Below are positions 1 to 64,000 of a stretch of 64,000 nt of DNA, one piece after another (the stretch's first letter is position 1; each line of letters opens with the position of its first letter). The position numbers and the translations under genes are program-made. The stretch comes from Alphaproteobacteria bacterium (GTDB taxonomy: Bacteria > Pseudomonadota > Alphaproteobacteria > Rs-D84): NCBI GenBank assembly GCA_033345195.1, contig JAWPOE010000004.1, forward strand, positions 182,569 through 246,568. The letters are read 5' to 3'. The notes under the pieces are model-generated. The model was not told the DNA's origin, ran no database searches, and saw nothing but the letters and a program-made list of their open reading frames with translations.

Positions 1-9372: not shown

Positions 9373-11985
9373 TTAGTGCAATTTACCACAACAATGCTTA
9401 AACTTTTTACCAGAACCGCATGGGCATGGTGCATTACGACGGCTGTCCATACCGGTGGCCTGATTTAATCCTGCGTCGTGTTTGGCACGCTCTGCCTCGG
9501 TCGCGGCAACATCTTCACGTGTCAATTCCATACGACTGATATAAGACACAGACATTATTTTAAAGTTATTAATTGTATTTTTAAATATATCTAAGGCTTC
9601 ACGTTTGTATTCATACAATGGGTTTTTCTGGGCGTATCCACGCAAGCCAATTGCACTTTGCAGATAATCCATCTGTTGCAAATGTTTTTTCCACACAGAA
9701 TCCAACGCGCCCAACATCATCTGACGCGAAGCCATATGCATCAGTTCTGGACCGTATTTGGTTGCCTGATGTTCATATCTGCGCATTGCCAAGTTGAACA
9801 AGATTTCATACGCCTTGCGTTCTGTAATTTGTTCATCTGTTTTCCACTTTTCAATATCTGTGATGTCCAACGCGAACACACGCAACATCGCATTATGAAT
9901 ACCATTCAAATTCCAATCCGCAGACGTGCCTTTTTCTGGAATGTTATTTTCGCAAATCAGTTCAACAACATCACCAATCATCTCTGACGCCAGGCCCGAC
10001 AAATCTTCTGATGTCATCAAGTCATCACGCTGTTTATAAATGACCGTACGCTGTTCATTTGCGACATCATCATATTTTAACAATTCCTTACGCGCTTCAA
10101 AATAGCGTGCCTCTACACGTTTTTGCGCTTTTTCCAAGGCCTTGGTAATCCATGGGTGTGTAATTGCTTCGCCTGTTTTTAAACCCAAGGTCGACAACAT
10201 ACCCTGCAAACGCGCCGCACCAAAGATACGCATTAAATCGTCATCCAACGCCAAAAAGAACTTTGAATCACCTGGGTCACCCTGACGTCCAGAACGGCCA
10301 CGCAACTGATTATCAATACGACGCGATTCATGTCTTTCCGTACCAATTACATACAAACCACCGGCATCCAAGACTTGTTTTTTATTTGCCTCAATCGTTG
10401 CATAGATTTCTTTTTTCTTTTCTTCATAATCTGGCGCATCCGCATCTAATTTTGCAATCAGTTCTTCTGCATTACCACCCAATTTGATGTCTGTACCACG
10501 TCCCGCCATATTTGTTGCGATTGTAACCGCACCAGGCGCACCAGCCTGGGCAACAATTTTTGCCTCAGACTCGTGCTGTTTTGCATTCAAGACCGCCGGA
10601 TTAACACCTAATTTTTTGCGTACAATTTCTGCCAATTCTTCTGATTTTTCAATTGACACTGTACCGACCAGAACCGGCTGTTTCCGGGTCATACAATCTG
10701 CAATTTGTTTCAAGATTGCATCATATTTTTCATCTTTGTTACGATAAATTTCATCGTGGTGATCGACACGTGCAACCGGGCGATTTGTTGGAATTGACAC
10801 AACGCGCAATTTATAGATTTCTTCGAATTCTGCCGCCTCTGTCATCGCGGTACCCGTCATACCAGACAATGTCGGATACAACCTAAACAAGTTCTGATAT
10901 GAAATACTGGACACAGTTTGATTTTCCGGCTGAACGCGCACATGTTCTTTGGCCTCTATCGCCTGGTGCAGACCTTTACCAAATCTGCGTCCTGTCATAA
11001 CGCGTCCTGTAAATTCATCAACGATTAAGATTTCACCATTACGCACAACATAGTTTACATTTTTCTGGAACAGGTGATGCGCCAACAAAGCCTGTTGAAT
11101 ATGCATAACCAAGGCGGCATTATCAGACGCATATAAATTATCCCCAACCAACAGTCCCGCATCTTTTAACAAACGTGTTGCTGTATCTGCACCACTTTCT
11201 GTCAACGTCACATATCTATCTTTTTCATCTTTTTTGAAATCAGATTCTGTAAATTGCGCAACAACCGCATCGACCTGGGCGTACAGTTCACTGGTATCTT
11301 CGGCTGGGCCAGATATAATCAGTGGTGTACGTGCCTCGTCAATCAAGATACTATCGACTTCGTCAACAATTGCATAAAAGAACGGGCGCAAGACCTGTTG
11401 CTTTTTTGTAAATTTCATATTATCGCGCAGATAATCAAACCCCAGCTCAGAATTCGTCACATACGTAATATCACACGCATATGCAGCACGTCTTTCTTCG
11501 TCTGTCATATCATGCTGAATAATACCAACCGTCAAGCCCAAGAAACGATAAATCTGACCCATCCATTCTGCGTCACGCGATGCCAAATAGTCATTCACTG
11601 TAATCAAGTGCGCACCTTTGCCATGCAACGCCTTTAAAAACATTGCCAACGTCGCAACCAGTGTTTTACCTTCACCAGTTTTCATTTCTGCAATTTGCCC
11701 ATTGGTCAGAACCATACCACCAATCATTTGCACATTAAAGTGACGCAATCCGATTGTACGAACAGACGCTTCGCGCACCAGGGCGAACGCATCCGGCAAA
11801 ATATCTTTTTCTTTTTCGCCATTTGCCAGTCTTTCGCGCAAGCTAGCCGTCTGTGCACGCAATTCATCATCCGTCATTGCATGATATTTAGGCTCTAAAT
11901 CATTAATCAAAGACACCGTCTTGTCATAACTTTTAACAATTCTGTCGTTGGCAGACCCCAATATTTTACTAAAAATGTTTTTCAT
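9373..11985 (-). CDS. secA: Preprotein translocase ATPase SecA
   Basis: 870 aa with the Walker A motif MKTGEGKTLVATL, DEAD-like DEVDSILIDEARTPLIISG and a C-terminal zinc finger CPCGSGKKFKHCCG. Confidence 0.95.
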   Translation of the reverse strand: MKNIFSKILGSANDRIVKSYDKTVSLINDLEPKYHAMTDDELRAQTASLRERLANGEKEKDILPDAFALVREASVRTIGLRHFNVQMIGGMVLTNGQIAEMKTGEGKTLVATLAMFLKALHGKGAHLITVNDYLASRDAEWMGQIYRFLGLTVGIIQHDMTDEERRAAYACDITYVTNSELGFDYLRDNMKFTKKQQVLRPFFYAIVDEVDSILIDEARTPLIISGPAEDTSELYAQVDAVVAQFTESDFKKDEKDRYVTLTESGADTATRLLKDAGLLVGDNLYASDNAALVMHIQQALLAHHLFQKNVNYVVRNGEILIVDEFTGRVMTGRRFGKGLHQAIEAKEHVRVQPENQTVSSISYQNLFRLYPTLSGMTGTAMTEAAEFEEIYKLRVVSIPTNRPVARVDHHDEIYRNKDEKYDAILKQIADCMTRKQPVLVGTVSIEKSEELAEIVRKKLGVNPAVLNAKQHESEAKIVAQAGAPGAVTIATNMAGRGTDIKLGGNAEELIAKLDADAPDYEEKKKEIYATIEANKKQVLDAGGLYVIGTERHESRRIDNQLRGRSGRQGDPGDSKFFLALDDDLMRIFGAARLQGMLSTLGLKTGEAITHPWITKALEKAQKRVEARYFEARKELLKYDDVANEQRTVIYKQRDDLMTSEDLSGLASEMIGDVVELICENNIPEKGTSADWNLNGIHNAMLRVFALDITDIEKWKTDEQITERKAYEILFNLAMRRYEHQATKYGPELMHMASRQMMLGALDSVWKKHLQQMDYLQSAIGLRGYAQKNPLYEYKREALDIFKNTINNFKIMSVSYISRMELTREDVAATEAERAKHDAGLNQATGMDSRRNAPCPCGSGKKFKHCCGKLH

Positions 11986-12132
11986 AATATATCTTCCTTA
12001 TTTTCTCACGAAATATATAGCAATTTTGCGACTTGCGGTCAAGATACTTTATGATATAATGCACTTAACAACGACAAACAAGTCAAAAATCGAATAAAAT
12101 TTAAAAAATCATAGAATAGGGGGGATAAAATC

Positions 12133-12345
12133 ATGCGTGAACCAGTACAAAAATTAAATCCAGAATCAATAACCAGCGACGTTTACGTCATTGCCCCGAC
12201 CCAAATTGAATATATTGCGCGTCTGTTTGGTAATACAGTTGCGGACACAATGAACATGCGCACATTTGCCCCAAAAATCCGCCATATTGCAGAGCAGGCC
12301 TTGCGTCACGCCCTGAACAGCGCGCGTAAAATGGGCGAAAAATAA
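12133..12345 (+). CDS. Small hypothetical protein (70 aa)
   Basis: An ORF with plausible RBS GGGGGATAAAATC just upstream. It has no recognisable motif and could be spurious. Confidence 0.3.
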   Translation: MREPVQKLNPESITSDVYVIAPTQIEYIARLFGNTVADTMNMRTFAPKIRHIAEQALRHALNSARKMGEK

Positions 12346-12484
12346 GCCAATTTCAGCACTAAAACTCAAAGAGTTTTGTCACCCCAAAGCTAGACTGCTG
12401 AACCCAGGTCATGCATTCTTGTTTTAACAAAATCAGAGATTTTGTTCTGGTTATGACACTTAATTCCCTGGAAACTTAAAAACA

Positions 12485-12515
12485 CCCACAAAAAATCCCC
12501 CAAACGGGGGATTGT
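12485..12515 (-). terminator. Hairpin terminator downstream of the large surface-protein gene
   Basis: AATCCCCCAAACGGGGGATT hairpin. On the minus strand it is followed by a T-run, and it sits immediately after the stop at 12516. Confidence 0.6.
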
Positions 12516-15500
12516 TCACTGCCAGTCATTCACGACAGAATACTCTGTTCCATTATTAACCTTTAACGCGCCCTCTATTGTCTCGCTTAGCGATCCAAAG
12601 AACACATCATCACCAACCCTGACGCGCAACGAAGGCGTTGTGCGTTGCGCACTGCGCAGGTAAATCACATTACCGCCCGCGTGCAACTTGCGCCCACAGT
12701 CCTCGGCCTCGTTCGCACCTGTACCATATCCAATCGTGGTCAGATTTGGAGGACATTGCTCTGGTACTTGGGCCGTTCGGAAGTTTTTGATTTGCCCACC
12801 AGCAAAATATTTACCTTCACCAACTGGACCACAGGATCCGTCTACAACATTGGCAAAAGAACCCAACTCTGCGTTACCCGCAAAATAATATCCTGGTGCA
12901 CAAACTGTTCCATTGTCCGTTCGACAGCCATATTCATAGGTACCACTTGCATAATCGCTGGCACCACACGCTAATTTTATCGTGCCTGTGTCATTCGTAA
13001 CTGTGCCACGGGCCCAGCAAGTGTGCAATGCGTCATATACGCCATCGCTTGACCAAGAATACTTACTTGTGAACGTACTATTTGATGGTGTCGGACACGA
13101 CTTACAGTTTGCTTGACCTGTTTCATCCTGATAAGTTAGTTCTGCACATGGTGTCTGTGTTGTATTGGCTGGGCCCTGGGTAAAATACCCTTTTGCTGCT
13201 TTCAGACACGATGTTTTACCGGTGTCTGGTTGATATTCCCCAGGCAGACAGGGTTCACGTCCCTGAATGCTGTCGCTGAACGAATAGGTTCCGTCAATGG
13301 GACAGTAATACCCCGCCGAACATGCCTCACATGTCGTCGACCGCGCCGGCAGATACGTACCTGCGTCACATTTCGACAGCTTAGACGCAAACAATTCACC
13401 AATATAACCGATTGTAACGTCACTATCGCGTCCTATTGTACCATCCAAACCAATCACACGTTGGGGATACGGTGTAAAATGATTATTATAATTCTCTACA
13501 TAATAAATAAGAGTGCTTGTTGTCACCTTCGCTTCATCACTTATTACAGGACCCCAGTCACAATTCTCGGTAAAACACCATTTGTGCGGGAATGTATAGC
13601 CTGTCTGGGTTAAATTTTGGGATGGCAGTACACAGTCAAGCTGGCTATAACACTTTAAAACACCATTATCCGTACCATTATATCTCGTAGAAGTATTAAG
13701 AAGCATATCTCTAACTAATATGTCACCGTTTCCGCCGTTTTTATTTAAAATAAACCCGGCATAACACCCATTTTGAGATGTATTACCCACATCTGATAAT
13801 ACATATGGGTAACTACGCACGTTGCGACATAGGCCACAACTCTGTAGTTGTGAGGCCCAGGTCAATGTTGTTCGGCTACCATAGGTCACCTTTTTAGAGT
13901 TAGGACATATGTAGCCCTGTGGACTTGGTTCACATGCACCTGTACCGGGGTTCCACAGGGTACCCGCCACACATGTTCTATAACAAGCATTTTCCGAACC
14001 GGTTGCAGCATCCGACGTCCAATTCGTTGGACACTGGTTTTGTGTTACACTGGTCGACCCAGCTGGACAGTAATAACCAGCGGTACATTCTTTCCACCGT
14101 GCCGTCAACGTTACATCCGCATCAACATTCCAGTTCAAGAATGAATTACCAGATGCATCATAATACATACTGCCGTTATACCACCATCCGTCAAAGACAT
14201 AACCGGCACGTGTTGGCAGCCTTGTTAATTCAGGCATTGGCTGAAAATACGTTGCGGTCACAGATGTTGGCAAATGACCAGACCCACCATTTGCATCTAA
14301 TGTCACAGTATATGTTTTTGCCACCCAACATGCATACAACGTTGCATCTGCCGTATACGCAGTATAAAAGGTTGACGCGATACGACCATCGGCATCGATA
14401 CGCTGGGTCCCAGAACAAGCTGTACTGGTATAATATCCACCAAATGTATAACCTGTTTTGGTTGGCAGTGTAATCGGGTTGGCACCCAACGTCACACTCG
14501 AAATCGTCATCTTTTTATTCAGTGCCATACTATCCAGATAAACACCATCGGCATACACCGAATATATTGCCGTCGTCCCAGCCGTGGTTGCACTTTGATT
14601 ATTCAGCGTCAGCGTATTTATCTTGCGGCGTGCCGGATAGTAAGTCGCAGTTGCCGCCGTTGATGTAACCCTTGGCGAAAGAGTAAGCGACACGCCAGAA
14701 TTTGGCAAGGTGTAAGTTGTATACCAGCCATCAAAAATCTTGTATCCTGACGCCGGTGTTAATGTCGCCGGACTGGGCATTGAACATACCGTGTTATATT
14801 TACAACACTGGGTTATAGTGTTGGCACTGGAACTGGGGGTCCATGTCTTTGGATTTCCACAGCCATCCGTCCATGTCAATGTTGCCTCATACGCACCATA
14901 CGCATTTAACGTCACGTCACGATAACAATCTGTCTGCGCCCCTGCACCTGCCGCCGACGTCCAATTCGTTGGACACTGGTTTTGTGTCACACTGGTCGAC
15001 CCAGCCGGACAGTAATAACCCGCAGTACATGCCTCCCATTGTGCATATAGCGTGGTTGGTTGGGTAAACCGCGTGGTTGATGCGTCGGCATAATAACCGG
15101 TTGGTTTTATAATCAGTGTACCACCTCTTGCGCCCGTATAATACCCCGTGAACACATAACCTGCGCGCGTCGGTACCGTAATTGGATTCTCTGTACCTGA
15201 CATCTTGTTTGCCAAAGCAGAATCCAGGTAAACACCAGAACCGTATTTTGAATATATCGCCGTTGTGCCGGATGATGTTGCGCCAGAACTGTTTAACGTT
15301 ATAGTCACTGCTTTCGAAGTATGCGCCGGATAGTAAGACACAGAGGATGAGGTTGATATAATATAAAACGTCTTGGTCGTACCGCCTGATACATTTGTCG
15401 ATGATGACCCCCAACCACCGGTAAAGTTCACATATGGATGATACAACGCATTCTGCGTAGTAGTTGAAGAAGACGACGCCTGCGTCACCGTCGGGAAAGT

Positions 15501-16019
15501 ACAAGCCGTGTTATAATAACATTGCGTTGTCAATGCAGTTGTTCCAGTTGATGACACAGTTGTACTGGTGACCGGGTTTGTCATAGACAGTACTCCCGTC
15601 GCAGTAATTCCATTGGCAGTTTTGTATAATTTAACATCGCGATAACACTTTGTCTGCGCCCCCGCGCCTGCCGCCGACGTCCAATTCGTCGGACACTTGC
15701 TTTGTGTCGCACTGGTCGACCCCGCCGGACAGTAATACCCCGCAGTACATGTGGCATTTGGCGCGCTTAAACCCGTGGTGGTACATGCCTTACCCGCAGT
15801 GCAAAGTGTTCTGGCATTCGTGCCACCTGTACAGTAATAACCCTGCTCACACTGTTTACACGAATTTTCGACACCGGTGCCGCTTAAATAATACCCCGGA
15901 TTACAGGACGTGTATTTTTTTAATGTCGGACACGTATACCCCGCACCGAATGCATTAACGGTAAAAAACGAAACGACTAAAATCGCGCAAAAACGCAGAA
16001 ATCTTGAAAATCTTCCCAC
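12516..16019 (-). CDS. Giant secreted surface protein with Listeria-Bacteroides (Flg_new/InlB B-repeat-like) repeats and Cys-rich GYYCPAGS modules; putative adhesin
   Basis: 1167 aa with GTG start, an AGAGGAAG RBS and signal peptide MGRFSRFLRFCAILVVSFFTVNAFGA. CTAGYYCPAGSTSxTQxxCPTNWTS modules occur three times, and TLxxNGG..PTRAGYxFxGWY Flg_new-like units are repeated. Confidence 0.7.
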   Translation of the reverse strand: MGRFSRFLRFCAILVVSFFTVNAFGAGYTCPTLKKYTSCNPGYYLSGTGVENSCKQCEQGYYCTGGTNARTLCTAGKACTTTGLSAPNATCTAGYYCPAGSTSATQSKCPTNWTSAAGAGAQTKCYRDVKLYKTANGITATGVLSMTNPVTSTTVSSTGTTALTTQCYYNTACTFPTVTQASSSSTTTQNALYHPYVNFTGGWGSSSTNVSGGTTKTFYIISTSSSVSYYPAHTSKAVTITLNSSGATSSGTTAIYSKYGSGVYLDSALANKMSGTENPITVPTRAGYVFTGYYTGARGGTLIIKPTGYYADASTTRFTQPTTLYAQWEACTAGYYCPAGSTSVTQNQCPTNWTSAAGAGAQTDCYRDVTLNAYGAYEATLTWTDGCGNPKTWTPSSSANTITQCCKYNTVCSMPSPATLTPASGYKIFDGWYTTYTLPNSGVSLTLSPRVTSTAATATYYPARRKINTLTLNNQSATTAGTTAIYSVYADGVYLDSMALNKKMTISSVTLGANPITLPTKTGYTFGGYYTSTACSGTQRIDADGRIASTFYTAYTADATLYACWVAKTYTVTLDANGGSGHLPTSVTATYFQPMPELTRLPTRAGYVFDGWWYNGSMYYDASGNSFLNWNVDADVTLTARWKECTAGYYCPAGSTSVTQNQCPTNWTSDAATGSENACYRTCVAGTLWNPGTGACEPSPQGYICPNSKKVTYGSRTTLTWASQLQSCGLCRNVRSYPYVLSDVGNTSQNGCYAGFILNKNGGNGDILVRDMLLNTSTRYNGTDNGVLKCYSQLDCVLPSQNLTQTGYTFPHKWCFTENCDWGPVISDEAKVTTSTLIYYVENYNNHFTPYPQRVIGLDGTIGRDSDVTIGYIGELFASKLSKCDAGTYLPARSTTCEACSAGYYCPIDGTYSFSDSIQGREPCLPGEYQPDTGKTSCLKAAKGYFTQGPANTTQTPCAELTYQDETGQANCKSCPTPSNSTFTSKYSWSSDGVYDALHTCWARGTVTNDTGTIKLACGASDYASGTYEYGCRTDNGTVCAPGYYFAGNAELGSFANVVDGSCGPVGEGKYFAGGQIKNFRTAQVPEQCPPNLTTIGYGTGANEAEDCGRKLHAGGNVIYLRSAQRTTPSLRVRVGDDVFFGSLSETIEGALKVNNGTEYSVVNDWQ
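14020..15760. repeat. Intragenic long direct repeats (three about 80-bp near-identical cores spaced about 720-930 bp apart) inside the surface-protein gene
   Basis: GACGTCCAATTCGTTGGACACTGGTTTTGTGT..GGTCGACCCAGC(C/T)GGACAGTAATAACC recurs at about 14020, 14950 and 15670. Antisense ORFs in the ORF track also recur (..PPTSNSLDTGFVSHWSTQPDSN..). Confidence 0.8.
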
Positions 16020-16136
16020 TTTTCTTCCTCTTTATACGCATATCATAGAAAAAATCAAGGGTACAGCACAAGTAAAAAATCCAGCGACATCAAAAAATTT
16101 TTTTCGTGACATACGATTCGTTATATCAAAAAAGTA

Positions 16137-16167
16137 CCCCCCCCCGTTGGAGTGTGTGTGGGGGGGT
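16137..16167. repeat. Homopolymeric C9, (GT)4 and G7 tracts in the upstream region of the surface-protein gene
   Basis: CCCCCCCCC at 16137-16145, then GTTGGAGTGTGTGTG, then GGGGGGG at 16161-16167. These lie 118-148 bp upstream of the GTG start at 16019 on the coding strand. Confidence 0.85.
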
Positions 16168-16207
16168 GGGACACGCAGTGCCGGGGTAAAAATCGCAAAT
16201 ACACGTA

Positions 16208-17017
16208 CTATATAACCTTGCCCTGGGTTGGATAGAATGTTAACTGTATCTTTTTCCATTTATCAAATTCATTTGCTGGCAACATGCGCAACGGCTGGCA
16301 CGTATTAATCGCCGCCCGTATCGTATCCAACACATACGCGAATGCCGGGTCTGTTTCCGCACGCGATTCTGATTCAAACCAAACATCTTGAACGGTGCCA
16401 TTTTTTCGCATTGTCAAATGCGCCACCGCACGAATATCTGTGATATCTGGACGCGTGGTATCGACAACCCAACAGCGCGTCATCGCAACACGCAATGCAT
16501 CAACAACAGATATCGTCAGGGTTCTGTCCAGGGATAAAACCTCGCGATTGACACGCACAACTTTCTTTTTCTTTGGCGCGGCCGGCGCATCCGTGACAGG
16601 TTTTGATGCTTCCTTTGATTTTTCTTTCTGTGGCTCTGGCTTTTTTTCCGGTTCTTCCACCTTTTCATCTGGTTCCGGTTCTGGTTCCGGCTCTTCAACC
16701 AATGTTGGTGTTTCTATTTCTACCTTTTCTGGTTCTTCTGCCTTTACTTCCTTGGCATCTGGCTTTGCCACCGGGGCAGGGGTCGGTTCTTCCACTTTCT
16801 GTTCAACAACCTGACCAACATTATAAAGTTTTGTTTCATCACCAGACACAACAACCTGGTTCAAATCAATTTCAATAATTTCAATCCTGTCTGGCGTCAC
16901 CAGGCGCGCACGGTTAACAACAATCGCAAACGACGTTATCATAATTGCAACCAACGCCAAATGTCCGCCAACAGACATCAACAGGTTTTCTGATGAAAAT
17001 TGATTAAACTTCGCCAT
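16208..17017 (-). CDS. tolA: TolA/TonB-like energy-transducer protein
   Basis: An N-terminal TM anchor (LALVAIMITSFAIVV), a Pro/Glu/Lys-rich linker (EEPEPEPEPDEKVEEPEKKPEPQKEK) and a C-terminal TolA/TonB-like domain. It follows tolQ-tolR. Confidence 0.6.
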   Translation of the reverse strand: MAKFNQFSSENLLMSVGGHLALVAIMITSFAIVVNRARLVTPDRIEIIEIDLNQVVVSGDETKLYNVGQVVEQKVEEPTPAPVAKPDAKEVKAEEPEKVEIETPTLVEEPEPEPEPDEKVEEPEKKPEPQKEKSKEASKPVTDAPAAPKKKKVVRVNREVLSLDRTLTISVVDALRVAMTRCWVVDTTRPDITDIRAVAHLTMRKNGTVQDVWFESESRAETDPAFAYVLDTIRAAINTCQPLRMLPANEFDKWKKIQLTFYPTQGKVI

Positions 17018-17023
17018 TTACGA

Positions 17024-17422
17024 TTACTCTGGTTGTGTACGCAGCCCAACTTTTTGAAAACCGACATCTTTTAATTTACCCATCATAGACATAACAGCGC
17101 CATAATCTGCATGGGTATCACCACTTATCATAATCGTTAGGTTTGGATTTTCACCACGCATTGCAATTGCACGCTTTACAACCTCGTCCCGGGGTAATTC
17201 CATTTCTGACAAGAAATAACGCCCACGCGCATCAACGCTAATTTGAATTGCATGATCGTTGCCCGTCATCGCAGACGCACCCGCGCGCGGCAACTCCAAA
17301 TCAATTCCCGTTGTCATCATTGGCGTTGTCACCATAAATACCGCCAACAACACCGTCATAACGTCAATCATTGGTGTTAATTGAATCCCAGAATCAGATT
17401 GTCTGCGACGCATACGAGACAT
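17024..17422 (-). CDS. tolR: Biopolymer transport protein TolR/ExbD
   Basis: MSRMRRRQSDSGIQLTPMIDVMTVLLAVFMVT TM plus the ExbD periplasmic domain. The start overlaps the tolQ stop. Confidence 0.8.
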   Translation of the reverse strand: MSRMRRRQSDSGIQLTPMIDVMTVLLAVFMVTTPMMTTGIDLELPRAGASAMTGNDHAIQISVDARGRYFLSEMELPRDEVVKRAIAMRGENPNLTIMISGDTHADYGAVMSMMGKLKDVGFQKVGLRTQPE

Positions 17423-17432
17423 TATAATATCC

Positions 17433-17924
17433 TTATTTTTTCGAATTAAATTCACGACGCGCATCATCCAGACGGTCGTATAAATCATCAGCCTTTTTTG
17501 CAAAAACCTGATGTGCAATCGCCGCAGGCACCGCCGCAATCAACCCCAACGCAGTTGTTCCCAACGCAACCGCCAGCCCTGGCGCAATAACACCAATGCT
17601 AACCGACTGATTAATTCCAATCGACGCGAAAGAATCCATCACACCCCAAACCGTGCCAAACAAACCAATAAACGGCGAAATATATGCAACCATCGCCAAG
17701 AACCACAAATTCTTGTCAAACGGACGAACCAAGCGTTCCGGCGCAACCGCCATATTATCAGTTGCCTTTAATCTAATTGGATTTCTTTTGACCATTTTCC
17801 ACAGACGCATTTTTTCGATAATAACCGCCCATGACATAACACTGAATATCACCAAGACAATCGACACAAAGATTGTCATAATATCGCCTGTAAACAAACT
17901 TAACAGCGAAAAGTTATTTTCCAT
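17433..17924 (-). CDS. tolQ: MotA/TolQ/ExbB-family proton channel (short form, 163 aa)
   Basis: Three TM helices and a conserved C-terminal TolQ/ExbB segment (GLFGTVWGVMDSFASIG..APGLAVALGTTALGLIAAVPA). It is shorter than canonical TolQ. Confidence 0.75.
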   Translation of the reverse strand: MENNFSLLSLFTGDIMTIFVSIVLVIFSVMSWAVIIEKMRLWKMVKRNPIRLKATDNMAVAPERLVRPFDKNLWFLAMVAYISPFIGLFGTVWGVMDSFASIGINQSVSIGVIAPGLAVALGTTALGLIAAVPAAIAHQVFAKKADDLYDRLDDARREFNSKK

Positions 17925-17948
17925 TTTTTTCCTTCCTTTGTTTCTTTT

Positions 17949-18323
17949 TTATAACAATTCCTTAATAAATTCATCTGGGATTCGCTTTGGACGCATGTCT
18001 GCCCCCAAATACGCAACCTTTAGGTTTATTATAGCACAAACATTCCCATCTTTCACGAACTTTTGTTCAATTTTTACCGTTGCCGCCCCAACATCTGTCA
18101 TAACTGTTTTTACAACGAAATCATCAGCCGCCTTTAATGGTTGTAAATACTTAATATTTAATTCACGAATAACAAATCCAACATCATCGCCAACCACAAC
18201 ATGACCACGCAACCAATTCATACGTGCGCGTTCCGCAATTTCCAGATATCGTGCATGATACACAATTCCTTCGGCATCCGTGTCCGCATACGCAACTGTA
18301 AATGGATAAACATGCGTTTTCAT
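17949..18323 (-). CDS. ybgC: YbgC/4-hydroxybenzoyl-CoA thioesterase-family acyl-CoA thioesterase
   Basis: FTVAYADTDAEGIVYHARYLEIAERARMNWLR hotdog-fold motif. Its position between ruvB and tolQ matches the conserved ybgC-tolQRA arrangement. Confidence 0.75.
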   Translation of the reverse strand: MKTHVYPFTVAYADTDAEGIVYHARYLEIAERARMNWLRGHVVVGDDVGFVIRELNIKYLQPLKAADDFVVKTVMTDVGAATVKIEQKFVKDGNVCAIINLKVAYLGADMRPKRIPDEFIKELL

Positions 18324-18329
18324 TTACGG

Positions 18330-18725
18330 CTATCTCTGCTTATCTGTGACAGTCATCATCTTCAAACGCAATTCTTCTGGAATGTGCTTTAAACGCAAAT
18401 CTGGCCCAATATATGCAACACGACTATTCAAAGTTGCGCAAACTATATTATCAGTATTCAAGAAATACTGTACTGTATCCAGGAACACATTGCCAACCTT
18501 TAACACTTCTGTTTCGACGCAAATATCTTCACCCAACTTTAATGGGAACGAATAATTTACGTTCAAATTTTTAATAATAAAATTATCACCTTTTGGAATT
18601 TCCTTGCCGCGCATCCAATTCATACGCGCACGCTCTGCAATCTCAATATAGCGTCCATGATACACAATCCCACCTGCATCAGTATCTGCATAGGCGATTG
18701 TAAAATTATACTTATGTCTTGCCAT
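18330..18725 (-). CDS. Second YbgC-family thioesterase (tandem paralogue)
   Basis: FTIAYADTDAGGIVYHGRYIEIAERARMNWMR, about 50% identical to the neighbouring paralogue. Confidence 0.75.
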   Translation of the reverse strand: MARHKYNFTIAYADTDAGGIVYHGRYIEIAERARMNWMRGKEIPKGDNFIIKNLNVNYSFPLKLGEDICVETEVLKVGNVFLDTVQYFLNTDNIVCATLNSRVAYIGPDLRLKHIPEELRLKMMTVTDKQR

Positions 18726-18746
18726 TGTTTACTTGTTTCCCTTTTT

Positions 18747-19736
18747 TTATTTTTCCAACCCCAGATGTGCATAACCCGCATCTGTTATTATTCGACCACG
18801 CGGTGTACGCTGCACAAACCCCAGTTGCATTAAATACGGTTCTATAACATCCTCTATCGTATCTGTTGGTTCAGATAGTGCCGCAGACAGATTTTCAATT
18901 CCAACAGGCCCCCCTGCATAGAACTTTATAATTGTATTCATATATTCACGATCGATTTCGTCCAACCCGCATTCATCAATATGTAATTGGAATAGGGTGG
19001 TCTTGATAATATCTGCGGTTATCTGATTTTTTGATAATGCTGCTGCAAAGTCACGCGCACGCTTTAACAAACGATTTGCGATACGTGGCGTTCCACGGGC
19101 AGATTTCGCCAACATCAACGCACCATCCGCATCGATGGGCGTACCCAATATGTTTGCGCTGCGCATAATGATTTTGGCTAAATCATCTGGCGAATAAAAC
19201 GTCAACCGCAAATCGATACCAAACCTATCACGCAATGGATTAGACAACAACCCCGTACGTGTGGTTGCCCCAACCAGCGTAAACGGGGGCAGGTCGATAC
19301 GCACACTTTTCGCACTTGGCCCTTCGCCCAACATGATATCCAGCTTAAAATCTTCCATTGCGGAATATAAAACTTCTTCAATTGCCGTCGGCAAACGATG
19401 AATTTCATCAATAAACAATACATCCATTGGCTCTAACGCTGTCAGAATTGCCGCCAAATCACCTTGCTTGGTCAACATTGGTGCCGCTGTTGCACGAAAA
19501 TTCGTCCCCAATTCATTCGCAACAATATGTGCCAACGTTGTTTTTCCCAAACCCGGGGGGCCATACAGCAGGACATGATCCATTGCCTCGCCCCTATTAC
19601 GCGCACCAGACACAAATACAGACAAATTCTGCTTTAAACTTTCATGCCCAATAAAGTCAGACAATGAACGTGGCCGAATGGACGCCACCATATCGTCTGG
19701 AATATTTGCATCTAAAAATCTTTCTTTATTCTGCAT
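18747..19736 (-). CDS. ruvB: Holliday junction branch-migration helicase RuvB
   Basis: [53 protein letters not shown]+ motifs; 329 aa. Confidence 0.95.
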
Positions 19737-19739
19737 ATC

Positions 19740-20399
19740 TTACAATAACTTATCTTCTTCGTTTTCACGACCAACATAGGCCTTTAAATCATTATACATT
19801 TGTCGCAAATCCGCAGGCTGGCTATACATCGCGTCCGCCCCCTTAACACGAATTGTTTCCAAGTCAATCTGCGCCTGCTTTTTCAATACTTGGGTTAAAT
19901 GTGTTGCAAACGCACGCGCCTCATCAGATTCTGCGGCCCCCTGCAACAACAATCCGCGGTTTGGACGTGGCGACAAAAATGCAAAATCAGATACTGTTGA
20001 ATCAGGCGACACCAATGCAAAACCTGACACCTCTGGCCGACGCATCATCGCCTGCAACACATACCATGCACCCAATTGGTGACCTGCCAACCAAATCTTG
20101 TCACTATCTTCATTATGATTTTGAATCCAGTCAATAACCGTTGCGATATCCAACATATTTTCTGATGTTGTTCCAATTACGCCTTCGGAATCACCAACAC
20201 CACGATAATTAAAGCGCACAACAGAAAAACCAATATCCATAAACGCACGAAACATCGCATACGATACACGGTCATTCATATGATACTTTTGTCGTGGATT
20301 TCCAGATAAAATCACCGCCAGGGGCGCCGCCTCTTGTGCAGACTTATGATATACCGCATGCAACTTGCCAGATTCTCCTGTAATAATAATATCGACCAT
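19740..20399 (-). CDS. Alpha/beta-fold hydrolase
   Basis: 219 aa with a nucleophile-elbow-like AGHQLGAW (GHSxG variant) and alpha/beta hydrolase topology. Confidence 0.55.
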   Translation of the reverse strand: MVDIIITGESGKLHAVYHKSAQEAAPLAVILSGNPRQKYHMNDRVSYAMFRAFMDIGFSVVRFNYRGVGDSEGVIGTTSENMLDIATVIDWIQNHNEDSDKIWLAGHQLGAWYVLQAMMRRPEVSGFALVSPDSTVSDFAFLSPRPNRGLLLQGAAESDEARAFATHLTQVLKKQAQIDLETIRVKGADAMYSQPADLRQMYNDLKAYVGRENEEDKLL

Positions 20400-20537
20400 A
20401 TGATTCCCCTGTAATTATTTTTAGTTCGTACACTAAAATACAACAAAGCAATTAAAAATTTCAATAAAAATATTTTTGTTTTGACACAATAATCCAAAAT
20501 GTTCTAAGATTTGAAAGAGAGAACCAAAGGCAACATC

Positions 20538-21464
20538 ATGTTTAAACCTATTTCTATGACTTTTTTCGCTGTTTTCTGTGCATATTCTGCACACGCCATG
20601 AATAACATGGGTTACGAAGAATTTCAAACAATATATACAGAAACACCGGTACAGTCTTATTATGCATACCCGGACGATCCGAATTTTATTCCAGAATCAG
20701 AATTCATGGAACGCACGGACAGTCTGGATTATGACCAGAATATAATTGCTGCACGCGAAATTGAATCAAAAATGCATCCAGGGGTGATGTTTGCCGATAA
20801 ACCGATGGTTATATGTCGTAATTTTGGTTGCACACGCCTGAACGACCGCATAACCCGCACATTTTTATTTAACAGCCTGGCAAACATGTTCATGATGAAT
20901 GCCCATTCACGCGTTTATATATGCGAGGCAGACCCATTCTCGCGCGATTGTTTGCAATCTGGAATATCATTTCCTGTACGCAGTGGTATTGCCAATGCGA
21001 TGGTAAAAATTCCAAAGGCAACAATATCCCAGGTTAATGTTTCCACCGGATTATCCAAGGCGACTGTTGGTATGACATATGAATTCTTGGTAAACGGCAT
21101 CGACAGACGCTGCGAACCAACCGTTATGGACATCATGGTTCCAATTAATTCCCAGGCAACATTGTCCAACCGCGAATTTGCCTGCAACATAACCAGCGAC
21201 GGTTTCAGCAATGTATCATTAATGGTCAACATTGACTACATCGACCTGGACTATGGTATTTTGGGCGGTTATTATTCCCTGGGGATGCAGGGTCCAACCA
21301 CAGGCGGTGGCACGGGTTACGCATTATTTAAGACAGAATTTGCAACATCTGGCATGCAATTCCGTGCTGCTGTATACGACGAAGAAGAAGATATGCAGGG
21401 CGCCAATAACGCCATGCGTACAATTCAACCCGGCGAATATGCCGTTGAACCATTAAATAAATAG
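20538..21464 (+). CDS. Secreted hypothetical protein
   Basis: Signal peptide MFKPISMTFFAVFCAYSAHA, then a 290-aa domain with four Cys. It sits directly upstream of the two-component genes. Confidence 0.5.
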   Translation: MFKPISMTFFAVFCAYSAHAMNNMGYEEFQTIYTETPVQSYYAYPDDPNFIPESEFMERTDSLDYDQNIIAAREIESKMHPGVMFADKPMVICRNFGCTRLNDRITRTFLFNSLANMFMMNAHSRVYICEADPFSRDCLQSGISFPVRSGIANAMVKIPKATISQVNVSTGLSKATVGMTYEFLVNGIDRRCEPTVMDIMVPINSQATLSNREFACNITSDGFSNVSLMVNIDYIDLDYGILGGYYSLGMQGPTTGGGTGYALFKTEFATSGMQFRAAVYDEEEDMQGANNAMRTIQPGEYAVEPLNK

Positions 21465-21467
21465 TTA

Positions 21468-22124
21468 ATGACAAACAAAGTGATTCTTATTATTGACGAT
21501 GACGATATTTTACGCAACGCCTTGGCCAAGGGCCTGCGCAAAGATGGTTTCGACATAATAACATCACCATCTGCTGAAAACGCAACTGACATTTTAAAGC
21601 GCATTCGTGTCAACGCAATTGTCCTGGACAGAATGATGACCGGCATGGATGGTCTGACATTCTTAAAAAAAATCCGTGGTACAGGCGACACAACACCCGT
21701 GATTATGTTAACTGCAATGACTGGCGCAGAAAACGCAATTGACGGTCTGTCTGGTGGGGCGAATGATTATCTGGCCAAACCGTTTCAAATACGCGAATTA
21801 GTTCTGCGTTTAAACAATATAATAAAAAATGCCCCCTGTGTTGAACCAACCGCGCCAAATGGTATGACGTTCATCAATAATGAATTTTATATCTCTGACC
21901 CAACAGACGCCACAAGTCCAACAAAAATATTGGCATTGTCTGGCGAAGAGAAGAAATTATTACAGCATTTAATCACACCAATTGGCAATATCGTTCCTGC
22001 ATCACCAATGGTTGCAAAACGCTTGCGCAACAAAATAAATGTTGTATTATCAAACCTAGATATAATAACAATTCGTGGTCGCGGATATAAGTTAGTCGAC
22101 AAAACCGCACAAACGAATAACTAA
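21468..22124 (+). CDS. OmpR-family two-component response regulator
   Basis: REC domain (ILIIDDDD.., phospho-acceptor Asp in IVLDRMMTGMDG, TAMTGAENAIDGLSGGANDYLAKPF) and a C-terminal winged helix (ITIRGRGYKLV). Confidence 0.85.
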   Translation: MTNKVILIIDDDDILRNALAKGLRKDGFDIITSPSAENATDILKRIRVNAIVLDRMMTGMDGLTFLKKIRGTGDTTPVIMLTAMTGAENAIDGLSGGANDYLAKPFQIRELVLRLNNIIKNAPCVEPTAPNGMTFINNEFYISDPTDATSPTKILALSGEEKKLLQHLITPIGNIVPASPMVAKRLRNKINVVLSNLDIITIRGRGYKLVDKTAQTNN

Positions 22125-22139
22125 CAAAGGCACTTTGGC

Positions 22140-23420
22140 ATGAGATTGACACCACGCAGTTTTTTATGGCGCACAATATTAATGATATTAGTTCCACTGG
22201 TCGTTGCACTTGTTATTATTGCCAACGTTTTTTTTGGCAATCACTGGTCACGTGTACACGACACGCTTGCACGTACTTTGGCGGGCGAAATTACAACCAT
22301 GATGAACTTTATGGATGCCGGCAACCCAGAATCTGCCCAGCAAATGGCGCGTGATATTGGCATCAATGTCACAATAAATGAACATCTTAACCGCCCTAAA
22401 AAGAACGACAACGACTCGCACGAGGCTGGAAAACTGGCGTCCGAACTGTCTAAACGCCTGAAACGTCCTGCAAAATTGTATATTGACAAGGGCAAACGTC
22501 TTGTCTTTATTGACGTCCCAACCAAGGACAATAAAACCGCAACGTTTGGCACATCATTGTATCGTATCTATTCAACCAGTACCGAAGTATTTATCATCTG
22601 GTTATTGGGTTCAATCTTAATCGTATCAATATTGATATCGCCATTTATTATCATGCACACACGCAGCATACGCCGCATTGCCAAGGCTGCAAACCGTTTT
22701 GGTCGCGGTCTGGACGCGCCCGGATTTGAACCAACCGGATCCAAAGAAATCCGTGACGCCGCAAAATCAATGATTACAATGAAGGAACGTCTGGACAGAT
22801 ATAATCGCACACGTACAGACATGCTAAACGCGGTCAGCCATGACTTAAAGGCCCCCCTGACACGCATGCGTCTGGCAATTGAAACAGAAACCGCAACAAA
22901 TGATGAATTAATCCGCGACATTGACAGAATGACAGAAATGGTAAACGGGTATCTGGCGTTTGCACGTGGCGAAAACCCAGAAATAGAACAGGCAACCGAA
23001 TTACCGCCAATGTTAACACGCATTGCCCGTGATGCGGCCGGCGACAAAAAAATCATCACAGATTTCCCAGAAACACCGGCACAATTCTATGCCCGTCCAA
23101 TGGCGCTGGCGCGCGCATTCAGCAACATAATTGAAAATGCGGCCCGATATGCAAATAAAAACATCCGCATCGTTGAACACGACGGTCCAGAATCTGTTGA
23201 AATTATAATCGAAGACGACGGTCCTGGTATCCCGGACGAACGCAAAAAAGACGCACTGCGTCCATTCGTACGCCTGGACGACGCACGACGTGCCGACACC
23301 GGCGGCACAGGATTGGGGTTATCAATCGCCCAAACCGCCATTGAAAACCACGGCGGTCAAATGTTCCTGGAAGACAGCGAACTGGGCGGATTAAAAGTTA
23401 GAATTGTTTTACCGATATAA
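22140..23420 (+). CDS. Sensor histidine kinase (membrane, EnvZ-like)
   Basis: Two TM helices, a HAMP-like region, the H-box LNAVSHDLKAPLTRMRL and HATPase_c G-boxes (DDGPGIP, GGTGLGLSIAQ). Confidence 0.85.
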   Translation: MRLTPRSFLWRTILMILVPLVVALVIIANVFFGNHWSRVHDTLARTLAGEITTMMNFMDAGNPESAQQMARDIGINVTINEHLNRPKKNDNDSHEAGKLASELSKRLKRPAKLYIDKGKRLVFIDVPTKDNKTATFGTSLYRIYSTSTEVFIIWLLGSILIVSILISPFIIMHTRSIRRIAKAANRFGRGLDAPGFEPTGSKEIRDAAKSMITMKERLDRYNRTRTDMLNAVSHDLKAPLTRMRLAIETETATNDELIRDIDRMTEMVNGYLAFARGENPEIEQATELPPMLTRIARDAAGDKKIITDFPETPAQFYARPMALARAFSNIIENAARYANKNIRIVEHDGPESVEIIIEDDGPGIPDERKKDALRPFVRLDDARRADTGGTGLGLSIAQTAIENHGGQMFLEDSELGGLKVRIVLPI

Positions 23421-23447
23421 TTACAAGCATACAAAGAGTATATAAAA

Positions 23448-25154
23448 ATGAACCTATATAAACACGTATCAAACGCGATAAATGAAAAATTGGGGCTTAA
23501 GGTTAATTTAGAGGTTCCACGCAACCGCGATTTTGGCGACTTTTCAACAAACGCCGCCATGGTAATGGCAAAATCCGCCGGAAAAAACCCACGTGAATTG
23601 GCGACCGAAATTGCACCCAAACTGGCAGAGCTGGACTTTGTTGCCGAAACATCCGTTGCCGGCCCCGGTTTTATTAACATTAAATTAAAAGATGATTTTA
23701 TTTGGCAATTTGCCCGCCAAGAACAATCACCACGCACTGATGCGCCACAAACAATCGATTTAGACTATGGCGCATACAACGTTGCAAAATCCCTGCACAT
23801 TGGGCATTTGCGCACATCGATTGTTGGCGACACTTTTAACCGCATTGCGCGTCTGTTGGGGCATAAAACATATTCTTGGAATCATATTGGCGACTGGGGC
23901 AAGCCAATGGCATTGGTTATCGCATGGATTGAACGCCTGCACCCAGAATTGCCGTATTTCAGTGATAATTTCGACCCAAACACACCAGTTGATTTTGACA
24001 TCAACCCCACAGAATTAAATACCTATTATCCATTGGCCAGTTCTTTTGCCAAAGAAAATCCGGATTTCCAGGCACATGCCCAGGATATCAAGGCAAAATT
24101 CCAAAACGGCCATGCTGGTTATTTTGCCCTGTATGAAAAGTTCTTAAAAATATCTATGCAAATGATGCAAGAAACGGTCAACAGACTAAACATATTGCCA
24201 TTTGATTATGATTTAGGCGAACGCAATGCGGCACAATATCTGGATGACGTAGAAAAGATTTTGCGTGCCAAGAATTTAATTATTGAAAGTGACGGTGCCC
24301 AGGTCATCGTTGTAAAGCGCGACACTGACAACAAACCAATGCCACCATATATGTGGACAGATTCACGTGGCGCAGACACGTACGACTCAACCGACTTGGC
24401 GGCGGTTTATTGTCGCAAACAGACTGACAACCCAGACAGAATCATTTACTTTACAGACCTGCGCCAAGGATTACATTTTGAACAATTATTCCGTGCATCT
24501 GAAATTTCTGGGATATTTGACTACAATAATTTAGAACACATCGGATACGGCACAATCAACGGTCGCGACGGGAAACCATTCAAGACACGTGACGGCAACG
24601 CTGCCGGTCTGGACGATATTATTGACGCAGTAAACATTGCCGTTCGCGAACGTGTATCAGAATCCGGCAAAACATTGGACGAAGACACAATTCGCGCAAT
24701 TGCATTGGCCGCAGTTAAATTCAACGATTTGATGCACGACGTTCGTTCAGATTATATATTTGACCCTGCATCTGTCACCAGTTTCGAAGGGCGCACTGGA
24801 CCATACATTCTGTATACCGCGGTGCGCTTAAACAGTGTTCTGAAACGCGCGACATTTGATGCAGACGCATCATATATGCCAATGACCACAGACGAACGCA
24901 ACTTGTTAATTGGTGTATTGGATTTTGAACGCACCGTACACTGCGCATTTGAAAACCGTGCCACAGACATGATTGCCAACTATGCATACGATTTGTGTCA
25001 GTTGATTAACACATTCTATCACAATTGCCCAATTTTGCGCGATGATGTTCCATCCGACATACGGGCAGGGCGTCTGCACATTGTAAACGTTGCACGCGAC
25101 ACATTGGCAAAAACAATTGATTTAATGGGCCTTAAAATCCCGAACGAAATGTAA
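23448..25154 (+). CDS. argS: Arginine--tRNA ligase
   Basis: 568 aa with HIGH-type motif SLHIGHLRTSIVGD, an N-terminal Arg_tRNA_synt_N domain and a DALR-like C-terminus. Confidence 0.95.
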   Translation: MNLYKHVSNAINEKLGLKVNLEVPRNRDFGDFSTNAAMVMAKSAGKNPRELATEIAPKLAELDFVAETSVAGPGFINIKLKDDFIWQFARQEQSPRTDAPQTIDLDYGAYNVAKSLHIGHLRTSIVGDTFNRIARLLGHKTYSWNHIGDWGKPMALVIAWIERLHPELPYFSDNFDPNTPVDFDINPTELNTYYPLASSFAKENPDFQAHAQDIKAKFQNGHAGYFALYEKFLKISMQMMQETVNRLNILPFDYDLGERNAAQYLDDVEKILRAKNLIIESDGAQVIVVKRDTDNKPMPPYMWTDSRGADTYDSTDLAAVYCRKQTDNPDRIIYFTDLRQGLHFEQLFRASEISGIFDYNNLEHIGYGTINGRDGKPFKTRDGNAAGLDDIIDAVNIAVRERVSESGKTLDEDTIRAIALAAVKFNDLMHDVRSDYIFDPASVTSFEGRTGPYILYTAVRLNSVLKRATFDADASYMPMTTDERNLLIGVLDFERTVHCAFENRATDMIANYAYDLCQLINTFYHNCPILRDDVPSDIRAGRLHIVNVARDTLAKTIDLMGLKIPNEM

Positions 25155-25160
25155 CCAAAC

Positions 25161-25190
25161 AAAAAAAACGCCCAAACGGGCGTTTTTTAT
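25161..25190 (+). terminator. Rho-independent terminator after argS
   Basis: AAAAAAAACGCCCAAACGGGCGTTTTTTAT. Confidence 0.75.
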
Positions 25191-25304
25191 ATTTTAAATC
25201 ATCTATACGGTACAATAATACCATATCGATTTTTCTTGACATTTCTATGGCTTTTCGTCATAATAGCGACGCTTTAATTAATTAAAACAACAAGGAAAAC
25301 AAAA

Positions 25305-25778
25305 ATGGCAGCGACAAAATCGTTAAAAAAATGCGAATTAGACGCCAAATGGTATCTGATTGACGCAACTGATTGCACGCTGGGTCGTTTGGCAGCATAT
25401 ACTGCAAACATCTTGCGTGGCAAGCATAAGCCAACATGGACACCAAACATGGATTGCGGTGACCACGTTATCATCATCAACGCGGACAAGGTTGCATTGT
25501 CTGGTCACAAGGCTGATAAAGATCGTTTCTTCTGGCATTCATTGTGGACAGGTTCTTTGAAATCACGCACATTGGGTCAGATGCGTTCTGAAAAACCAGA
25601 AAAATTGGTTTTCAACGCTGTAAAGCGCATGATGGGTCGTCGCACCGCGGTTGCATTGGCAAATCAACGTTTGACCAAATTGCACGTTTATGCAGGCGCA
25701 GAACACAAACACGAAGCACAGAAACCAGTCGTTATTGATTTCGGTGGCTTGAACCGTAAGAACAAAAGGGGCGAATAA
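25305..25778 (+). CDS. rplM: 50S ribosomal protein L13
   Basis: [44 protein letters not shown] is the L13 signature. Confidence 0.95.
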
Positions 25779-26263
25779 TGGCAGAAGCAAAAAAAACAGC
25801 AACAAAGACAGTTAAAAAAGCTGCCCCTGCAAAAAAAGCAACTGCAAAGAAAGCACCAGTTGCTGCACCAAAGTTAACAGACGCAACATACGCAACAGGT
25901 AAACGTAAAGATTCCGTTGCACGCGTATACTTGGTCCCAGGCAAGGGCAACATCACAGTTAACGGCAAACCATCCAACGAATACTTCCGTCGTGCAGTAT
26001 TACAGATGATTATCGCACAGCCATTCGGTGTCACAAAACGCGAAACCGCATATGACATCGTTGCAATGGTCGAAGGTGGCGGTTTATCTGGTCAGGCTGG
26101 TGCTGTAAAACACGGTATTTCCAAGGCATTGGAAAAAATCGAACCAGAATTACGCGCTGTATTGAAGTCTGCAGGCTTCTTGACACGCGACAGCCGTGTT
26201 GTTGAACGTAAACACTACGGTTACCGCAAGGCACGTCGTTCTACACAGTTCAGCAAACGTTAA
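25778..26263 (+). CDS. rpsI: 30S ribosomal protein S9 (with Lys/Ala-rich N-terminal extension)
   Basis: C-terminal [17 protein letters not shown]9 signature. The start overlaps the rplM stop (ATAATGG). Confidence 0.95.
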
Positions 26264-26420
26264 GTTTGCGGAACAAAAAACCGTTCACTCGAACGGTTTT
26301 TTTATTGCATCATCAAACCTATGATGCAATTTGTCATTCCGGGCATGCAAAATTGCATGGGAACGGAATCAGCAAACGTTAAGTTTGTGGAACCAAAAAA
26401 ATCCCGCCCCGGCGGGATTT
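26243..26420. repeat. Duplicated rpsI 3'-end segment (about 30 bp, CAGCAAACGTTAAGTTTG(C/T)GGAAC(A/C)AAAAAA), each copy with its own terminator hairpin, separated by two perfect palindromes
   Basis: Copy 1 at about 26248-26280 is the true end of the gene; copy 2 is at about 26372-26402. TTGCATCATcaaacctATGATGCAA and CATGCAAaatTTGCATG hairpins lie between them. A second terminator, CCCGCCCCGGCGGGATTTTTTATT, follows. Confidence 0.8.
26275..26304 (+). terminator. Terminator after rpsI
   Basis: CCGTTCACTCGAACGG hairpin followed by TTTTTTTATT. Confidence 0.7.
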
Positions 26421-26489
26421 TTTATTATTGCGCTTTGTAAAAAAACTTTGTATAGTCAGACAGCAAATTGTATACAAAGGGAATTTAAT

Positions 26490-27797
26490 ATGTTCAAAAA
26501 AGAAAAAATCAAAGATTTACACTATTCAGTTAATGGCGTAATTCCGGCTGATAAATTACAGGCAGCTGCCGATGAAATCTTGCTGGAATACGGCAAAAAG
26601 GTTAAAATGCCTGGCTTTCGCACAGGTAAGGTTCCATTAAACATCCTGCGTCAAAAATACAACGCATCTGCATACGGCGAAGCAATTGATAAATTAATGA
26701 ACGATGACTTAAACGATTATATCGCTGATAAAAAAATCCGCTTGGCTGGCGCACCAAAGGCAGACCTGGCCGGCTGGGAAATCGGCAAAGACGCAGAATA
26801 CAGCATGGAATTTGATATTCTGCCAACACTGCCTGCAATTGATTTGGAAAAATTCACAATCACCAAGAAAGTTGCAGAACTGGACGAAAAAGAAGTTGAA
26901 ACAGCATTGGAAAACATCCGCAAATCACGCAGTGTCGCAGAAAAACAGGACGAAAAATACAAGGCTGCAAATGGCGACGTCGCTGTAATTGATTTCAAGG
27001 GCTTTGTCGGCGACGAAGCATTCGAAGGTGGCGAAGCAAAGAAACACCATCTGATTTTGGGTTCTGGTGCATTTATCCCAGGCTTTGAAGATCAAATCAT
27101 CGGTCATAAAATCGGCGACAAGTTTGATGTTAACGTTAAATTCCCAGCCGAATATCACGCAGCAAACCTGGCAGGCAAAGATGCCCGTTTCGCGGTTGAA
27201 ATCCACGAAATTCGCAAACATATCTTGCCAGAATTAAATGACGAATTGGCAAAAACAGTTGGCCAAGAATCAGTTGATGCATTGAAACAACATATTCGCA
27301 ATATCTTAATCGAACAATACAACGATGCCGCACAACGCGAAATGCGCAACGAATTGCTGGACATCTTGGGCGACAAGGTTAAGTTAGACCTGCCAGAAAC
27401 ATTGGTTGAACAAGAATACAACATGGCCAAGGCTGAATTCGATCGTAATCACTCACACTGCCATGACGAAAAATGCGACCACAAATGGGACGAAAAATCC
27501 GAACGCAAAGATGCCGAACGCCGCGTAAAATTGGGCTTAATCTTGGCAGAGTGGGGCACACAAAACAAAGTCGAAGTATCACGTGACGACCTGCAACAAG
27601 CCATCTGGGCCGAGGCTGCACGCTATCCAGATCCAAAACAGGTTTTTGAATTCTATAACAAGAATCAAAACGCCGTGGCAATGTTGCGTGGCATGCTGTT
27701 TGAACGCAAAGCGCTGGACGCAATGCTGACACACGTCAAGACCAAAGAAAAAAAGGTCAAAGCCGACGATTTGTTCAAACAAGCATCTGTACGATAA
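26490..27797 (+). CDS. tig: Trigger factor (ribosome-associated chaperone/PPIase)
   Basis: An N-terminal ribosome-binding region (GFRTGKVP), a central FKBP-type PPIase domain (DFKGFVGDEAFEGG) and a C-terminal arm; 436 aa from ATG 26490. Confidence 0.9.
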   Translation: MFKKEKIKDLHYSVNGVIPADKLQAAADEILLEYGKKVKMPGFRTGKVPLNILRQKYNASAYGEAIDKLMNDDLNDYIADKKIRLAGAPKADLAGWEIGKDAEYSMEFDILPTLPAIDLEKFTITKKVAELDEKEVETALENIRKSRSVAEKQDEKYKAANGDVAVIDFKGFVGDEAFEGGEAKKHHLILGSGAFIPGFEDQIIGHKIGDKFDVNVKFPAEYHAANLAGKDARFAVEIHEIRKHILPELNDELAKTVGQESVDALKQHIRNILIEQYNDAAQREMRNELLDILGDKVKLDLPETLVEQEYNMAKAEFDRNHSHCHDEKCDHKWDEKSERKDAERRVKLGLILAEWGTQNKVEVSRDDLQQAIWAEAARYPDPKQVFEFYNKNQNAVAMLRGMLFERKALDAMLTHVKTKEKKVKADDLFKQASVR

Positions 27798-27802
27798 ATG
27801 CA

Positions 27803-27829
27803 TAGCGCGCCATTGGCGCGCTCTTTTCT
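27803..27829 (+). terminator. Terminator after tig
   Basis: AGCGCGCCATTGGCGCGCT hairpin followed by CTTTTCT. Confidence 0.6.
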
Positions 27830-27843
27830 ATAAAGGACAATAA

Positions 27844-28812
27844 ATGAAAGCATATTTAGACATACTGGGCGACATTTATAAAAACAGAACAGACATTCGC
27901 AACAACCGAACCGGCATTCCTGATATCGGAATTGGTCACGGTGCAACATTTGTTCACGATATGGACATGGGATTCCCACTGATTACGACCAAGAAAATGG
28001 GACTAAAAAATATTGCAACAGAATTAGAATTTTTCCTGCACGGAATCACCGATAAAAAATGGCTAACTGACCGCAACTGCAAAATCTGGAACGAATGGGC
28101 AAATCCGGTCAAAGTTGAGCAGGAATACAACACACGAATAGACGCACTAAAACACCTTAACATAACCCTATGCGACAAGAGCAAACAAATAGTCCGCAAT
28201 TCTATCATGGATAAAGAGCGCGACCTGGGGCCAATCTATGGATTCCAATGGCGTCACTTTGGCGGCGAATATCAGTGGGACGAAAATCGCATAGAACGAA
28301 ATCCGACAGATAATTTTAACCCCCAAAAACCAGGCATCGACCAAGTCGCAAACGCAATTGATAAAATAAAGAACAACCCAAACGACCGTCGTATTATTGT
28401 ATCTGCGTGGAATCCGGTCGACTTTCCACAAATGGCATTACCACCATGCCACATGATGCACCAATTAATTGTACGCGACGGCAAATTGAATTTAATTTGG
28501 ACCCAACGTTCATGCGACATGTTCTTAGGGATTCCTTATAACATTGCCAGTTACGCACTGTTGTTGCTGCTATACGCCAAAGAGGCGGGTTTAAAGCCCG
28601 GCATTCTAAAAGGCGAATTACACGACGCACATATTTACACAAACCATCTGCCCCAGGTTGCGACACAATTGCAACGCAAACCGCATCCATTACCAACCGT
28701 TGAAATACCAGACGAAAACTGGCGTGGCATGTTAAAATGGCACGCAAATGATGGTTTTAAATTAAAAGACTACGTTTGTCACGAACGCCTGCGTGGCGAC
28801 GTTGCCCGATAA
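27844..28812 (+). CDS. thyA: Thymidylate synthase ThyA
   Basis: Active-site region ALPPCHMMHQLIVRDGKLNLIWTQRSCDMFLGIPYNIASYALL plus folate-binding motifs; 322 aa (long form with insertions). Confidence 0.9.
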   Translation: MKAYLDILGDIYKNRTDIRNNRTGIPDIGIGHGATFVHDMDMGFPLITTKKMGLKNIATELEFFLHGITDKKWLTDRNCKIWNEWANPVKVEQEYNTRIDALKHLNITLCDKSKQIVRNSIMDKERDLGPIYGFQWRHFGGEYQWDENRIERNPTDNFNPQKPGIDQVANAIDKIKNNPNDRRIIVSAWNPVDFPQMALPPCHMMHQLIVRDGKLNLIWTQRSCDMFLGIPYNIASYALLLLLYAKEAGLKPGILKGELHDAHIYTNHLPQVATQLQRKPHPLPTVEIPDENWRGMLKWHANDGFKLKDYVCHERLRGDVAR

Positions 28813-28846
28813 AAAAAACGCCCAAAAGGGCGTTTTTTTTAGTTCA
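28812..28846. terminator. Bidirectional terminator between thyA (+) and the 28839..31067 gene (-)
   Basis: AAAAAAAACGCCCAAAAGGGCGTTTTTTTT, with A-run and T-run flanks. Confidence 0.75.
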
Positions 28847-38330: not shown

Positions 38331-39461
38331 ACGTATACCATCTGCAATCAACTTACCCGCACCTTCATCAGATAATTGCCATAATTTATCCGCACTTTTT
38401 AAATCACTAATCATCTTTTCACGTTTTGACGGGATTGTTAACTGTTGAACCGCATCCAAAACATTTGTTGCCGTCGCCGCAGGCCCCAAAAATTCAGGAT
38501 ACACACCACGATTTAATAAAATATTCACCAACGATACCCAACGCACGTTAATCATTTGACGTACTAACCATGTTGTAATTGGGTTCATCTTGTACACAAC
38601 AATTGCCGGTACGCGCAACATCGCCAATTCAGCCGATACAGTACCACTGGCAACAACTGCGATATATGTTTTTGCATATATATCATAACGTTCAGATGCA
38701 GAAACTAATTCCGGCTTTATACGCCAACGTGATGTTTCTTGTTTTATATATTTGGCCGTTGTTTCCACCGTTGGAATAACAAAACGATATCCCATATACC
38801 CATTTCGCGACAGCATATCAATCACATCATGCATCAATGGCAATAAACGCTTAACCTCACTCATTCTGCTGCCTGGGACCAGTGTAATAATCTTTTCTGT
38901 CTGCTTCTTGTGTGATTTATACTTTCCAATTAAATCGTCTGCAATCGGATGTCCAACCGCCACCGTTTCCAAACCACGTTTTGTGAAATAGGGCACCTCA
39001 AACTCAAAAAAAGCATACAATTTATCGAATATCTGTGCATACTTTTTTGCACGTCCTGGCCGCCACGCCCAAACCTGGGGCGCAACAACATGATGAAACT
39101 TTAAACCCCTGGCAATTAATTCGGAACCTGCTGGACTTTTTCTAATCTGTTTAATAACACTTTTCGCAAAGCCCGGGGAATCAATTGTTAAAACAACATC
39201 TGGTTTTTCCGCAACAATCGCATCAACAGTTTGCTTTATTCGTTTCGTTAGCGTACGTGCATGTGCCAAAACCTCTATCGCGCCCATAACGGCCAAATCC
39301 CCCATCGGGAACAAAGACTTCAACCCGCACTTTTGCATATTTTCGCCACCGACACCGACGAATTCAGCGTCCGTCATTTGCGACATAATACGCGCGCCCA
39401 AGACATCACCTGAAACCTCGCCAGCGATGATGAAAACTTTGATTTTTTTACTATTCTGCAT
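38325..39461 (-). CDS. lpxB: Lipid-A-disaccharide synthase LpxB
   Basis: KVFIIAGEVSGDVLGARIM N-terminus plus GT19 family motifs. The start (ATG at 39461) overlaps the lpxA stop; an alternative start lies at 39524. Confidence 0.85.
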   Translation of the reverse strand: MQNSKKIKVFIIAGEVSGDVLGARIMSQMTDAEFVGVGGENMQKCGLKSLFPMGDLAVMGAIEVLAHARTLTKRIKQTVDAIVAEKPDVVLTIDSPGFAKSVIKQIRKSPAGSELIARGLKFHHVVAPQVWAWRPGRAKKYAQIFDKLYAFFEFEVPYFTKRGLETVAVGHPIADDLIGKYKSHKKQTEKIITLVPGSRMSEVKRLLPLMHDVIDMLSRNGYMGYRFVIPTVETTAKYIKQETSRWRIKPELVSASERYDIYAKTYIAVVASGTVSAELAMLRVPAIVVYKMNPITTWLVRQMINVRWVSLVNILLNRGVYPEFLGPAATATNVLDAVQQLTIPSKREKMISDLKSADKLWQLSDEGAGKLIADGIRK

Positions 39462-40251
39462 TTTTAGATGTACCAATTCCACGCTTTGAACGATTTTCAA
39501 TAAAATCAATCGCGTCCATGGCATATTTGTTATTCTTTACTTCCTTGCGAACCTTGGCCAAGCGTTCTGATACTGTTCCTTCACCACCATGGAACACTGC
39601 AGAATACACGGAATGGATGGCGTGCATATCTTCGTTTGTAAATCCATGGCGCATCAAACCAACACGATTAATAGTGCGGTATACAGCACGTGGACTGCCA
39701 TCATAAATTGCATATGGCAATACATCATTACCAACCCCAGACATACCACCAATAAATGCGTTGCGACCAATACGCGCAAATTGCAAAACCATGGCGCCAC
39801 CACTGATGATTGCGAAATCTTCAACCTCTACATGTCCTGCTAATTGTACCAAGTTAGACATAACAACACTATTGCCAACCTTGCAATCATGTGCAACGTG
39901 TGCATTAACCATAATCTGACAATCATCACCAATCACCGTACCATCAGACGCAGGGGTTCCTGAATGAATTGTCGCATATTCACGAATTTTACAACGTTTA
40001 CCAATACGCACACCGGTCATTGTGCTTTCATCTTGCCATTTTAAATCCTGACTCATCACGCCGACAACAGCAAATGGATAAACAATAGAATCATCGCCAA
40101 TTGATGTCTTGCCATCAACCACGACATTTGCGACCAATTCCACGCGATCACCCAGGACGACATTCGGTCCTACGATACAAAAAGGTCCAATTTTACAATC
40201 CGCGCCCAATTTCGCGCCATCGTGAATAATTGCAGTTGGATGTATAGCCAT
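39451..40251 (-). CDS. lpxA: Acyl-[ACP]--UDP-N-acetylglucosamine O-acyltransferase LpxA
   Basis: MAIHPTAIIHDGAKLGADCKIGPFCIVGPNVVLGD hexapeptide-repeat left-handed beta-helix; 266 aa. Confidence 0.9.
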   Translation of the reverse strand: MAIHPTAIIHDGAKLGADCKIGPFCIVGPNVVLGDRVELVANVVVDGKTSIGDDSIVYPFAVVGVMSQDLKWQDESTMTGVRIGKRCKIREYATIHSGTPASDGTVIGDDCQIMVNAHVAHDCKVGNSVVMSNLVQLAGHVEVEDFAIISGGAMVLQFARIGRNAFIGGMSGVGNDVLPYAIYDGSPRAVYRTINRVGLMRHGFTNEDMHAIHSVYSAVFHGGEGTVSERLAKVRKEVKNNKYAMDAIDFIENRSKRGIGTSKNAE

Positions 40252-40337
40252 AATAAATTCCCGCTTGTTTTTACATTATTATCGCCAAGAATAATACATT
40301 ATAGCCATACAAATTGATATTAAATAAATATAACCAA

Positions 40338-41324
40338 TTATAACAAACGTTTTGTTTCTGCCCAGAAATCAACAGAATCTGTATTCATCCAATACAAAAT
40401 CCCCAAGGCACTTATTACCGGCATAACAGTAATCAGCCCAAACACCCCCAGCATCATCGCAAACATTTTATCTGCAATCACAATATTAACATGCTGCGCA
40501 TGCCAGGCAGACAGGGACACTAACGCACATACTGCAACCAATGTACCCAACAGTATCGGCACCGCCTCTGTCAAAACAAATAACGCAGCCCCCAGCATAC
40601 AAACCACACGCCCCAGCCATTTTAATTTCACATATGCACTGCGATGAATTTTACCACATGGCTTAATATTTCGTACTGCAATCACAATCGCAGCACATAT
40701 CCCCAATAATAACACCGCCGCCAGATGCGCAATTGTCAAATTACCCAACTGGCCAAATCTGAAAAATTCAGGTTGCATCAAAATAGCAATCGTTGTCATT
40801 AATAATATTAATACAGTCCCTGGAATTACACGCATTTCTGATTTTGCGCGACGGCCCAAAATCACACCCAACACCAACGCCCCAATCTGCAACAATGGCC
40901 CCCACCAGGCATGCATATCTGATAAACCAACCAGCGCAATGACCGACAACACAAAGACCCTCTTTCGCCAATCCATACAGGGCAGGGGACGCGAACGCAA
41001 ATGCGAAGAAACAAACAGCGCAGATAAAAACACTATCGCAGCCACCATCATCGGCAAAACAGATAAACTGTCACGTAACACATTGTAATTGCCACCAAAC
41101 AGCACAATCCACGCAAACGTAAACACAACCGTCCACATTGACACATGCGACAATATATTATTGCGCGTCCAGCCCAGTTTATTTAACAGCGTACCCGAAC
41201 ACCAATAGACTGCAACAAACAACGGAAACGCCAACACCCCCCACCACAAAAACGCAGGCGCCCATAATGCCGCATTATTAAACGCACTAACCGCACTTTG
41301 TACAACAACAATATCTTCAAACAT
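40338..41324 (-). CDS. Polytopic inner-membrane hypothetical protein
   Basis: About 9-10 predicted TM helices with no catalytic motif. Start chosen at MFEDIVVV (the ATG with an AAGG RBS). It is co-directional with lpxA/lpxB. Confidence 0.5.
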   Translation of the reverse strand: MFEDIVVVQSAVSAFNNAALWAPAFLWWGVLAFPLFVAVYWCSGTLLNKLGWTRNNILSHVSMWTVVFTFAWIVLFGGNYNVLRDSLSVLPMMVAAIVFLSALFVSSHLRSRPLPCMDWRKRVFVLSVIALVGLSDMHAWWGPLLQIGALVLGVILGRRAKSEMRVIPGTVLILLMTTIAILMQPEFFRFGQLGNLTIAHLAAVLLLGICAAIVIAVRNIKPCGKIHRSAYVKLKWLGRVVCMLGAALFVLTEAVPILLGTLVAVCALVSLSAWHAQHVNIVIADKMFAMMLGVFGLITVMPVISALGILYWMNTDSVDFWAETKRLL

Positions 41325-41364
41325 AAACTTGCCTTTTACTTTTATTGTCCTATTATAAAGGCAT

Positions 41365-42048
41365 ATGAGCACAAAACAAGAAATTTTTACCCTGATGGGT
41401 GGCCGCGTAAGAATACATCGTGGGCATTACAATCCGACATCTGACGCGGTATGGTTGGCGGCCTTTGCACCAAATAACGCAAAAACTGTACTGGATGTCG
41501 GGATTGGTACCGGTGGCGCATCTTTATGTTATCTGGCAAACAATCCAACTGCTAAAATAACAGGCATTGACACATCCGTTAATATGTTACGCGAATGCGA
41601 ACGAAACGCGATATTGAATGACACATCGATTGAAACAATCGAACAAGACATCAATACATGGCGAACTAACCGTACATTTGACTTGGTTTTGACCAATCCG
41701 CCATATTTTAATGGCACCCCTGCGAAACATAACGCCCACCATAATGCAGACCTGCGTGCCTGGATTTCACGGTGTATCGCACGCGTCCGCCCAATGGGAA
41801 CATTTTGCATAATAACAGACGCCACAACAATTGCGCTGGTTGTATCCGAAATGTCACAAAAACTAGGCGACATAACAATATTTCCACTTTTTGGCGCAAA
41901 AAATACCGCAGAACGCGTTCTTATCTCTGGCAAACTGGGTACCAAGGGTATATCAATACTGCACCGCGGACTACCGATGAATTACACGCCTATTTTGCGC
42001 AACGGCTTGACTATTGCGGATACTTTGTCTACACTATCCCAGAAATGA
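41365..42048 (+). CDS. Class I SAM-dependent methyltransferase, tRNA (adenine37-N6)-methyltransferase-like (TrmN6/YfiC family)
   Basis: SAM-binding VLDVGIGTGGASL and the N6-MTase motif LVLTNPPYF. Confidence 0.7.
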   Translation: MSTKQEIFTLMGGRVRIHRGHYNPTSDAVWLAAFAPNNAKTVLDVGIGTGGASLCYLANNPTAKITGIDTSVNMLRECERNAILNDTSIETIEQDINTWRTNRTFDLVLTNPPYFNGTPAKHNAHHNADLRAWISRCIARVRPMGTFCIITDATTIALVVSEMSQKLGDITIFPLFGAKNTAERVLISGKLGTKGISILHRGLPMNYTPILRNGLTIADTLSTLSQK

Positions 42049-43322
42049 TAAATTTTATAACACGATATTTTACGTCCTTGTGGGCGTTCATAACATCACC
42101 ATTCCGTGCCATTTGGCGCGTTATTGTACGTATATTTCCACCACGCGAATTTACCGTCATGGACACCCCACGTGGTAACGTATACACATTTAATCAAAGC
42201 AGTTTTTGGCGCTTTACCCGCTTCTGTGGCAAGATTGGGTTAATTGTGTGGGCAACATGGTCAACATATGTATTCGTATATCATCGCCCATTATTACAAA
42301 AGCGCACACAACAACTGGAAGAGGTACGTGCCACACACGCACGCCATATGAGTGACCTGCAAACATACCTTACAAAATATAACGATTTAACCCGTGATTT
42401 AAATGTTACAGACGACAAAATCCTGCGCGCCAAGGATTTAAACGATTCCGAAAAAGAAAAATTAATGAACAGTCGCGTAAAAACATGGGGCGAACTGGAC
42501 TTTTTGCGCACACGCATTGTTGAAATGTTACGCGACGAAGAATTTGAACCAGAATATACAAAACTGTCTGAATTATCTGTGGAATATGAACTGACCCGCG
42601 CAGAAAACGATGAATTAAAGCGTCGTAATACACAAATGGCAGAAACAATGGCGACCATCGCAGATGCAGACAACATAATCGTCGATGCGGTCGCCGCATT
42701 AACCAAAGAAAACACCGAAGAATTACACAAAAATATCAAACGCATTAACAGCACACTGGTATCACTGGGCTTAAATGAACTGACGTTGGTTCGTAATGCA
42801 AACAAGCATTCAAATCCCCTGGTCGGTTCTGCGTTCAGTCCAATTGAATTCGATAAAACACTGGATGCAAAATATCAAAAGTTGGCGGACGGTCTGGAAC
42901 GTTGGAATGGATTACGTCGTCTAAATCAGATGTTGCCATTGGGCAAACCCGTAAACGCGCGCGTCACATCCAATTACGGCACACGCAACGACCCATTCAC
43001 AGGCAAACCAAAGAAACATCGTGGCATCGATTTTGCTGGCAAAATCGGCACAGAATTGATGGCAGTTGCCCCTGGGCGCGTTGTATCTGCAGGTGAACGC
43101 GTTGGTTATGGCACAACAGTTGAAATTGATCACGGGCTGGGCTTTACAACATTATACGCCCACCTGTCACGCATAATGGTATCGCGTGGCGACTGGGTCC
43201 GCCCCGGGACTGTAATCGGACTGGCGGGGTCATCTGGCCGTTCTACTGGTCCACACTTGCACTATGAAATCAGATACAAAGGTTCACCATTTGACCCAAC
43301 AAAATTTGTAAAGGACGAATAA
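42045..43322 (+). CDS. M23-family (LytM-domain) metallopeptidase with N-terminal TM and coiled coil
   Basis: HRGIDFAG..GYGTTVEIDHGLGFTTLYAHL..GSSGRSTGPHLHYEIR are the M23 motifs (HxxxD, HxH). The ATG overlaps the upstream stop (ATGA). Confidence 0.8.
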   Translation: MINFITRYFTSLWAFITSPFRAIWRVIVRIFPPREFTVMDTPRGNVYTFNQSSFWRFTRFCGKIGLIVWATWSTYVFVYHRPLLQKRTQQLEEVRATHARHMSDLQTYLTKYNDLTRDLNVTDDKILRAKDLNDSEKEKLMNSRVKTWGELDFLRTRIVEMLRDEEFEPEYTKLSELSVEYELTRAENDELKRRNTQMAETMATIADADNIIVDAVAALTKENTEELHKNIKRINSTLVSLGLNELTLVRNANKHSNPLVGSAFSPIEFDKTLDAKYQKLADGLERWNGLRRLNQMLPLGKPVNARVTSNYGTRNDPFTGKPKKHRGIDFAGKIGTELMAVAPGRVVSAGERVGYGTTVEIDHGLGFTTLYAHLSRIMVSRGDWVRPGTVIGLAGSSGRSTGPHLHYEIRYKGSPFDPTKFVKDE

Positions 43323-43323
43323 A

Positions 43324-43674
43324 ATGCTGGCATTTACAAACTCTACGGAAAAACAATCCCCAACCGTCATCGGTGCGGGCTGCAAAGTATCAGGCGACAT
43401 AAAAACGGACCACACTGTCCAAATTCATGGCGAAGTTGTTGGTAATATTACCGCAGACACAGTTGTGATTGGTCGTGGCGGCCGCGTCATAGGCGAGGTG
43501 AAAACCCCTGTATTATTCCTGCACGGCTGTTTAGAAGGGCCTGCAACGGTTAACACCGCAAATGTTTTCAGCGCAGCACAAATGACAGGCACATTGTCAT
43601 ATCACACGCTGAACATCACCGGCAACACCGGTCTGGAATGCAAATTACAAAAAAGAAAGGACAAGGCAAAATGA
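43324..43674 (+). CDS. Bactofilin (DUF583 cytoskeletal polymer protein)
   Basis: 116 aa with the beta-helical bactofilin repeat pattern (VIGAGCKVSGDIKTDHTVQIHGEVVGNITADTVVIGRGGRVIGEVKT). It starts 2 bp after the M23 peptidase stop. Confidence 0.8.
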   Translation: MLAFTNSTEKQSPTVIGAGCKVSGDIKTDHTVQIHGEVVGNITADTVVIGRGGRVIGEVKTPVLFLHGCLEGPATVNTANVFSAAQMTGTLSYHTLNITGNTGLECKLQKRKDKAK

Positions 43675-44117
43675 ACAAAACCGTATCTAAAATCTATATT
43701 GCCGGCGATCATCGTGGGGCAGGGCTAAAATTATACCTGATTGAAATGCTGGCTGCGTCTGGTTATAACGTCGTAAATCTTGGGGTTGACGATCCAAATA
43801 CATCTGTTGATTACCCAGACGTTGCCGCCACATTGGCAGACGCAATGATTGACGATCCAAAATCACGTGGCATCGTCATCTGTGGTACGGGCGCAGGCGT
43901 CATGATTGCGGCAAACAGATACCGTCACATTCGCGCATCCCGTTGCAACACACCGGCCCAGGCACGCGACGACAGATTCCACGACGATATAAATGTTTTG
44001 GCATTGGCCGCAGACGACATTGATATAGAGGTTGCATTTTTATGCGTTCAAGCATTTCTGGAAAGCCCATTTGATGCAATTGAACGCCGCATCCGTCGCA
44101 TTGAAAAAATATCGTAA
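43671..44117 (+). CDS. rpiB: Ribose-5-phosphate isomerase B
   Basis: KIYIAGDHRGAGLKLYLIEML..GIVICGTGAGVMIAANR RpiB/LacAB signature. Confidence 0.85.
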   Translation: MNKTVSKIYIAGDHRGAGLKLYLIEMLAASGYNVVNLGVDDPNTSVDYPDVAATLADAMIDDPKSRGIVICGTGAGVMIAANRYRHIRASRCNTPAQARDDRFHDDINVLALAADDIDIEVAFLCVQAFLESPFDAIERRIRRIEKIS

Positions 44118-44135
44118 AAAGCACATAACAAAAAT

Positions 44136-44168
44136 AAAAATCCCCCAAACGGGGGATTTTTTTATTTA
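44136..44168. terminator. Hairpin terminator (AATCCCCCAAACGGGGGATT family)
   Basis: AAAAATCCCCCAAACGGGGGATTTTTTTATT. Confidence 0.75.
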
Positions 44169-44213
44169 CAACCCAGGATTTTATAAAATAAAAGATAATG
44201 GTATAGATAAAGT

Positions 44214-44261
44214 GAATGGGGGAATCGTAGTGTACAAACGCTACATGAGATTCCCCCATTC
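44214..44261. repeat. Perfect 13-bp inverted repeat with 22-nt loop, downstream of leuS
   Basis: GAATGGGGGAATC ..22 nt.. GATTCCCCCATTC. Confidence 0.8.
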
Positions 44262-44283
44262 GCTTTAGATATGCCATTAGATT

Positions 44284-46677
44284 TTATTTTATTACAAAAT
44301 TAACCAATTTCTTTGGCACCACAATCGTTTTGATTATTGTTGCACCATCTAATTTGTTGCCGGCCGCACTTTTTGCCGCTGCAACAATAGCATCTTCATC
44401 TGCGTTCGCAGGGACAACGAAGTCCGCAGCACGCTTACCATTAACAGATACAACGATTGTCATTTCCGTCGCAATCAATTTAGACGCATCGTACGTCGGC
44501 CATTGTGCAAATACCAACATGTCCGCATGCCCCAACTTTTCCCACATTTCTTCGGTCAAGTGTGGTGCAAACGGATTTAACATCTGCAACAATGTTTCGT
44601 ACGCAGGGCGGGGCATTTTACCGCCAAAGGCGTTCAAATATTCCATCATCGCCGAAATCGCCGTATTAAACTTCATATTTTCCAGACGTTCTGTCACATC
44701 AGCAATCAATTTATGTACCAAGCGTTCTTGTTCCGCCGTCATCGCATCATCGGTCAGATTATCTGCCAATGCCTCTACACGTTTCAAGAAACGTTCAACG
44801 CCACGCAATGTATCTTCGGACCAGTTTGCACTTTGTTCCCATGGCCCCAAATACAATATCGCCATGCGACATGCGTCTGCACCACTGCGTGCGACAACAT
44901 CCGAACTTGGCACCGTGTTTCCACGCGACTTTGACATCTTGGAACCATCGGCCGCCATAATCAATCCGTTACTTGTGCGCTTTTTATATGGTTCAACACC
45001 TGGGACATAACCCAAATCGGCCAACGCCTTGTACCAGAAACGCGAATACAGCAAATGACGTGTTGTATGTTCCATACCGCCGTTATAATGGTCGACTGGC
45101 ATCCATTTATCCAACTGTGCACGCGAACAGAATTCATTATTATTCTTGGAATCCAGATAGCGCAAGAAATACCAAGATGAACCCGCCCATTGTGGCATAG
45201 TATCCGTTTCGCGTTTCGCCGGCGCACCACAATGCGGGCATGTTGTATTTACCCAATCTGTGGCACGCGCCAATGGCCCTTCGCCATCATCTGTTGGCTT
45301 ATAATCAGACATATATGGTTGCATTAATGGCAATTCAGATTCTGGCACAGGCACCCAACCACACTTTTCGCAATAAACCAGCGGGATTGGTTCACCCCAG
45401 TACATCTGACGCGAAAAACCCCAATCCTTTAATTTATACTTGGTTGTACCACGTGCAAAACCATGTTCTGTTCCATATTTAATCGCGGCTGCAATCGCAT
45501 CGTCTTTGCCCATACCATCCAAGAACGATGAATTTATATGCTTGCCATCACCTTCCCATACCTGGTCTGGTTCGCCACCGGCCAACACAGGAATGATTTC
45601 CAACCCGAACTTTTTTGCAAAGTCCCAGTCACGACTATCATGCGCAGGAACCGCCATAATTGCGCCAAAACCATAATCTGCCAAAACATAATCTGAAATA
45701 AAGATCGGAATTTCACGACCGTTAAATGGATTTACTGCCTTTATACCCTGCAATTCGACACCTGTCTTTTCGCGTGTAACGTCTGTACGTTCGATTTCTG
45801 ATTTCGCACGTGCTGCTGCGATATATTCACGCACCTGATTTGGATTTGTAATTTGACCTTCGTCCAACCACTTTTTTACCAGCGCATGTTCCGGCGCAAT
45901 AACACAGAATGTCACGCCAAAGATTGTATCAACGCGCGTTGTATAAACAGTCATAGTGTCATCACCAACACGGAAATCAACATCCGCACCATGCGAACGG
46001 CCAATCCAGTTAATCTGTTCTGTTTTTACACGTTCTGGATAATCAACCAAGGCCAAATCATCAATCAATCTGTCCGCATACTTTGTAATCGCCAAATTCC
46101 ATTGCAATTTCATCTTTTTTTCAACCGGCCCATGACAGCGTTCACAGCAACCATCTTCTAATTCTTCATTGGTCAGATTCGTTTTACACGCCGGGCACCA
46201 GTTCATTGGCAATTCAGACTTATACGCCAACCCGGCCTTAAAAAACTGAATAAACATCCATTGTGTCCATTTGATAAATTCCGGATCAGATGTCGCGACC
46301 GTTGATTCTGGGTCAAAAGACAGACCCATAATTGAAATATCACGTTCAAAAATCTTGACCAATTCTGCGACAGATTCACTTGGGTGTTTACCTATCTTGG
46401 TTGCATAGTTTTCAGACGAAATACCCATTGAATCGTATCCGATTGGGAACAACACATCATAACCACGCATACGACGCCAACGCGCCAACACATCCATACC
46501 CGTATACGGCAACATATGTCCCACATGCAATCCAGAACCCGAAGGGAAGGGGAATTCAATCAAATTATAATATTTTGGTTTTGCACCATCGTTTTTTGGT
46601 ACAAATGCACGCGCTTCTCGCCACTTTTTTTGCCATTTTGATTCACGGTCATGAATTTTTTTCATATCGTCTGCCAT
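44284..46677 (-). CDS. leuS: Leucine--tRNA ligase
   Basis: HIGH region FPFPSGSGLHVGHMLPYTGMDVLARW, KMSKS (GSKMSKSRGNTV) and a CP1 editing-domain-sized insert; 797 aa. Confidence 0.9.
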   Translation of the reverse strand: MADDMKKIHDRESKWQKKWREARAFVPKNDGAKPKYYNLIEFPFPSGSGLHVGHMLPYTGMDVLARWRRMRGYDVLFPIGYDSMGISSENYATKIGKHPSESVAELVKIFERDISIMGLSFDPESTVATSDPEFIKWTQWMFIQFFKAGLAYKSELPMNWCPACKTNLTNEELEDGCCERCHGPVEKKMKLQWNLAITKYADRLIDDLALVDYPERVKTEQINWIGRSHGADVDFRVGDDTMTVYTTRVDTIFGVTFCVIAPEHALVKKWLDEGQITNPNQVREYIAAARAKSEIERTDVTREKTGVELQGIKAVNPFNGREIPIFISDYVLADYGFGAIMAVPAHDSRDWDFAKKFGLEIIPVLAGGEPDQVWEGDGKHINSSFLDGMGKDDAIAAAIKYGTEHGFARGTTKYKLKDWGFSRQMYWGEPIPLVYCEKCGWVPVPESELPLMQPYMSDYKPTDDGEGPLARATDWVNTTCPHCGAPAKRETDTMPQWAGSSWYFLRYLDSKNNNEFCSRAQLDKWMPVDHYNGGMEHTTRHLLYSRFWYKALADLGYVPGVEPYKKRTSNGLIMAADGSKMSKSRGNTVPSSDVVARSGADACRMAILYLGPWEQSANWSEDTLRGVERFLKRVEALADNLTDDAMTAEQERLVHKLIADVTERLENMKFNTAISAMMEYLNAFGGKMPRPAYETLLQMLNPFAPHLTEEMWEKLGHADMLVFAQWPTYDASKLIATEMTIVVSVNGKRAADFVVPANADEDAIVAAAKSAAGNKLDGATIIKTIVVPKKLVNFVIK

Positions 46678-46776
46678 TTTTTCTGCCTCAGATTATATTA
46701 TTGTTAAAAACATCCCGAATTTTACCTATCTAAACACAAAAATTCAAGACAATTCTTGGGAATTATGATGTTTTTA

Positions 46777-46805
46777 TTGACAGCCAGACATAAAATTGAT
46801 AAAAT
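46777..46805 (+). promoter_or_regulatory. Sigma70-like promoter (TTGACA-17 bp-TAAAAT) for the phase-variable gene
   Basis: TTTTTATTGACAgccagacataaaattgaTAAAAT lies 42 bp upstream of ATG 46848. The same TTTTTATTGAC-N17-TAAAAT architecture recurs before the paralogue. Confidence 0.6.
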
Positions 46806-46847
46806 CCTAGGCAGGACGCGTTATAAACTAATAAGAGAGAGCATATC

Positions 46848-47531
46848 ATGGCCGCACAAACAAACAAACAAACAAACAAACAAACAAACAAACAATTAAA
46901 TAAAATTCTGTGGGGAATCATCAGCGCTGCAATTTGCATATTTTATAAGTCAGAGGTTCGCGCAACACATCTAACCAACTGCTCTGCCACCTTAACTTCA
47001 TCTGTACGGCTTAACACAACTGCTTATACCTATTCTGTATGCAGTGCGGCAACAATATGCAATGGCACCTGCGCCAACAAATGGATTTCTGATTTTTCCT
47101 ATGTCACAAACGACGGCACAAAATACCAACTATGCGATTATCCCAACAGTTATGTATCATCATGCAAGGATGCATCTGGAAACATAATCAACGACCCATC
47201 CTTGTTCTATACATGTCGAACAAAGGGCCTCTGTACCGGCTGTCCTAACGGTGGCAAAACTTCTGATGCTGCATATGTTAAAGTATCCCCTGCCATTACA
47301 AACAAAACCTATTATGTCTGTTCGCAATACAACCAAATAACAGACCAACTGATAGACAATTATTATTATTACATGCAGGTGTATACGTTAAATTGTCCAA
47401 GTGGGGGCGTCTGGGATCGCGCACACACAATAGAAGATTGTTATCTGCCAGATGGCACATACACTGACAATACCGGCACTTTCACAATCAGCGGCACCAC
47501 AGGCGCAACATCCTGTACATACGTAAACTAA
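46848..47531 (+). CDS. Cys-rich secreted/surface protein with a 5' (CAAA)8 repeat; candidate phase-variable gene
   Basis: MAAQTNKQTNKQTNKQLNKILWGIISAAICIFY..; 15 Cys. The in-frame tetranucleotide repeat encodes (QTNK)n before the hydrophobic signal or anchor segment. Confidence 0.6.
   Translation: MAAQTNKQTNKQTNKQLNKILWGIISAAICIFYKSEVRATHLTNCSATLTSSVRLNTTAYTYSVCSAATICNGTCANKWISDFSYVTNDGTKYQLCDYPNSYVSSCKDASGNIINDPSLFYTCRTKGLCTGCPNGGKTSDAAYVKVSPAITNKTYYVCSQYNQITDQLIDNYYYYMQVYTLNCPSGGVWDRAHTIEDCYLPDGTYTDNTGTFTISGTTGATSCTYVN
46857..46891 (+). repeat. Tetranucleotide microsatellite (CAAA)8+CAA inside the 5' coding region
   Basis: CAAACAAACAAACAAACAAACAAACAAACAAACAA, counted by eye: eight full units plus three bases (35 bp). 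Confidence 0.9.
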
Positions 47532-47545
47532 AAACAAGGTTTTTA

Positions 47546-47574
47546 TTGACCCATTCCCAAACATGCATTAAAAT
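47546..47574 (+). promoter_or_regulatory. Sigma70-like promoter (TTGACC-17 bp-TAAAAT) for the paralogue, flanked by an 8-bp inverted repeat
   Basis: TTTTTATTGACCcattcccaaacatgcatTAAAAT. CCATTCCC at 47551-58 and GGGAATGG at 47589-96 bracket the -10 and the transcription start. Confidence 0.55.
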
Positions 47575-47606
47575 ATACACGTATTAATGGGAATGGCAGA
47601 AAAACA

Positions 47607-48314
47607 ATGAATAAACTTAGCAAACTTTTTTGGCACATAATCAGCACGGCAATTTGTGTTTCTTTTCGCAATGAATGTAACGCAGTTGACATTAATTACA
47701 TCAGCATGAAACGGGATTGTTGTGTAACCAAAACAGAATTGGTTTATTGGTGGAACATACTCCTATCCCCAAACGACGACACGTGGCACAATTATTGCTC
47801 ATATCCCAGCAAATACGACGCAGATTACGAACCATCCATACAAAAACCAACAGAACCCATTAACTGGAACACTTACGAAATGCTTGTAATAGACGGCAAC
47901 TTTTTTGCAGAAATATACAACAACCACCATTATTTAAACAGTTGCATTGAACGCACCACTAATAAAACATTATACAACGACGGTTCATCGAATTTTATTG
48001 ACCAATGCAACCTAAACAAACTATTCATTCACAAATGTCCGTACAACGGCATCGTTAAAAACCCCATCACAATAATAAGGGGAAAAGAATCAAACACAGA
48101 ACATTTTATTTGCACCACTGCAAACCTGACCCACAATGCCACAGGCGGTACTCTTAAACTATACAGACAATTTTCCATTTGCAGTGCGTGCGACGGCATC
48201 AATAACAACACTCCCAGTATAACATCCTGCTATCAACCTGCAACCACAGAAAACACCCTATACGAAAACAGATACGGATATTTCACACTAGAGAGCGACT
48301 GCCATGCGAAATAA
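47607..48314 (+). CDS. Cys-rich secreted protein, paralogue of the 46848 gene (no repeat tract)
   Basis: The N-terminus MNKLSKLFWHIISTAICVSF parallels LNKILWGIISAAICIFY in the 46848 product; 16 Cys. Confidence 0.55.
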   Translation: MNKLSKLFWHIISTAICVSFRNECNAVDINYISMKRDCCVTKTELVYWWNILLSPNDDTWHNYCSYPSKYDADYEPSIQKPTEPINWNTYEMLVIDGNFFAEIYNNHHYLNSCIERTTNKTLYNDGSSNFIDQCNLNKLFIHKCPYNGIVKNPITIIRGKESNTEHFICTTANLTHNATGGTLKLYRQFSICSACDGINNNTPSITSCYQPATTENTLYENRYGYFTLESDCHAK

Positions 48315-48334
48315 TAAATAGACGAATTAAAAAA

Positions 48335-49285
48335 ATGACAAAAACACAACCAAAAGTATCAATTATTATATGCAATCATAACTATTCCGCCTTTATTGGT
48401 GATGCCATAGAATCCGTAAAAAACCAAAGTTTAAAAAATTGGGAATGCATTATAATTGACGACGCATCAACCGACACATCTGTATCTGTAATAAAAAAAC
48501 ACATCGCGCGCGACAAACGCTTTCAATTGATACAGTTGCAAAAAAAATCTGGTGTATGTGTCGCACGAAACAGCGGATTAGATGTCGCAACCGGCGAATA
48601 TATCGCATTCTTGGATTCCGACGACTGTTTCACAGAATACGCACTGGAAATGCTGTTGCACATGGCACAAACAACGAATGCAGATATGGCTGGGGGTGCA
48701 ACAAATATTGTACCAAATACATTTAAATACATACCATCCAAACAACATTCTTGGAACGCGTCAATGATGGGCGCACGCAACAATCCAGCGGCATTCCTGC
48801 TGATGCCAAAAAGCCATAATTGGTGTTGGATTTGGCGACGCATATATAAACGCAGTCTGATTGGCGACACACGATTTAACACCAATTTTACCACATTTGG
48901 CGACGATTTAACGTTTATGTTGGATTTATGCTATCGCGCAAACTTTGTTGTCGAAACATCCAACATATCCGTTTATCATCGAATACATGGTGACGCAATT
49001 ACATCACGTGAATTTGGGCCACATTATTTTGATTGGTTCCCGACATACTTTGAACACATTGAAAAAAATTTATTAGATAAGTACGACAGTCATTTTTGGC
49101 GTGCCTTTTATCGAAACACATTCAGCTATATGCTATACGAAACAACATTTCGCCCAAAACACATGGGCAAATATGAAATTGCGGGACGTAACGCCTTGCT
49201 GGCGTCTGTACAGCATATTCCACGCCGATACTTAACAGCTAAACAGCGAATACTGTGCAAATTTTTAACATGGATAAAAAAATAG
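48335..49285 (+). CDS. Family 2 glycosyltransferase
   Basis: VSIIICNHNYSAFIGDAIESV..IIIDDASTDTS..AFLDSDD is the GT-A DxD architecture. Confidence 0.8.
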   Translation: MTKTQPKVSIIICNHNYSAFIGDAIESVKNQSLKNWECIIIDDASTDTSVSVIKKHIARDKRFQLIQLQKKSGVCVARNSGLDVATGEYIAFLDSDDCFTEYALEMLLHMAQTTNADMAGGATNIVPNTFKYIPSKQHSWNASMMGARNNPAAFLLMPKSHNWCWIWRRIYKRSLIGDTRFNTNFTTFGDDLTFMLDLCYRANFVVETSNISVYHRIHGDAITSREFGPHYFDWFPTYFEHIEKNLLDKYDSHFWRAFYRNTFSYMLYETTFRPKHMGKYEIAGRNALLASVQHIPRRYLTAKQRILCKFLTWIKK

Positions 49286-50223
49286 ACATTCTTTATGCAT
49301 TTGATACCAGATTCTGGAAACTGGCCACTGTTTCCATGTATTCTTTATTAAAACATCAATACCCAGATACAAAATGCACAATATACTGCATGGTTGCACC
49401 ACATACACATGGGAAACGTCAAATTAAGAAAATATTTCAACGTTTCCCCAACGCCAGATTAGTGTGGCGGACCATAAAAAAACATGAAAACCCATTCTTT
49501 GAATACGATTTTTCCAGATGGTCGCCCGTGATTTTTTACAGACTGTTTGCTGGACAAATATTTCCAGAAGTCGATAAATTATTATATCTGGATTCCGATA
49601 CACTGATTTGCGATGACCTGACAGAACTATATAACACAGATATATCTAAATACACCATGGGCGCGGTACAAGATATGGCACCACGCAAAGACCCGAACAA
49701 TAAAAACGGAATCTATGTCGCCAACTTTGCAAAGAAACACTTAAAAAACGGCCCTTATTTCAACAGTGGCGTATTGTTAATAAATACAAAAGAGCAAGCA
49801 AAAAACATAGACTTATTAAAAAATATTAAAGTAAAACTTACATATCCTGACCAAGACATACTAAATGTCGCATTACAAGGCAAAATCAAACCACTGGACT
49901 TAAAATACAACATGGTTCCAGGCCTACCAATTCCAATACACTTTACAGAACAACAATCCATTGACGCAACAAAAAACCCAGTCATACACCATTTCTATGC
50001 GGCAAAACCCTATCACTATCAACACGTTCCACGCGATGCATATTCCGCATTCTACAAGGCCACAACCGAAATCGGCATGCATCCAGACGATTTTTTAAAC
50101 CACGAAATAAAACATCTGCAACGCCGAAATAAACAATTAAACAAACCATCAAAAATACTGTCACCATTACGGGTATACAATAACAAAATCACCTTTTTCG
50201 GCATAACGATTGCCCGGCCATAA
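49270..50223 (+). CDS. Family 8 glycosyltransferase (LPS/LOS glycosyltransferase-like)
   Basis: IDILYAFDTRFWKLATVSMYSL..LLYLDSDTLICDDLTELY..YFNSGVLLIN GT8 motifs. Confidence 0.8.
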   Translation: MDKKIDILYAFDTRFWKLATVSMYSLLKHQYPDTKCTIYCMVAPHTHGKRQIKKIFQRFPNARLVWRTIKKHENPFFEYDFSRWSPVIFYRLFAGQIFPEVDKLLYLDSDTLICDDLTELYNTDISKYTMGAVQDMAPRKDPNNKNGIYVANFAKKHLKNGPYFNSGVLLINTKEQAKNIDLLKNIKVKLTYPDQDILNVALQGKIKPLDLKYNMVPGLPIPIHFTEQQSIDATKNPVIHHFYAAKPYHYQHVPRDAYSAFYKATTEIGMHPDDFLNHEIKHLQRRNKQLNKPSKILSPLRVYNNKITFFGITIARP

Positions 50224-50262
50224 AAACACCAAAAATCAAATAAATAATAAAAGTATATAAAT

Positions 50263-50985
50263 CTATTTATCAACATAAAAACATGCCAAGAATTCAATAT
50301 TCCCGCTGCCGCCACGTATCGGCGATTCCGTCACACCGCACAGACTAAAACCATACTTTTCAAAAGCCCCCACAACACGGCTAATCGACCATTCATGCCA
50401 TTCGTCAGACTTTATAACACCGTTATATTTCGACGCAACTTCCCGCGGGACTTCAAACTGCGGCTTTATCAGCGCAATCACGCTTTTTGCACCCCACCGT
50501 GGCAAGACATCTACAATATTCGTCAGTGACACAAACGAAACATCTATCACTATTAAATCAACCGACGCCAACGGGGGCAGGGTACGTATATCAGTCTGCT
50601 CCAACGACACAACGCGCGGATTTTCGCGCAACTCTGACACCAGCTGATTGGTACCAACATCAACCGCATAAACACGGGTCGCACCACGCTTTAACAAAAC
50701 ATCTGTAAAACCGCCCGTACTGGCACCAACATCTAAACACGTCATACCTGCTGGATTTATTTTGAAAGAATCCAACGCATGCTCTAACTTTAAACTGCCA
50801 CGGCCACTGGAATAGGGCAATTCACGCCCAACCAACACATCAGAATCAAGAATCGTCTGGCTTGGCTTCTTGGCAATTACACCGTTAACCGTCACCAGCC
50901 CAGCACCAATTGCTGCCACAGCCTTGGCACGACTGGGGTATATTTTTTGAAAAACCAATGCCTGATCTAATCTCATAACTAACAT
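50263..50985 (-). CDS. tlyA: TlyA-family rRNA 2'-O-methyltransferase (hemolysin A homologue)
   Basis: An N-terminal S4 domain and an FtsJ-like MTase domain (CLDVGASTGGFTDVLLKRGATRVYAVDVG). Confidence 0.85.
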   Translation of the reverse strand: MLVMRLDQALVFQKIYPSRAKAVAAIGAGLVTVNGVIAKKPSQTILDSDVLVGRELPYSSGRGSLKLEHALDSFKINPAGMTCLDVGASTGGFTDVLLKRGATRVYAVDVGTNQLVSELRENPRVVSLEQTDIRTLPPLASVDLIVIDVSFVSLTNIVDVLPRWGAKSVIALIKPQFEVPREVASKYNGVIKSDEWHEWSISRVVGAFEKYGFSLCGVTESPIRGGSGNIEFLACFYVDK

Positions 50986-51584
50986 AATACTGCATTAATA
51001 CACAAAAATCAACCGTCACGCAAACACCACCATAACATATACAGCAAAAACAAAACACAACTCTACAAAACAAAACCAATTTATTAATATCATACTCCAC
51101 CCCACCACACCATTTTTATGTAAAAAAACACCATTTTTATATAAAAACCACTCCAAAAACCGCAGAAATCCGGCATTTTTTGCATTTTTAACAGCCAAAA
51201 TAGGGCGTTTTTTTTACTTTTTTTACCACCACAACAAACATCTCAACAAATTATTAAAAAACAACTTTAACAGAACATTTTTTCTATCTGTTTTGACAAT
51301 TATATTAAAAAACACGCATATATACAAAAACACCATACAAAAGGGATTTTTACTACAAAAAAAGCCGCACAAAAAAAACGCGCATCAATAAAATTGCGCC
51401 AGCAAGACTAAAACCAAGCACAAACAAACAAGAACTGCATATTATGTATATGTTTTGGACTGCGCCAGCAAGACCAAACTATACATAATATACATTATGC
51501 GCCTTTTGTAATTCGCTATTTCCCAACAAAAAAAGCAGGACTTTTTCGCCCTGCTTTTTACAGAATTCAAAAACTTTGAAAGCA
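50986..51584. other. Unusually long (about 600 bp) CA-rich non-coding region with direct and inverted repeats
   Basis: No ORF longer than 60 aa with coding features. TGCGCCAGCAAGAC occurs twice (at about 51388 and 51453), an inverted repeat ATATTATGTAT / ATACATAATAT lies nearby, and there is a terminator AAAAAGCAGGACTTTTTCGCCCTGCTTTTT at about 51531-51560. Confidence 0.6.
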
Positions 51585-52175
51585 TTAACGCTTTGTCACT
51601 TTTTTGATTTTTTTAATCTTTTTTATCTGACCTAACGCACCATCTGCAACCCCAGATGCAAACTTAGTCACTTCCTTGATGCCTTTTTTCAAATCACTTT
51701 CCTGAATTGTGCCAGTTTCAACCGGTTCTACATCAGAACAACAAAACGGACATTTTGTCGCAGAATTACTAATATTTGATGTACAATACGGACAAGCACG
51801 TGTATTCGCAGGCTTTTTGTCGCGCATCTTGTTCATCGTGCGAACAAACAAGAATATCGCAAACATGGTTATAAAGAAGCTAACAACCGAATTCAAGAAC
51901 AGCCCCAAATTCAATGTTGTTGCCCCTGCCGCCTGTGCCTGAGCAATCGTTTCATATGTCGCGCCTGCTTCACCCCCGCCCAAGACAAAGAACCACTGCG
52001 AGAAATCGACACCGCCAATCAACAGCCCAATTGGTGGCATAATAACATCTTTTACCAACGAATTCACAACCCCTGTCATCACACTACCAACAATAATACC
52101 GACAGCCATATCGATTGCATTACCGCGCTGAACAAACGTACTAAATTCTTTTATCAGCCCTGCTTTTTTTGCCAT
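51585..52175 (-). CDS. mscL: Large-conductance mechanosensitive channel MscL with a 70-aa C-terminal extension containing a zinc-ribbon-like CxxC..CxxC motif
   Basis: The MscL core is MAKKAGLIKEFSTFVQRGNAIDMAVGIIVGSV..IMPPIGLLIGGVDF. It is followed by RACPYCTSNISNSATKCPFCCSD and a Lys-rich tail; 196 aa against about 136 typical. Confidence 0.85.
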   Translation of the reverse strand: MAKKAGLIKEFSTFVQRGNAIDMAVGIIVGSVMTGVVNSLVKDVIMPPIGLLIGGVDFSQWFFVLGGGEAGATYETIAQAQAAGATTLNLGLFLNSVVSFFITMFAIFLFVRTMNKMRDKKPANTRACPYCTSNISNSATKCPFCCSDVEPVETGTIQESDLKKGIKEVTKFASGVADGALGQIKKIKKIKKVTKR

Positions 52176-52178
52176 TTT

Positions 52179-52748
52179 TTACTCCTTTTCTTTATTATTA
52201 GAAAAATCCTCTATCGCATTCAAAACCTTGGTCAGGGTTTTTCGCAAATTTTCATCACGCGTCTGCACCGTTATATCTGCCAACGCATAGGTTTCATATC
52301 TTTCGTTTATTAACTGACCCAAAATCTTACGACTGTCTGCATTTAATAATTGCGGGCGCGTATCACGCGAATTTGTCCGCTTCACCAACAAATCCAAATC
52401 CGCACGCAGCCAAACAGACAGCGCACGCGCCAAAACCATTTCACGAACCGCAGGGGTTATAAAGGCCCCCTCGCCCGTTGAAATCACTTTTAATGCCGGA
52501 GGCGTATCCAACAAGCGTTCTATCACACGCTGTTCAACACGTCGAAATTCTTCTTCACCATACATTGAAAATATATCAACAACACTGCAACCGGCCGCCG
52601 CTTCTATTTCTTTATCAGAATCAACGAACGGTATCCCCAAGCGGCGCGCCAACGCACGGCCAACACTGGTCTTACCTGCCCCCATCAAACCAACCATCAC
52701 AATTGGTCTATCAATAAAATCTTCATATTCTTCGTTTAAATCACTCAT
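52179..52748 (-). CDS. aroK: Shikimate kinase
   Basis: IVMVGLMGAGKTSVGRALARRLGIPFVDSDKEIE P-loop and shikimate-binding motifs. Confidence 0.85.
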   Translation of the reverse strand: MSDLNEEYEDFIDRPIVMVGLMGAGKTSVGRALARRLGIPFVDSDKEIEAAAGCSVVDIFSMYGEEEFRRVEQRVIERLLDTPPALKVISTGEGAFITPAVREMVLARALSVWLRADLDLLVKRTNSRDTRPQLLNADSRKILGQLINERYETYALADITVQTRDENLRKTLTKVLNAIEDFSNNKEKE

Positions 52749-52847
52749 AATGACACTAATAATAACAAAAATCAGACCATAAACAATAAAAAAACTGGAC
52801 AAACATAAAAATCGACACTATAATTTTCCAAAAAAGGATTTTGTACA

Positions 52848-53606
52848 ATGCCAAACTATGGATTAAAAGATAAAGTTGTTATCATAACCGGCGCAACTGG
52901 CGGTATCGGGCGCGCCATTGCATCAGAATTCTACAATCTGGGCGCACAAACAGTCCTAACAGGACGCAACCACGAAAAATTATTCGCGATACGCGACGCA
53001 TTACACGCCGACCCAAAGAAAGGTCTAGAGCCACTATGTATACCATTGGATCTAACTGCAATCGAAGCAGAAGAAACACTGATACAAGAAACACAAAAAA
53101 ACTTTAACCGCATCGACGTATTAATAAACAACGCCGGGCGCGCAGATATACGCATGTTCTTAAAATCAGACCCTGTTTTTTTGCAAAATATAATACACCT
53201 TAATATGATCGTACCATATAATTTAAGCAGACTTGCCCTGCCCCACATGCTGCGCAACAAATACGGACGCATAATCAGCATGACATCAATTGCCGGCGCA
53301 ATGGGCGACGCTGCGATGTCCGCATACGCAGGCAGTAAAGGCGGAATGGCGGCATTCACAAAAGCAATTGCCGCAGAATACGGCCGTCGCGGCATTACAG
53401 CAAACTGTATTGCACCCGGTATTATAGATACAGAAATTTCACACACAATCCCAACACAACGTCGCAAAGAATTGCGCGACATTAATCCAATGCGTCGATT
53501 TGGCAAACCAGAAGAAGTCGCATACTTAGCAGCATTCCTGGCATCTGAACGCGCCGCCTATATAAACGGGCAACAGATCCACATAAATGGCGGAATCATT
53601 CGATAA
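52848..53606 (+). CDS. Short-chain dehydrogenase/reductase (FabG-like 3-oxoacyl-ACP reductase family)
   Basis: TGATGGIGRAIA Rossmann motif, the NNAG motif and the catalytic triad context (S..YAGSK). Confidence 0.85.
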   Translation: MPNYGLKDKVVIITGATGGIGRAIASEFYNLGAQTVLTGRNHEKLFAIRDALHADPKKGLEPLCIPLDLTAIEAEETLIQETQKNFNRIDVLINNAGRADIRMFLKSDPVFLQNIIHLNMIVPYNLSRLALPHMLRNKYGRIISMTSIAGAMGDAAMSAYAGSKGGMAAFTKAIAAEYGRRGITANCIAPGIIDTEISHTIPTQRRKELRDINPMRRFGKPEEVAYLAAFLASERAAYINGQQIHINGGIIR

Positions 53607-53607
53607 A

Positions 53608-53636
53608 TTAACCCCGGCACGCCGGGGTATTTTTAT
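53608..53636 (+). terminator. Terminator after the SDR gene
   Basis: ACCCCGGCACGCCGGGGTATTTTTATTT. Confidence 0.7.
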
Positions 53637-53698
53637 TTATTTTTAATAACGTCATTTTTATGTTATAATTACCACATAATATTTGAGAGAGGAAACAC

Positions 53699-54793
53699 AT
53701 GAAAACATATAAATTCGCAATCTTGCCATCAGCATTATTGCTTTGCAGCACTGCACACGCAGTTGCACCACACACATACGCAAATTCAATAACCGCACAC
53801 AATATTGCAGCATTGCAACACTCAATCACAAACACTGCAATACAATCATTTGACGGTTCAATATCATTGGCATTGCCACACAGACAATACAGCAACACAT
53901 CTATCATTCACGACAGCACGTCCGATCAATATGGTCGCGCCCCAATGTATGGCACAATGTCAATTTATGGCGAATACAACGACGACAGTCGCGCCGGCCG
54001 GAATGGTGGCGACACAGTAAACGCAGACGCTGCCCTAAACAGCATTTGGTTCAATTGGCAACACCTGGGCGATGACATAAACTTTGACAACTTCAAAAGT
54101 CTAAATTCAGAATTCAACACATTTATGATGGGACTGGCTGGCGGTCGCGCCAAAATGGGCAACGGTATCTCAGAATGGGGAATTTATGTTGGCTATGCCG
54201 GCGGCGACCACGAAAACAGCGACATAAAAATCGACAGCCACGGCGGATACTTTGGTGTCTATAACGGCTTTGACCTGGACAGATTCAGCATTTCAACAAC
54301 AATCAACGGTGGCGCATTCAGCAATTCTGCCGACACACTATTTGGCACAGACGACTATTCGAACTTCTGGGTCGGTGGCGCGATTAATGCAAAATACGAC
54401 ATGATACTGGACAGCCAAACCGCCCTGCGCACAGAATTGCACGCTGGATACACCTGGATACAATCCGAAGATTACACATCTGCATCTGGCGCAATAATCG
54501 ACAATGACGCATTCAGCATGTTCGAACTGACACCTGGGCTGCGCCTGATACGCCATATCGGCGCAGAATGGTACGGTTCACTAAATGCAAAATATATCAT
54601 ATTCTTTGCGAACGGTGGCGATATGACCGTAAATAATATAAAAGCGCCAGAATTAAACGAAACGAACTTTTTTGAATACAGCATAACACTTGAAAAGTCT
54701 GTATACAATCTTAACTTTTCTGCGAACATCGGTCGCCACGAAGGTCCACGCGACGGTTGGATTGGCGGGTTAAATATCAGATATATATTTTAA
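53699..54793 (+). CDS. Outer-membrane beta-barrel protein, autotransporter translocator-like domain (C-terminal ..RYIF)
   Basis: Signal peptide MKTYKFAILPSALLLCSTAHA, Gly/aromatic-rich alternating beta-strand pattern and a C-terminal aromatic residue. There is no obvious large passenger domain. Confidence 0.5.
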   Translation: MKTYKFAILPSALLLCSTAHAVAPHTYANSITAHNIAALQHSITNTAIQSFDGSISLALPHRQYSNTSIIHDSTSDQYGRAPMYGTMSIYGEYNDDSRAGRNGGDTVNADAALNSIWFNWQHLGDDINFDNFKSLNSEFNTFMMGLAGGRAKMGNGISEWGIYVGYAGGDHENSDIKIDSHGGYFGVYNGFDLDRFSISTTINGGAFSNSADTLFGTDDYSNFWVGGAINAKYDMILDSQTALRTELHAGYTWIQSEDYTSASGAIIDNDAFSMFELTPGLRLIRHIGAEWYGSLNAKYIIFFANGGDMTVNNIKAPELNETNFFEYSITLEKSVYNLNFSANIGRHEGPRDGWIGGLNIRYIF

Positions 54794-54797
54794 ACCA

Positions 54798-54835
54798 ACA
54801 AAAAAATCCCACAAACGTGGGATTTTTTTTTACTT
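54798..54835. terminator. Bidirectional terminator between the OMP gene and prfA
   Basis: AAAAAAATCCCACAAACGTGGGATTTTTTTTT. Confidence 0.75.
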
Positions 54836-55898
54836 ACTCCATATTTGCCAGTTGTTCTAACTGATCCGCCGCAATCAGCGCATCAATCATTTCATCCAAC
54901 CCTGCGCCACCAGCCAGAATATCATCTAACTTATACAAGGTCAGTTTTATACGATGATCTGTTACACGTTGTTCTGGGAAATTATATGTACGTATTTTTT
55001 CACTGCGGTCACCAGACCCAACCATAGATTTACGTGACGCATTACTGGCGTTCATCTGTTCTTCGCGCTGTTTTTCGTATAATTTAGAACGCAATACGGA
55101 CATGGCCGCAATTTTATTTTGCAACTGCGAACGTTCATTCTGACACGTCACAACTATTCCAGACGGAAAGTGAGTAATACGTATCGCACTATCTGTTTTA
55201 TTAACGTGCTGACCACCGGCGCCAGACGCACGGAAAATATCAATACGAATATCCTTATCTTCGATAACAACGTCTATTTCTTTTGCCTCTGGCATAACGG
55301 CGACAGATGCTGCACTGGTATGAATACGTCCGCCAGCCTCGGTCTCTGGCACGCGCTGAACACGATGAATACCTGATTCAAACTTCATACGACCATAGGC
55401 ACCTGCCCCATCAATCTTGAATACAATTTCCTTGTACCCACGCAGAGAGGTTGCATTTTCTTCGATAACTTCGACCTTCCACCCCTGACGCAACGCATAA
55501 GACTTATATTGATTATACAAATCACCCGCAAACAGTGCAGATTCTTCGCCACCAACACCGGCACGAATTTCCATAATAACACTGTTATCATCCGCATCAT
55601 CACGTGGCAATAACGCAATTTGCAAATTCTTTTCAATTTCCGGCAGTTTATGATTCAGTTCGTGCAATTGCTCGTTCGCGATTTCACGCAACTCTGCATC
55701 ATTTAACATTTCTTGGGCATCATTAATCCCAGCCACAGTTTGAAAGTATTCATTAATCAGCGGCAAAATTTCGTTCAGACGCGAATATTCTTTGGACAAC
55801 TTGGTCAATTCATCACCTGTTGCAGTCCCAGAATTCATTTGCGCCTCAACCTCTGCTGCGCGACTTTGAATATCTTTTAATTTCTGTTCGATAATCAT
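54834..55898 (-). CDS. prfA: Peptide chain release factor 1
   Basis: GGQ motif (SGAGGQHVNKTDSAIRITH) and an RF1-type region (RVQRVPETEAGGRIHTSAASVAVMPE). Confidence 0.95.
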   Translation of the reverse strand: MIIEQKLKDIQSRAAEVEAQMNSGTATGDELTKLSKEYSRLNEILPLINEYFQTVAGINDAQEMLNDAELREIANEQLHELNHKLPEIEKNLQIALLPRDDADDNSVIMEIRAGVGGEESALFAGDLYNQYKSYALRQGWKVEVIEENATSLRGYKEIVFKIDGAGAYGRMKFESGIHRVQRVPETEAGGRIHTSAASVAVMPEAKEIDVVIEDKDIRIDIFRASGAGGQHVNKTDSAIRITHFPSGIVVTCQNERSQLQNKIAAMSVLRSKLYEKQREEQMNASNASRKSMVGSGDRSEKIRTYNFPEQRVTDHRIKLTLYKLDDILAGGAGLDEMIDALIAADQLEQLANME

Positions 55899-55903
55899 TT
55901 TTA

Positions 55904-57205
55904 TTATGCCCCCAACACTAATTTTATTGCATCTTTAATCGGCACAACAACCTGATTGCCAGATGTCATGTCTTTCAATGCAATAACTTGATTTTCTTTC
56001 TCAGTTTCGCCAATTATCGCGCTGTATTTAGTTTTTATTTTATCGGCATACTCGATTTGATTTTTGAACTTTTTCCCCGCATCCAAATATGCCACAGATG
56101 ATATATTCGCATCACGAAACGCATTCAAAACAGAAACCGCATACGGCAAATTTTCATCCCCCATACACAGCACCACAACATCAACCGGCGATTCAAATTG
56201 CGACAAATCAATCGCCCCTGATTCCATTAATGCCACAAAGATACGCGAAAAGCCAATCGCCGCACCAACACCAATAATCTTGGTCTTGCTAAATTTTCCG
56301 GCCAAATCTGCATAACGACCACCACCGGCCGCCGTCCCCAGTTCCGGATAACACAGCAACTTAAATTCAAACACCAACCCCGTGTAATATGCCAAACCAC
56401 GCGTAATCGACAGGTCTATTTCCGCATTTTTTACCCCGAATAAATCCAACGTTTTCATAAAATCATTCAGTTCTGCAACCGCCAAATCCAACTTATCAGA
56501 CTTGTTTAAGAAATCAGAATAACCATTTACAAATACAGACTTAATTTGATTTTCTTTGTTTGTATCGTTTAATGTATCGGACAGACCTTCGGCAAAGTCA
56601 TCATCCCCCATTTTATCTTTTTTATCGATTAAAACGAAAACATCTTTTTTCTGCCCGTCCGTCATTTCCAAATAATCAAACAATGCATCCCAAAACGGCC
56701 GCGAACCAATACGAACTGCGTTTTCGCCAATAAATTCGGACACAGAGTTTAATGTCCGCTGAATCACAGAAATAATTTCCGCATCATAATTCGTTGACAA
56801 CGAATTAACGCCCATTATGTCCATGTCCATCTGATAAAATTCACGATAGCGACCACGTTGCGCACGTTCACCACGATAGCGTTTTGAAAATTGACTTGCA
56901 CGAAATGGAAACACCAAATCATTCAGGTGTCCCGCAACATATCGCGACAACCCAACCGTCCCATCATATCGCAACCCCATTTTGGTATCGCCTTTTTGAA
57001 ACAAGAACATTTGCGTTTCGATTTCATCCCAGTTATCTTTGTCGGTCAAAACCTCGGCCCGTTCAATGGCAGGCAAGTCCAAATAATTAAATCCAGCACT
57101 TTTTAATACACCCAACATACGCGCCGCGCAAAAGTCAAAGCAACGTTGCTCGGCCGGTAATAATTCTATAAAACCCGATAACGGTTTTGTTGGTTTTAAA
57201 TCCAT
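55904..57205 (-). CDS. hisS: Histidine--tRNA ligase (class II aaRS)
   Basis: Class II motif 2 region RYREFYQMDMDIMG and a C-terminal anticodon-binding domain; 433 aa. HisZ cannot be excluded without a homology search. Confidence 0.75.
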   Translation of the reverse strand: MDLKPTKPLSGFIELLPAEQRCFDFCAARMLGVLKSAGFNYLDLPAIERAEVLTDKDNWDEIETQMFLFQKGDTKMGLRYDGTVGLSRYVAGHLNDLVFPFRASQFSKRYRGERAQRGRYREFYQMDMDIMGVNSLSTNYDAEIISVIQRTLNSVSEFIGENAVRIGSRPFWDALFDYLEMTDGQKKDVFVLIDKKDKMGDDDFAEGLSDTLNDTNKENQIKSVFVNGYSDFLNKSDKLDLAVAELNDFMKTLDLFGVKNAEIDLSITRGLAYYTGLVFEFKLLCYPELGTAAGGGRYADLAGKFSKTKIIGVGAAIGFSRIFVALMESGAIDLSQFESPVDVVVLCMGDENLPYAVSVLNAFRDANISSVAYLDAGKKFKNQIEYADKIKTKYSAIIGETEKENQVIALKDMTSGNQVVVPIKDAIKLVLGA

Positions 57206-57566
57206 TTTTTATTCCTTATTTTATTTATGGAAAAACTTTATGCACATCGTGCACACATTATATCATATAAAAAGACAATACGCTAATATTCGCCCACGTG
57301 GGCGTGATGCAATTCGGCAAAAATAAACATTTTATTTTTCATCCCATTAATAATAGGACAAAAATATTTTTTTTCAAGCAAAAACAATAAAGAAACAGGA
57401 ATGCGAAATCAATTTGCAAACGCAGAAAGAAAAGCATTCTTATTTACGCATTCCACAAAAAGTCACATTCCTGTCGAATGTAATCAGCGTTATTTTCATC
57501 TGATTACATAACACAATATACCAAACCGCACCCATAATTGCCACAGGTACGTTTTCCCAACACACA

Positions 57567-57974
57567 TCATTCCGCCACACGATACACCACACCACCATAG
57601 CGAATATTTATCGCATTCTCAGATTTTCCTTGGGTTAAATTTGCATAACACACCTGACCATTATATCTGACATGCAATGCGGGGCTGGTATACTTTTCTG
57701 CATACAATGGCACTAACACACCATTTGAAGTTTTTAACACACTTATACCCGCCCCACATAATTCCAATATTTTTTCAACAATCCAACAAACACTGGCCGG
57801 ATCTGAATCTGTACAGGCTTCCGCACTTCCAACCGCCACGGTTCCCAACGGACATGTATCCGCCACACTAACATCCGGCACATCAACCAAAACATACCCC
57901 GCCGGACACGACGCCGCATTGACATGTGTCAGCACCCCCAAAAACAACAACACAACAATTAACCGCATTATCAA
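57567..57974 (-). CDS. Small secreted hypothetical protein (135 aa)
   Basis: Signal peptide MIMRLIVVLLFLGVLTHVNA and six Cys. Confidence 0.45.
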   Translation of the reverse strand: MIMRLIVVLLFLGVLTHVNAASCPAGYVLVDVPDVSVADTCPLGTVAVGSAEACTDSDPASVCWIVEKILELCGAGISVLKTSNGVLVPLYAEKYTSPALHVRYNGQVCYANLTQGKSENAINIRYGGVVYRVAE

Positions 57975-58405
57975 CCACCCAAACTGCCCAACATAGCCGT
58001 TTTGAATACAGGCTCTATTAGAACACTATCCGCACACAGTGACGCACACCGCTCAGCACATACTTCCGCATCATCGACTTCGCCATACGCAACCCAAAAC
58101 GACACCGCCGGGTTTAACATACGACACCAACAATAAGAATTATCATTTGGTTCACTACCATAAAAAGAAGCATCGTATTCTATCGATACAGCAACATCAC
58201 CCAATTCACCTGGCGTGTGTACACACACGCCAATCCCACGCACCGTTACATATGACCAAACCAACGACCAATCAACACCACCCATCTCTGCATTATACTC
58301 ATTCAGTGGCACGGATAAATCCCCAAATTTCACACACTGTTGTGCCGCCATCAATTCACCACCAGCGACCATCATCAACACACCAAACAATAAAATACGT
58401 TTCAT
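57971..58405 (-). CDS. Secreted hypothetical protein (start at MKRILLFGVLMMVAG)
   Basis: Signal peptide, then 120 aa with eight Cys. A GGGGGTG RBS precedes the ATG at 58405. Confidence 0.45.
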   Translation of the reverse strand: MKRILLFGVLMMVAGGELMAAQQCVKFGDLSVPLNEYNAEMGGVDWSLVWSYVTVRGIGVCVHTPGELGDVAVSIEYDASFYGSEPNDNSYCWCRMLNPAVSFWVAYGEVDDAEVCAERCASLCADSVLIEPVFKTAMLGSLGG

Positions 58406-58439
58406 TATAACACCCCCAAGTTTATTAAAAAACCACACG

Positions 58440-58540
58440 CTTTCACGAGTGGTCAGGAGGTTAGAGACAATCACTAAGAATTGTGTGCTTATTCAATATA
58501 TTCGCAACCCTCCTGACACGTTTATCAGGAGTTTTTTTAT
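58440..58540. ncRNA. Candidate structured RNA element / attenuator-like leader with mutually exclusive hairpins and a hairpin-plus-T-run on each strand
   Basis: GGTCAGGAGG at 58451-60 pairs with CCTCCTGACC at 58508-17. The alternative is CTCCTGA (58510-16) pairing with TCAGGAG (58525-31), followed by TTTTTTT. Minus-strand hairpin CCACTCGTGAAAGCGTGTGG plus TTTTTT sits just before the RBS of the 58405 gene. Confidence 0.3.
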
Positions 58541-58682
58541 CGTATGAAAATCGCACCCCAGACACACTGAGATTCATTTCCAAACGCTTAGTGCAACGGG
58601 TCTCTACACCCCATTACGGCAACACGCCATAACGAACATATTATAATAGATTTTTTATCTTTATGCAAACAGTTAAAAAGAA

Positions 58683-59384
58683 TCAGAAAAAACGATGTAA
58701 TTCACCACCATGTTGCGCCAACCAGCGTTTTGCACGTTCCACCCCAAAACCATACAAATCGCGAACCTGGGCCCAAAATTCTGGCGAATGATCCATATGT
58801 TTTTTATGCGCTAATTCATGCATCACAACATAACGCATAACATCCAACGGCGCAAACGCCAATCGCCATGAAAAAGACATCGTTCCAGATGTCGAACAAC
58901 TGCCCCAGCGACTGGTAGTGTCACGAATTGCGATACGCGCCGGCCAAAATTCACGTGGCGTATTACGTATCATCTGTTTAACCTGACACAAAAATTCTGC
59001 CTTAATAAAGTCGCGCACACGCCGTTCAAACATCGAAATATCACCACCGATTATCAATGCTTCGCCATTTTCAGAATACTTGTTTGACCGAACAGATGCA
59101 TCGTGACGCAATACTATCTGCCGACCTAAAAATTCAATAACATCACCCGGTTTTAACTTTATTTTGGCCGGACATTTTTGAAATGTACACTCAAGCCATT
59201 TTTGTTTTGATTCCAAGAATTTTAATACATACGACGTCGAAACCAACCACGGCTTTGATATATGAATTTCACGTCTGGGGGTCATCTTGGGACGCAATGT
59301 AATATTTCGCAAACCGCGTCGCGTTGTAATTATAACCGGAATTTCTTCACCCGACGACAAAGTAAAAACATAATCAGTCGCCAT
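58683..59384 (-). CDS. YgjP/M48-like zinc metallopeptidase (DUF45, HExxH)
   Basis: C-terminal VMHELAHKKHMDHSPEFW motif; 233 aa. Confidence 0.7.
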   Translation of the reverse strand: MATDYVFTLSSGEEIPVIITTRRGLRNITLRPKMTPRREIHISKPWLVSTSYVLKFLESKQKWLECTFQKCPAKIKLKPGDVIEFLGRQIVLRHDASVRSNKYSENGEALIIGGDISMFERRVRDFIKAEFLCQVKQMIRNTPREFWPARIAIRDTTSRWGSCSTSGTMSFSWRLAFAPLDVMRYVVMHELAHKKHMDHSPEFWAQVRDLYGFGVERAKRWLAQHGGELHRFF

Positions 59385-60030
59385 CTTCTACCTTTTCTAT
59401 TTCCTCTTTTAACAACTTACCAACTTCTTCAAACAAAACATTATCAAATTCATTTGCCTGTTCTATCGCATAATCCAACAACTCTATTTTTTCTGCTTTG
59501 CTTTTTTTACTTTGTGCCAGCTGCGAAAAAAGACATATATAAAAATCCTGATACTTCTTTTTTATTGCCTCTACTTCAAATAAATATCGGAACGCCCACC
59601 GGGAATCATATTCTATACCACACTCTAAATCTATCAAACAAAGTTTAACGAATTTTCGCTTTGCCTCATAAACAGGATGTCCTGTATTTTCAGGGTTTTC
59701 CGTTGCACACAACGTACTGTACCAACCCGCCAGCCAATAATCCCACTCACTACGCGAAAAATCGACTTTACCCGTTTGTAACAACGTCTGCAAAATCTTT
59801 ACCTGCTCTTCATTTCCCCAATCAGAATTTAATCTACGTTCAAAATCCTGGGTAATAATAAACGACGGAATATTGTCACCATAATACCCCAACGCAAAAT
59901 CAACCTGACGCCATGTAATTGCATTTTTTAGTTCTTCTTTTATTGTTTGTTTTTTTGATTCAACGCCACATACACAGACAGGTACAAACGCCATCAACAC
60001 ACAAAACAAAAAACGATTGAACCAAATCAT
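59374..60030 (-). CDS. Secreted hypothetical protein (218 aa)
   Basis: Signal peptide MIWFNRFLFCVLMAFVPVCVCG; Trp/Tyr-rich; no recognisable motif. Confidence 0.45.
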   Translation of the reverse strand: MIWFNRFLFCVLMAFVPVCVCGVESKKQTIKEELKNAITWRQVDFALGYYGDNIPSFIITQDFERRLNSDWGNEEQVKILQTLLQTGKVDFSRSEWDYWLAGWYSTLCATENPENTGHPVYEAKRKFVKLCLIDLECGIEYDSRWAFRYLFEVEAIKKKYQDFYICLFSQLAQSKKSKAEKIELLDYAIEQANEFDNVLFEEVGKLLKEEIEKVEDGD

Positions 60031-60031
60031 A

Positions 60032-61813
60032 CTATTTAATTTTACTCTTTATATCTGCAACGATTGTGTCTACATCAAAACCCATCCGCGCATATACCGC
60101 GTCGCCTGAACCAGACACACCAAACCTGTCAATTCCAACAACCGCATCGGCAAATTCAAACCATGGTGCAGATGCTGCCGCCTCTATCGCGACAACAAAA
60201 CCACGCAACATCTGTTGCTTATATTGCAAATCTTGCATACGGAAATCTGCAACAGATGGCACAGACACCACCTGAACCGCATCGCCCAGTTTTTCTGCAA
60301 CAGCGATTGCCAACGGAACCTCACTTCCCGTTGCCAACAATGTCACAGACACACGCGACTTTGACGCAGACCGCACCACATATGCACCGCGCGACAAATC
60401 AGCACCCAACGGCGTTGCAACCAAACCAATCAATTGGCGCGACAGAACAATACATGATGGGCGTGTTTTTTCTGTTAATGCACGTCGCCATGCATACATA
60501 ACCTCTACCCCATTACACGGGCGAAAAACATTTAAATTCGGCACCAATCGCAACGACGGCAACTGTTCAATTGGCTGATGCGTTGGTCCATCTTCGCCCA
60601 CCGCAACACTATCATGCGTCAAAACATAAACAACCGGCAGCCCAGACAACGCCGCAAGGCGAATACTGGGGCGCAGATAGTCACTGAACACCAAAAACGT
60701 CGAACCAAAAACACGCAATCCAGACAACGCCATACCATTCATAATCGCGCCCATCGCATGTTCACGCACGCCATAGTTTATATAATTACCGGCAAAATCA
60801 TCCGACGTTATATCATGCGTGGCACTGCTTTTTACATTCGTACTGCCGCCTAAATCCGCACTGCCACCAATAACACGAACGCCCGCTTTAAAAAGTTCTT
60901 CTAAATAAAGTCCAGACAATTCGCGTGTCGACATCGCCCCACCAACCACAGGCATTACAATATTTGGAATCACAACATCAAATTTGCGCACAACAGGTTC
61001 AACACGTTCTGTCACCAATTTTCCCCATAACATGTCACCCGTTGGTGACAAATAACGCTGAATCAATTCCATTAATTCTGCATCTGACAACGAAAAACCA
61101 TGTGCCTTGTGCGAACCAGCACGACTGGACCCGCGACCAATTTCCGTCTTACATTGAATGAACACGGGACAGTCTGATTTTTGCGCAACATTCAACGCAC
61201 GATTAATTTGCACAAAATCATCACCATTTACCGTCATTACACGCCAACCCGCCGCCACCATACGCCCAGGCACATCAACGTCCGTCAATGCTGCGCCATC
61301 AATACTGACCCCATTATCATCCCACAATAAAATCAGATTATTTAACTTATACCGACCTGCAAACGCGATTGATTCTTGGGCAACACCTTCCATTAAATCG
61401 CCATCAGAACACAAACAATAAACACGCGAATCGGTCTTGTTTATTTTTTCCGCCATTGCCATACCAACGGCATTTCCAACACCCTGACCCAACGGTCCTG
61501 TGGTCGCGTCAACACCATCGATCCCATATTCAGGATGCCCAGGCAAGCCATCAATTTTACGAAATGAATTTAAATCGCCAATGTTATGCCCAGATAATTT
61601 TAATACAGAATACAACAGCGCACTGCCATGCCCAGCCGACATAACGAATCGGTCACGACCGCGACGCAAAAAATTCGCAAACAGCGTTGTAACAACATCC
61701 GCCGCCCCTAAAACAACACCAACATGTCCACTGCGTGCGACACGCACCGCGTGCAACGCCCATGCACGCACAGCATTTGCCATTTCTTTTAAATCTTTGG
61801 AATTATATGTCAT
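60032..61813 (-). CDS. tkt: Transketolase
   Basis: TPP-binding region (SGHVGVVLGAADV..GHPE..GIDGVDATTGPLGQGVGNAVGMA) and the pyrimidine-binding domain. Start at MTYNSKDLKE (61813). Confidence 0.9.
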   Translation of the reverse strand: MTYNSKDLKEMANAVRAWALHAVRVARSGHVGVVLGAADVVTTLFANFLRRGRDRFVMSAGHGSALLYSVLKLSGHNIGDLNSFRKIDGLPGHPEYGIDGVDATTGPLGQGVGNAVGMAMAEKINKTDSRVYCLCSDGDLMEGVAQESIAFAGRYKLNNLILLWDDNGVSIDGAALTDVDVPGRMVAAGWRVMTVNGDDFVQINRALNVAQKSDCPVFIQCKTEIGRGSSRAGSHKAHGFSLSDAELMELIQRYLSPTGDMLWGKLVTERVEPVVRKFDVVIPNIVMPVVGGAMSTRELSGLYLEELFKAGVRVIGGSADLGGSTNVKSSATHDITSDDFAGNYINYGVREHAMGAIMNGMALSGLRVFGSTFLVFSDYLRPSIRLAALSGLPVVYVLTHDSVAVGEDGPTHQPIEQLPSLRLVPNLNVFRPCNGVEVMYAWRRALTEKTRPSCIVLSRQLIGLVATPLGADLSRGAYVVRSASKSRVSVTLLATGSEVPLAIAVAEKLGDAVQVVSVPSVADFRMQDLQYKQQMLRGFVVAIEAAASAPWFEFADAVVGIDRFGVSGSGDAVYARMGFDVDTIVADIKSKIK

Positions 61814-61848
61814 GTGTGATATTATATCATAAAAAGGACACATATAAA

Positions 61849-62277
61849 ATGTTAAAAATTTGGACAGATGGTTCTTGTCTTGGCAACCCCGGGCCGGGCG
61901 GTTGGGGCTTTGTTGCAACAGACGGGAAAAACACCGCGGAACGCAGCGGTGGCGAACGCGACACAACCAACAATCGCATGGAATTAATGGCGGTAATCCG
62001 TGCATTAACCGCCGCACGCAAACACGATGAACTGGAAATACATACAGACAGTCAATACGTCAAAAACGGCATGCAATCTTGGCTAAAACAATGGAAGAAA
62101 AACAACTGGCGTACATCAACAAAAAAACCGGTAAAGAATCAAGACCTGTGGCAACAACTGGACGAGTTGGCATCTGCGAAAAAAATACATTGGTTTTGGG
62201 TACGCGGTCATAATGGCGACGAAATGAACGAACGTGTCGACACATTGGCGCGCACCGCCGCCGAAGGTTTAAAATAA
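61849..62277 (+). CDS. rnhA: Ribonuclease HI
   Basis: MLKIWTDGSCLGNPGPGGWGFV..ELMAVIRAL..IHTDSQYV..WVRGHNGDEMNERVDTLAR RNase H catalytic DEDD residues. Confidence 0.9.
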   Translation: MLKIWTDGSCLGNPGPGGWGFVATDGKNTAERSGGERDTTNNRMELMAVIRALTAARKHDELEIHTDSQYVKNGMQSWLKQWKKNNWRTSTKKPVKNQDLWQQLDELASAKKIHWFWVRGHNGDEMNERVDTLARTAAEGLK

Positions 62278-62285
62278 AACATCAA

Positions 62286-63776
62286 CTATTTCCACCTATC
62301 TGGAATACTGTCCCAATCGTCTAACCCCTCGCAACCAGAATACGTACCATAATATGCGTCGGCCGGCCAAATTTCATACAGATACTGTCCATTTATCCGT
62401 GCCGACGGCCCAGTCAGATTTCCAGACCAAGCAAAAGTGCTTTGAAACATAAAATCGGCGGCGGGTGCGGTTGTATCCAAACCCGCGAACAGATTTTCGG
62501 GTATTGATGTCAGCCCAGTGGATTGGAAAGTGCCATAAAACATCATTTCTGCTGGTGGGCCTTGAATCCCCGCAAATAAATCTTCGGGTATTGATGTCAG
62601 CCAAGTGGATTGGAAAGTGCCATAAAACATCATTTCTGCTGGTGGGCCCTGAATCCCGGCAAATAAATTTTCCGGGATTGCCGTCAGCCCCATGCAGCCA
62701 CTAAAAGTATTCTCAAACATCCCTTCTGCTGGTGGTCCTTGAATCCCTGCAAATAAATCTTCGGGGATTGATTCTATCGACAATTCAGTAAAAGTGTGCG
62801 CAAACATATTTTTTGCTGGCGGCCCTTGAATACCCGCAAACAGATTTTCGGGAATTGATTCTATAAACGTGGCTGAAAAAGTGCCATCAAACATCCCTTC
62901 TGCCGGTGGTCCTTGAATCCCAGAAAATAAATCCGACGGTATGGCTGTTATATAGGCAAAGTTGAAAGTTTGTTTAAACATATTTTCCACGGGGGCGCCG
63001 TGAATCCCTGAAAACAATCCCGATGGGATATCAATATTCAAATCATATGCGTCTGCAAATGTACCAATAAATCTGGGTTGTGAACCGTCTTCTAGTGTTG
63101 GAAATATACACCCCAAACATCCATCAATATCCGTTATCCCAAGGGGGCATTTACCACCAAAACTCCACTCATCCAGACACGCAAAAGAGGTCCCCAATAT
63201 CACGGTGGATAAATCTGGGTCATCGGAATATTTTGTGGCTTGGCCCCCGATGCGTACAGTATAAATGCCATCACTGGCATACTCATGCCCAAACCATTGT
63301 TCACCAACTGTATTTTTTTCAATGACCTCCTTGGTACCGTCACCCCAATTGATATTGTATGTACCCGCCGCCGAAATCATTATTAAATGGTTGGGGTCAC
63401 GTATGTCGCCACTATAACCCTCGCGGTGATAATAATGCGTTAACTTTAATTTATAATCAGTACTATTACCTTTTACAATCAACCCATCCACCGCCGTGTC
63501 TGTGGCAATTGTATCTGCGGCGACGGTGGTCGCAAATTCCCCATTGCCATAGTCTGTCGTCTTTTCCCCGTTTAGCATTTCATTCGCAACATCAACCGCC
63601 GTCAACAGGTATTTCATATTCGCCGCAACACGTGGATTGGTCAGTTCACTATTATATGGTATGGTTATGTCCCATTTCTGGGCAATTGCATTATGTACAT
63701 ATTCAACATTTACAATCTGGGCGGAATGTGCAACACCACAAAACAAGAAAAATAAAAACACAAATAATCGTTTCAT
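62286..63776 (-). CDS. Secreted protein with seven tandem 29-aa repeats (IPxxLFAGIQGPPAExMFxxTFxxxxLTS)
   Basis: Signal peptide MKRLFVFLFFLFCGVAHS. The protein repeats are seen directly, and two adjacent 87-bp DNA units at 62484-62570 and 62571-62657 are about 95% identical. Confidence 0.6.
   Translation of the reverse strand: MKRLFVFLFFLFCGVAHSAQIVNVEYVHNAIAQKWDITIPYNSELTNPRVAANMKYLLTAVDVANEMLNGEKTTDYGNGEFATTVAADTIATDTAVDGLIVKGNSTDYKLKLTHYYHREGYSGDIRDPNHLIMISAAGTYNINWGDGTKEVIEKNTVGEQWFGHEYASDGIYTVRIGGQATKYSDDPDLSTVILGTSFACLDEWSFGGKCPLGITDIDGCLGCIFPTLEDGSQPRFIGTFADAYDLNIDIPSGLFSGIHGAPVENMFKQTFNFAYITAIPSDLFSGIQGPPAEGMFDGTFSATFIESIPENLFAGIQGPPAKNMFAHTFTELSIESIPEDLFAGIQGPPAEGMFENTFSGCMGLTAIPENLFAGIQGPPAEMMFYGTFQSTWLTSIPEDLFAGIQGPPAEMMFYGTFQSTGLTSIPENLFAGLDTTAPAADFMFQSTFAWSGNLTGPSARINGQYLYEIWPADAYYGTYSGCEGLDDWDSIPDRWK
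62400..62950. repeat. Intragenic tandem 87-bp repeat array
   Basis: CGGGTATTGATGTCAGCC(C/A)AGTGGATTGGAAAGTGCCATAAAACATCATTTCTGCTGGTGGGCC(T/C)TGAATCCC.. is repeated, with more diverged units on both flanks. Confidence 0.8.
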
Positions 63777-63789
63777 GACGGCGGGCTCC

Positions 63790-63990
63790 TTATTCTGCGG
63801 TTGGTAGTGGTGGCGTGGGTACCACAAACGTGCCAGATACAGTATACGAACCCGCCATGGTTTGGTTGGCGGTGGATGATGTATCAACCTTGGTCGTAGT
63901 TGCTGTGTTAACGTATGCTGTCGACGCAATATCAGCACGTGTCACAACCGGCACAAACAACGAACAAAAGAAAACTAACAAAATTCTCAT
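63790..63990 (-). CDS. Small secreted Thr/Ser-rich hypothetical protein (66 aa)
   Basis: Signal peptide MRILLVFFCSLFVPVVTRA. It is short and could be spurious. Confidence 0.3.
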   Translation of the reverse strand: MRILLVFFCSLFVPVVTRADIASTAYVNTATTTKVDTSSTANQTMAGSYTVSGTFVVPTPPLPTAE

Positions 63991-64000
63991 CCCATCCCCC

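Follow-up and report, generated by a model that had tools for sequence, protein, structure and literature searches.

We found that Candidatus Enterousia, a gut alphaproteobacterium of the order Rs-D84, carries a gene whose sequence marks its predicted product as a large exported, repeat-built, disulfide-rich protein belonging to a large, unnamed and undescribed family. The family is fast-changing and lineage-restricted and is recognised by a C-terminal domain (CTD). The protein is probably a Sec-exported, modular extracytoplasmic protein that forms a surface fibril or coat for attachment to host, mucus or a partner cell. All coordinates below are positions in the analysed 64-kb stretch of DNA (the window), and all features of the gene lie on the minus strand.

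Gene, export signal and domain architecture

The gene (12516..16019) is a complete open reading frame with a GTG start, and its 1167-aa product is identical to NCBI MDW2958624.1, 'InlB B-repeat-containing protein [Alphaproteobacteria bacterium]'. The Shine-Dalgarno sequence AGAGGA (16026..16031), read straight from the sequence, lies 6 nt upstream of the GTG. The predicted signal peptide (aa 1-25, MGRFSRFLRFCAILVVSFFTVNAFG; 15945..16019) contains three Arg residues and a hydrophobic core of 12 residues, with A-F-G at the putative cleavage site before AGYTC. In relatives, where the leader is kept family-wide, the corresponding site has the canonical VFA before AGYTC. The GTG start, strong ribosome-binding site and leader of the original prediction were thus all recovered, and the leader and the domain content also support its picture of an exported, modular, adhesin-like protein. 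An intrinsic terminator hairpin (AATCCCCCGTTTGGGGGATT, then a T-run; 12494..12513) follows directly past the stop codon. A C7/G9 tract upstream of the gene was rejected as a phase-variation element, since it reads as the tolA terminator stem, and no Rfam family was found across the whole window. The protein is T/S/G-rich and contains 54 Cys (4.6%; up to 6.5% in relatives).

In the predicted architecture, the signal peptide is followed by an N-terminal region that is rich in Cys and conserved across the family (aa 26-90, AGYTCxxxKxYTSCNxGYY...; 15750..15944) and then by a tandemly duplicated three-domain unit, in which a four-Cys knot of 39 aa precedes a divergent beta domain resembling Flg_new and a long-form Flg_new repeat. 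The first unit comprises Cys module 1 (aa 91-129, CTAGYYCPAGSTSATQSKCPTNWTSAAGAGAQTKCYRDV; 15633..15749), divergent Cys-containing beta domain 1 (aa 130-236; 15312..15632) and long-form repeat 1 (aa 237-330; 15030..15311), and the second comprises Cys module 2 (aa 331-369; 14913..15029), divergent beta domain 2 (aa 370-465; 14625..14912) and long-form repeat 2 (aa 466-568; 14316..14624). A canonical Flg_new / InlB B-repeat domain (aa 569-644; 14088..14315) comes next, followed by Cys module 3 (aa 645-683) with a Cys-rich stretch to aa 752 (13764..14087), and by divergent beta domain 3 with a linker (aa 753-883; 13371..13763), which matches residues 784-1090 of the protein P0318. The protein ends in a family-conserved Cys-rich stalk of Ephrin_rec_like (TNFR-like) repeats (aa 884-1107; 12699..13370) and the family-defining, all-beta CTD of about 60 aa (aa 1108-1167, CGRKLHAG..IYLRS..RTTPSLRV..FFGSL..ALKV..EYSVVNDWQ; 12519..12698).

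The units of the form TLxxNGG...PTRxGYxFxGWY had been assigned to Flg_new, and both profile and fold comparisons bear this assignment out. The whole protein matches Pfam Flg_new (PF09479) in three stretches with 57.3 bits (cutoff 27, E 1.7e-15) and TIGR02543 with 25 bits (cutoff 20.95). Scanned alone, the canonical unit (about aa 569-645) scores 41.3 bits with PF09479, and the two long-form units fall below the threshold (20.1 bits, a partial match to model positions 22-64, and 19.2 bits). An AF2 model of aa 328-648 (pLDDT 91, pTM 0.82) matches the InlB B-repeat 2y5p in Foldseek with prob 1.00, a target-normalised TM of 0.54-0.58 and 26% identity, as well as InlB392 entries. An hhalign comparison relates the divergent beta domains to canonical Flg_new (prob 91.7%, E 7.7e-7), and the Pfam Flg_new model is matched by 3 of their 12 members.

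In a segment scan, aa 883-1107 gave PF07699 (Ephrin_rec_like) in three stretches with 33.1 bits (cutoff 23.1, E 5e-8). The same family is absent from the full-length Pfam scan of this protein, and full-length scans of orthologues and relatives gave no family at all; the absence of PF07699 is probably due to the bias filter. Like Ephrin_rec_like, TNFR and ELAPOR1-like repeats, the stalk carries the motif CxxGxYC...C, and relatives carry PF07699, PF07562 and PF23091 annotations, although these eukaryotic-type repeats are here set in a bacterial context. The three GYYCPAGS modules, scanned alone against Pfam, gave nothing significant (TNFR_ELAPOR1_6th E 0.22, ADAM_CR E 0.72), and they appear to resemble Ephrin_rec_like/TNFR-type repeats at the motif level only. 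PDB sequence searches with the full protein and with the C-terminal stalk also gave nothing significant.

Cysteine modules and intragenic DNA repeats

The three Cys modules, each of 39 aa with four Cys, had been called near-identical. This is fair for modules 1 and 2 (90% aa / 89% nt identity) and somewhat generous for module 3, which is 77-80% aa / 83% nt identical to module 2 and 69-71% aa / 75% nt identical to module 1. The predicted long intragenic DNA repeats are present in three copies of about 80-125 nt, corresponding to module 3 (13965-14089), module 2, taken as the reference copy (14907-15031), and module 1 (15627-15751), with spacings of 942 and 720 nt. In tblastn, module 2 finds the other two copies with E 8e-21 and 1e-17, and the repeats are therefore not chance.

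It is very improbable that misassembly created the reading frame or its repeats, or that the gene is decaying. The sequence does come from a metagenome-assembled genome, related genes often break contigs, as at two of the loci, and many database matches are fragmentary. However, the contig is 277 kb long, the frame is unbroken over 1167 aa with ribosome-binding site, leader and terminator in place, the internal region is predicted to fold with high confidence (see above), and over its N-terminal half the protein is colinear with an independent orthologue. Assembly collapse in particular is unlikely because the repeats are short (at most 125 nt) and diverged (74-89% identical).

The modules are 69-90% identical to one another within the gene vs 44-67% to their positional orthologues. 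The flanking units are nearest their orthologues, with 51% and 51% identity vs 45% and 35% for the paralogous pairs. Among codons for the same amino acid, synonymous differences are found at 8 of 35 in the module and at 52 of 85 in the rest of the repeat unit (Fisher p = 2.4e-4). Since the modules are more alike within the gene than to their positional orthologues, this comparison, which covers one orthologue and modules of 39 codons, indicates that they evolve in concert by gene conversion, and ties the repeats to recombination as had been proposed. The expected variants in relatives were also seen, as these differ in module number and content. The Cys-module core as a recombination site shared between genomes was rejected, as the genes of other species lack a conserved copy of the DNA core of about 117 nt.

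A C-terminal domain family at a conserved slot

A CTD profile collected 833 representative clusters at 50% identity, of which 422 had E<=1e-10; the domain lies almost always at the extreme C-terminus, and the proteins that carry it reach 5143 aa. In this search the window protein scores 120.6 bits over residues 1087-1167, and it carries both marks of the family, the N-terminal AGYTCxxxKxYTSC and the terminal CGR.LH.G..IYLRS..RT.PSL...Y.V.D domain. Dozens of proteins of 700-3200 aa share aa 1 to about 100 and aa ~880/1087-1167 with it and have unrelated middles; leader and AGYTC motif are conserved, as is the CTD, and the middle is hypervariable. Identity to family members is 38-61% at the N-terminus and 44-77% in the CTD. 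The predicted CTD model has six strands at moderate confidence (pLDDT 79), and neither sequence profile nor fold found a match in Pfam, NCBIfam or the PDB. Many database matches to the family are fragments, and a word-indexed CTD profile search gave mainly short ones and contributed little that was new.

In a genome scan with 6 close CTD sequences, all but one of the named matches come from gut MAGs of Candidatus Enterousia or Alphaproteobacteria; the remaining one is a weak Streptococcus match (40% identity, E 5e-5). The sole family member labelled 'Muribaculaceae' lies on a contig syntenic with the window. Genomes of <1 Mbp carry several family paralogues, and tandem arrays occur. Across 23 loci no conserved partner gene adjoins the family genes; only two or more different conserved slots were found.

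The gene of the window sits in one such slot, tolA-X-secA, which is conserved in at least three species. Locus L005 has the order tolA, a 3225-aa gene, secA and dnaE, with SecA 91.6% identical, and locus L023 has ybgC, tolQ, tolR, tolA, a DUF2817 gene and a 2090-aa gene. Thus the positional orthologues measure 1167, 2090 and 3225 aa; their middles are largely unrelated, and the ends alone align.

The original prediction held Flg_new to be unexpected in an alphaproteobacterium and suggested that the gene may have been acquired horizontally. The first point does not hold, as many Candidatus Enterousia / Rs-D84 proteins carry Flg_new annotations, and Flg_new is a gut-habitat-linked domain spanning bacterial phyla and archaea (PMC9723798). 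As for the second, repeats in Clostridia- or Clostridiales-annotated proteins and in proteins with Gram-positive-type pilin leaders share 40-47% identity with the long-form and canonical Flg_new units. A GYYCPA-type Cys module also stands beside Flg_new in two such proteins, and the domain is believed to pass between gut microbes (PMC9723798). Nevertheless, recent acquisition of an adhesin from Firmicutes or Bacteroidota appears improbable because GC3 (0.414 vs 0.409+-0.038 for the neighbours) and codon usage (RSCU correlation 0.76, inside the neighbours' range) are native-like and the slot is conserved in related species; the gene's higher GC is due to GC2 (0.57), i.e. amino-acid composition. 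The N- and C-terminal regions, moreover, are specific to the Enterousia / Rs-D84 family. The sole plausible remainder is a possible ancient transfer of individual domains.

Predicted role and relation to known systems

We infer a surface location and an adhesive role for the protein, and a role of the CTD in export or anchoring. In this view, export and anchoring would fall to the conserved termini. The freely exchangeable middle would diversify by module shuffling and provide binding or antigenic diversity to a surface-displayed, protease-resistant fibril or coat, which would attach to host, mucus or partner-cell surfaces.

With one canonical, two long-form and three divergent domains, an HMM match above the gathering cutoff, a predicted beta-grasp-like fold and an extracytoplasmic, repeat-built design in a gut organism, the protein is like the Flg_new/InlB B-repeat proteins (PF09479, TIGR02543, 2y5p). 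Unlike internalins, it has no LRR, inter-repeat region, GW or LPXTG anchor in Pfam/NCBIfam scans, and it ends in ...YSVVNDWQ. It further differs in that it belongs to a diderm alphaproteobacterium and that several of its domains are disulfide-bonded internally and interspersed with four-Cys knots. In the literature Flg_new counts as a stalk domain or as adhesin-like in the gut (PMC9723798; PMC9210967). The long, T/S/G-rich array of stalk domains, the module number varying among relatives and the recombination-prone repeated DNA recall the stalk proteins described as fibrillar adhesin-like or 'periscope' (Monzon and Bateman; PMC9210967). Unlike these, however, the protein gave no known adhesive (ligand-binding) domain, tip domain or anchor in Pfam/NCBIfam scans, its repeats form heterogeneous mosaics instead of tandem copies that are nearly identical, and its N- and C-terminal modules are family-specific and undescribed.

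Rather than an adhesin, the protein might be a variable protective coat functionally like the variant-specific surface proteins (VSPs) of Giardia, a protease-resistant, disulfide-rich layer whose variation would serve immune or phage evasion, which seems doubtful, though somewhat less so than recent acquisition. Like Giardia VSPs and ciliate Cys-rich surface antigens, the protein comes from a gut dweller and from a multigene, Cys-rich extracellular family with a conserved C-terminal part and a variable rest. The conserved termini with a replaceable middle, the extreme variability of positional orthologues and the paralogues and tandem arrays in small genomes all fit such a coat. Giardia VSPs, however, contain about 12% Cys, frequent CXXC and a C-terminal TM helix with a CRGKA tail, whereas the window protein has a lower Cys content (4.6%), only four CXXC motifs (counted by eye) and no hydrophobic C-terminal segment, membrane anchor or CRGKA tail. 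Neither switching machinery nor silent cassettes are in evidence, a search of the 64-kb window found no paralogue, and Flg_new domains are usually classed as adhesin stalks (PMC9210967). The resemblance appears to be a functional analogy only. Coat and adhesin roles are not mutually exclusive.

Like the T9SS CTD and the autotransporter barrel, the CTD of this family is strictly C-terminal, small, all-beta and conserved in hundreds of otherwise unrelated large secreted proteins. Unlike type V autotransporters, with their barrel of about 250-300 aa, the protein gave no corresponding Pfam/NCBIfam match, and its last 280 aa consist of Cys-rich repeats and the six-strand domain; unlike T9SS cargo, it gave no Por_Secre_tail (PF18962 / TIGR04183) HMM match, and the CTD model has no PDB neighbour. 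T1SS RTX-type giant adhesins are Cys-poor and have RTX repeats, a C-terminal T1SS signal and no Sec leader, whereas the window protein has a Sec-type leader, 54 Cys and no RTX match. Because no outer-membrane route was identified among autotransporter barrel, T9SS CTD and lipobox, the protein could remain periplasmic or be released, for example as a structural or scavenging cell-envelope protein; a Sec leader without a recognisable translocation or anchoring module, and a gene adjoining Tol envelope genes, would fit this. We regard it as unlikely, since proteins of 1100-5100 aa built from stalk-type repeats are typical for surface fibrils, the adjacency to tol and secA is positional with terminators between, and the strictly C-terminal conserved domain resembles a sorting or anchoring element. 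As a tentative possibility, the CTD may be the sorting or anchoring signal of an unrecognised pathway for export or attachment at the outer membrane in this genome-reduced gut order.

Rs-D84 / Candidatus Enterousia occur widely in the gut, are uncultured and encode hardly any metabolism or transporters themselves; their genomes of <1 Mbp have neither the TCA cycle nor respiration, flagella or standard transporters (PMC12306168). For such a small genome, a multigene family of disulfide-rich, predicted surface proteins of 1-5 kaa is a large investment. Most members are filed as hypothetical proteins because routine full-length HMM scans return nothing, and members can be searched for by the CTD, a concrete marker that is also a candidate, open to testing, for a new sorting or anchoring signal. 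Given its conserved leader and CTD, the hypervariability of the middles at one fixed locus and the evidence of gene conversion, the family is the obvious candidate for the interface with host or partner. If the CTD is indeed such a signal, the family would be the organism's principal, rapidly diversifying interface with its host or partner cell, and the middle would consist of shuffled cassettes, partly of eukaryote-type Cys-rich repeats, maintained by gene conversion.

Gene and domain architecture

The gene lies exactly where it was originally placed, at 12516..16019 on the minus strand, with a GTG start and a product of 1167 aa. The ribosome-binding site and the signal peptide that had been claimed also have support in the sequence: on the same strand a Shine-Dalgarno sequence, AGAGGA, can be read 6 nt upstream of the GTG, and the N-terminus, with three Arg, a 12-residue hydrophobic core and then AFG/AGYTC (VFA/AGYTC being the canonical cleavage form in relatives), is built like a Sec signal peptide. 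A terminator hairpin (C5...G5 plus T-run, 12513-12494, minus strand) directly follows the stop codon, and a terminator-like hairpin of the upstream tolA-like gene (C7...G9, 16153-16136, minus strand) lies ~115 nt upstream of the GTG. Because these hairpins close both genes, the gene looks like a separate transcription unit. Homopolymer runs build both hairpins (16136-16153 and 12494-12513), and in our reading the G9 run belongs to a terminator stem rather than to a phase-variation tract. The product has a high content of T, G, S, A and Y, and 54 of its residues (4.6%) are Cys.

Both profile and fold comparisons identify the protein as a member of the Flg_new family, as had been proposed, although it is not an internalin. 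In full-length scans it scored 57.3 bits (E 1.7e-15) against Pfam Flg_new, which has a cutoff of 27 bits, and 25 against TIGR02543 (cutoff 20.95). Segment-wise Pfam scanning located a single canonical copy at aa 570-645 (41.3 bits) and two long-form units of the type 'NNQSATTAGTTAIY...PTKTGYTFGGYYT...TLYAxW' at aa ~237-330 and ~466-568, which match the model in its second half only (20.1 and 19.2 bits). A confident AlphaFold2 model of aa 328-648, built from an alignment of 20 sequences (pLDDT 91, pTM 0.82), shows a small irregular Cys knot, a beta domain, a long-form and a canonical Flg_new domain; Foldseek matched it to the InlB B-repeat 2y5p (probability 1.00, 26% identity, TM 0.54-0.58 when normalised to the target) and also to a Treponema sialidase in its Flg_new domain. 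'Spacer' beta domains, each with a conserved Cys pair, occupy aa 130-236, 370-465 and 753-~845. They align with the canonical repeats by hhalign over the C-terminal 40 columns only (probability 91.7%, E 7.7e-7), and three of the 12 family copies match the Pfam model, so that they are, by sequence, divergent relatives of Flg_new. A three-domain unit is duplicated in tandem, its two copies spanning aa 89-330 and 329-567.

The C-terminal 284 aa comprise a Cys-rich stalk and the terminal ~60-aa domain (CTD), for the latter of which the model predicts six beta strands (pLDDT 79). When scanned alone, the stalk matched Ephrin_rec_like (PF07699) in three stretches with 33.1 bits, above the gathering score of 23.1, whereas this family was absent from the full-length Pfam scan. 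The three GYYCPAGS modules had no significant Pfam match, their likeness to this Cys-repeat type being at motif level only. The Cys-rich parts thus resemble eukaryotic Ephrin_rec_like/TNFR repeats, and the literature we found on this Pfam family was all on eukaryotes. Full-length Pfam scans returned no family for three 1500-3200-aa Cys-rich relatives (L005:566-10243, P0318 and P0006); in contrast, a 225-aa segment of the present protein passes the PF07699 gathering score. HMMER compositional filters probably hide Cys-rich domains from routine annotation, and most family members are annotated as hypothetical because routine full-length HMM scans return nothing.

Cys modules and probable gene conversion

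The three Cys modules, at aa 91-129, 331-369 and 645-683, are encoded by minus-strand DNA repeats at 15627-15751, 14907-15031 and 13965-14089, spaced 720 and 942 nt apart and 74-89% identical in nucleotides (tblastn between modules, E 1e-17 to 8e-21). The description 'near-identical' suits modules 1 and 2 (90% aa identity) but is less apt for module 3 (69-77% to the others). The two duplicated units are 90% (aa) and 89% (nt) identical inside the Cys module but only 45% and 50% identical outside it, and among codons for the same amino acid synonymous differences number 8/35 in the module versus 52/85 in the rest (Fisher p = 2.4e-4). The flanking units are closest to their orthologues in P0318, a 2090-aa relative (51% and 51%, versus 45% and 35% for paralogous pairs); the duplication is therefore older than the species split. 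In contrast, the Cys modules are 69-90% identical to one another but 44, 52 and 67% identical to their positional orthologues in P0318, and all three are closest to its third module (67-72%). Being more alike within the gene than to positional orthologues, they carry what appears to be the signature of intragenic gene conversion, by which they were made alike in this lineage, in line with the original link between the repeats and recombination. Their core DNA is not shared with genes of other species. It is unlikely that the repeats misled the assembler, since they are at most 125 nt long and at most 89% identical.

A variable gene in a conserved slot

The gene order in the window is ruvB, two ybgC, tolQ, tolR, the tolA-like gene, the gene described here, secA, dnaE and rsmH. 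The same slot in a related genome (L005) holds a 3225-aa gene with flanking TolA, SecA and DnaE 87%, 92% and 91% identical; only 68 aa at the start (59%) and ~300 aa at the end (46%) of its product can be aligned, and its middle consists of other Cys-rich repeats. In another (L023; ybgC, tolQ, tolR, tolA, DUF2817), the slot holds P0318, which is colinear with the present protein over aa 1-565 (50%) and 643-937 (35%), lacks the canonical Flg_new, is longer by ~1000 residues of Cys-rich repeats and has the other CTD subtype at its end. The module variants that were to be looked for in relatives thus do exist. Compared with the housekeeping genes on either side, the gene therefore changes its module content, its length and even its CTD subtype far more rapidly. 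Five further loci (L002, L006, L008, L009 and L011) contain tandem family genes.

Some other genes were also noted. The DUF2817 (PF10994) gene of L023 (3055-4209), inserted between tolA and the P0318 gene, is absent from the window and L005. The gene at 16208-17017 (minus strand), downstream of tolR, encodes 269 aa with a single TM segment at the N-terminus and a linker rich in Pro/Glu/Lys, as would fit TolA; with no Pfam match at E<=1e-5, it is termed TolA-like by position and composition only. Adjacent minus-strand ORFs at 911-2131 (406 aa, 5.4% Cys) and 2141-4567 (808 aa, 3.7% Cys) encode proteins with signal peptides and no Pfam match. The pair recurs in the same order on a 473-kb contig (L024), beside P0057, which belongs to the family. 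This contig is labelled Muribaculaceae but probably stems from an Rs-D84 relative that was wrongly binned or classified. Small Cys-rich ORFs with N-terminal hydrophobic segments at 46848-47531 (227 aa, 6.2% Cys) and 47607-48314 (235 aa, 5.5% Cys; both plus strand) immediately precede genes for GT2 and GT8 glycosyltransferases.

The original prediction also raised horizontal acquisition and regarded Flg_new as unexpected in an alphaproteobacterium. GC3 of the gene is 0.414, versus 0.409+-0.038 in 30 neighbouring genes, and its RSCU correlates with the pooled neighbours at r 0.76 (neighbours' own range, 0.39-0.90). Total GC is raised (47%) through a GC2 of 0.57, owing to a composition rich in T/G/S/A/C/P. 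This native codon usage, together with the conserved slot and lineage-specific termini, argues against recent acquisition of the whole gene. Exchange of domains with other inhabitants of the gut seems plausible, the Flg_new units being 40-47% identical to repeats in Clostridia-type proteins. In bacteria and archaea, Flg_new has been described as an adaptation to the gut that arose by convergence or transfer (PMC9723798), and given this tie to the gut its presence here is unsurprising. Nor is its pairing with Cys repeats unique to this lineage, since Flg_new repeats also occur together with GYYCPA-type or Ephrin_rec_like Cys repeats in two proteins outside the Enterousia family, P0009 (with a type IV pilin-like N-terminus) and P0091. 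The earlier picture of an adhesin-like, recombination-shaped protein therefore stands, but not that of a taxonomically anomalous or recently transferred one.

Possible role at the cell surface

The protein can be classified as a modular variable surface protein, alike in build and evolutionary behaviour to fibrillar adhesin-like and periscope proteins. Its parts are a Sec-type leader, an array of stalk-type beta domains with small Cys knots between them, a C-terminal stalk rich in Cys and a conserved terminal domain. After Sec export, the 54 cysteines would be oxidised in the periplasm. The protein would then be displayed on the cell as an extended fibril or coat component that resists proteases; its conserved N- and C-terminal modules would serve in export, anchoring or assembly, while its variable middle would give binding or antigenic specificity. 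We hold, with moderate confidence, an adhesin or host/partner-interaction role to be the most likely one, although that the protein is exported and modular is far more certain than any adhesive function. Alternatively, it may belong to a VSP-like variable coat, a reading that overlaps with the adhesin role.

The main gap in surface display is the outer-membrane step. Pfam and NCBIfam scans of the protein found no autotransporter barrel, T9SS CTD, lipobox or RTX signal, and in the 23 loci compared no conserved partner gene lies beside the family genes; with neither a translocation element nor a partner gene found, retention in the periplasm is a possible alternative. For the surface-displayed protein that we favour, the CTD is possibly a new sorting or anchoring domain. 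Elsewhere in the window, four consecutive plus-strand ORFs at 32264-37890 (291, 349, 503 and 609 aa), all with signal-peptide-like N-termini and no Pfam match at E<=1e-5, may be a cluster of envelope or secreted proteins specific to the lineage, and are candidate components of the machinery for export or anchoring that is missing from the picture.

We found no description of this family or its CTD, the Enterousia literature found consisting of genome and metabolism surveys. Although the protein itself is already annotated as a repeat protein, its family context, a CTD without database match and a hypervariable gene at a fixed locus in a genome-reduced gut symbiont make it worth following up.

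What the first reader, a model, noticed from the sequence alone, without database searches (positions are those of the whole stretch)
46777..50223. Tetranucleotide (CAAA)8 microsatellite in the 5' coding end of a Cys-rich surface-protein gene: classic slipped-strand phase-variation switch, next to a promoter-sharing paralogue and GT2/GT8 glycosyltransferases
Directly visible in the sequence: ATG GCC GCA then eight CAAA units plus CAA at 46857-46891, in frame, encoding (QTNK)n. A hydrophobic signal or anchor segment and a 15-Cys domain follow. Gain or loss of one 4-bp unit shifts the frame, the mechanism described for Haemophilus lic/lgtC and Neisseria genes. Such a tract is unusual in an alphaproteobacterium. 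The downstream paralogue at 47607 has a related N-terminus but no repeat. Both genes carry near-identical TTTTTATTGAC-N17-TAAAAT promoters, and the second is bracketed by an 8-bp inverted repeat, so they look like a duplicated contingency locus. The adjacent GT2 and GT8 genes suggest a surface-glycan or LOS-related variable cluster.
Basis: partly seen in the sequence, partly recalled or inferred. Interest (0 to 1): 0.8.

Follow-up and report, generated by a model that had tools for sequence, protein, structure and literature searches.

The report
Repeat-driven on/off switch in gut symbiont
A perfect 40-base run of a four-letter DNA repeat sits just after the start codon of a secreted, cysteine-rich protein gene in an uncultured small-genome gut bacterium (Candidatus Enterousia); it has the anatomy of a known slippage on/off switch, though length variation could not be checked.

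Summary
The repeat is real but was miscounted. It is (ACAA)10, that is (CAAA)9+CAA, at 46856-46895, perfect over 40 bp. The next-longest perfect microsatellite in the 64 kb window is 12 bp, and the chance expectation is 0.00.

It lies 8 nt after the only usable start codon (ATG 46848) of a 227-aa gene. It encodes (QTNK)3Q in the n-region of a signal peptide. Counts of 7, 10 or 13 units keep the frame. Every other count stops 2-3 codons after the tract.

The organism is Candidatus Enterousia (order Rs-D84, genomes under 1 Mb). The gene belongs to a rare orphan family: 18 hits among 1.84 billion representative proteins, with no Pfam, PDB or fold match. This family is always followed by a GT2 gene, and by a GT8 gene wherever the contig is long enough.

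The block sits in a 3.5-kb strain-variable island between leuS and tlyA. A second allele from two other metagenomes is only 47% identical in the mature protein. It keeps the same tract (over 30 nt) and an identical signal-peptide coding sequence. No other family member has the extension.

The architecture matches Neisseria/Haemophilus autA/autB. Length heterogeneity could not be tested, because no read data were available.

Verdict: a well-supported but unproven new member of a known kind of switch. The LOS claim and the "duplicated contingency locus" claim are not shown.

The parts
46758..50259 (.). Strain-variable island between leuS (44284-46677, minus strand) and tlyA (50263-50985, minus strand). 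It has lower G+C (0.38-0.39, against about 0.43 elsewhere).
   Evidence: blastn against L003 and L086 loses homology at 46757 and regains it at about 50260. Most relatives have tlyA directly next to leuS.
46777..46805 (+). Promoter-like site for ORF1: TTGACA, 17-nt spacer, TAAAAT, with a TG-extended -10.
   Evidence: 11 of 12 matches, the best in the region. It shares the 12-mer GTTTTTATTGAC with the ORF2 promoter (D8).
46833..46841 (+). Purine-rich ribosome-binding site AAGAGAGAG, 6 nt upstream of the ATG.
   Evidence: Read directly from the sequence.
46848..47531 (+). ORF1: a 227-aa Cys-rich secreted-type protein with 14 Cys, currently in the ON frame.
   Evidence: The family alignment shows conserved Cys residues, a CPxxG motif and a C-terminal DCY...G.Y...SC.Y motif. 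The AF2 model has pLDDT 77.
46856..46895 (+). (ACAA)10, equivalent to (CAAA)9+CAA: a perfect tetranucleotide tract encoding (QTNK)3Q.
   Evidence: TRF reports 10.0 copies at 100% match.
46897..46903 (+). Two TAA stops (46897-46899 and 46901-46903), one in each of the two out-of-frame readings directly after the tract.
   Evidence: In-silico unit changes give the endings ...QTNN* and ...QTIK*. Read from the sequence.
46896..46964 (+). Signal-peptide core: LNK, the h-region ILWGIISAAICIF, and YKSEVRA with a likely cleavage after VRA.
   Evidence: Hydropathy profile. The motif is conserved in all family members. The first 83 nt of L083 (tract plus this core, window 46866-46948) match the window at 82 of 83 nt.
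47546..47574 (+). Promoter-like site for ORF2: TTGACC, 17-nt spacer, TAAAAT.
   Evidence: The same hexamers are kept at the same place in four other ORF2 alleles.
47540..47607 (.). Inverted repeat bracketing the ORF2 promoter, with a 9-bp perfect core at 47551-47559 and 47588-47596.
   Evidence: I1. Its function was not tested.
47607..48314 (+). ORF2: a 235-aa member of the second subfamily of the same Cys-rich family, with no repeat.
   Evidence: The alleles P0002-P0005 share one identical signal peptide, which differs from ORF2's own, and their mature parts are 31-48% identical to ORF2 and to P0002.
48335..49285 (+). GT2-family glycosyltransferase.
   Evidence: Pfam PF00535, E = 2.6e-35. It directly follows the Cys-rich gene in every locus seen.
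49255..50223 (+). GT8-family glycosyltransferase. The GTG start at 49255 gives the N-terminus M-x-x-F-x-M, which is conserved in homologues.
   Evidence: Pfam PF01501, E = 1.6e-33.

Best explanation
The (ACAA)10 tract is a slipped-strand, translational on/off switch (a contingency locus) for ORF1. ORF1 is a Sec-exported, cysteine-rich protein of an orphan family in Candidatus Enterousia.

Proposed mechanism:
1. Transcription starts at the strong sigma-70-like promoter at 46777-46805.
2. Translation can start only at ATG 46848 and must read through the tract to reach the signal peptide.
3. With 10 units, or 7 or 13, the frame is open. The tract then adds (QTNK)n to the positively charged n-region of the signal peptide.
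4. Gain or loss of one or two units during replication moves the ribosome into a frame that ends at TAA 46897 or TAA 46901. No exported protein is made.
5. ORF2, GT2 and GT8 have their own promoter. They should stay on, apart from possible polarity on read-through transcripts.

The switch sits in a 3.5-kb island whose gene content and alleles differ between near-identical strains. The likely role is therefore to vary an exposed or secreted molecule that is under diversifying selection from a host, a partner cell, phage or the immune system.

Shown: the anatomy, the frame logic, the single start codon, membership of a real conserved family, retention of the tract in a diverged allele, and island variability.
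Inferred: that unit number actually changes at a useful rate, that the protein is exported, and what the selective agent is.
For: - Tract: a perfect 40-bp tract that is a unique outlier.
- Start codon: the only in-frame ATG/GTG/TTG before codon 119 is codon 1. It has an AAGAGAGAG site 6 nt upstream.
- Frame logic: 7, 10 or 13 units give the full ORF. All other counts from 5 to 15 stop within 2-3 codons.
- A real gene:
  - 18 relatives in 1.84e9 representative proteins, with conserved Cys residues and motifs.
  - An AF2 model with pLDDT 77.
- The extension is an addition: every homologue starts at a Met aligned to ORF1 residue 14, so the QTNK extension is an add-on to a normal signal peptide.
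- A second allele (L083/L084, two independent samples):
  - It has the same tract at more than 30 nt.
  - 82 of 83 nt at the 5' end are identical.
  - The mature protein is 47% identical and the rest of the island is 81% identical at the nucleotide level.
- Plausible origin: SSR-less relatives carry the seed CAAACAA right at the ATG, in L093 and L085.
- Island variability between strains:
  - Strains with 98.6% identical LeuRS have ORF2 at 36-39% and GT2 at 80% identity.
  - The same strains carry an unrelated 139-aa gene in place of ORF1.
- Same architecture as a proven system: AAGC repeats directly after the start codon, within signal-sequence DNA, of autA/autB (PMC5118866).
Against: - No read-level or between-strain count of units could be obtained.
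  - The exact allele exists in only one other sample.
  - All short-read contigs break inside the tract for trivial k-mer reasons.
- Ten units is short. The linear fit for H. influenzae mod (u = 2e-5*L - 2e-4; PMC3546556) reaches zero at L = 10, so the switching rate may be modest.
- Only one such tract exists in 64 kb, and none was found in the neighbourhoods of 80 relatives. There is therefore no sign of a genome-wide contingency repertoire.
- The stops after the tract follow naturally from the AT-rich N-terminal codons (AAT AAA ATT) of the family. They are not evidence of design.
- No signal-peptide predictor was available, so export is judged by inspection.
Confidence: 0.7

Rival explanations
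1. The tract is a fixed, in-frame, low-complexity N-terminal extension, the relic of a past expansion. It does not change often enough to act as a switch. ORF1 is simply expressed constitutively with a longer n-region.
For: - No heterogeneity data exist.
- Ten units is at the low edge of the range calibrated in H. influenzae.
- The window copy is ON.
- This is the only tract of its kind in the sampled DNA.
Against: - A tract kept for its peptide would tolerate synonymous changes and would decay, yet it is perfect over 40 bp.
- It is still over 30 nt and perfect in an allele whose mature protein is only 47% identical.
- No other family member needs such an extension.
Confidence: 0.15
2. The main effect is graded rather than on/off. 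In-frame changes (7, 10 or 13 units, giving 2, 3 or 4 QTNK) tune the length and charge of the signal-peptide n-region, and so tune export efficiency or retention.
For: The tract codes for Lys-containing units placed exactly in the n-region. In-frame lengths are reachable by steps of three units.
Against: - In measured tetranucleotide tracts, single-unit steps dominate. In H. influenzae mod, 54 of 63 events were +1 or -1.
- Most changes would therefore be frameshifts, and any tuning would ride on top of on/off switching.
- Homologues work with a 3-5 residue n-region.
Confidence: 0.08
3. The tract is an assembly or sequencing artefact, or translation starts downstream so that the tract lies in the 5' UTR.
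For: Repeats are error-prone in assemblies. The exact unit number rests on one assembly.
Against: - The same tract end and flanks appear in three further independent assemblies from SRR22345191, ERR15157061 and ERR15157072.
- There is no ATG/GTG/TTG in frame between the tract and codon 119.
- There is no purine-rich site inside the A/C-only tract.
Confidence: 0.03

Closest known systems
Neisseria meningitidis / Haemophilus autA and autB (lav) autotransporter genes with (AAGC)n
   Same: [quoted passage not shown] In-frame numbers give an N-terminally extended signal peptide, and other numbers give early stops. The genes lie in variable genomic contexts and exist as divergent alleles (PMC5118866).
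   Different: There is no homology. ORF1 is a 227-aa Cys-rich protein with no autotransporter domain. The unit is ACAA/CAAA. The host is an uncultured gut alphaproteobacterium. Variation has been shown experimentally for autA/autB but not here.
Neisseria opa genes with (CTCTT)n in the signal-peptide coding region (from general knowledge, not checked in a paper here)
   Same: A coding repeat whose unit is not a multiple of 3 lies inside the signal peptide of an exposed protein. There are hypervariable mature domains behind a conserved 5' end.
   Different: In opa the unit is a pentamer in the hydrophobic core, the genes form a multi-copy family per genome, and the product is a beta-barrel adhesin. 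Here there is a single tract, in the n-region, on an unrelated protein.
Haemophilus influenzae tetranucleotide contingency genes (lic1A/lic2A CAAT, lgtC GACA, hgp CCAA, mod AGTC)
   Same: The mechanism is the same: a tetranucleotide tract at the 5' end of the ORF. The association with glycosyltransferase genes is also similar. The measured rate depends on tract length (PMC3546556).
   Different: In H. influenzae the glycosyltransferases themselves carry the tracts, and tracts are usually longer (17-38 units in the calibrated mod constructs). Here GT2 and GT8 have no tract, and the switch is on the upstream Cys-rich protein.

Membership tests
SSR-mediated translational phase-variable (contingency) gene | A long, perfect simple-sequence repeat whose unit length is not a multiple of three. 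| tested here: met
   (ACAA)10, 100% perfect, 46856-46895. Chance expectation is 0.00.
SSR-mediated translational phase-variable (contingency) gene | The tract lies inside the translated reading frame, downstream of the functional start codon. | tested here: met
   The only in-frame ATG/GTG/TTG before codon 119 is codon 1, which has a ribosome-binding site 6 nt upstream. The functional start was inferred, not mapped.
SSR-mediated translational phase-variable (contingency) gene | A change of one unit abolishes the product. | tested here: met
   In silico, counts of 5-15 units give a full ORF only at 7, 10 and 13. Otherwise translation stops 2-3 codons after the tract.
SSR-mediated translational phase-variable (contingency) gene | Unit number varies within populations or between close strains. 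| not testable with these tools
   No reads are available. The exact allele is in only one other sample. k=31 contigs end inside the tract, which shows only that it exceeds 30 nt in SRR22345191, ERR15157061 and ERR15157072. Metagenome and genome scans found no further copy.
SSR-mediated translational phase-variable (contingency) gene | Reversible ON/OFF expression of the product. | not testable with these tools
   This needs a culture, a reporter or meta-omics data.
Autotransporter AutA/AutB family | Autotransporter beta-domain and passenger domain. | tested here: not met
   No Pfam or NCBIfam hit for ORF1 or any of 22 family members. The protein is only 227 aa. It works like autA/autB but is not a member.
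Sec (type I) signal peptide | A positively charged n-region, a 10-15 residue hydrophobic core, and small residues at positions -3 and -1. | tested here: inconclusive
   By inspection: the n-region has 5 Lys, the core is ILWGIISAAICIF (mean hydropathy 2.25), and VRA follows 7 residues later. The pattern is conserved across the family. No dedicated predictor was available, so a signal anchor is not excluded. There is no lipobox.
GT8 LOS/LPS alpha-glycosyltransferases (LgtC/WaaI-like) | A GT8 catalytic domain, and equivalog-level similarity to an LPS enzyme. | tested here: inconclusive
   The Pfam GT8 domain is met at E = 1.6e-33. The best NCBIfam hit, LPS 3-alpha-galactosyltransferase, scores 70.5 bits against a cutoff of 461. 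The acceptor is unknown. In L096 the module lies beside lpxD-fabZ.
GT2 glycosyltransferases | A GT2 (GT-A) domain. | tested here: met
   PF00535, E = 2.6e-35. All NCBIfam equivalogs score far below their cutoffs, so the specificity is unknown.

The most novel reading that the evidence does not exclude
The leuS-tlyA island encodes a previously undescribed three-gene surface or secretion module: an orphan-fold Cys-rich protein, GT2 and GT8. The obligately dependent, reduced-genome Enterousia lineage would use it to interact with its host or partner.

The mature domains are swapped or diversified behind a conserved 5' 'expression cassette' of promoter, start codon, signal peptide and, in one allele class, a microsatellite switch. 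The SSR-bearing 5' module is itself exchanged between alleles. The support for this is 82/83 nt identity next to a mature domain that is 47% identical.

If so, this would be the first contingency locus and the first antigenic-variation-like system described in order Rs-D84.
Probability: 0.25. Interest if true: 0.65.

Novelty: new member of a known kind. Interest (0 to 1): 0.45.

Why it matters
Candidatus Enterousia (order Rs-D84) is known only from metagenome bins. It has genomes under 1 Mb and lacks a TCA cycle and respiration (PMC12306168). How it interacts with hosts or other cells is unknown.

A microsatellite switch on a secreted, fast-evolving, glycosyltransferase-linked protein, inside a strain-variable island, marks a candidate interaction locus. 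It can be tested cheaply by counting repeat units in existing reads.

It also shows that the contingency-locus strategy described for Haemophilus and Neisseria occurs in an uncultured commensal alphaproteobacterium. In addition, it defines a small orphan protein family with no detectable known fold.

The mechanism itself is textbook, so the value lies in the lead for this lineage rather than in a new principle.

Tried and rejected
- **Homologue searches with ORF1.** The word-indexed search found nothing. Back-translated scans of genome contigs and metagenome contigs found nothing. An exact DNA pattern spanning the tract's 3' edge, scanned against metagenome contigs, found nothing.
- **Exact-product look-ups.** Look-ups for ORF1, ORF2, GT2, TlyA and LeuRS returned only one other sample, SRR22345191. 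Its contigs end in the tract. Contig breaks at the tract were considered as evidence of heterogeneity and rejected. A 40-nt period-4 repeat makes a cycle in a k=31 graph regardless of heterogeneity.
- **Family and RNA searches.** Pfam, NCBIfam and PDB sequence searches on ORF1/ORF2 and the family gave nothing. Rfam and tRNA scans of the window were empty.
- **C9/G9 run at 16137-16145.** It was checked as a second possible switch and rejected. It is the stem of a C7...G9 hairpin followed by a T-run, so it is terminator-like.
- **GT8 in L083.** It looked like a pseudogene from the gene calls, but it is intact in frame 3.
- **SunS-type S-glycosyltransferase idea for GT2.** Rejected: 21 bits against a cutoff of 350, and only the generic N-terminal domain matches.
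- **Literature.** Searches found no prior description of SSR switching in Enterousia or Rs-D84.
Full report
**1. What is in the sequence**

The window holds a perfect tetranucleotide tract at 46856-46895. Tandem Repeats Finder reports period 4, 10.0 copies, 100% matches and no indels. A regular-expression scan gives (ACAA)10, 40 bp. The stated 'eight units, 46857-46891' is therefore a miscount.

The tract is a clear outlier:
- The next-longest perfect microsatellite in the 64 kb is 12 bp.
- A 20-nt piece of the tract, allowing 2 mismatches, is expected 0.00 times in 100 dinucleotide-preserving shuffles.
- In 1.37 Mb of homologous neighbourhoods from 80 related loci, the only other tetranucleotide SSR of 16 nt or more is an (ATAA)4.

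**2. Position relative to the gene**

ORF1 runs from 46848 to 47531 on the + strand and encodes 227 aa. The sequence reads ATG GCC GC-(ACAA)10-TTA AAT AAA ATT CTG TGG. This gives MAAQTNKQTNKQTNKQ-LNKILWGIISAAICIFYKSEVRA-THL...

- A purine-rich AAGAGAGAG lies 6 nt upstream of the ATG.
- The best sigma-70-like match of the region lies at 46777-46805: TTGACA, 17-nt spacer, TAAAAT, 11 of 12 matches, with a TG.
- No other in-frame ATG, GTG or TTG exists before codon 119. The signal-peptide-bearing protein can therefore only be made by reading through the tract.
- Changing the unit number from 5 to 15 in silico keeps the ORF open only at 7, 10 and 13 units.
- All other counts terminate 2-3 codons after the tract, at TAA 46897-46899 or TAA 46901-46903.
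- The window copy is in the ON frame.

**3. Is ORF1 a real gene, and what is it?**

Word-indexed searches and back-translated scans found nothing. An exhaustive HMMER pass over 1.84 billion representative proteins found 18 relatives at E up to 1e-3, nine of them at E up to 1e-10. A profile search found four more of the ORF2 type.

The family members are 200-235 aa. They share three features:
- A strikingly conserved N-terminus, M-x-x-[IL]-x-K-[IL]-L-W-G-x-I-S-x-x-I-C-x-x-Y-K-x-[DE]-x-x-A.
- A set of invariant cysteines, at ORF1 positions C106, C132, C158 and C198 in all 25 aligned sequences, with C45, C65, C123 and C223 nearly invariant, plus a CPxxG motif.
- A C-terminal DC[YF]...G.[YF]...SC.Y motif.

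ORF1 has 14 Cys, not 15. By inspection the N-terminus is a Sec signal peptide: a Lys-rich n-region, the 13-residue core ILWGIISAAICIF, and VRA seven residues later. No predictor was available, so a signal anchor is not excluded.

**4. The repeat is an add-on peculiar to ORF1**

In every homologue the initiator Met aligns with ORF1 residue 14. The phmmer hits correspondingly start at query residues 15-18 and subject residues 2-6, apart from P0014, which has an over-long called N-terminus. None has a QTNK extension. None of the loci I could read has an SSR.

SSR-less relatives carry the seed CAAACAA directly at the start codon:
- L093: ACACAAACAA-ATG-AAA.
- L085: GCAAACAA-ATG-AAC AAA.

The tract therefore plausibly grew from this native A/C-rich leader and N-terminus. 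In doing so it would have swallowed the old ATG and recruited a new one upstream. This origin is an inference.

**5. Organism and genomic setting**

The flanking LeuRS is 97% identical to that of a Candidatus Enterousia MAG. The top 80 loci are Enterousia or unnamed gut and rumen Alphaproteobacteria. Enterousia belongs to the uncultured order Rs-D84. It has genomes under 1 Mb and lacks the TCA cycle and respiratory chains (PMC12306168).

In most relatives tlyA abuts leuS. In the window a 3.5-kb block (46758-50259), with lower G+C, is inserted there. The occupants of this site differ even between strains whose LeuRS is 98.6% identical:

| Locus or loci | Gene content at the site |
|---|---|
| Window and SRR22345191 | ORF1(SSR)-ORF2-GT2-GT8 |
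| L083/L084 | A divergent ORF1(SSR)-ORF2-GT2-GT8 |
| L085-L088 | An unrelated 139-aa Cys protein-ORF2-GT2-GT8 |
| L003 | The 139-aa gene only |
| L036 and L093-L095 | A single Cys-rich gene-GT2-GT8 |
| L053 | The module on the far side of tlyA |

Between the window and L085/L086 the protein identities are:

| Protein | Identity |
|---|---|
| LeuRS | 98.6-98.7% |
| TlyA | 87-88% |
| GT2 | 80% |
| GT8 | 76% |
| ORF2 | 36-39% |

This is a diversifying and recombining island. The Cys-rich gene is followed by GT2 in all eight distinct alleles with context, and by GT8 wherever the contig is long enough. That includes L091, and L096 where the trio lies beside fabZ-lpxD. The three genes therefore form a functional module whose acceptor substrate, LOS or the protein itself, is unknown. 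The GT2 and GT8 assignments are generic, because all NCBIfam equivalogs score far below their cutoffs.

**6. The key comparative result**

L083 and L084 are identical contigs from two independent samples. They start with 30 nt of the same repeat and continue into an ORF1 allele.
- Their first 83 nt (tract plus signal-peptide core) match the window at 82 of 83 positions.
- Identity collapses exactly at the end of the hydrophobic core. The mature protein is 47% identical and the DNA is barely alignable.
- From GT2 onward the DNA is 81% identical.

A perfect tract of more than 30 nt is therefore retained behind very different mature domains. That is hard to reconcile with a decaying, functionless repeat. 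It fits selection for the switch, or modular exchange of the 5' cassette. ORF2 alleles show the same pattern without a repeat: P0002-P0005 share an identical signal peptide and promoter hexamers but have 31-48% identical mature parts.

**7. What could not be shown**

Unit-number polymorphism, the defining behaviour of a contingency locus, was not testable.
- The exact allele occurs in one other sample only.
- All Logan contigs end inside the tract. Any 40-nt period-4 repeat must cause this in a k=31 graph, so the breaks are not evidence of heterogeneity.
- Ten units is modest. The linear calibration for H. influenzae mod (u = 2e-5*L - 2e-4, measured for 17-38 units) extrapolates to zero at L = 10 (PMC3546556).
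- Against that, meningococcal autB varies between isolates with only 3-19 AAGC units (PMC5118866).

**8. Comparison with known systems**

The closest architecture is autA/autB of Neisseria and Haemophilus. [quoted passage not shown] Expression is determined by repeat number, and the genes exist as divergent alleles in variable contexts.

ORF1 works like these but is not related to them, since it has no autotransporter domain. The opa pentamer and the H. influenzae lic/lgtC/hgp tetramers are the same kind of switch; this comparison is from general knowledge. Unlike lgtC, the glycosyltransferases here carry no tract. Literature searches found nothing on SSR switching in Enterousia or Rs-D84.

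**9. Verdict**

The phase-variation reading is the best explanation (about 0.7), but it rests on anatomy and comparative retention, not on observed variation. 'Duplicated contingency locus' and 'LOS cluster' are not supported as stated.

This is a new member of a known kind of switch. It sits on a new orphan protein family, in a poorly known symbiont lineage. That makes it a good, cheaply testable lead rather than a new principle.

Noticed in passing
window 62482-62933 (inside ORF 62286-63938, minus strand): An 87-bp tandem repeat, 5.2 copies at 75% identity. It encodes 29-aa units (IPE[DN]LFAGIQGPPAE.MF..TF) in a 550-aa protein with an internal signal-like segment and no Pfam hit. It is probably a repeat-containing surface protein.
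   Followed up: partly
window 12516-16019 (minus strand): A 1167-aa ORF whose only Pfam hit is one Listeria-Bacteroides repeat (Flg_new). This is another large candidate surface protein in a genome of under 1 Mb.
   Followed up: no
window 16137-16170: A C7...G9 hairpin followed by a T-run, downstream of ORF 16208-17017. It looks like an intrinsic terminator, not a homopolymer switch.
   Followed up: yes
window 50986-51584; L086 9823-10116: The A/C-rich tlyA-mscL intergenic region contains small imperfect repeats: (AAAAC)6, a 21-nt unit x2, a 14-nt unit x2.6 and (ACAA)3. In L086 a roughly 70-90 nt piece matching window 51393-51478 is present in several tandem copies.
   Followed up: no
L081 5232-5259 and 5797-5824: This is a termite-gut alphaproteobacterial MAG. 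A perfect (TCTATGC)4 lies in the signal-peptide codons of the lipoprotein gene directly after leuS (MKKISMLYALCSMLLLSAC...). A perfect (AAATCAG)4 lies just before the start of the next gene. These are possible heptanucleotide switches in a distant relative.
   Followed up: partly
L085 2963-3010, L086 5960-6010, L089 118-165: In these ORF2 alleles the TAAAAT -10 hexamer lies only 8 nt before the ATG. The mRNA would be leaderless or nearly so. The window's ORF2 has a 32-nt spacer between the -10 hexamer and the ATG.
   Followed up: no
window 46705-46714 and 46767-46776: A perfect 10-bp inverted repeat (TAAAAACATC / GATGTTTTTA) straddles the left island boundary (46757) and abuts the -35 of the ORF1 promoter. 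It may be a chance match in AT-rich DNA, or an operator or recombination scar.
   Followed up: no
L003 9452-9871 (minus strand); L085 2543-2962; L086 5540-5959: A different 139-aa secreted Cys-containing protein (MKKLLSSL..., no Pfam or NCBIfam hit) occupies the ORF1 position in strains with nearly identical LeuRS. So the first slot of the island takes alternative cargo.
   Followed up: partly
L007 3169-3216; L071 4377-4463: Very long poly-T runs (T48, T27, T17) occur in related MAG contigs near mscL/tlyA. They could be assembly artefacts or real homopolymers.
   Followed up: no

Follow-up and report, generated by a model that had tools for sequence, protein, structure and literature searches.

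A predicted secreted LRR protein of variable repeat number from a large paralogous family of gut Alphaproteobacteria (Candidatus Enterousia, order Rs-D84)

Bacterial LRR proteins that bind ligands at the cell surface are represented by several known groups. The internalins of Listeria form a multigene family in which the LRR binds the host receptor and is followed by an Ig-like inter-repeat domain, while the TpLRR repeats of BspA-type proteins have a period of about 23 residues. BspA and LrrA are surface adhesins binding fibronectin and fibrinogen (PMC2843621), and the PARCEL group is made up of variable surface lipoproteins (Roske et al. 2010, PMC2996958). The organisms considered here, Candidatus Enterousia (order Rs-D84), are widespread uncultured gut Alphaproteobacteria with genomes of about 0.75-1.0 Mb, devoid of the TCA cycle, the respiratory chain and standard nutrient transporters (PMC12306168), and therefore probably depend on the host or on other microbes; the same paper on Enterousia contains no adhesion, surface, repeat or secretion terms.

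Analysis of a 64-kb window (the whole stretch of DNA analysed, 64,000 nucleotides) focused on a gene of 496 codons whose product is probably a modular ligand-binding protein, exported by the Sec route and belonging to the BspA/PARCEL (DUF285/TIGR02167) branch within the LRR superfamily. The gene, its upstream partner and the predicted protein segments are arranged as follows:

63790..63990, minus strand: upstream partner gene, encoding a secreted protein of 66 aa, which when mature has about 45 aa, ADIASTAYV…KVDTSSTANQTMAGSYTVSGTFVVPTPPLPTAE
63786..63789, minus strand: Shine-Dalgarno GGAG, 9 nt before the ATG of the LRR gene and directly after the TAA of the partner gene
62286..63776, minus strand: whole CDS of the LRR protein, from ATG 63776 to the stop at 62286-62288; 496 aa plus stop
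63723..63776, minus strand: Sec-type signal peptide, aa 1-18, MKRLFVFLFFLFCGVAHS, then AQ; read from the sequence by eye
63462..63722, minus strand: N-terminal module, aa 19-105, with three short strand-plus-helix elements VNVEYVHNAIAQ, ANMKYLLTAVDVANEML and FATTVAADTIATDTAVDGLI
63141..63461, minus strand: Ig/PKD-like beta-sandwich, aa 106-212, with a WGDG motif; beta strands at 110-194 in the AlphaFold2 model
63030..63140, minus strand: LRR N-cap and degenerate unit 0, aa 213-249, …CIFPTLEDGSQPRFIGTFADAYDLNID; pLDDT above 90 from about aa 220
62418..63029, minus strand: LRR array of seven tandem units of 29/30 aa (87/90 bp), aa 250-453
62505..62678, minus strand: units 5 and 6, a recent tandem duplicate with 93% DNA identity, one of them without counterpart in strain L084
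62289..62417, minus strand: C-terminal cap, aa 454-496, LTGPSARINGQYLYEIWP…YSGCEGLDDWDSIPDRWK

Close homologs start at the same Met as ATG 63776, and a longer mechanical open reading frame from GTG 63938 was rejected, as it overlaps the upstream gene in another frame. Searches of the window for tRNA and Rfam features found none, promoter and terminator scans remained at chance level, and no paralogs of the gene were present elsewhere in the window.

The deduced protein comprises, in order, a signal peptide, an N-terminal helical module, an Ig/PKD-like domain, the LRR array and a C-terminal cap. Structure prediction, proposed by an earlier sequence-only reading of this DNA, returned an LRR solenoid (AlphaFold2, pLDDT 87.6 for the whole protein and 94-98 over the repeats). 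The signal peptide, judged by eye, shows a KR n-region, a hydrophobic core and A-H-S at positions -3 to -1; the mature N-terminus that follows, A[QE]xxNVEY[IV]H, is conserved among family members, with the NVEY[IV] motif inside the first 80 aa in 89 of 120. The N-terminal module, with helices at 24-35, 54-69 and 89-98 in the AlphaFold2 model, found no match in the Pfam scan and is specific to this Enterousia protein family: aa 1-215 were matched by 470 representative proteins (E <= 0.001), and most of the listed matches begin at their own N-terminus. An Ig/PKD-like fold is likely for aa 106-212 on the basis of the model. The query scored 10-11 bits against the PKD domain profiles PF00801 and PF18911, below both gathering thresholds (23.5 and 27 bits), sub-threshold PKD/PKD_4 matches occurred in 30-31 of 50 family members, and NF058578 PamR matched aa 140-177 weakly. 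Proteins several thousand residues long contain up to 31 copies of the Ig/PKD-like segment. At the other end of the protein, a terminal IPxxW[KRG] is found in 106 of 120 family members.

The query is one of a very large family of paralogs found in gut Alphaproteobacteria with reduced genomes. Its homologs number over 1000 uncharacterised proteins in Candidatus Enterousia (order Rs-D84), and 354 family loci were confirmed in GTDB genomes; among the best 80 of these 354 loci, all named records are Ca. Enterousia, Alphaproteobacteria or Proteobacteria MAG. At least 11 paralogs occur in a single genome, MAG JAAVBP01, which accounts for 11 of the best 80 loci. The partner gene, whose stop lies 13 nt before the ATG of the LRR gene, is matched by a homolog in the position immediately upstream at 34 or more of 67 family loci in a motif scan, and at about 40 with added variants. 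Its product is 100% identical to NCBI MDW2958674.1 and has no relative in Pfam, PHROG or PDB; its AlphaFold2 monomer is of low confidence (pLDDT 64.8), and hhalign of the partner protein with the family N-terminus gave a probability of only 80%, for which the signal peptide and the YV motif were responsible.

The most likely function, by analogy with BspA/LrrA and PARCEL proteins, is adhesin-type ligand binding at the cell surface, with a binding surface that would vary by gain and loss of units and by hypervariable substitutions. Of the secreted or surface-exposed location suggested by the sequence-only reading, secretion agrees with the typical Sec signal peptide seen by eye, and exposure at the surface is what we infer. 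If it reaches the surface, the protein could serve as an adhesin or receptor-binding protein for ligands of the host or of partner cells; the binding surface and its antigenicity would be varied or tuned by unequal recombination or slippage among 87-bp units of similar sequence and by diversification of paralogs, and the small secreted protein, if co-transcribed, may aid anchoring or assembly of the LRR protein. The secreted LRR family, expanded, diversifying and of changeable repeat number, is the most obvious candidate for attachment of Enterousia to what they depend on. No Pfam model covers the family, and a dedicated HMM would annotate more than 1000 "hypothetical" proteins, while the LRR gene locus offers a convenient strain marker. 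The practical consequences are modest. Variable LRR surface proteins are already a well-known theme in biology, and the difference in repeat number is real but ordinary for such proteins.

In diderm bacteria, a Sec signal alone takes a protein only to the periplasm, and the LRR protein showed neither an outer-membrane anchor nor a lipobox, an autotransporter domain or a signal for a secretion system. The exported product might thus stay periplasmic or be released in soluble form and play a non-adhesive role, as a scaffold, nutrient-capture binder or decoy, with neutral repeat variation; a Sec signal peptide accompanied by no identified outer-membrane targeting feature would fit such a protein, and LRR domains serve many binding roles. 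This alternative is nevertheless unlikely, because variation is focused on hypervariable repeat positions, because the expansion of paralogs in a genome of ~1 Mb and the homology to phage receptor-binding tips both fit an exposed, diversifying recognition surface better, and because the name of TIGR02167 and the PARCEL study (PMC2996958) both present curated relatives as surface proteins. A bolder extension of the surface-adhesin reading is also rather improbable, namely that the two-gene cassette, consisting of the ~45-residue secreted "PTPPLP" protein and then the N-module/PKD/LRR protein, in at least 11 copies per ~1 Mb genome, constitutes an undescribed surface-fibre or adhesin system of Rs-D84 whose recognition tip is evolutionarily shared with the receptor-binding modules of phage tails. 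If so, the small protein would serve for anchoring or as a partner in assembly, and these metabolically dependent bacteria would attach to the host surface or to partner microbes by means of the variable LRR tips.

Sequence comparison demonstrated homology of the repeat and cap region to the distal modules of phage tail proteins. The region matched phrog_9915 (E 3e-16), and tblastn found matching tail-protein C-termini in 43 phage records (best E 3e-8), including gp35, "tail protein I", of Klebsiella phage ST16-OXA48phi5.4 (NC_049450; 92% of the 280-aa query, E 4e-6, closest relatives 3e-8) and gp231 of Escherichia phage ukendt (Phapecoctavirus; NC_052661; 59% of the query, E 4e-4). The gp35 protein itself passes LRR_5 (41.3), DUF285 (32.3) and TIGR02167 (53). 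The C-terminal cap is common to the ends of the phage tail proteins, …CTKLSDYNNIPSGYK at the stop and …CAGLDDYDDLPGNW…, with the same terminal GCxGLxDYxxIPxxW as in the query, and in both groups an Ig-like domain precedes the LRR (Big_2 in phages). Foldseek against BFVD retrieved, as best structural matches, phage proteins named LRR, PKD, "LRR 5", "26-residue repeat" and BspA-family, with E down to 5e-14, and a long variant of the partner protein weakly matches a tail-fiber PHROG (E 0.003). All of this would suit a phage-derived receptor-binding protein still active in a phage, prophage or tailocin particle rather than at the surface of the cell. Such a role is, however, very unlikely. The query has a predicted Sec signal peptide, whereas gp35 has none and starts with Tail_P2_I at aa 10-150, and phage tail proteins in general are not known to carry one; the phage proteins compared here have N-terminal baseplate or tail-attachment domains (Tail_P2_I, RCC1-like), and the Pfam scan found no baseplate-attachment domain such as Tail_P2_I in the query. 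Moreover, the gene is chromosomal, with RNase H, transketolase, a YgjP-like gene, HisRS and RF1 as neighbours, this housekeeping gene order is kept in a related species (L085), and the paralogs of L002 are likewise scattered amid housekeeping genes.

The repeat array of this putative cellular surface protein consists of units that open with IPxxLFxG at aa 250, 279, 308, 337, 367, 396 and 425, spaced by 29, 29, 29, 30, 29 and 29 residues, and is flanked by degenerate half-units (N-cap, aa 213-249; C-cap, aa 454-496). The coordinates 62286-63776 given by the sequence-only reading proved exact, and its seven tandem units were borne out by counting of unit starts; Tandem Repeats Finder, independently of the motif reading, reported a period of 87 with 5.2 copies over 62482-62933 (75% matches, score 373). 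A GIQGPPAE motif invariant in all seven units was found only in part: units 2-6 carry GIQGPPA[EK]xMFxxTF, whereas unit 1 (GIHGAPVE) and unit 7 (GLDTTAPAADFMF) deviate from the full motif. In the same way, near-identity of the 87-bp DNA units, put at about 95% for an adjacent pair, applies to units 5 (62592-62678) and 6 (62505-62591), identical at 81 of 87 positions (93%), and not to the other unit pairs, all of which share 62-78% DNA identity. The unit consensus of the family is IPxxLFAGIxGAPAxxMFxxTFxx(C)xxLTS; in 120 homologs the units measure 29 (407 units), 30 (197) or 31 (175) residues. Within the 29-residue class, entropy is at most 0.3 bits at P2, L5, F6, G11, M17, F18, T21 and F22, and reaches 2.8-3.4 bits at positions 15, 16, 19, 20, 23, 24 and 26.

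Unit number changes between strains via gain or loss of whole in-frame units, which bears out the recent expansion and copy-number variation anticipated from the sequence alone. Strain L084 (95% DNA identity) shows an exact in-frame gap of 87 bp, one unit, at the 5/6 duplicate; orthologs have 5, 6, 7, 8 and 9 units, and regex counts across more than 100 family members, which are underestimates, range from 5 to 14. Substitutions concentrate in the LRR and at the hypervariable repeat positions of the family: when the window is aligned with L084, DNA identity falls from 97% in the N-terminal half to 93% in the LRR and 91% in the C-cap, the 13-nt spacer between the partner and LRR genes is 100% conserved, and 12 of the 19 nonsynonymous changes in the repeats fall at the 7 hypervariable positions (binomial p = 3e-4). 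It could be argued that the array or its unit number is an artefact of collapsed or expanded repeats, or that the gene is decaying, since the sequence derives from metagenome assemblies and identical stretches of 45-66 nt between units are enough to confuse short-read assemblers. Loci L090 and L091 illustrate the point, which, at 100% identity elsewhere, are set apart by an indel of 177 bp between units with a 22-aa stretch (about 66 nt) in common; this copy-number contrast may reflect assembly collapse, L091 being a collapsed version of L090. Yet the reading frame is intact in all versions, the 6 differences between units 5 and 6 are not something an assembler invents, identical 7-unit genes come from independent assemblies (L090 = L092), P0007, with 6 units, is present on 4 contigs, three of which are from three samples, and unit number varies over more than 100 family members, all of which makes an artefact or decay highly improbable, even more so than a role in phage particles.

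The predicted fold of the repeat array is that of an LRR protein: the model winds tandem units of 20-30 residues into a solenoid that superposes on solved LRR structures. The family profile weakly matched Toll/VLR and designed LRR chains among PDB sequences (E 7e-4 to 2e-3), with the LTSIPxxLF segment aligned with the LTSLPxGVF of typical LRRs, and phmmer of the query against PDB sequences gave no matches. HMM searches, also proposed by the sequence-only reading, placed the query below all curated models, while paralogs pass TIGR02167. For LRR_5 (PF13306, gathering 27.7 bits), the query had no match at E <= 10, 7 of 50 family members matched at E <= 1, and all Enterousia proteins tested stayed below 27.7 (best P0017 and P0089, 26.4 and 25.9 bits, respectively); for DUF285 (PF03382, gathering 25 bits), neither the query nor any of 50 family members matched. 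TIGR02167 (curated cut-off 30 bits) had no match in the query or its closest orthologs P0001, P0002 and P0007, and matched 38 of 50 family members at E <= 1, with the paralogs P0017, P0110 and P0053 passing the cut-off at 62.1, 47.1 and 35.6 bits, respectively; the best-scoring stretches are limited to positions 1-12 of the 26 in the model, a portion that by eye matches the MFxxTFxGCxxL half of the unit. As judged by sequence comparison, the family qualifies for TIGR02167 by homology, whereas the query protein's own score is too low. An idealised consensus of 8 units, scanned against Pfam, produced spurious matches only, and LemA matches in homologs, located inside the LRR, are likewise spurious.

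Homology to PARCEL/BspA-type repeats is nonetheless established, so that the weak DUF285/BspA likeness noted earlier was correct and reflects real remote homology, through TIGR02167 matches in the family and the phage bridge proteins. The idea of an entirely new repeat family, with no relation to LRR, DUF285 or BspA repeats, would agree with a query repeat region matching nothing in Pfam or NCBIfam and with Foldseek finding nothing significant in PDB, and is refuted by gp35, which passes LRR_5 and DUF285, and by the paralogs above the TIGR02167 cut-off, which leave it next to no probability. Novelty in the sense of the sequence-only reading is confined to the subfamily level (period 29-31, outside every Pfam model) and does not extend to fold or superfamily. 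Most likely, the protein adds a new and divergent member to the BspA/PARCEL kind of LRR protein already known.

Compared with the PARCEL/DUF285/TIGR02167 "26-residue repeat" proteins, such as LppQ and LppC of Mycoplasma mycoides (PMC2996958), the query family has in common variable-number tandem arrays, conserved hydrophobic and hypervariable hydrophilic positions, a predicted export signal and a reduced-genome organism. Dyad symmetry in the repeat-coding DNA would be a further likeness and is weak in the query: a 28-nt imperfect palindrome, AATCCCnG…CnGGGATT, lies at each IPxxLFxGI (mean 7.8 of 14 pairs), and synonymous recoding gives nearly equal symmetry (41 observed vs 35.3 +/- 3.3, p about 0.055), so that it mostly follows from the peptide sequence and was not retained as an independent DNA-level feature. 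The query family differs in its unit of 29-31 residues instead of 25-26, outside the canonical length of about 25, in a Sec signal peptide where PARCEL proteins have a lipoprotein signal, and in the N-terminal module, PKD-like domain and conserved C-cap, which fall outside the PARCEL definition. With the BspA-type (TpLRR, LRR_5) proteins, namely BspA of Tannerella forsythia, LrrA of Treponema denticola and the TvBspA family of Trichomonas vaginalis (PMC2843621), it shares an LRR solenoid on a surface or secreted protein, large paralogous families in host-associated microbes and repeat numbers that differ among paralogs and isolates; the period is 29-31 in the query family and about 23 in TpLRR, and adhesion data exist for BspA and LrrA, whereas the Enterousia family is known from sequence and models. 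Finally, like the Listeria internalins, the query is a secreted bacterial LRR protein with an Ig-like domain from a multigene family, although its Ig-like domain stands before the LRR, in reverse order, its LRR is of another subtype, it carries no LPXTG or GW anchoring module, and no sequence relation was detected between the two.

The gene for the leucine-rich-repeat (LRR) protein runs on the minus strand from an ATG at window position 63776 to a stop codon at 62286-62288 (496 codons), and the interval 62286-63776 proposed by the sequence-only reading is exact. A GGAG is located 9 nt 5' of this ATG, whose methionine is also the start of the closest homologs. The longest mechanical open reading frame (ORF; GTG 63938, 550 aa) was rejected as the gene; it overlaps the upstream gene in a different frame. 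Two short plus-strand ORFs overlapping the LRR gene (62465-62704 and 63080-63325) were discarded as by-products of the repeat and weak dyad symmetry, as was the weakly self-similar plus-strand translation of 62428-63030 (tblastn E 0.52). Read by eye, the N-terminus is a typical Sec signal peptide (MKRLFVFLFFLFCGVAHS/AQ). The product is exported and modular, its LRR solenoid is of the BspA/PARCEL kind, and its parts are as follows:

aa 1-18, signal peptide
aa 19-105, family-specific module of three strand-plus-helix elements
aa 106-212, Ig/PKD-like beta-sandwich carrying a WGDG motif
aa 213-249, LRR N-cap
aa 250-453, seven LRR units
aa 454-496, C-terminal cap

The protein falls below every Pfam and NCBIfam threshold; weak matches to PKD and PamR at aa 139-177 are the sole domain hints in these scans. 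At E <= 0.001, 470 representative proteins match its N-terminal 215 residues, most of the listed matches beginning at their own N-terminus, and the PKD-like segment recurs many times within proteins several thousand residues long.

Each of the seven tandem units, the number first counted, is opened by IPxxLFxG (aa 250, 279, 308, 337, 367, 396 and 425; spacing 29, 29, 29, 30, 29 and 29 aa), and Tandem Repeats Finder independently detects the repeat at 62482-62933 (period 87, 5.2 copies, score 373). The motif had been called invariant, which was overstated for all seven: GIQGPPA[EK]xMFxxTF is complete in units 2-6, to the exclusion of units 1 and 7. Similarly, the near-identity ascribed to the 87-bp units holds for units 5 and 6 (81/87, 93% DNA identity) but for no other pair (62-78%). 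A 28-nt imperfect palindrome is found in the coding DNA at every IPxxLFxGI, with a p of about 0.055 against synonymous recoding.

Within the 50 family members scanned, 38 matched NCBIfam TIGR02167.2 ("PARCEL repeat-containing surface protein"), with the homologs P0017 (62.1 bits), P0110 (47.1) and P0053 (35.6) above the 30-bit cut-off; this model matched neither the query nor its closest orthologs. Two members scored slightly under the 27.7-bit cut-off of Pfam LRR_5 (BspA type), at 26.4 and 25.9 bits, and none of the 50 matched DUF285. The query is also homologous to phage receptor-binding tips: it matched phrog_9915 (E 3e-16) and, in tblastn, tail proteins from 43 phage records at their C-terminal ends, including:

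L088 694-3720, Klebsiella phage ST16-OXA48phi5.4 gp35, "tail protein I", 1008 aa
L089 880-3552, Escherichia phage ukendt (Phapecoctavirus) gp231, 890 aa

These two proteins carry the same repeat as the Enterousia family (…FSGCTSLTAIPEGLFSD…) and the same terminal cap (…CTKLSDYNNIPSGYK in phage, …SGCEGLDDWDSIPDRWK in the window, both ending at the stop), with the consensus GCxGLxDYxxIPxxW in the phage proteins and the family. The gp35 protein passes LRR_5 (41.3 bits), DUF285 (32.3) and TIGR02167 (53), and Foldseek against BFVD, with E down to 5e-14, retrieved phage proteins labelled "BspA family", "bacterial surface protein 26-residue repeat", "Leucine rich repeat 5", LRR and PKD-domain. Because of the TIGR02167 and near-cut-off LRR_5 matches within the family and this independent phage bridge, the weak DUF285/BspA resemblance initially suspected turns out to be real remote homology. 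Sequence links put the query repeat in the BspA/PARCEL branch of LRR, its lineage being a divergent subfamily whose unit of 29-31 residues escapes the curated models, and the similarity to tail proteins suggests that phages and cellular surface proteins have exchanged a receptor-binding tip.

Whole units are gained and lost between strains. L084, a contig from another sample, is 95% identical to the window in DNA over 1.7 kb, with a gap of one exact in-frame 87-bp unit at the unit 5/6 duplicate (6 units vs 7); this gap and the differing unit numbers of orthologs support the predicted copy-number variation.

Repeat units in orthologs sharing 85-97% DNA identity over their N-terminal halves
L084, P0007: 6 units
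window, L090 (= L092): 7 units
L093: 8 units
P0002: 9 units

Contig L091 is 100% identical to L090 over 4.4 kb save one in-frame 177-bp two-unit deletion in the LRR gene (L091 3050-4363, L090 3059-4549), placed between units with an identical 22-aa stretch; either recombination produced a true allele or one assembler collapsed the repeat, the two contigs may be one sample assembled twice, and the contrast was counted as unconfirmed copy-number evidence. Compared with L084, the window is 97% identical in DNA across the small upstream gene and the N-terminal half, but 93% across the LRR and 91% across the C-cap. Substitutions are concentrated on the family-hypervariable repeat positions (15, 16, 19, 20, 23, 24 and 26), where 12 of the 19 nonsynonymous repeat changes fall (binomial p = 3e-4).

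Directly upstream lies a small partner gene:

63790-63990, minus strand, 66-aa ORF with a signal peptide, ending 13 nt before the LRR gene

Its product (…ANQTMAGSYTVSGTFVVPTPPLPTAE) is 100% identical to NCBI MDW2958674.1, and the conserved mature sequence comprises about 45 residues (ADIASxxYV…KVDTSxxANQTMAGSYTVSGTLVVPTPPLPxAE). A motif scan of 67 family loci placed a homolog immediately 5' of the LRR gene in at least 34, rising to about 40 with variant sequences added. The partner has no relative in Pfam, PHROG or PDB, its monomer model is of low confidence, and it is a putative anchor, chaperone or co-fibre. In L051, from the metagenome-assembled genome (MAG) JAAVBP01, two family members stand in tandem (1896-3779 and 4001-5545), the second without the small gene, so not all paralogs own a partner. 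Separately, L002 encodes (17963-19330, minus strand) a 455-aa secreted protein with a non-LRR body, whose mature N-terminus (ASIVSSGFLDEKL…) resembles the partner's [IL][AP]SxxY[VM] start; this motif may be common to several classes of exported protein among these bacteria.

Homologs number more than 1000, and almost all of them are metagenome proteins without a name or entries titled "hypothetical protein [Alphaproteobacteria bacterium]". In GTDB representative genomes 354 loci were confirmed; among the best 80 of these, all named records are MAGs of Candidatus Enterousia, Alphaproteobacteria or Proteobacteria, mostly sampled from the gut of animals or humans, and JAAVBP01 alone holds 11, a large expansion of paralogs within a reduced genome. 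Enterousia (order Rs-D84) has genomes of about 0.75-1.0 Mb, with neither a TCA cycle nor respiration nor the standard transporters (PMC12306168); adhesion, surface, repeat and secretion terms are absent from that paper.

The protein would be displayed on the cell surface and bind host or partner-cell ligands, while unequal recombination or slippage between similar 87-bp units, together with paralog diversification, would vary its specificity or antigenicity. Neither an anchor nor a route across the outer membrane was found for the query protein, and a periplasmic or soluble role therefore stays a real rival, albeit a considerably less probable one. That the query is a functioning phage or tailocin protein, as its tail-tip homology might imply, is improbable: it is surrounded by housekeeping genes (RNase H, transketolase, a YgjP-like gene, HisRS and RF1), whose order is kept in L085 around the ortholog P0007, and the gene is therefore chromosomal and outside any prophage. 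Between the transketolase and YgjP-like genes, the window also contains a 218-aa ORF (59374-60030, minus strand) with a signal-peptide-like N-terminus, missing from the otherwise syntenic L085 and with no Pfam match above threshold. An assembly artefact as the source of the array itself is also improbable.

Overall, the feature is real and was correctly read, and the query is a divergent variable-number LRR protein of BspA/PARCEL type, probably displayed at the surface, from a large uncharacterised Enterousia family; the conserved two-gene cassette and the phage tail-tip link are the most worthwhile aspects of the locus. Precedents for the proposed surface role are the BspA and LrrA adhesins (PMC2843621) and the mycoplasma PARCEL lipoproteins (PMC2996958). 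With the latter, the query family shares a variable-number array and a conserved-hydrophobic/variable-hydrophilic pattern, whereas its unit has 29-31 residues instead of the 25-residue PARCEL period, and the DNA dyad symmetry typical of PARCEL is weak in the query and largely accounted for by the peptide sequence itself.
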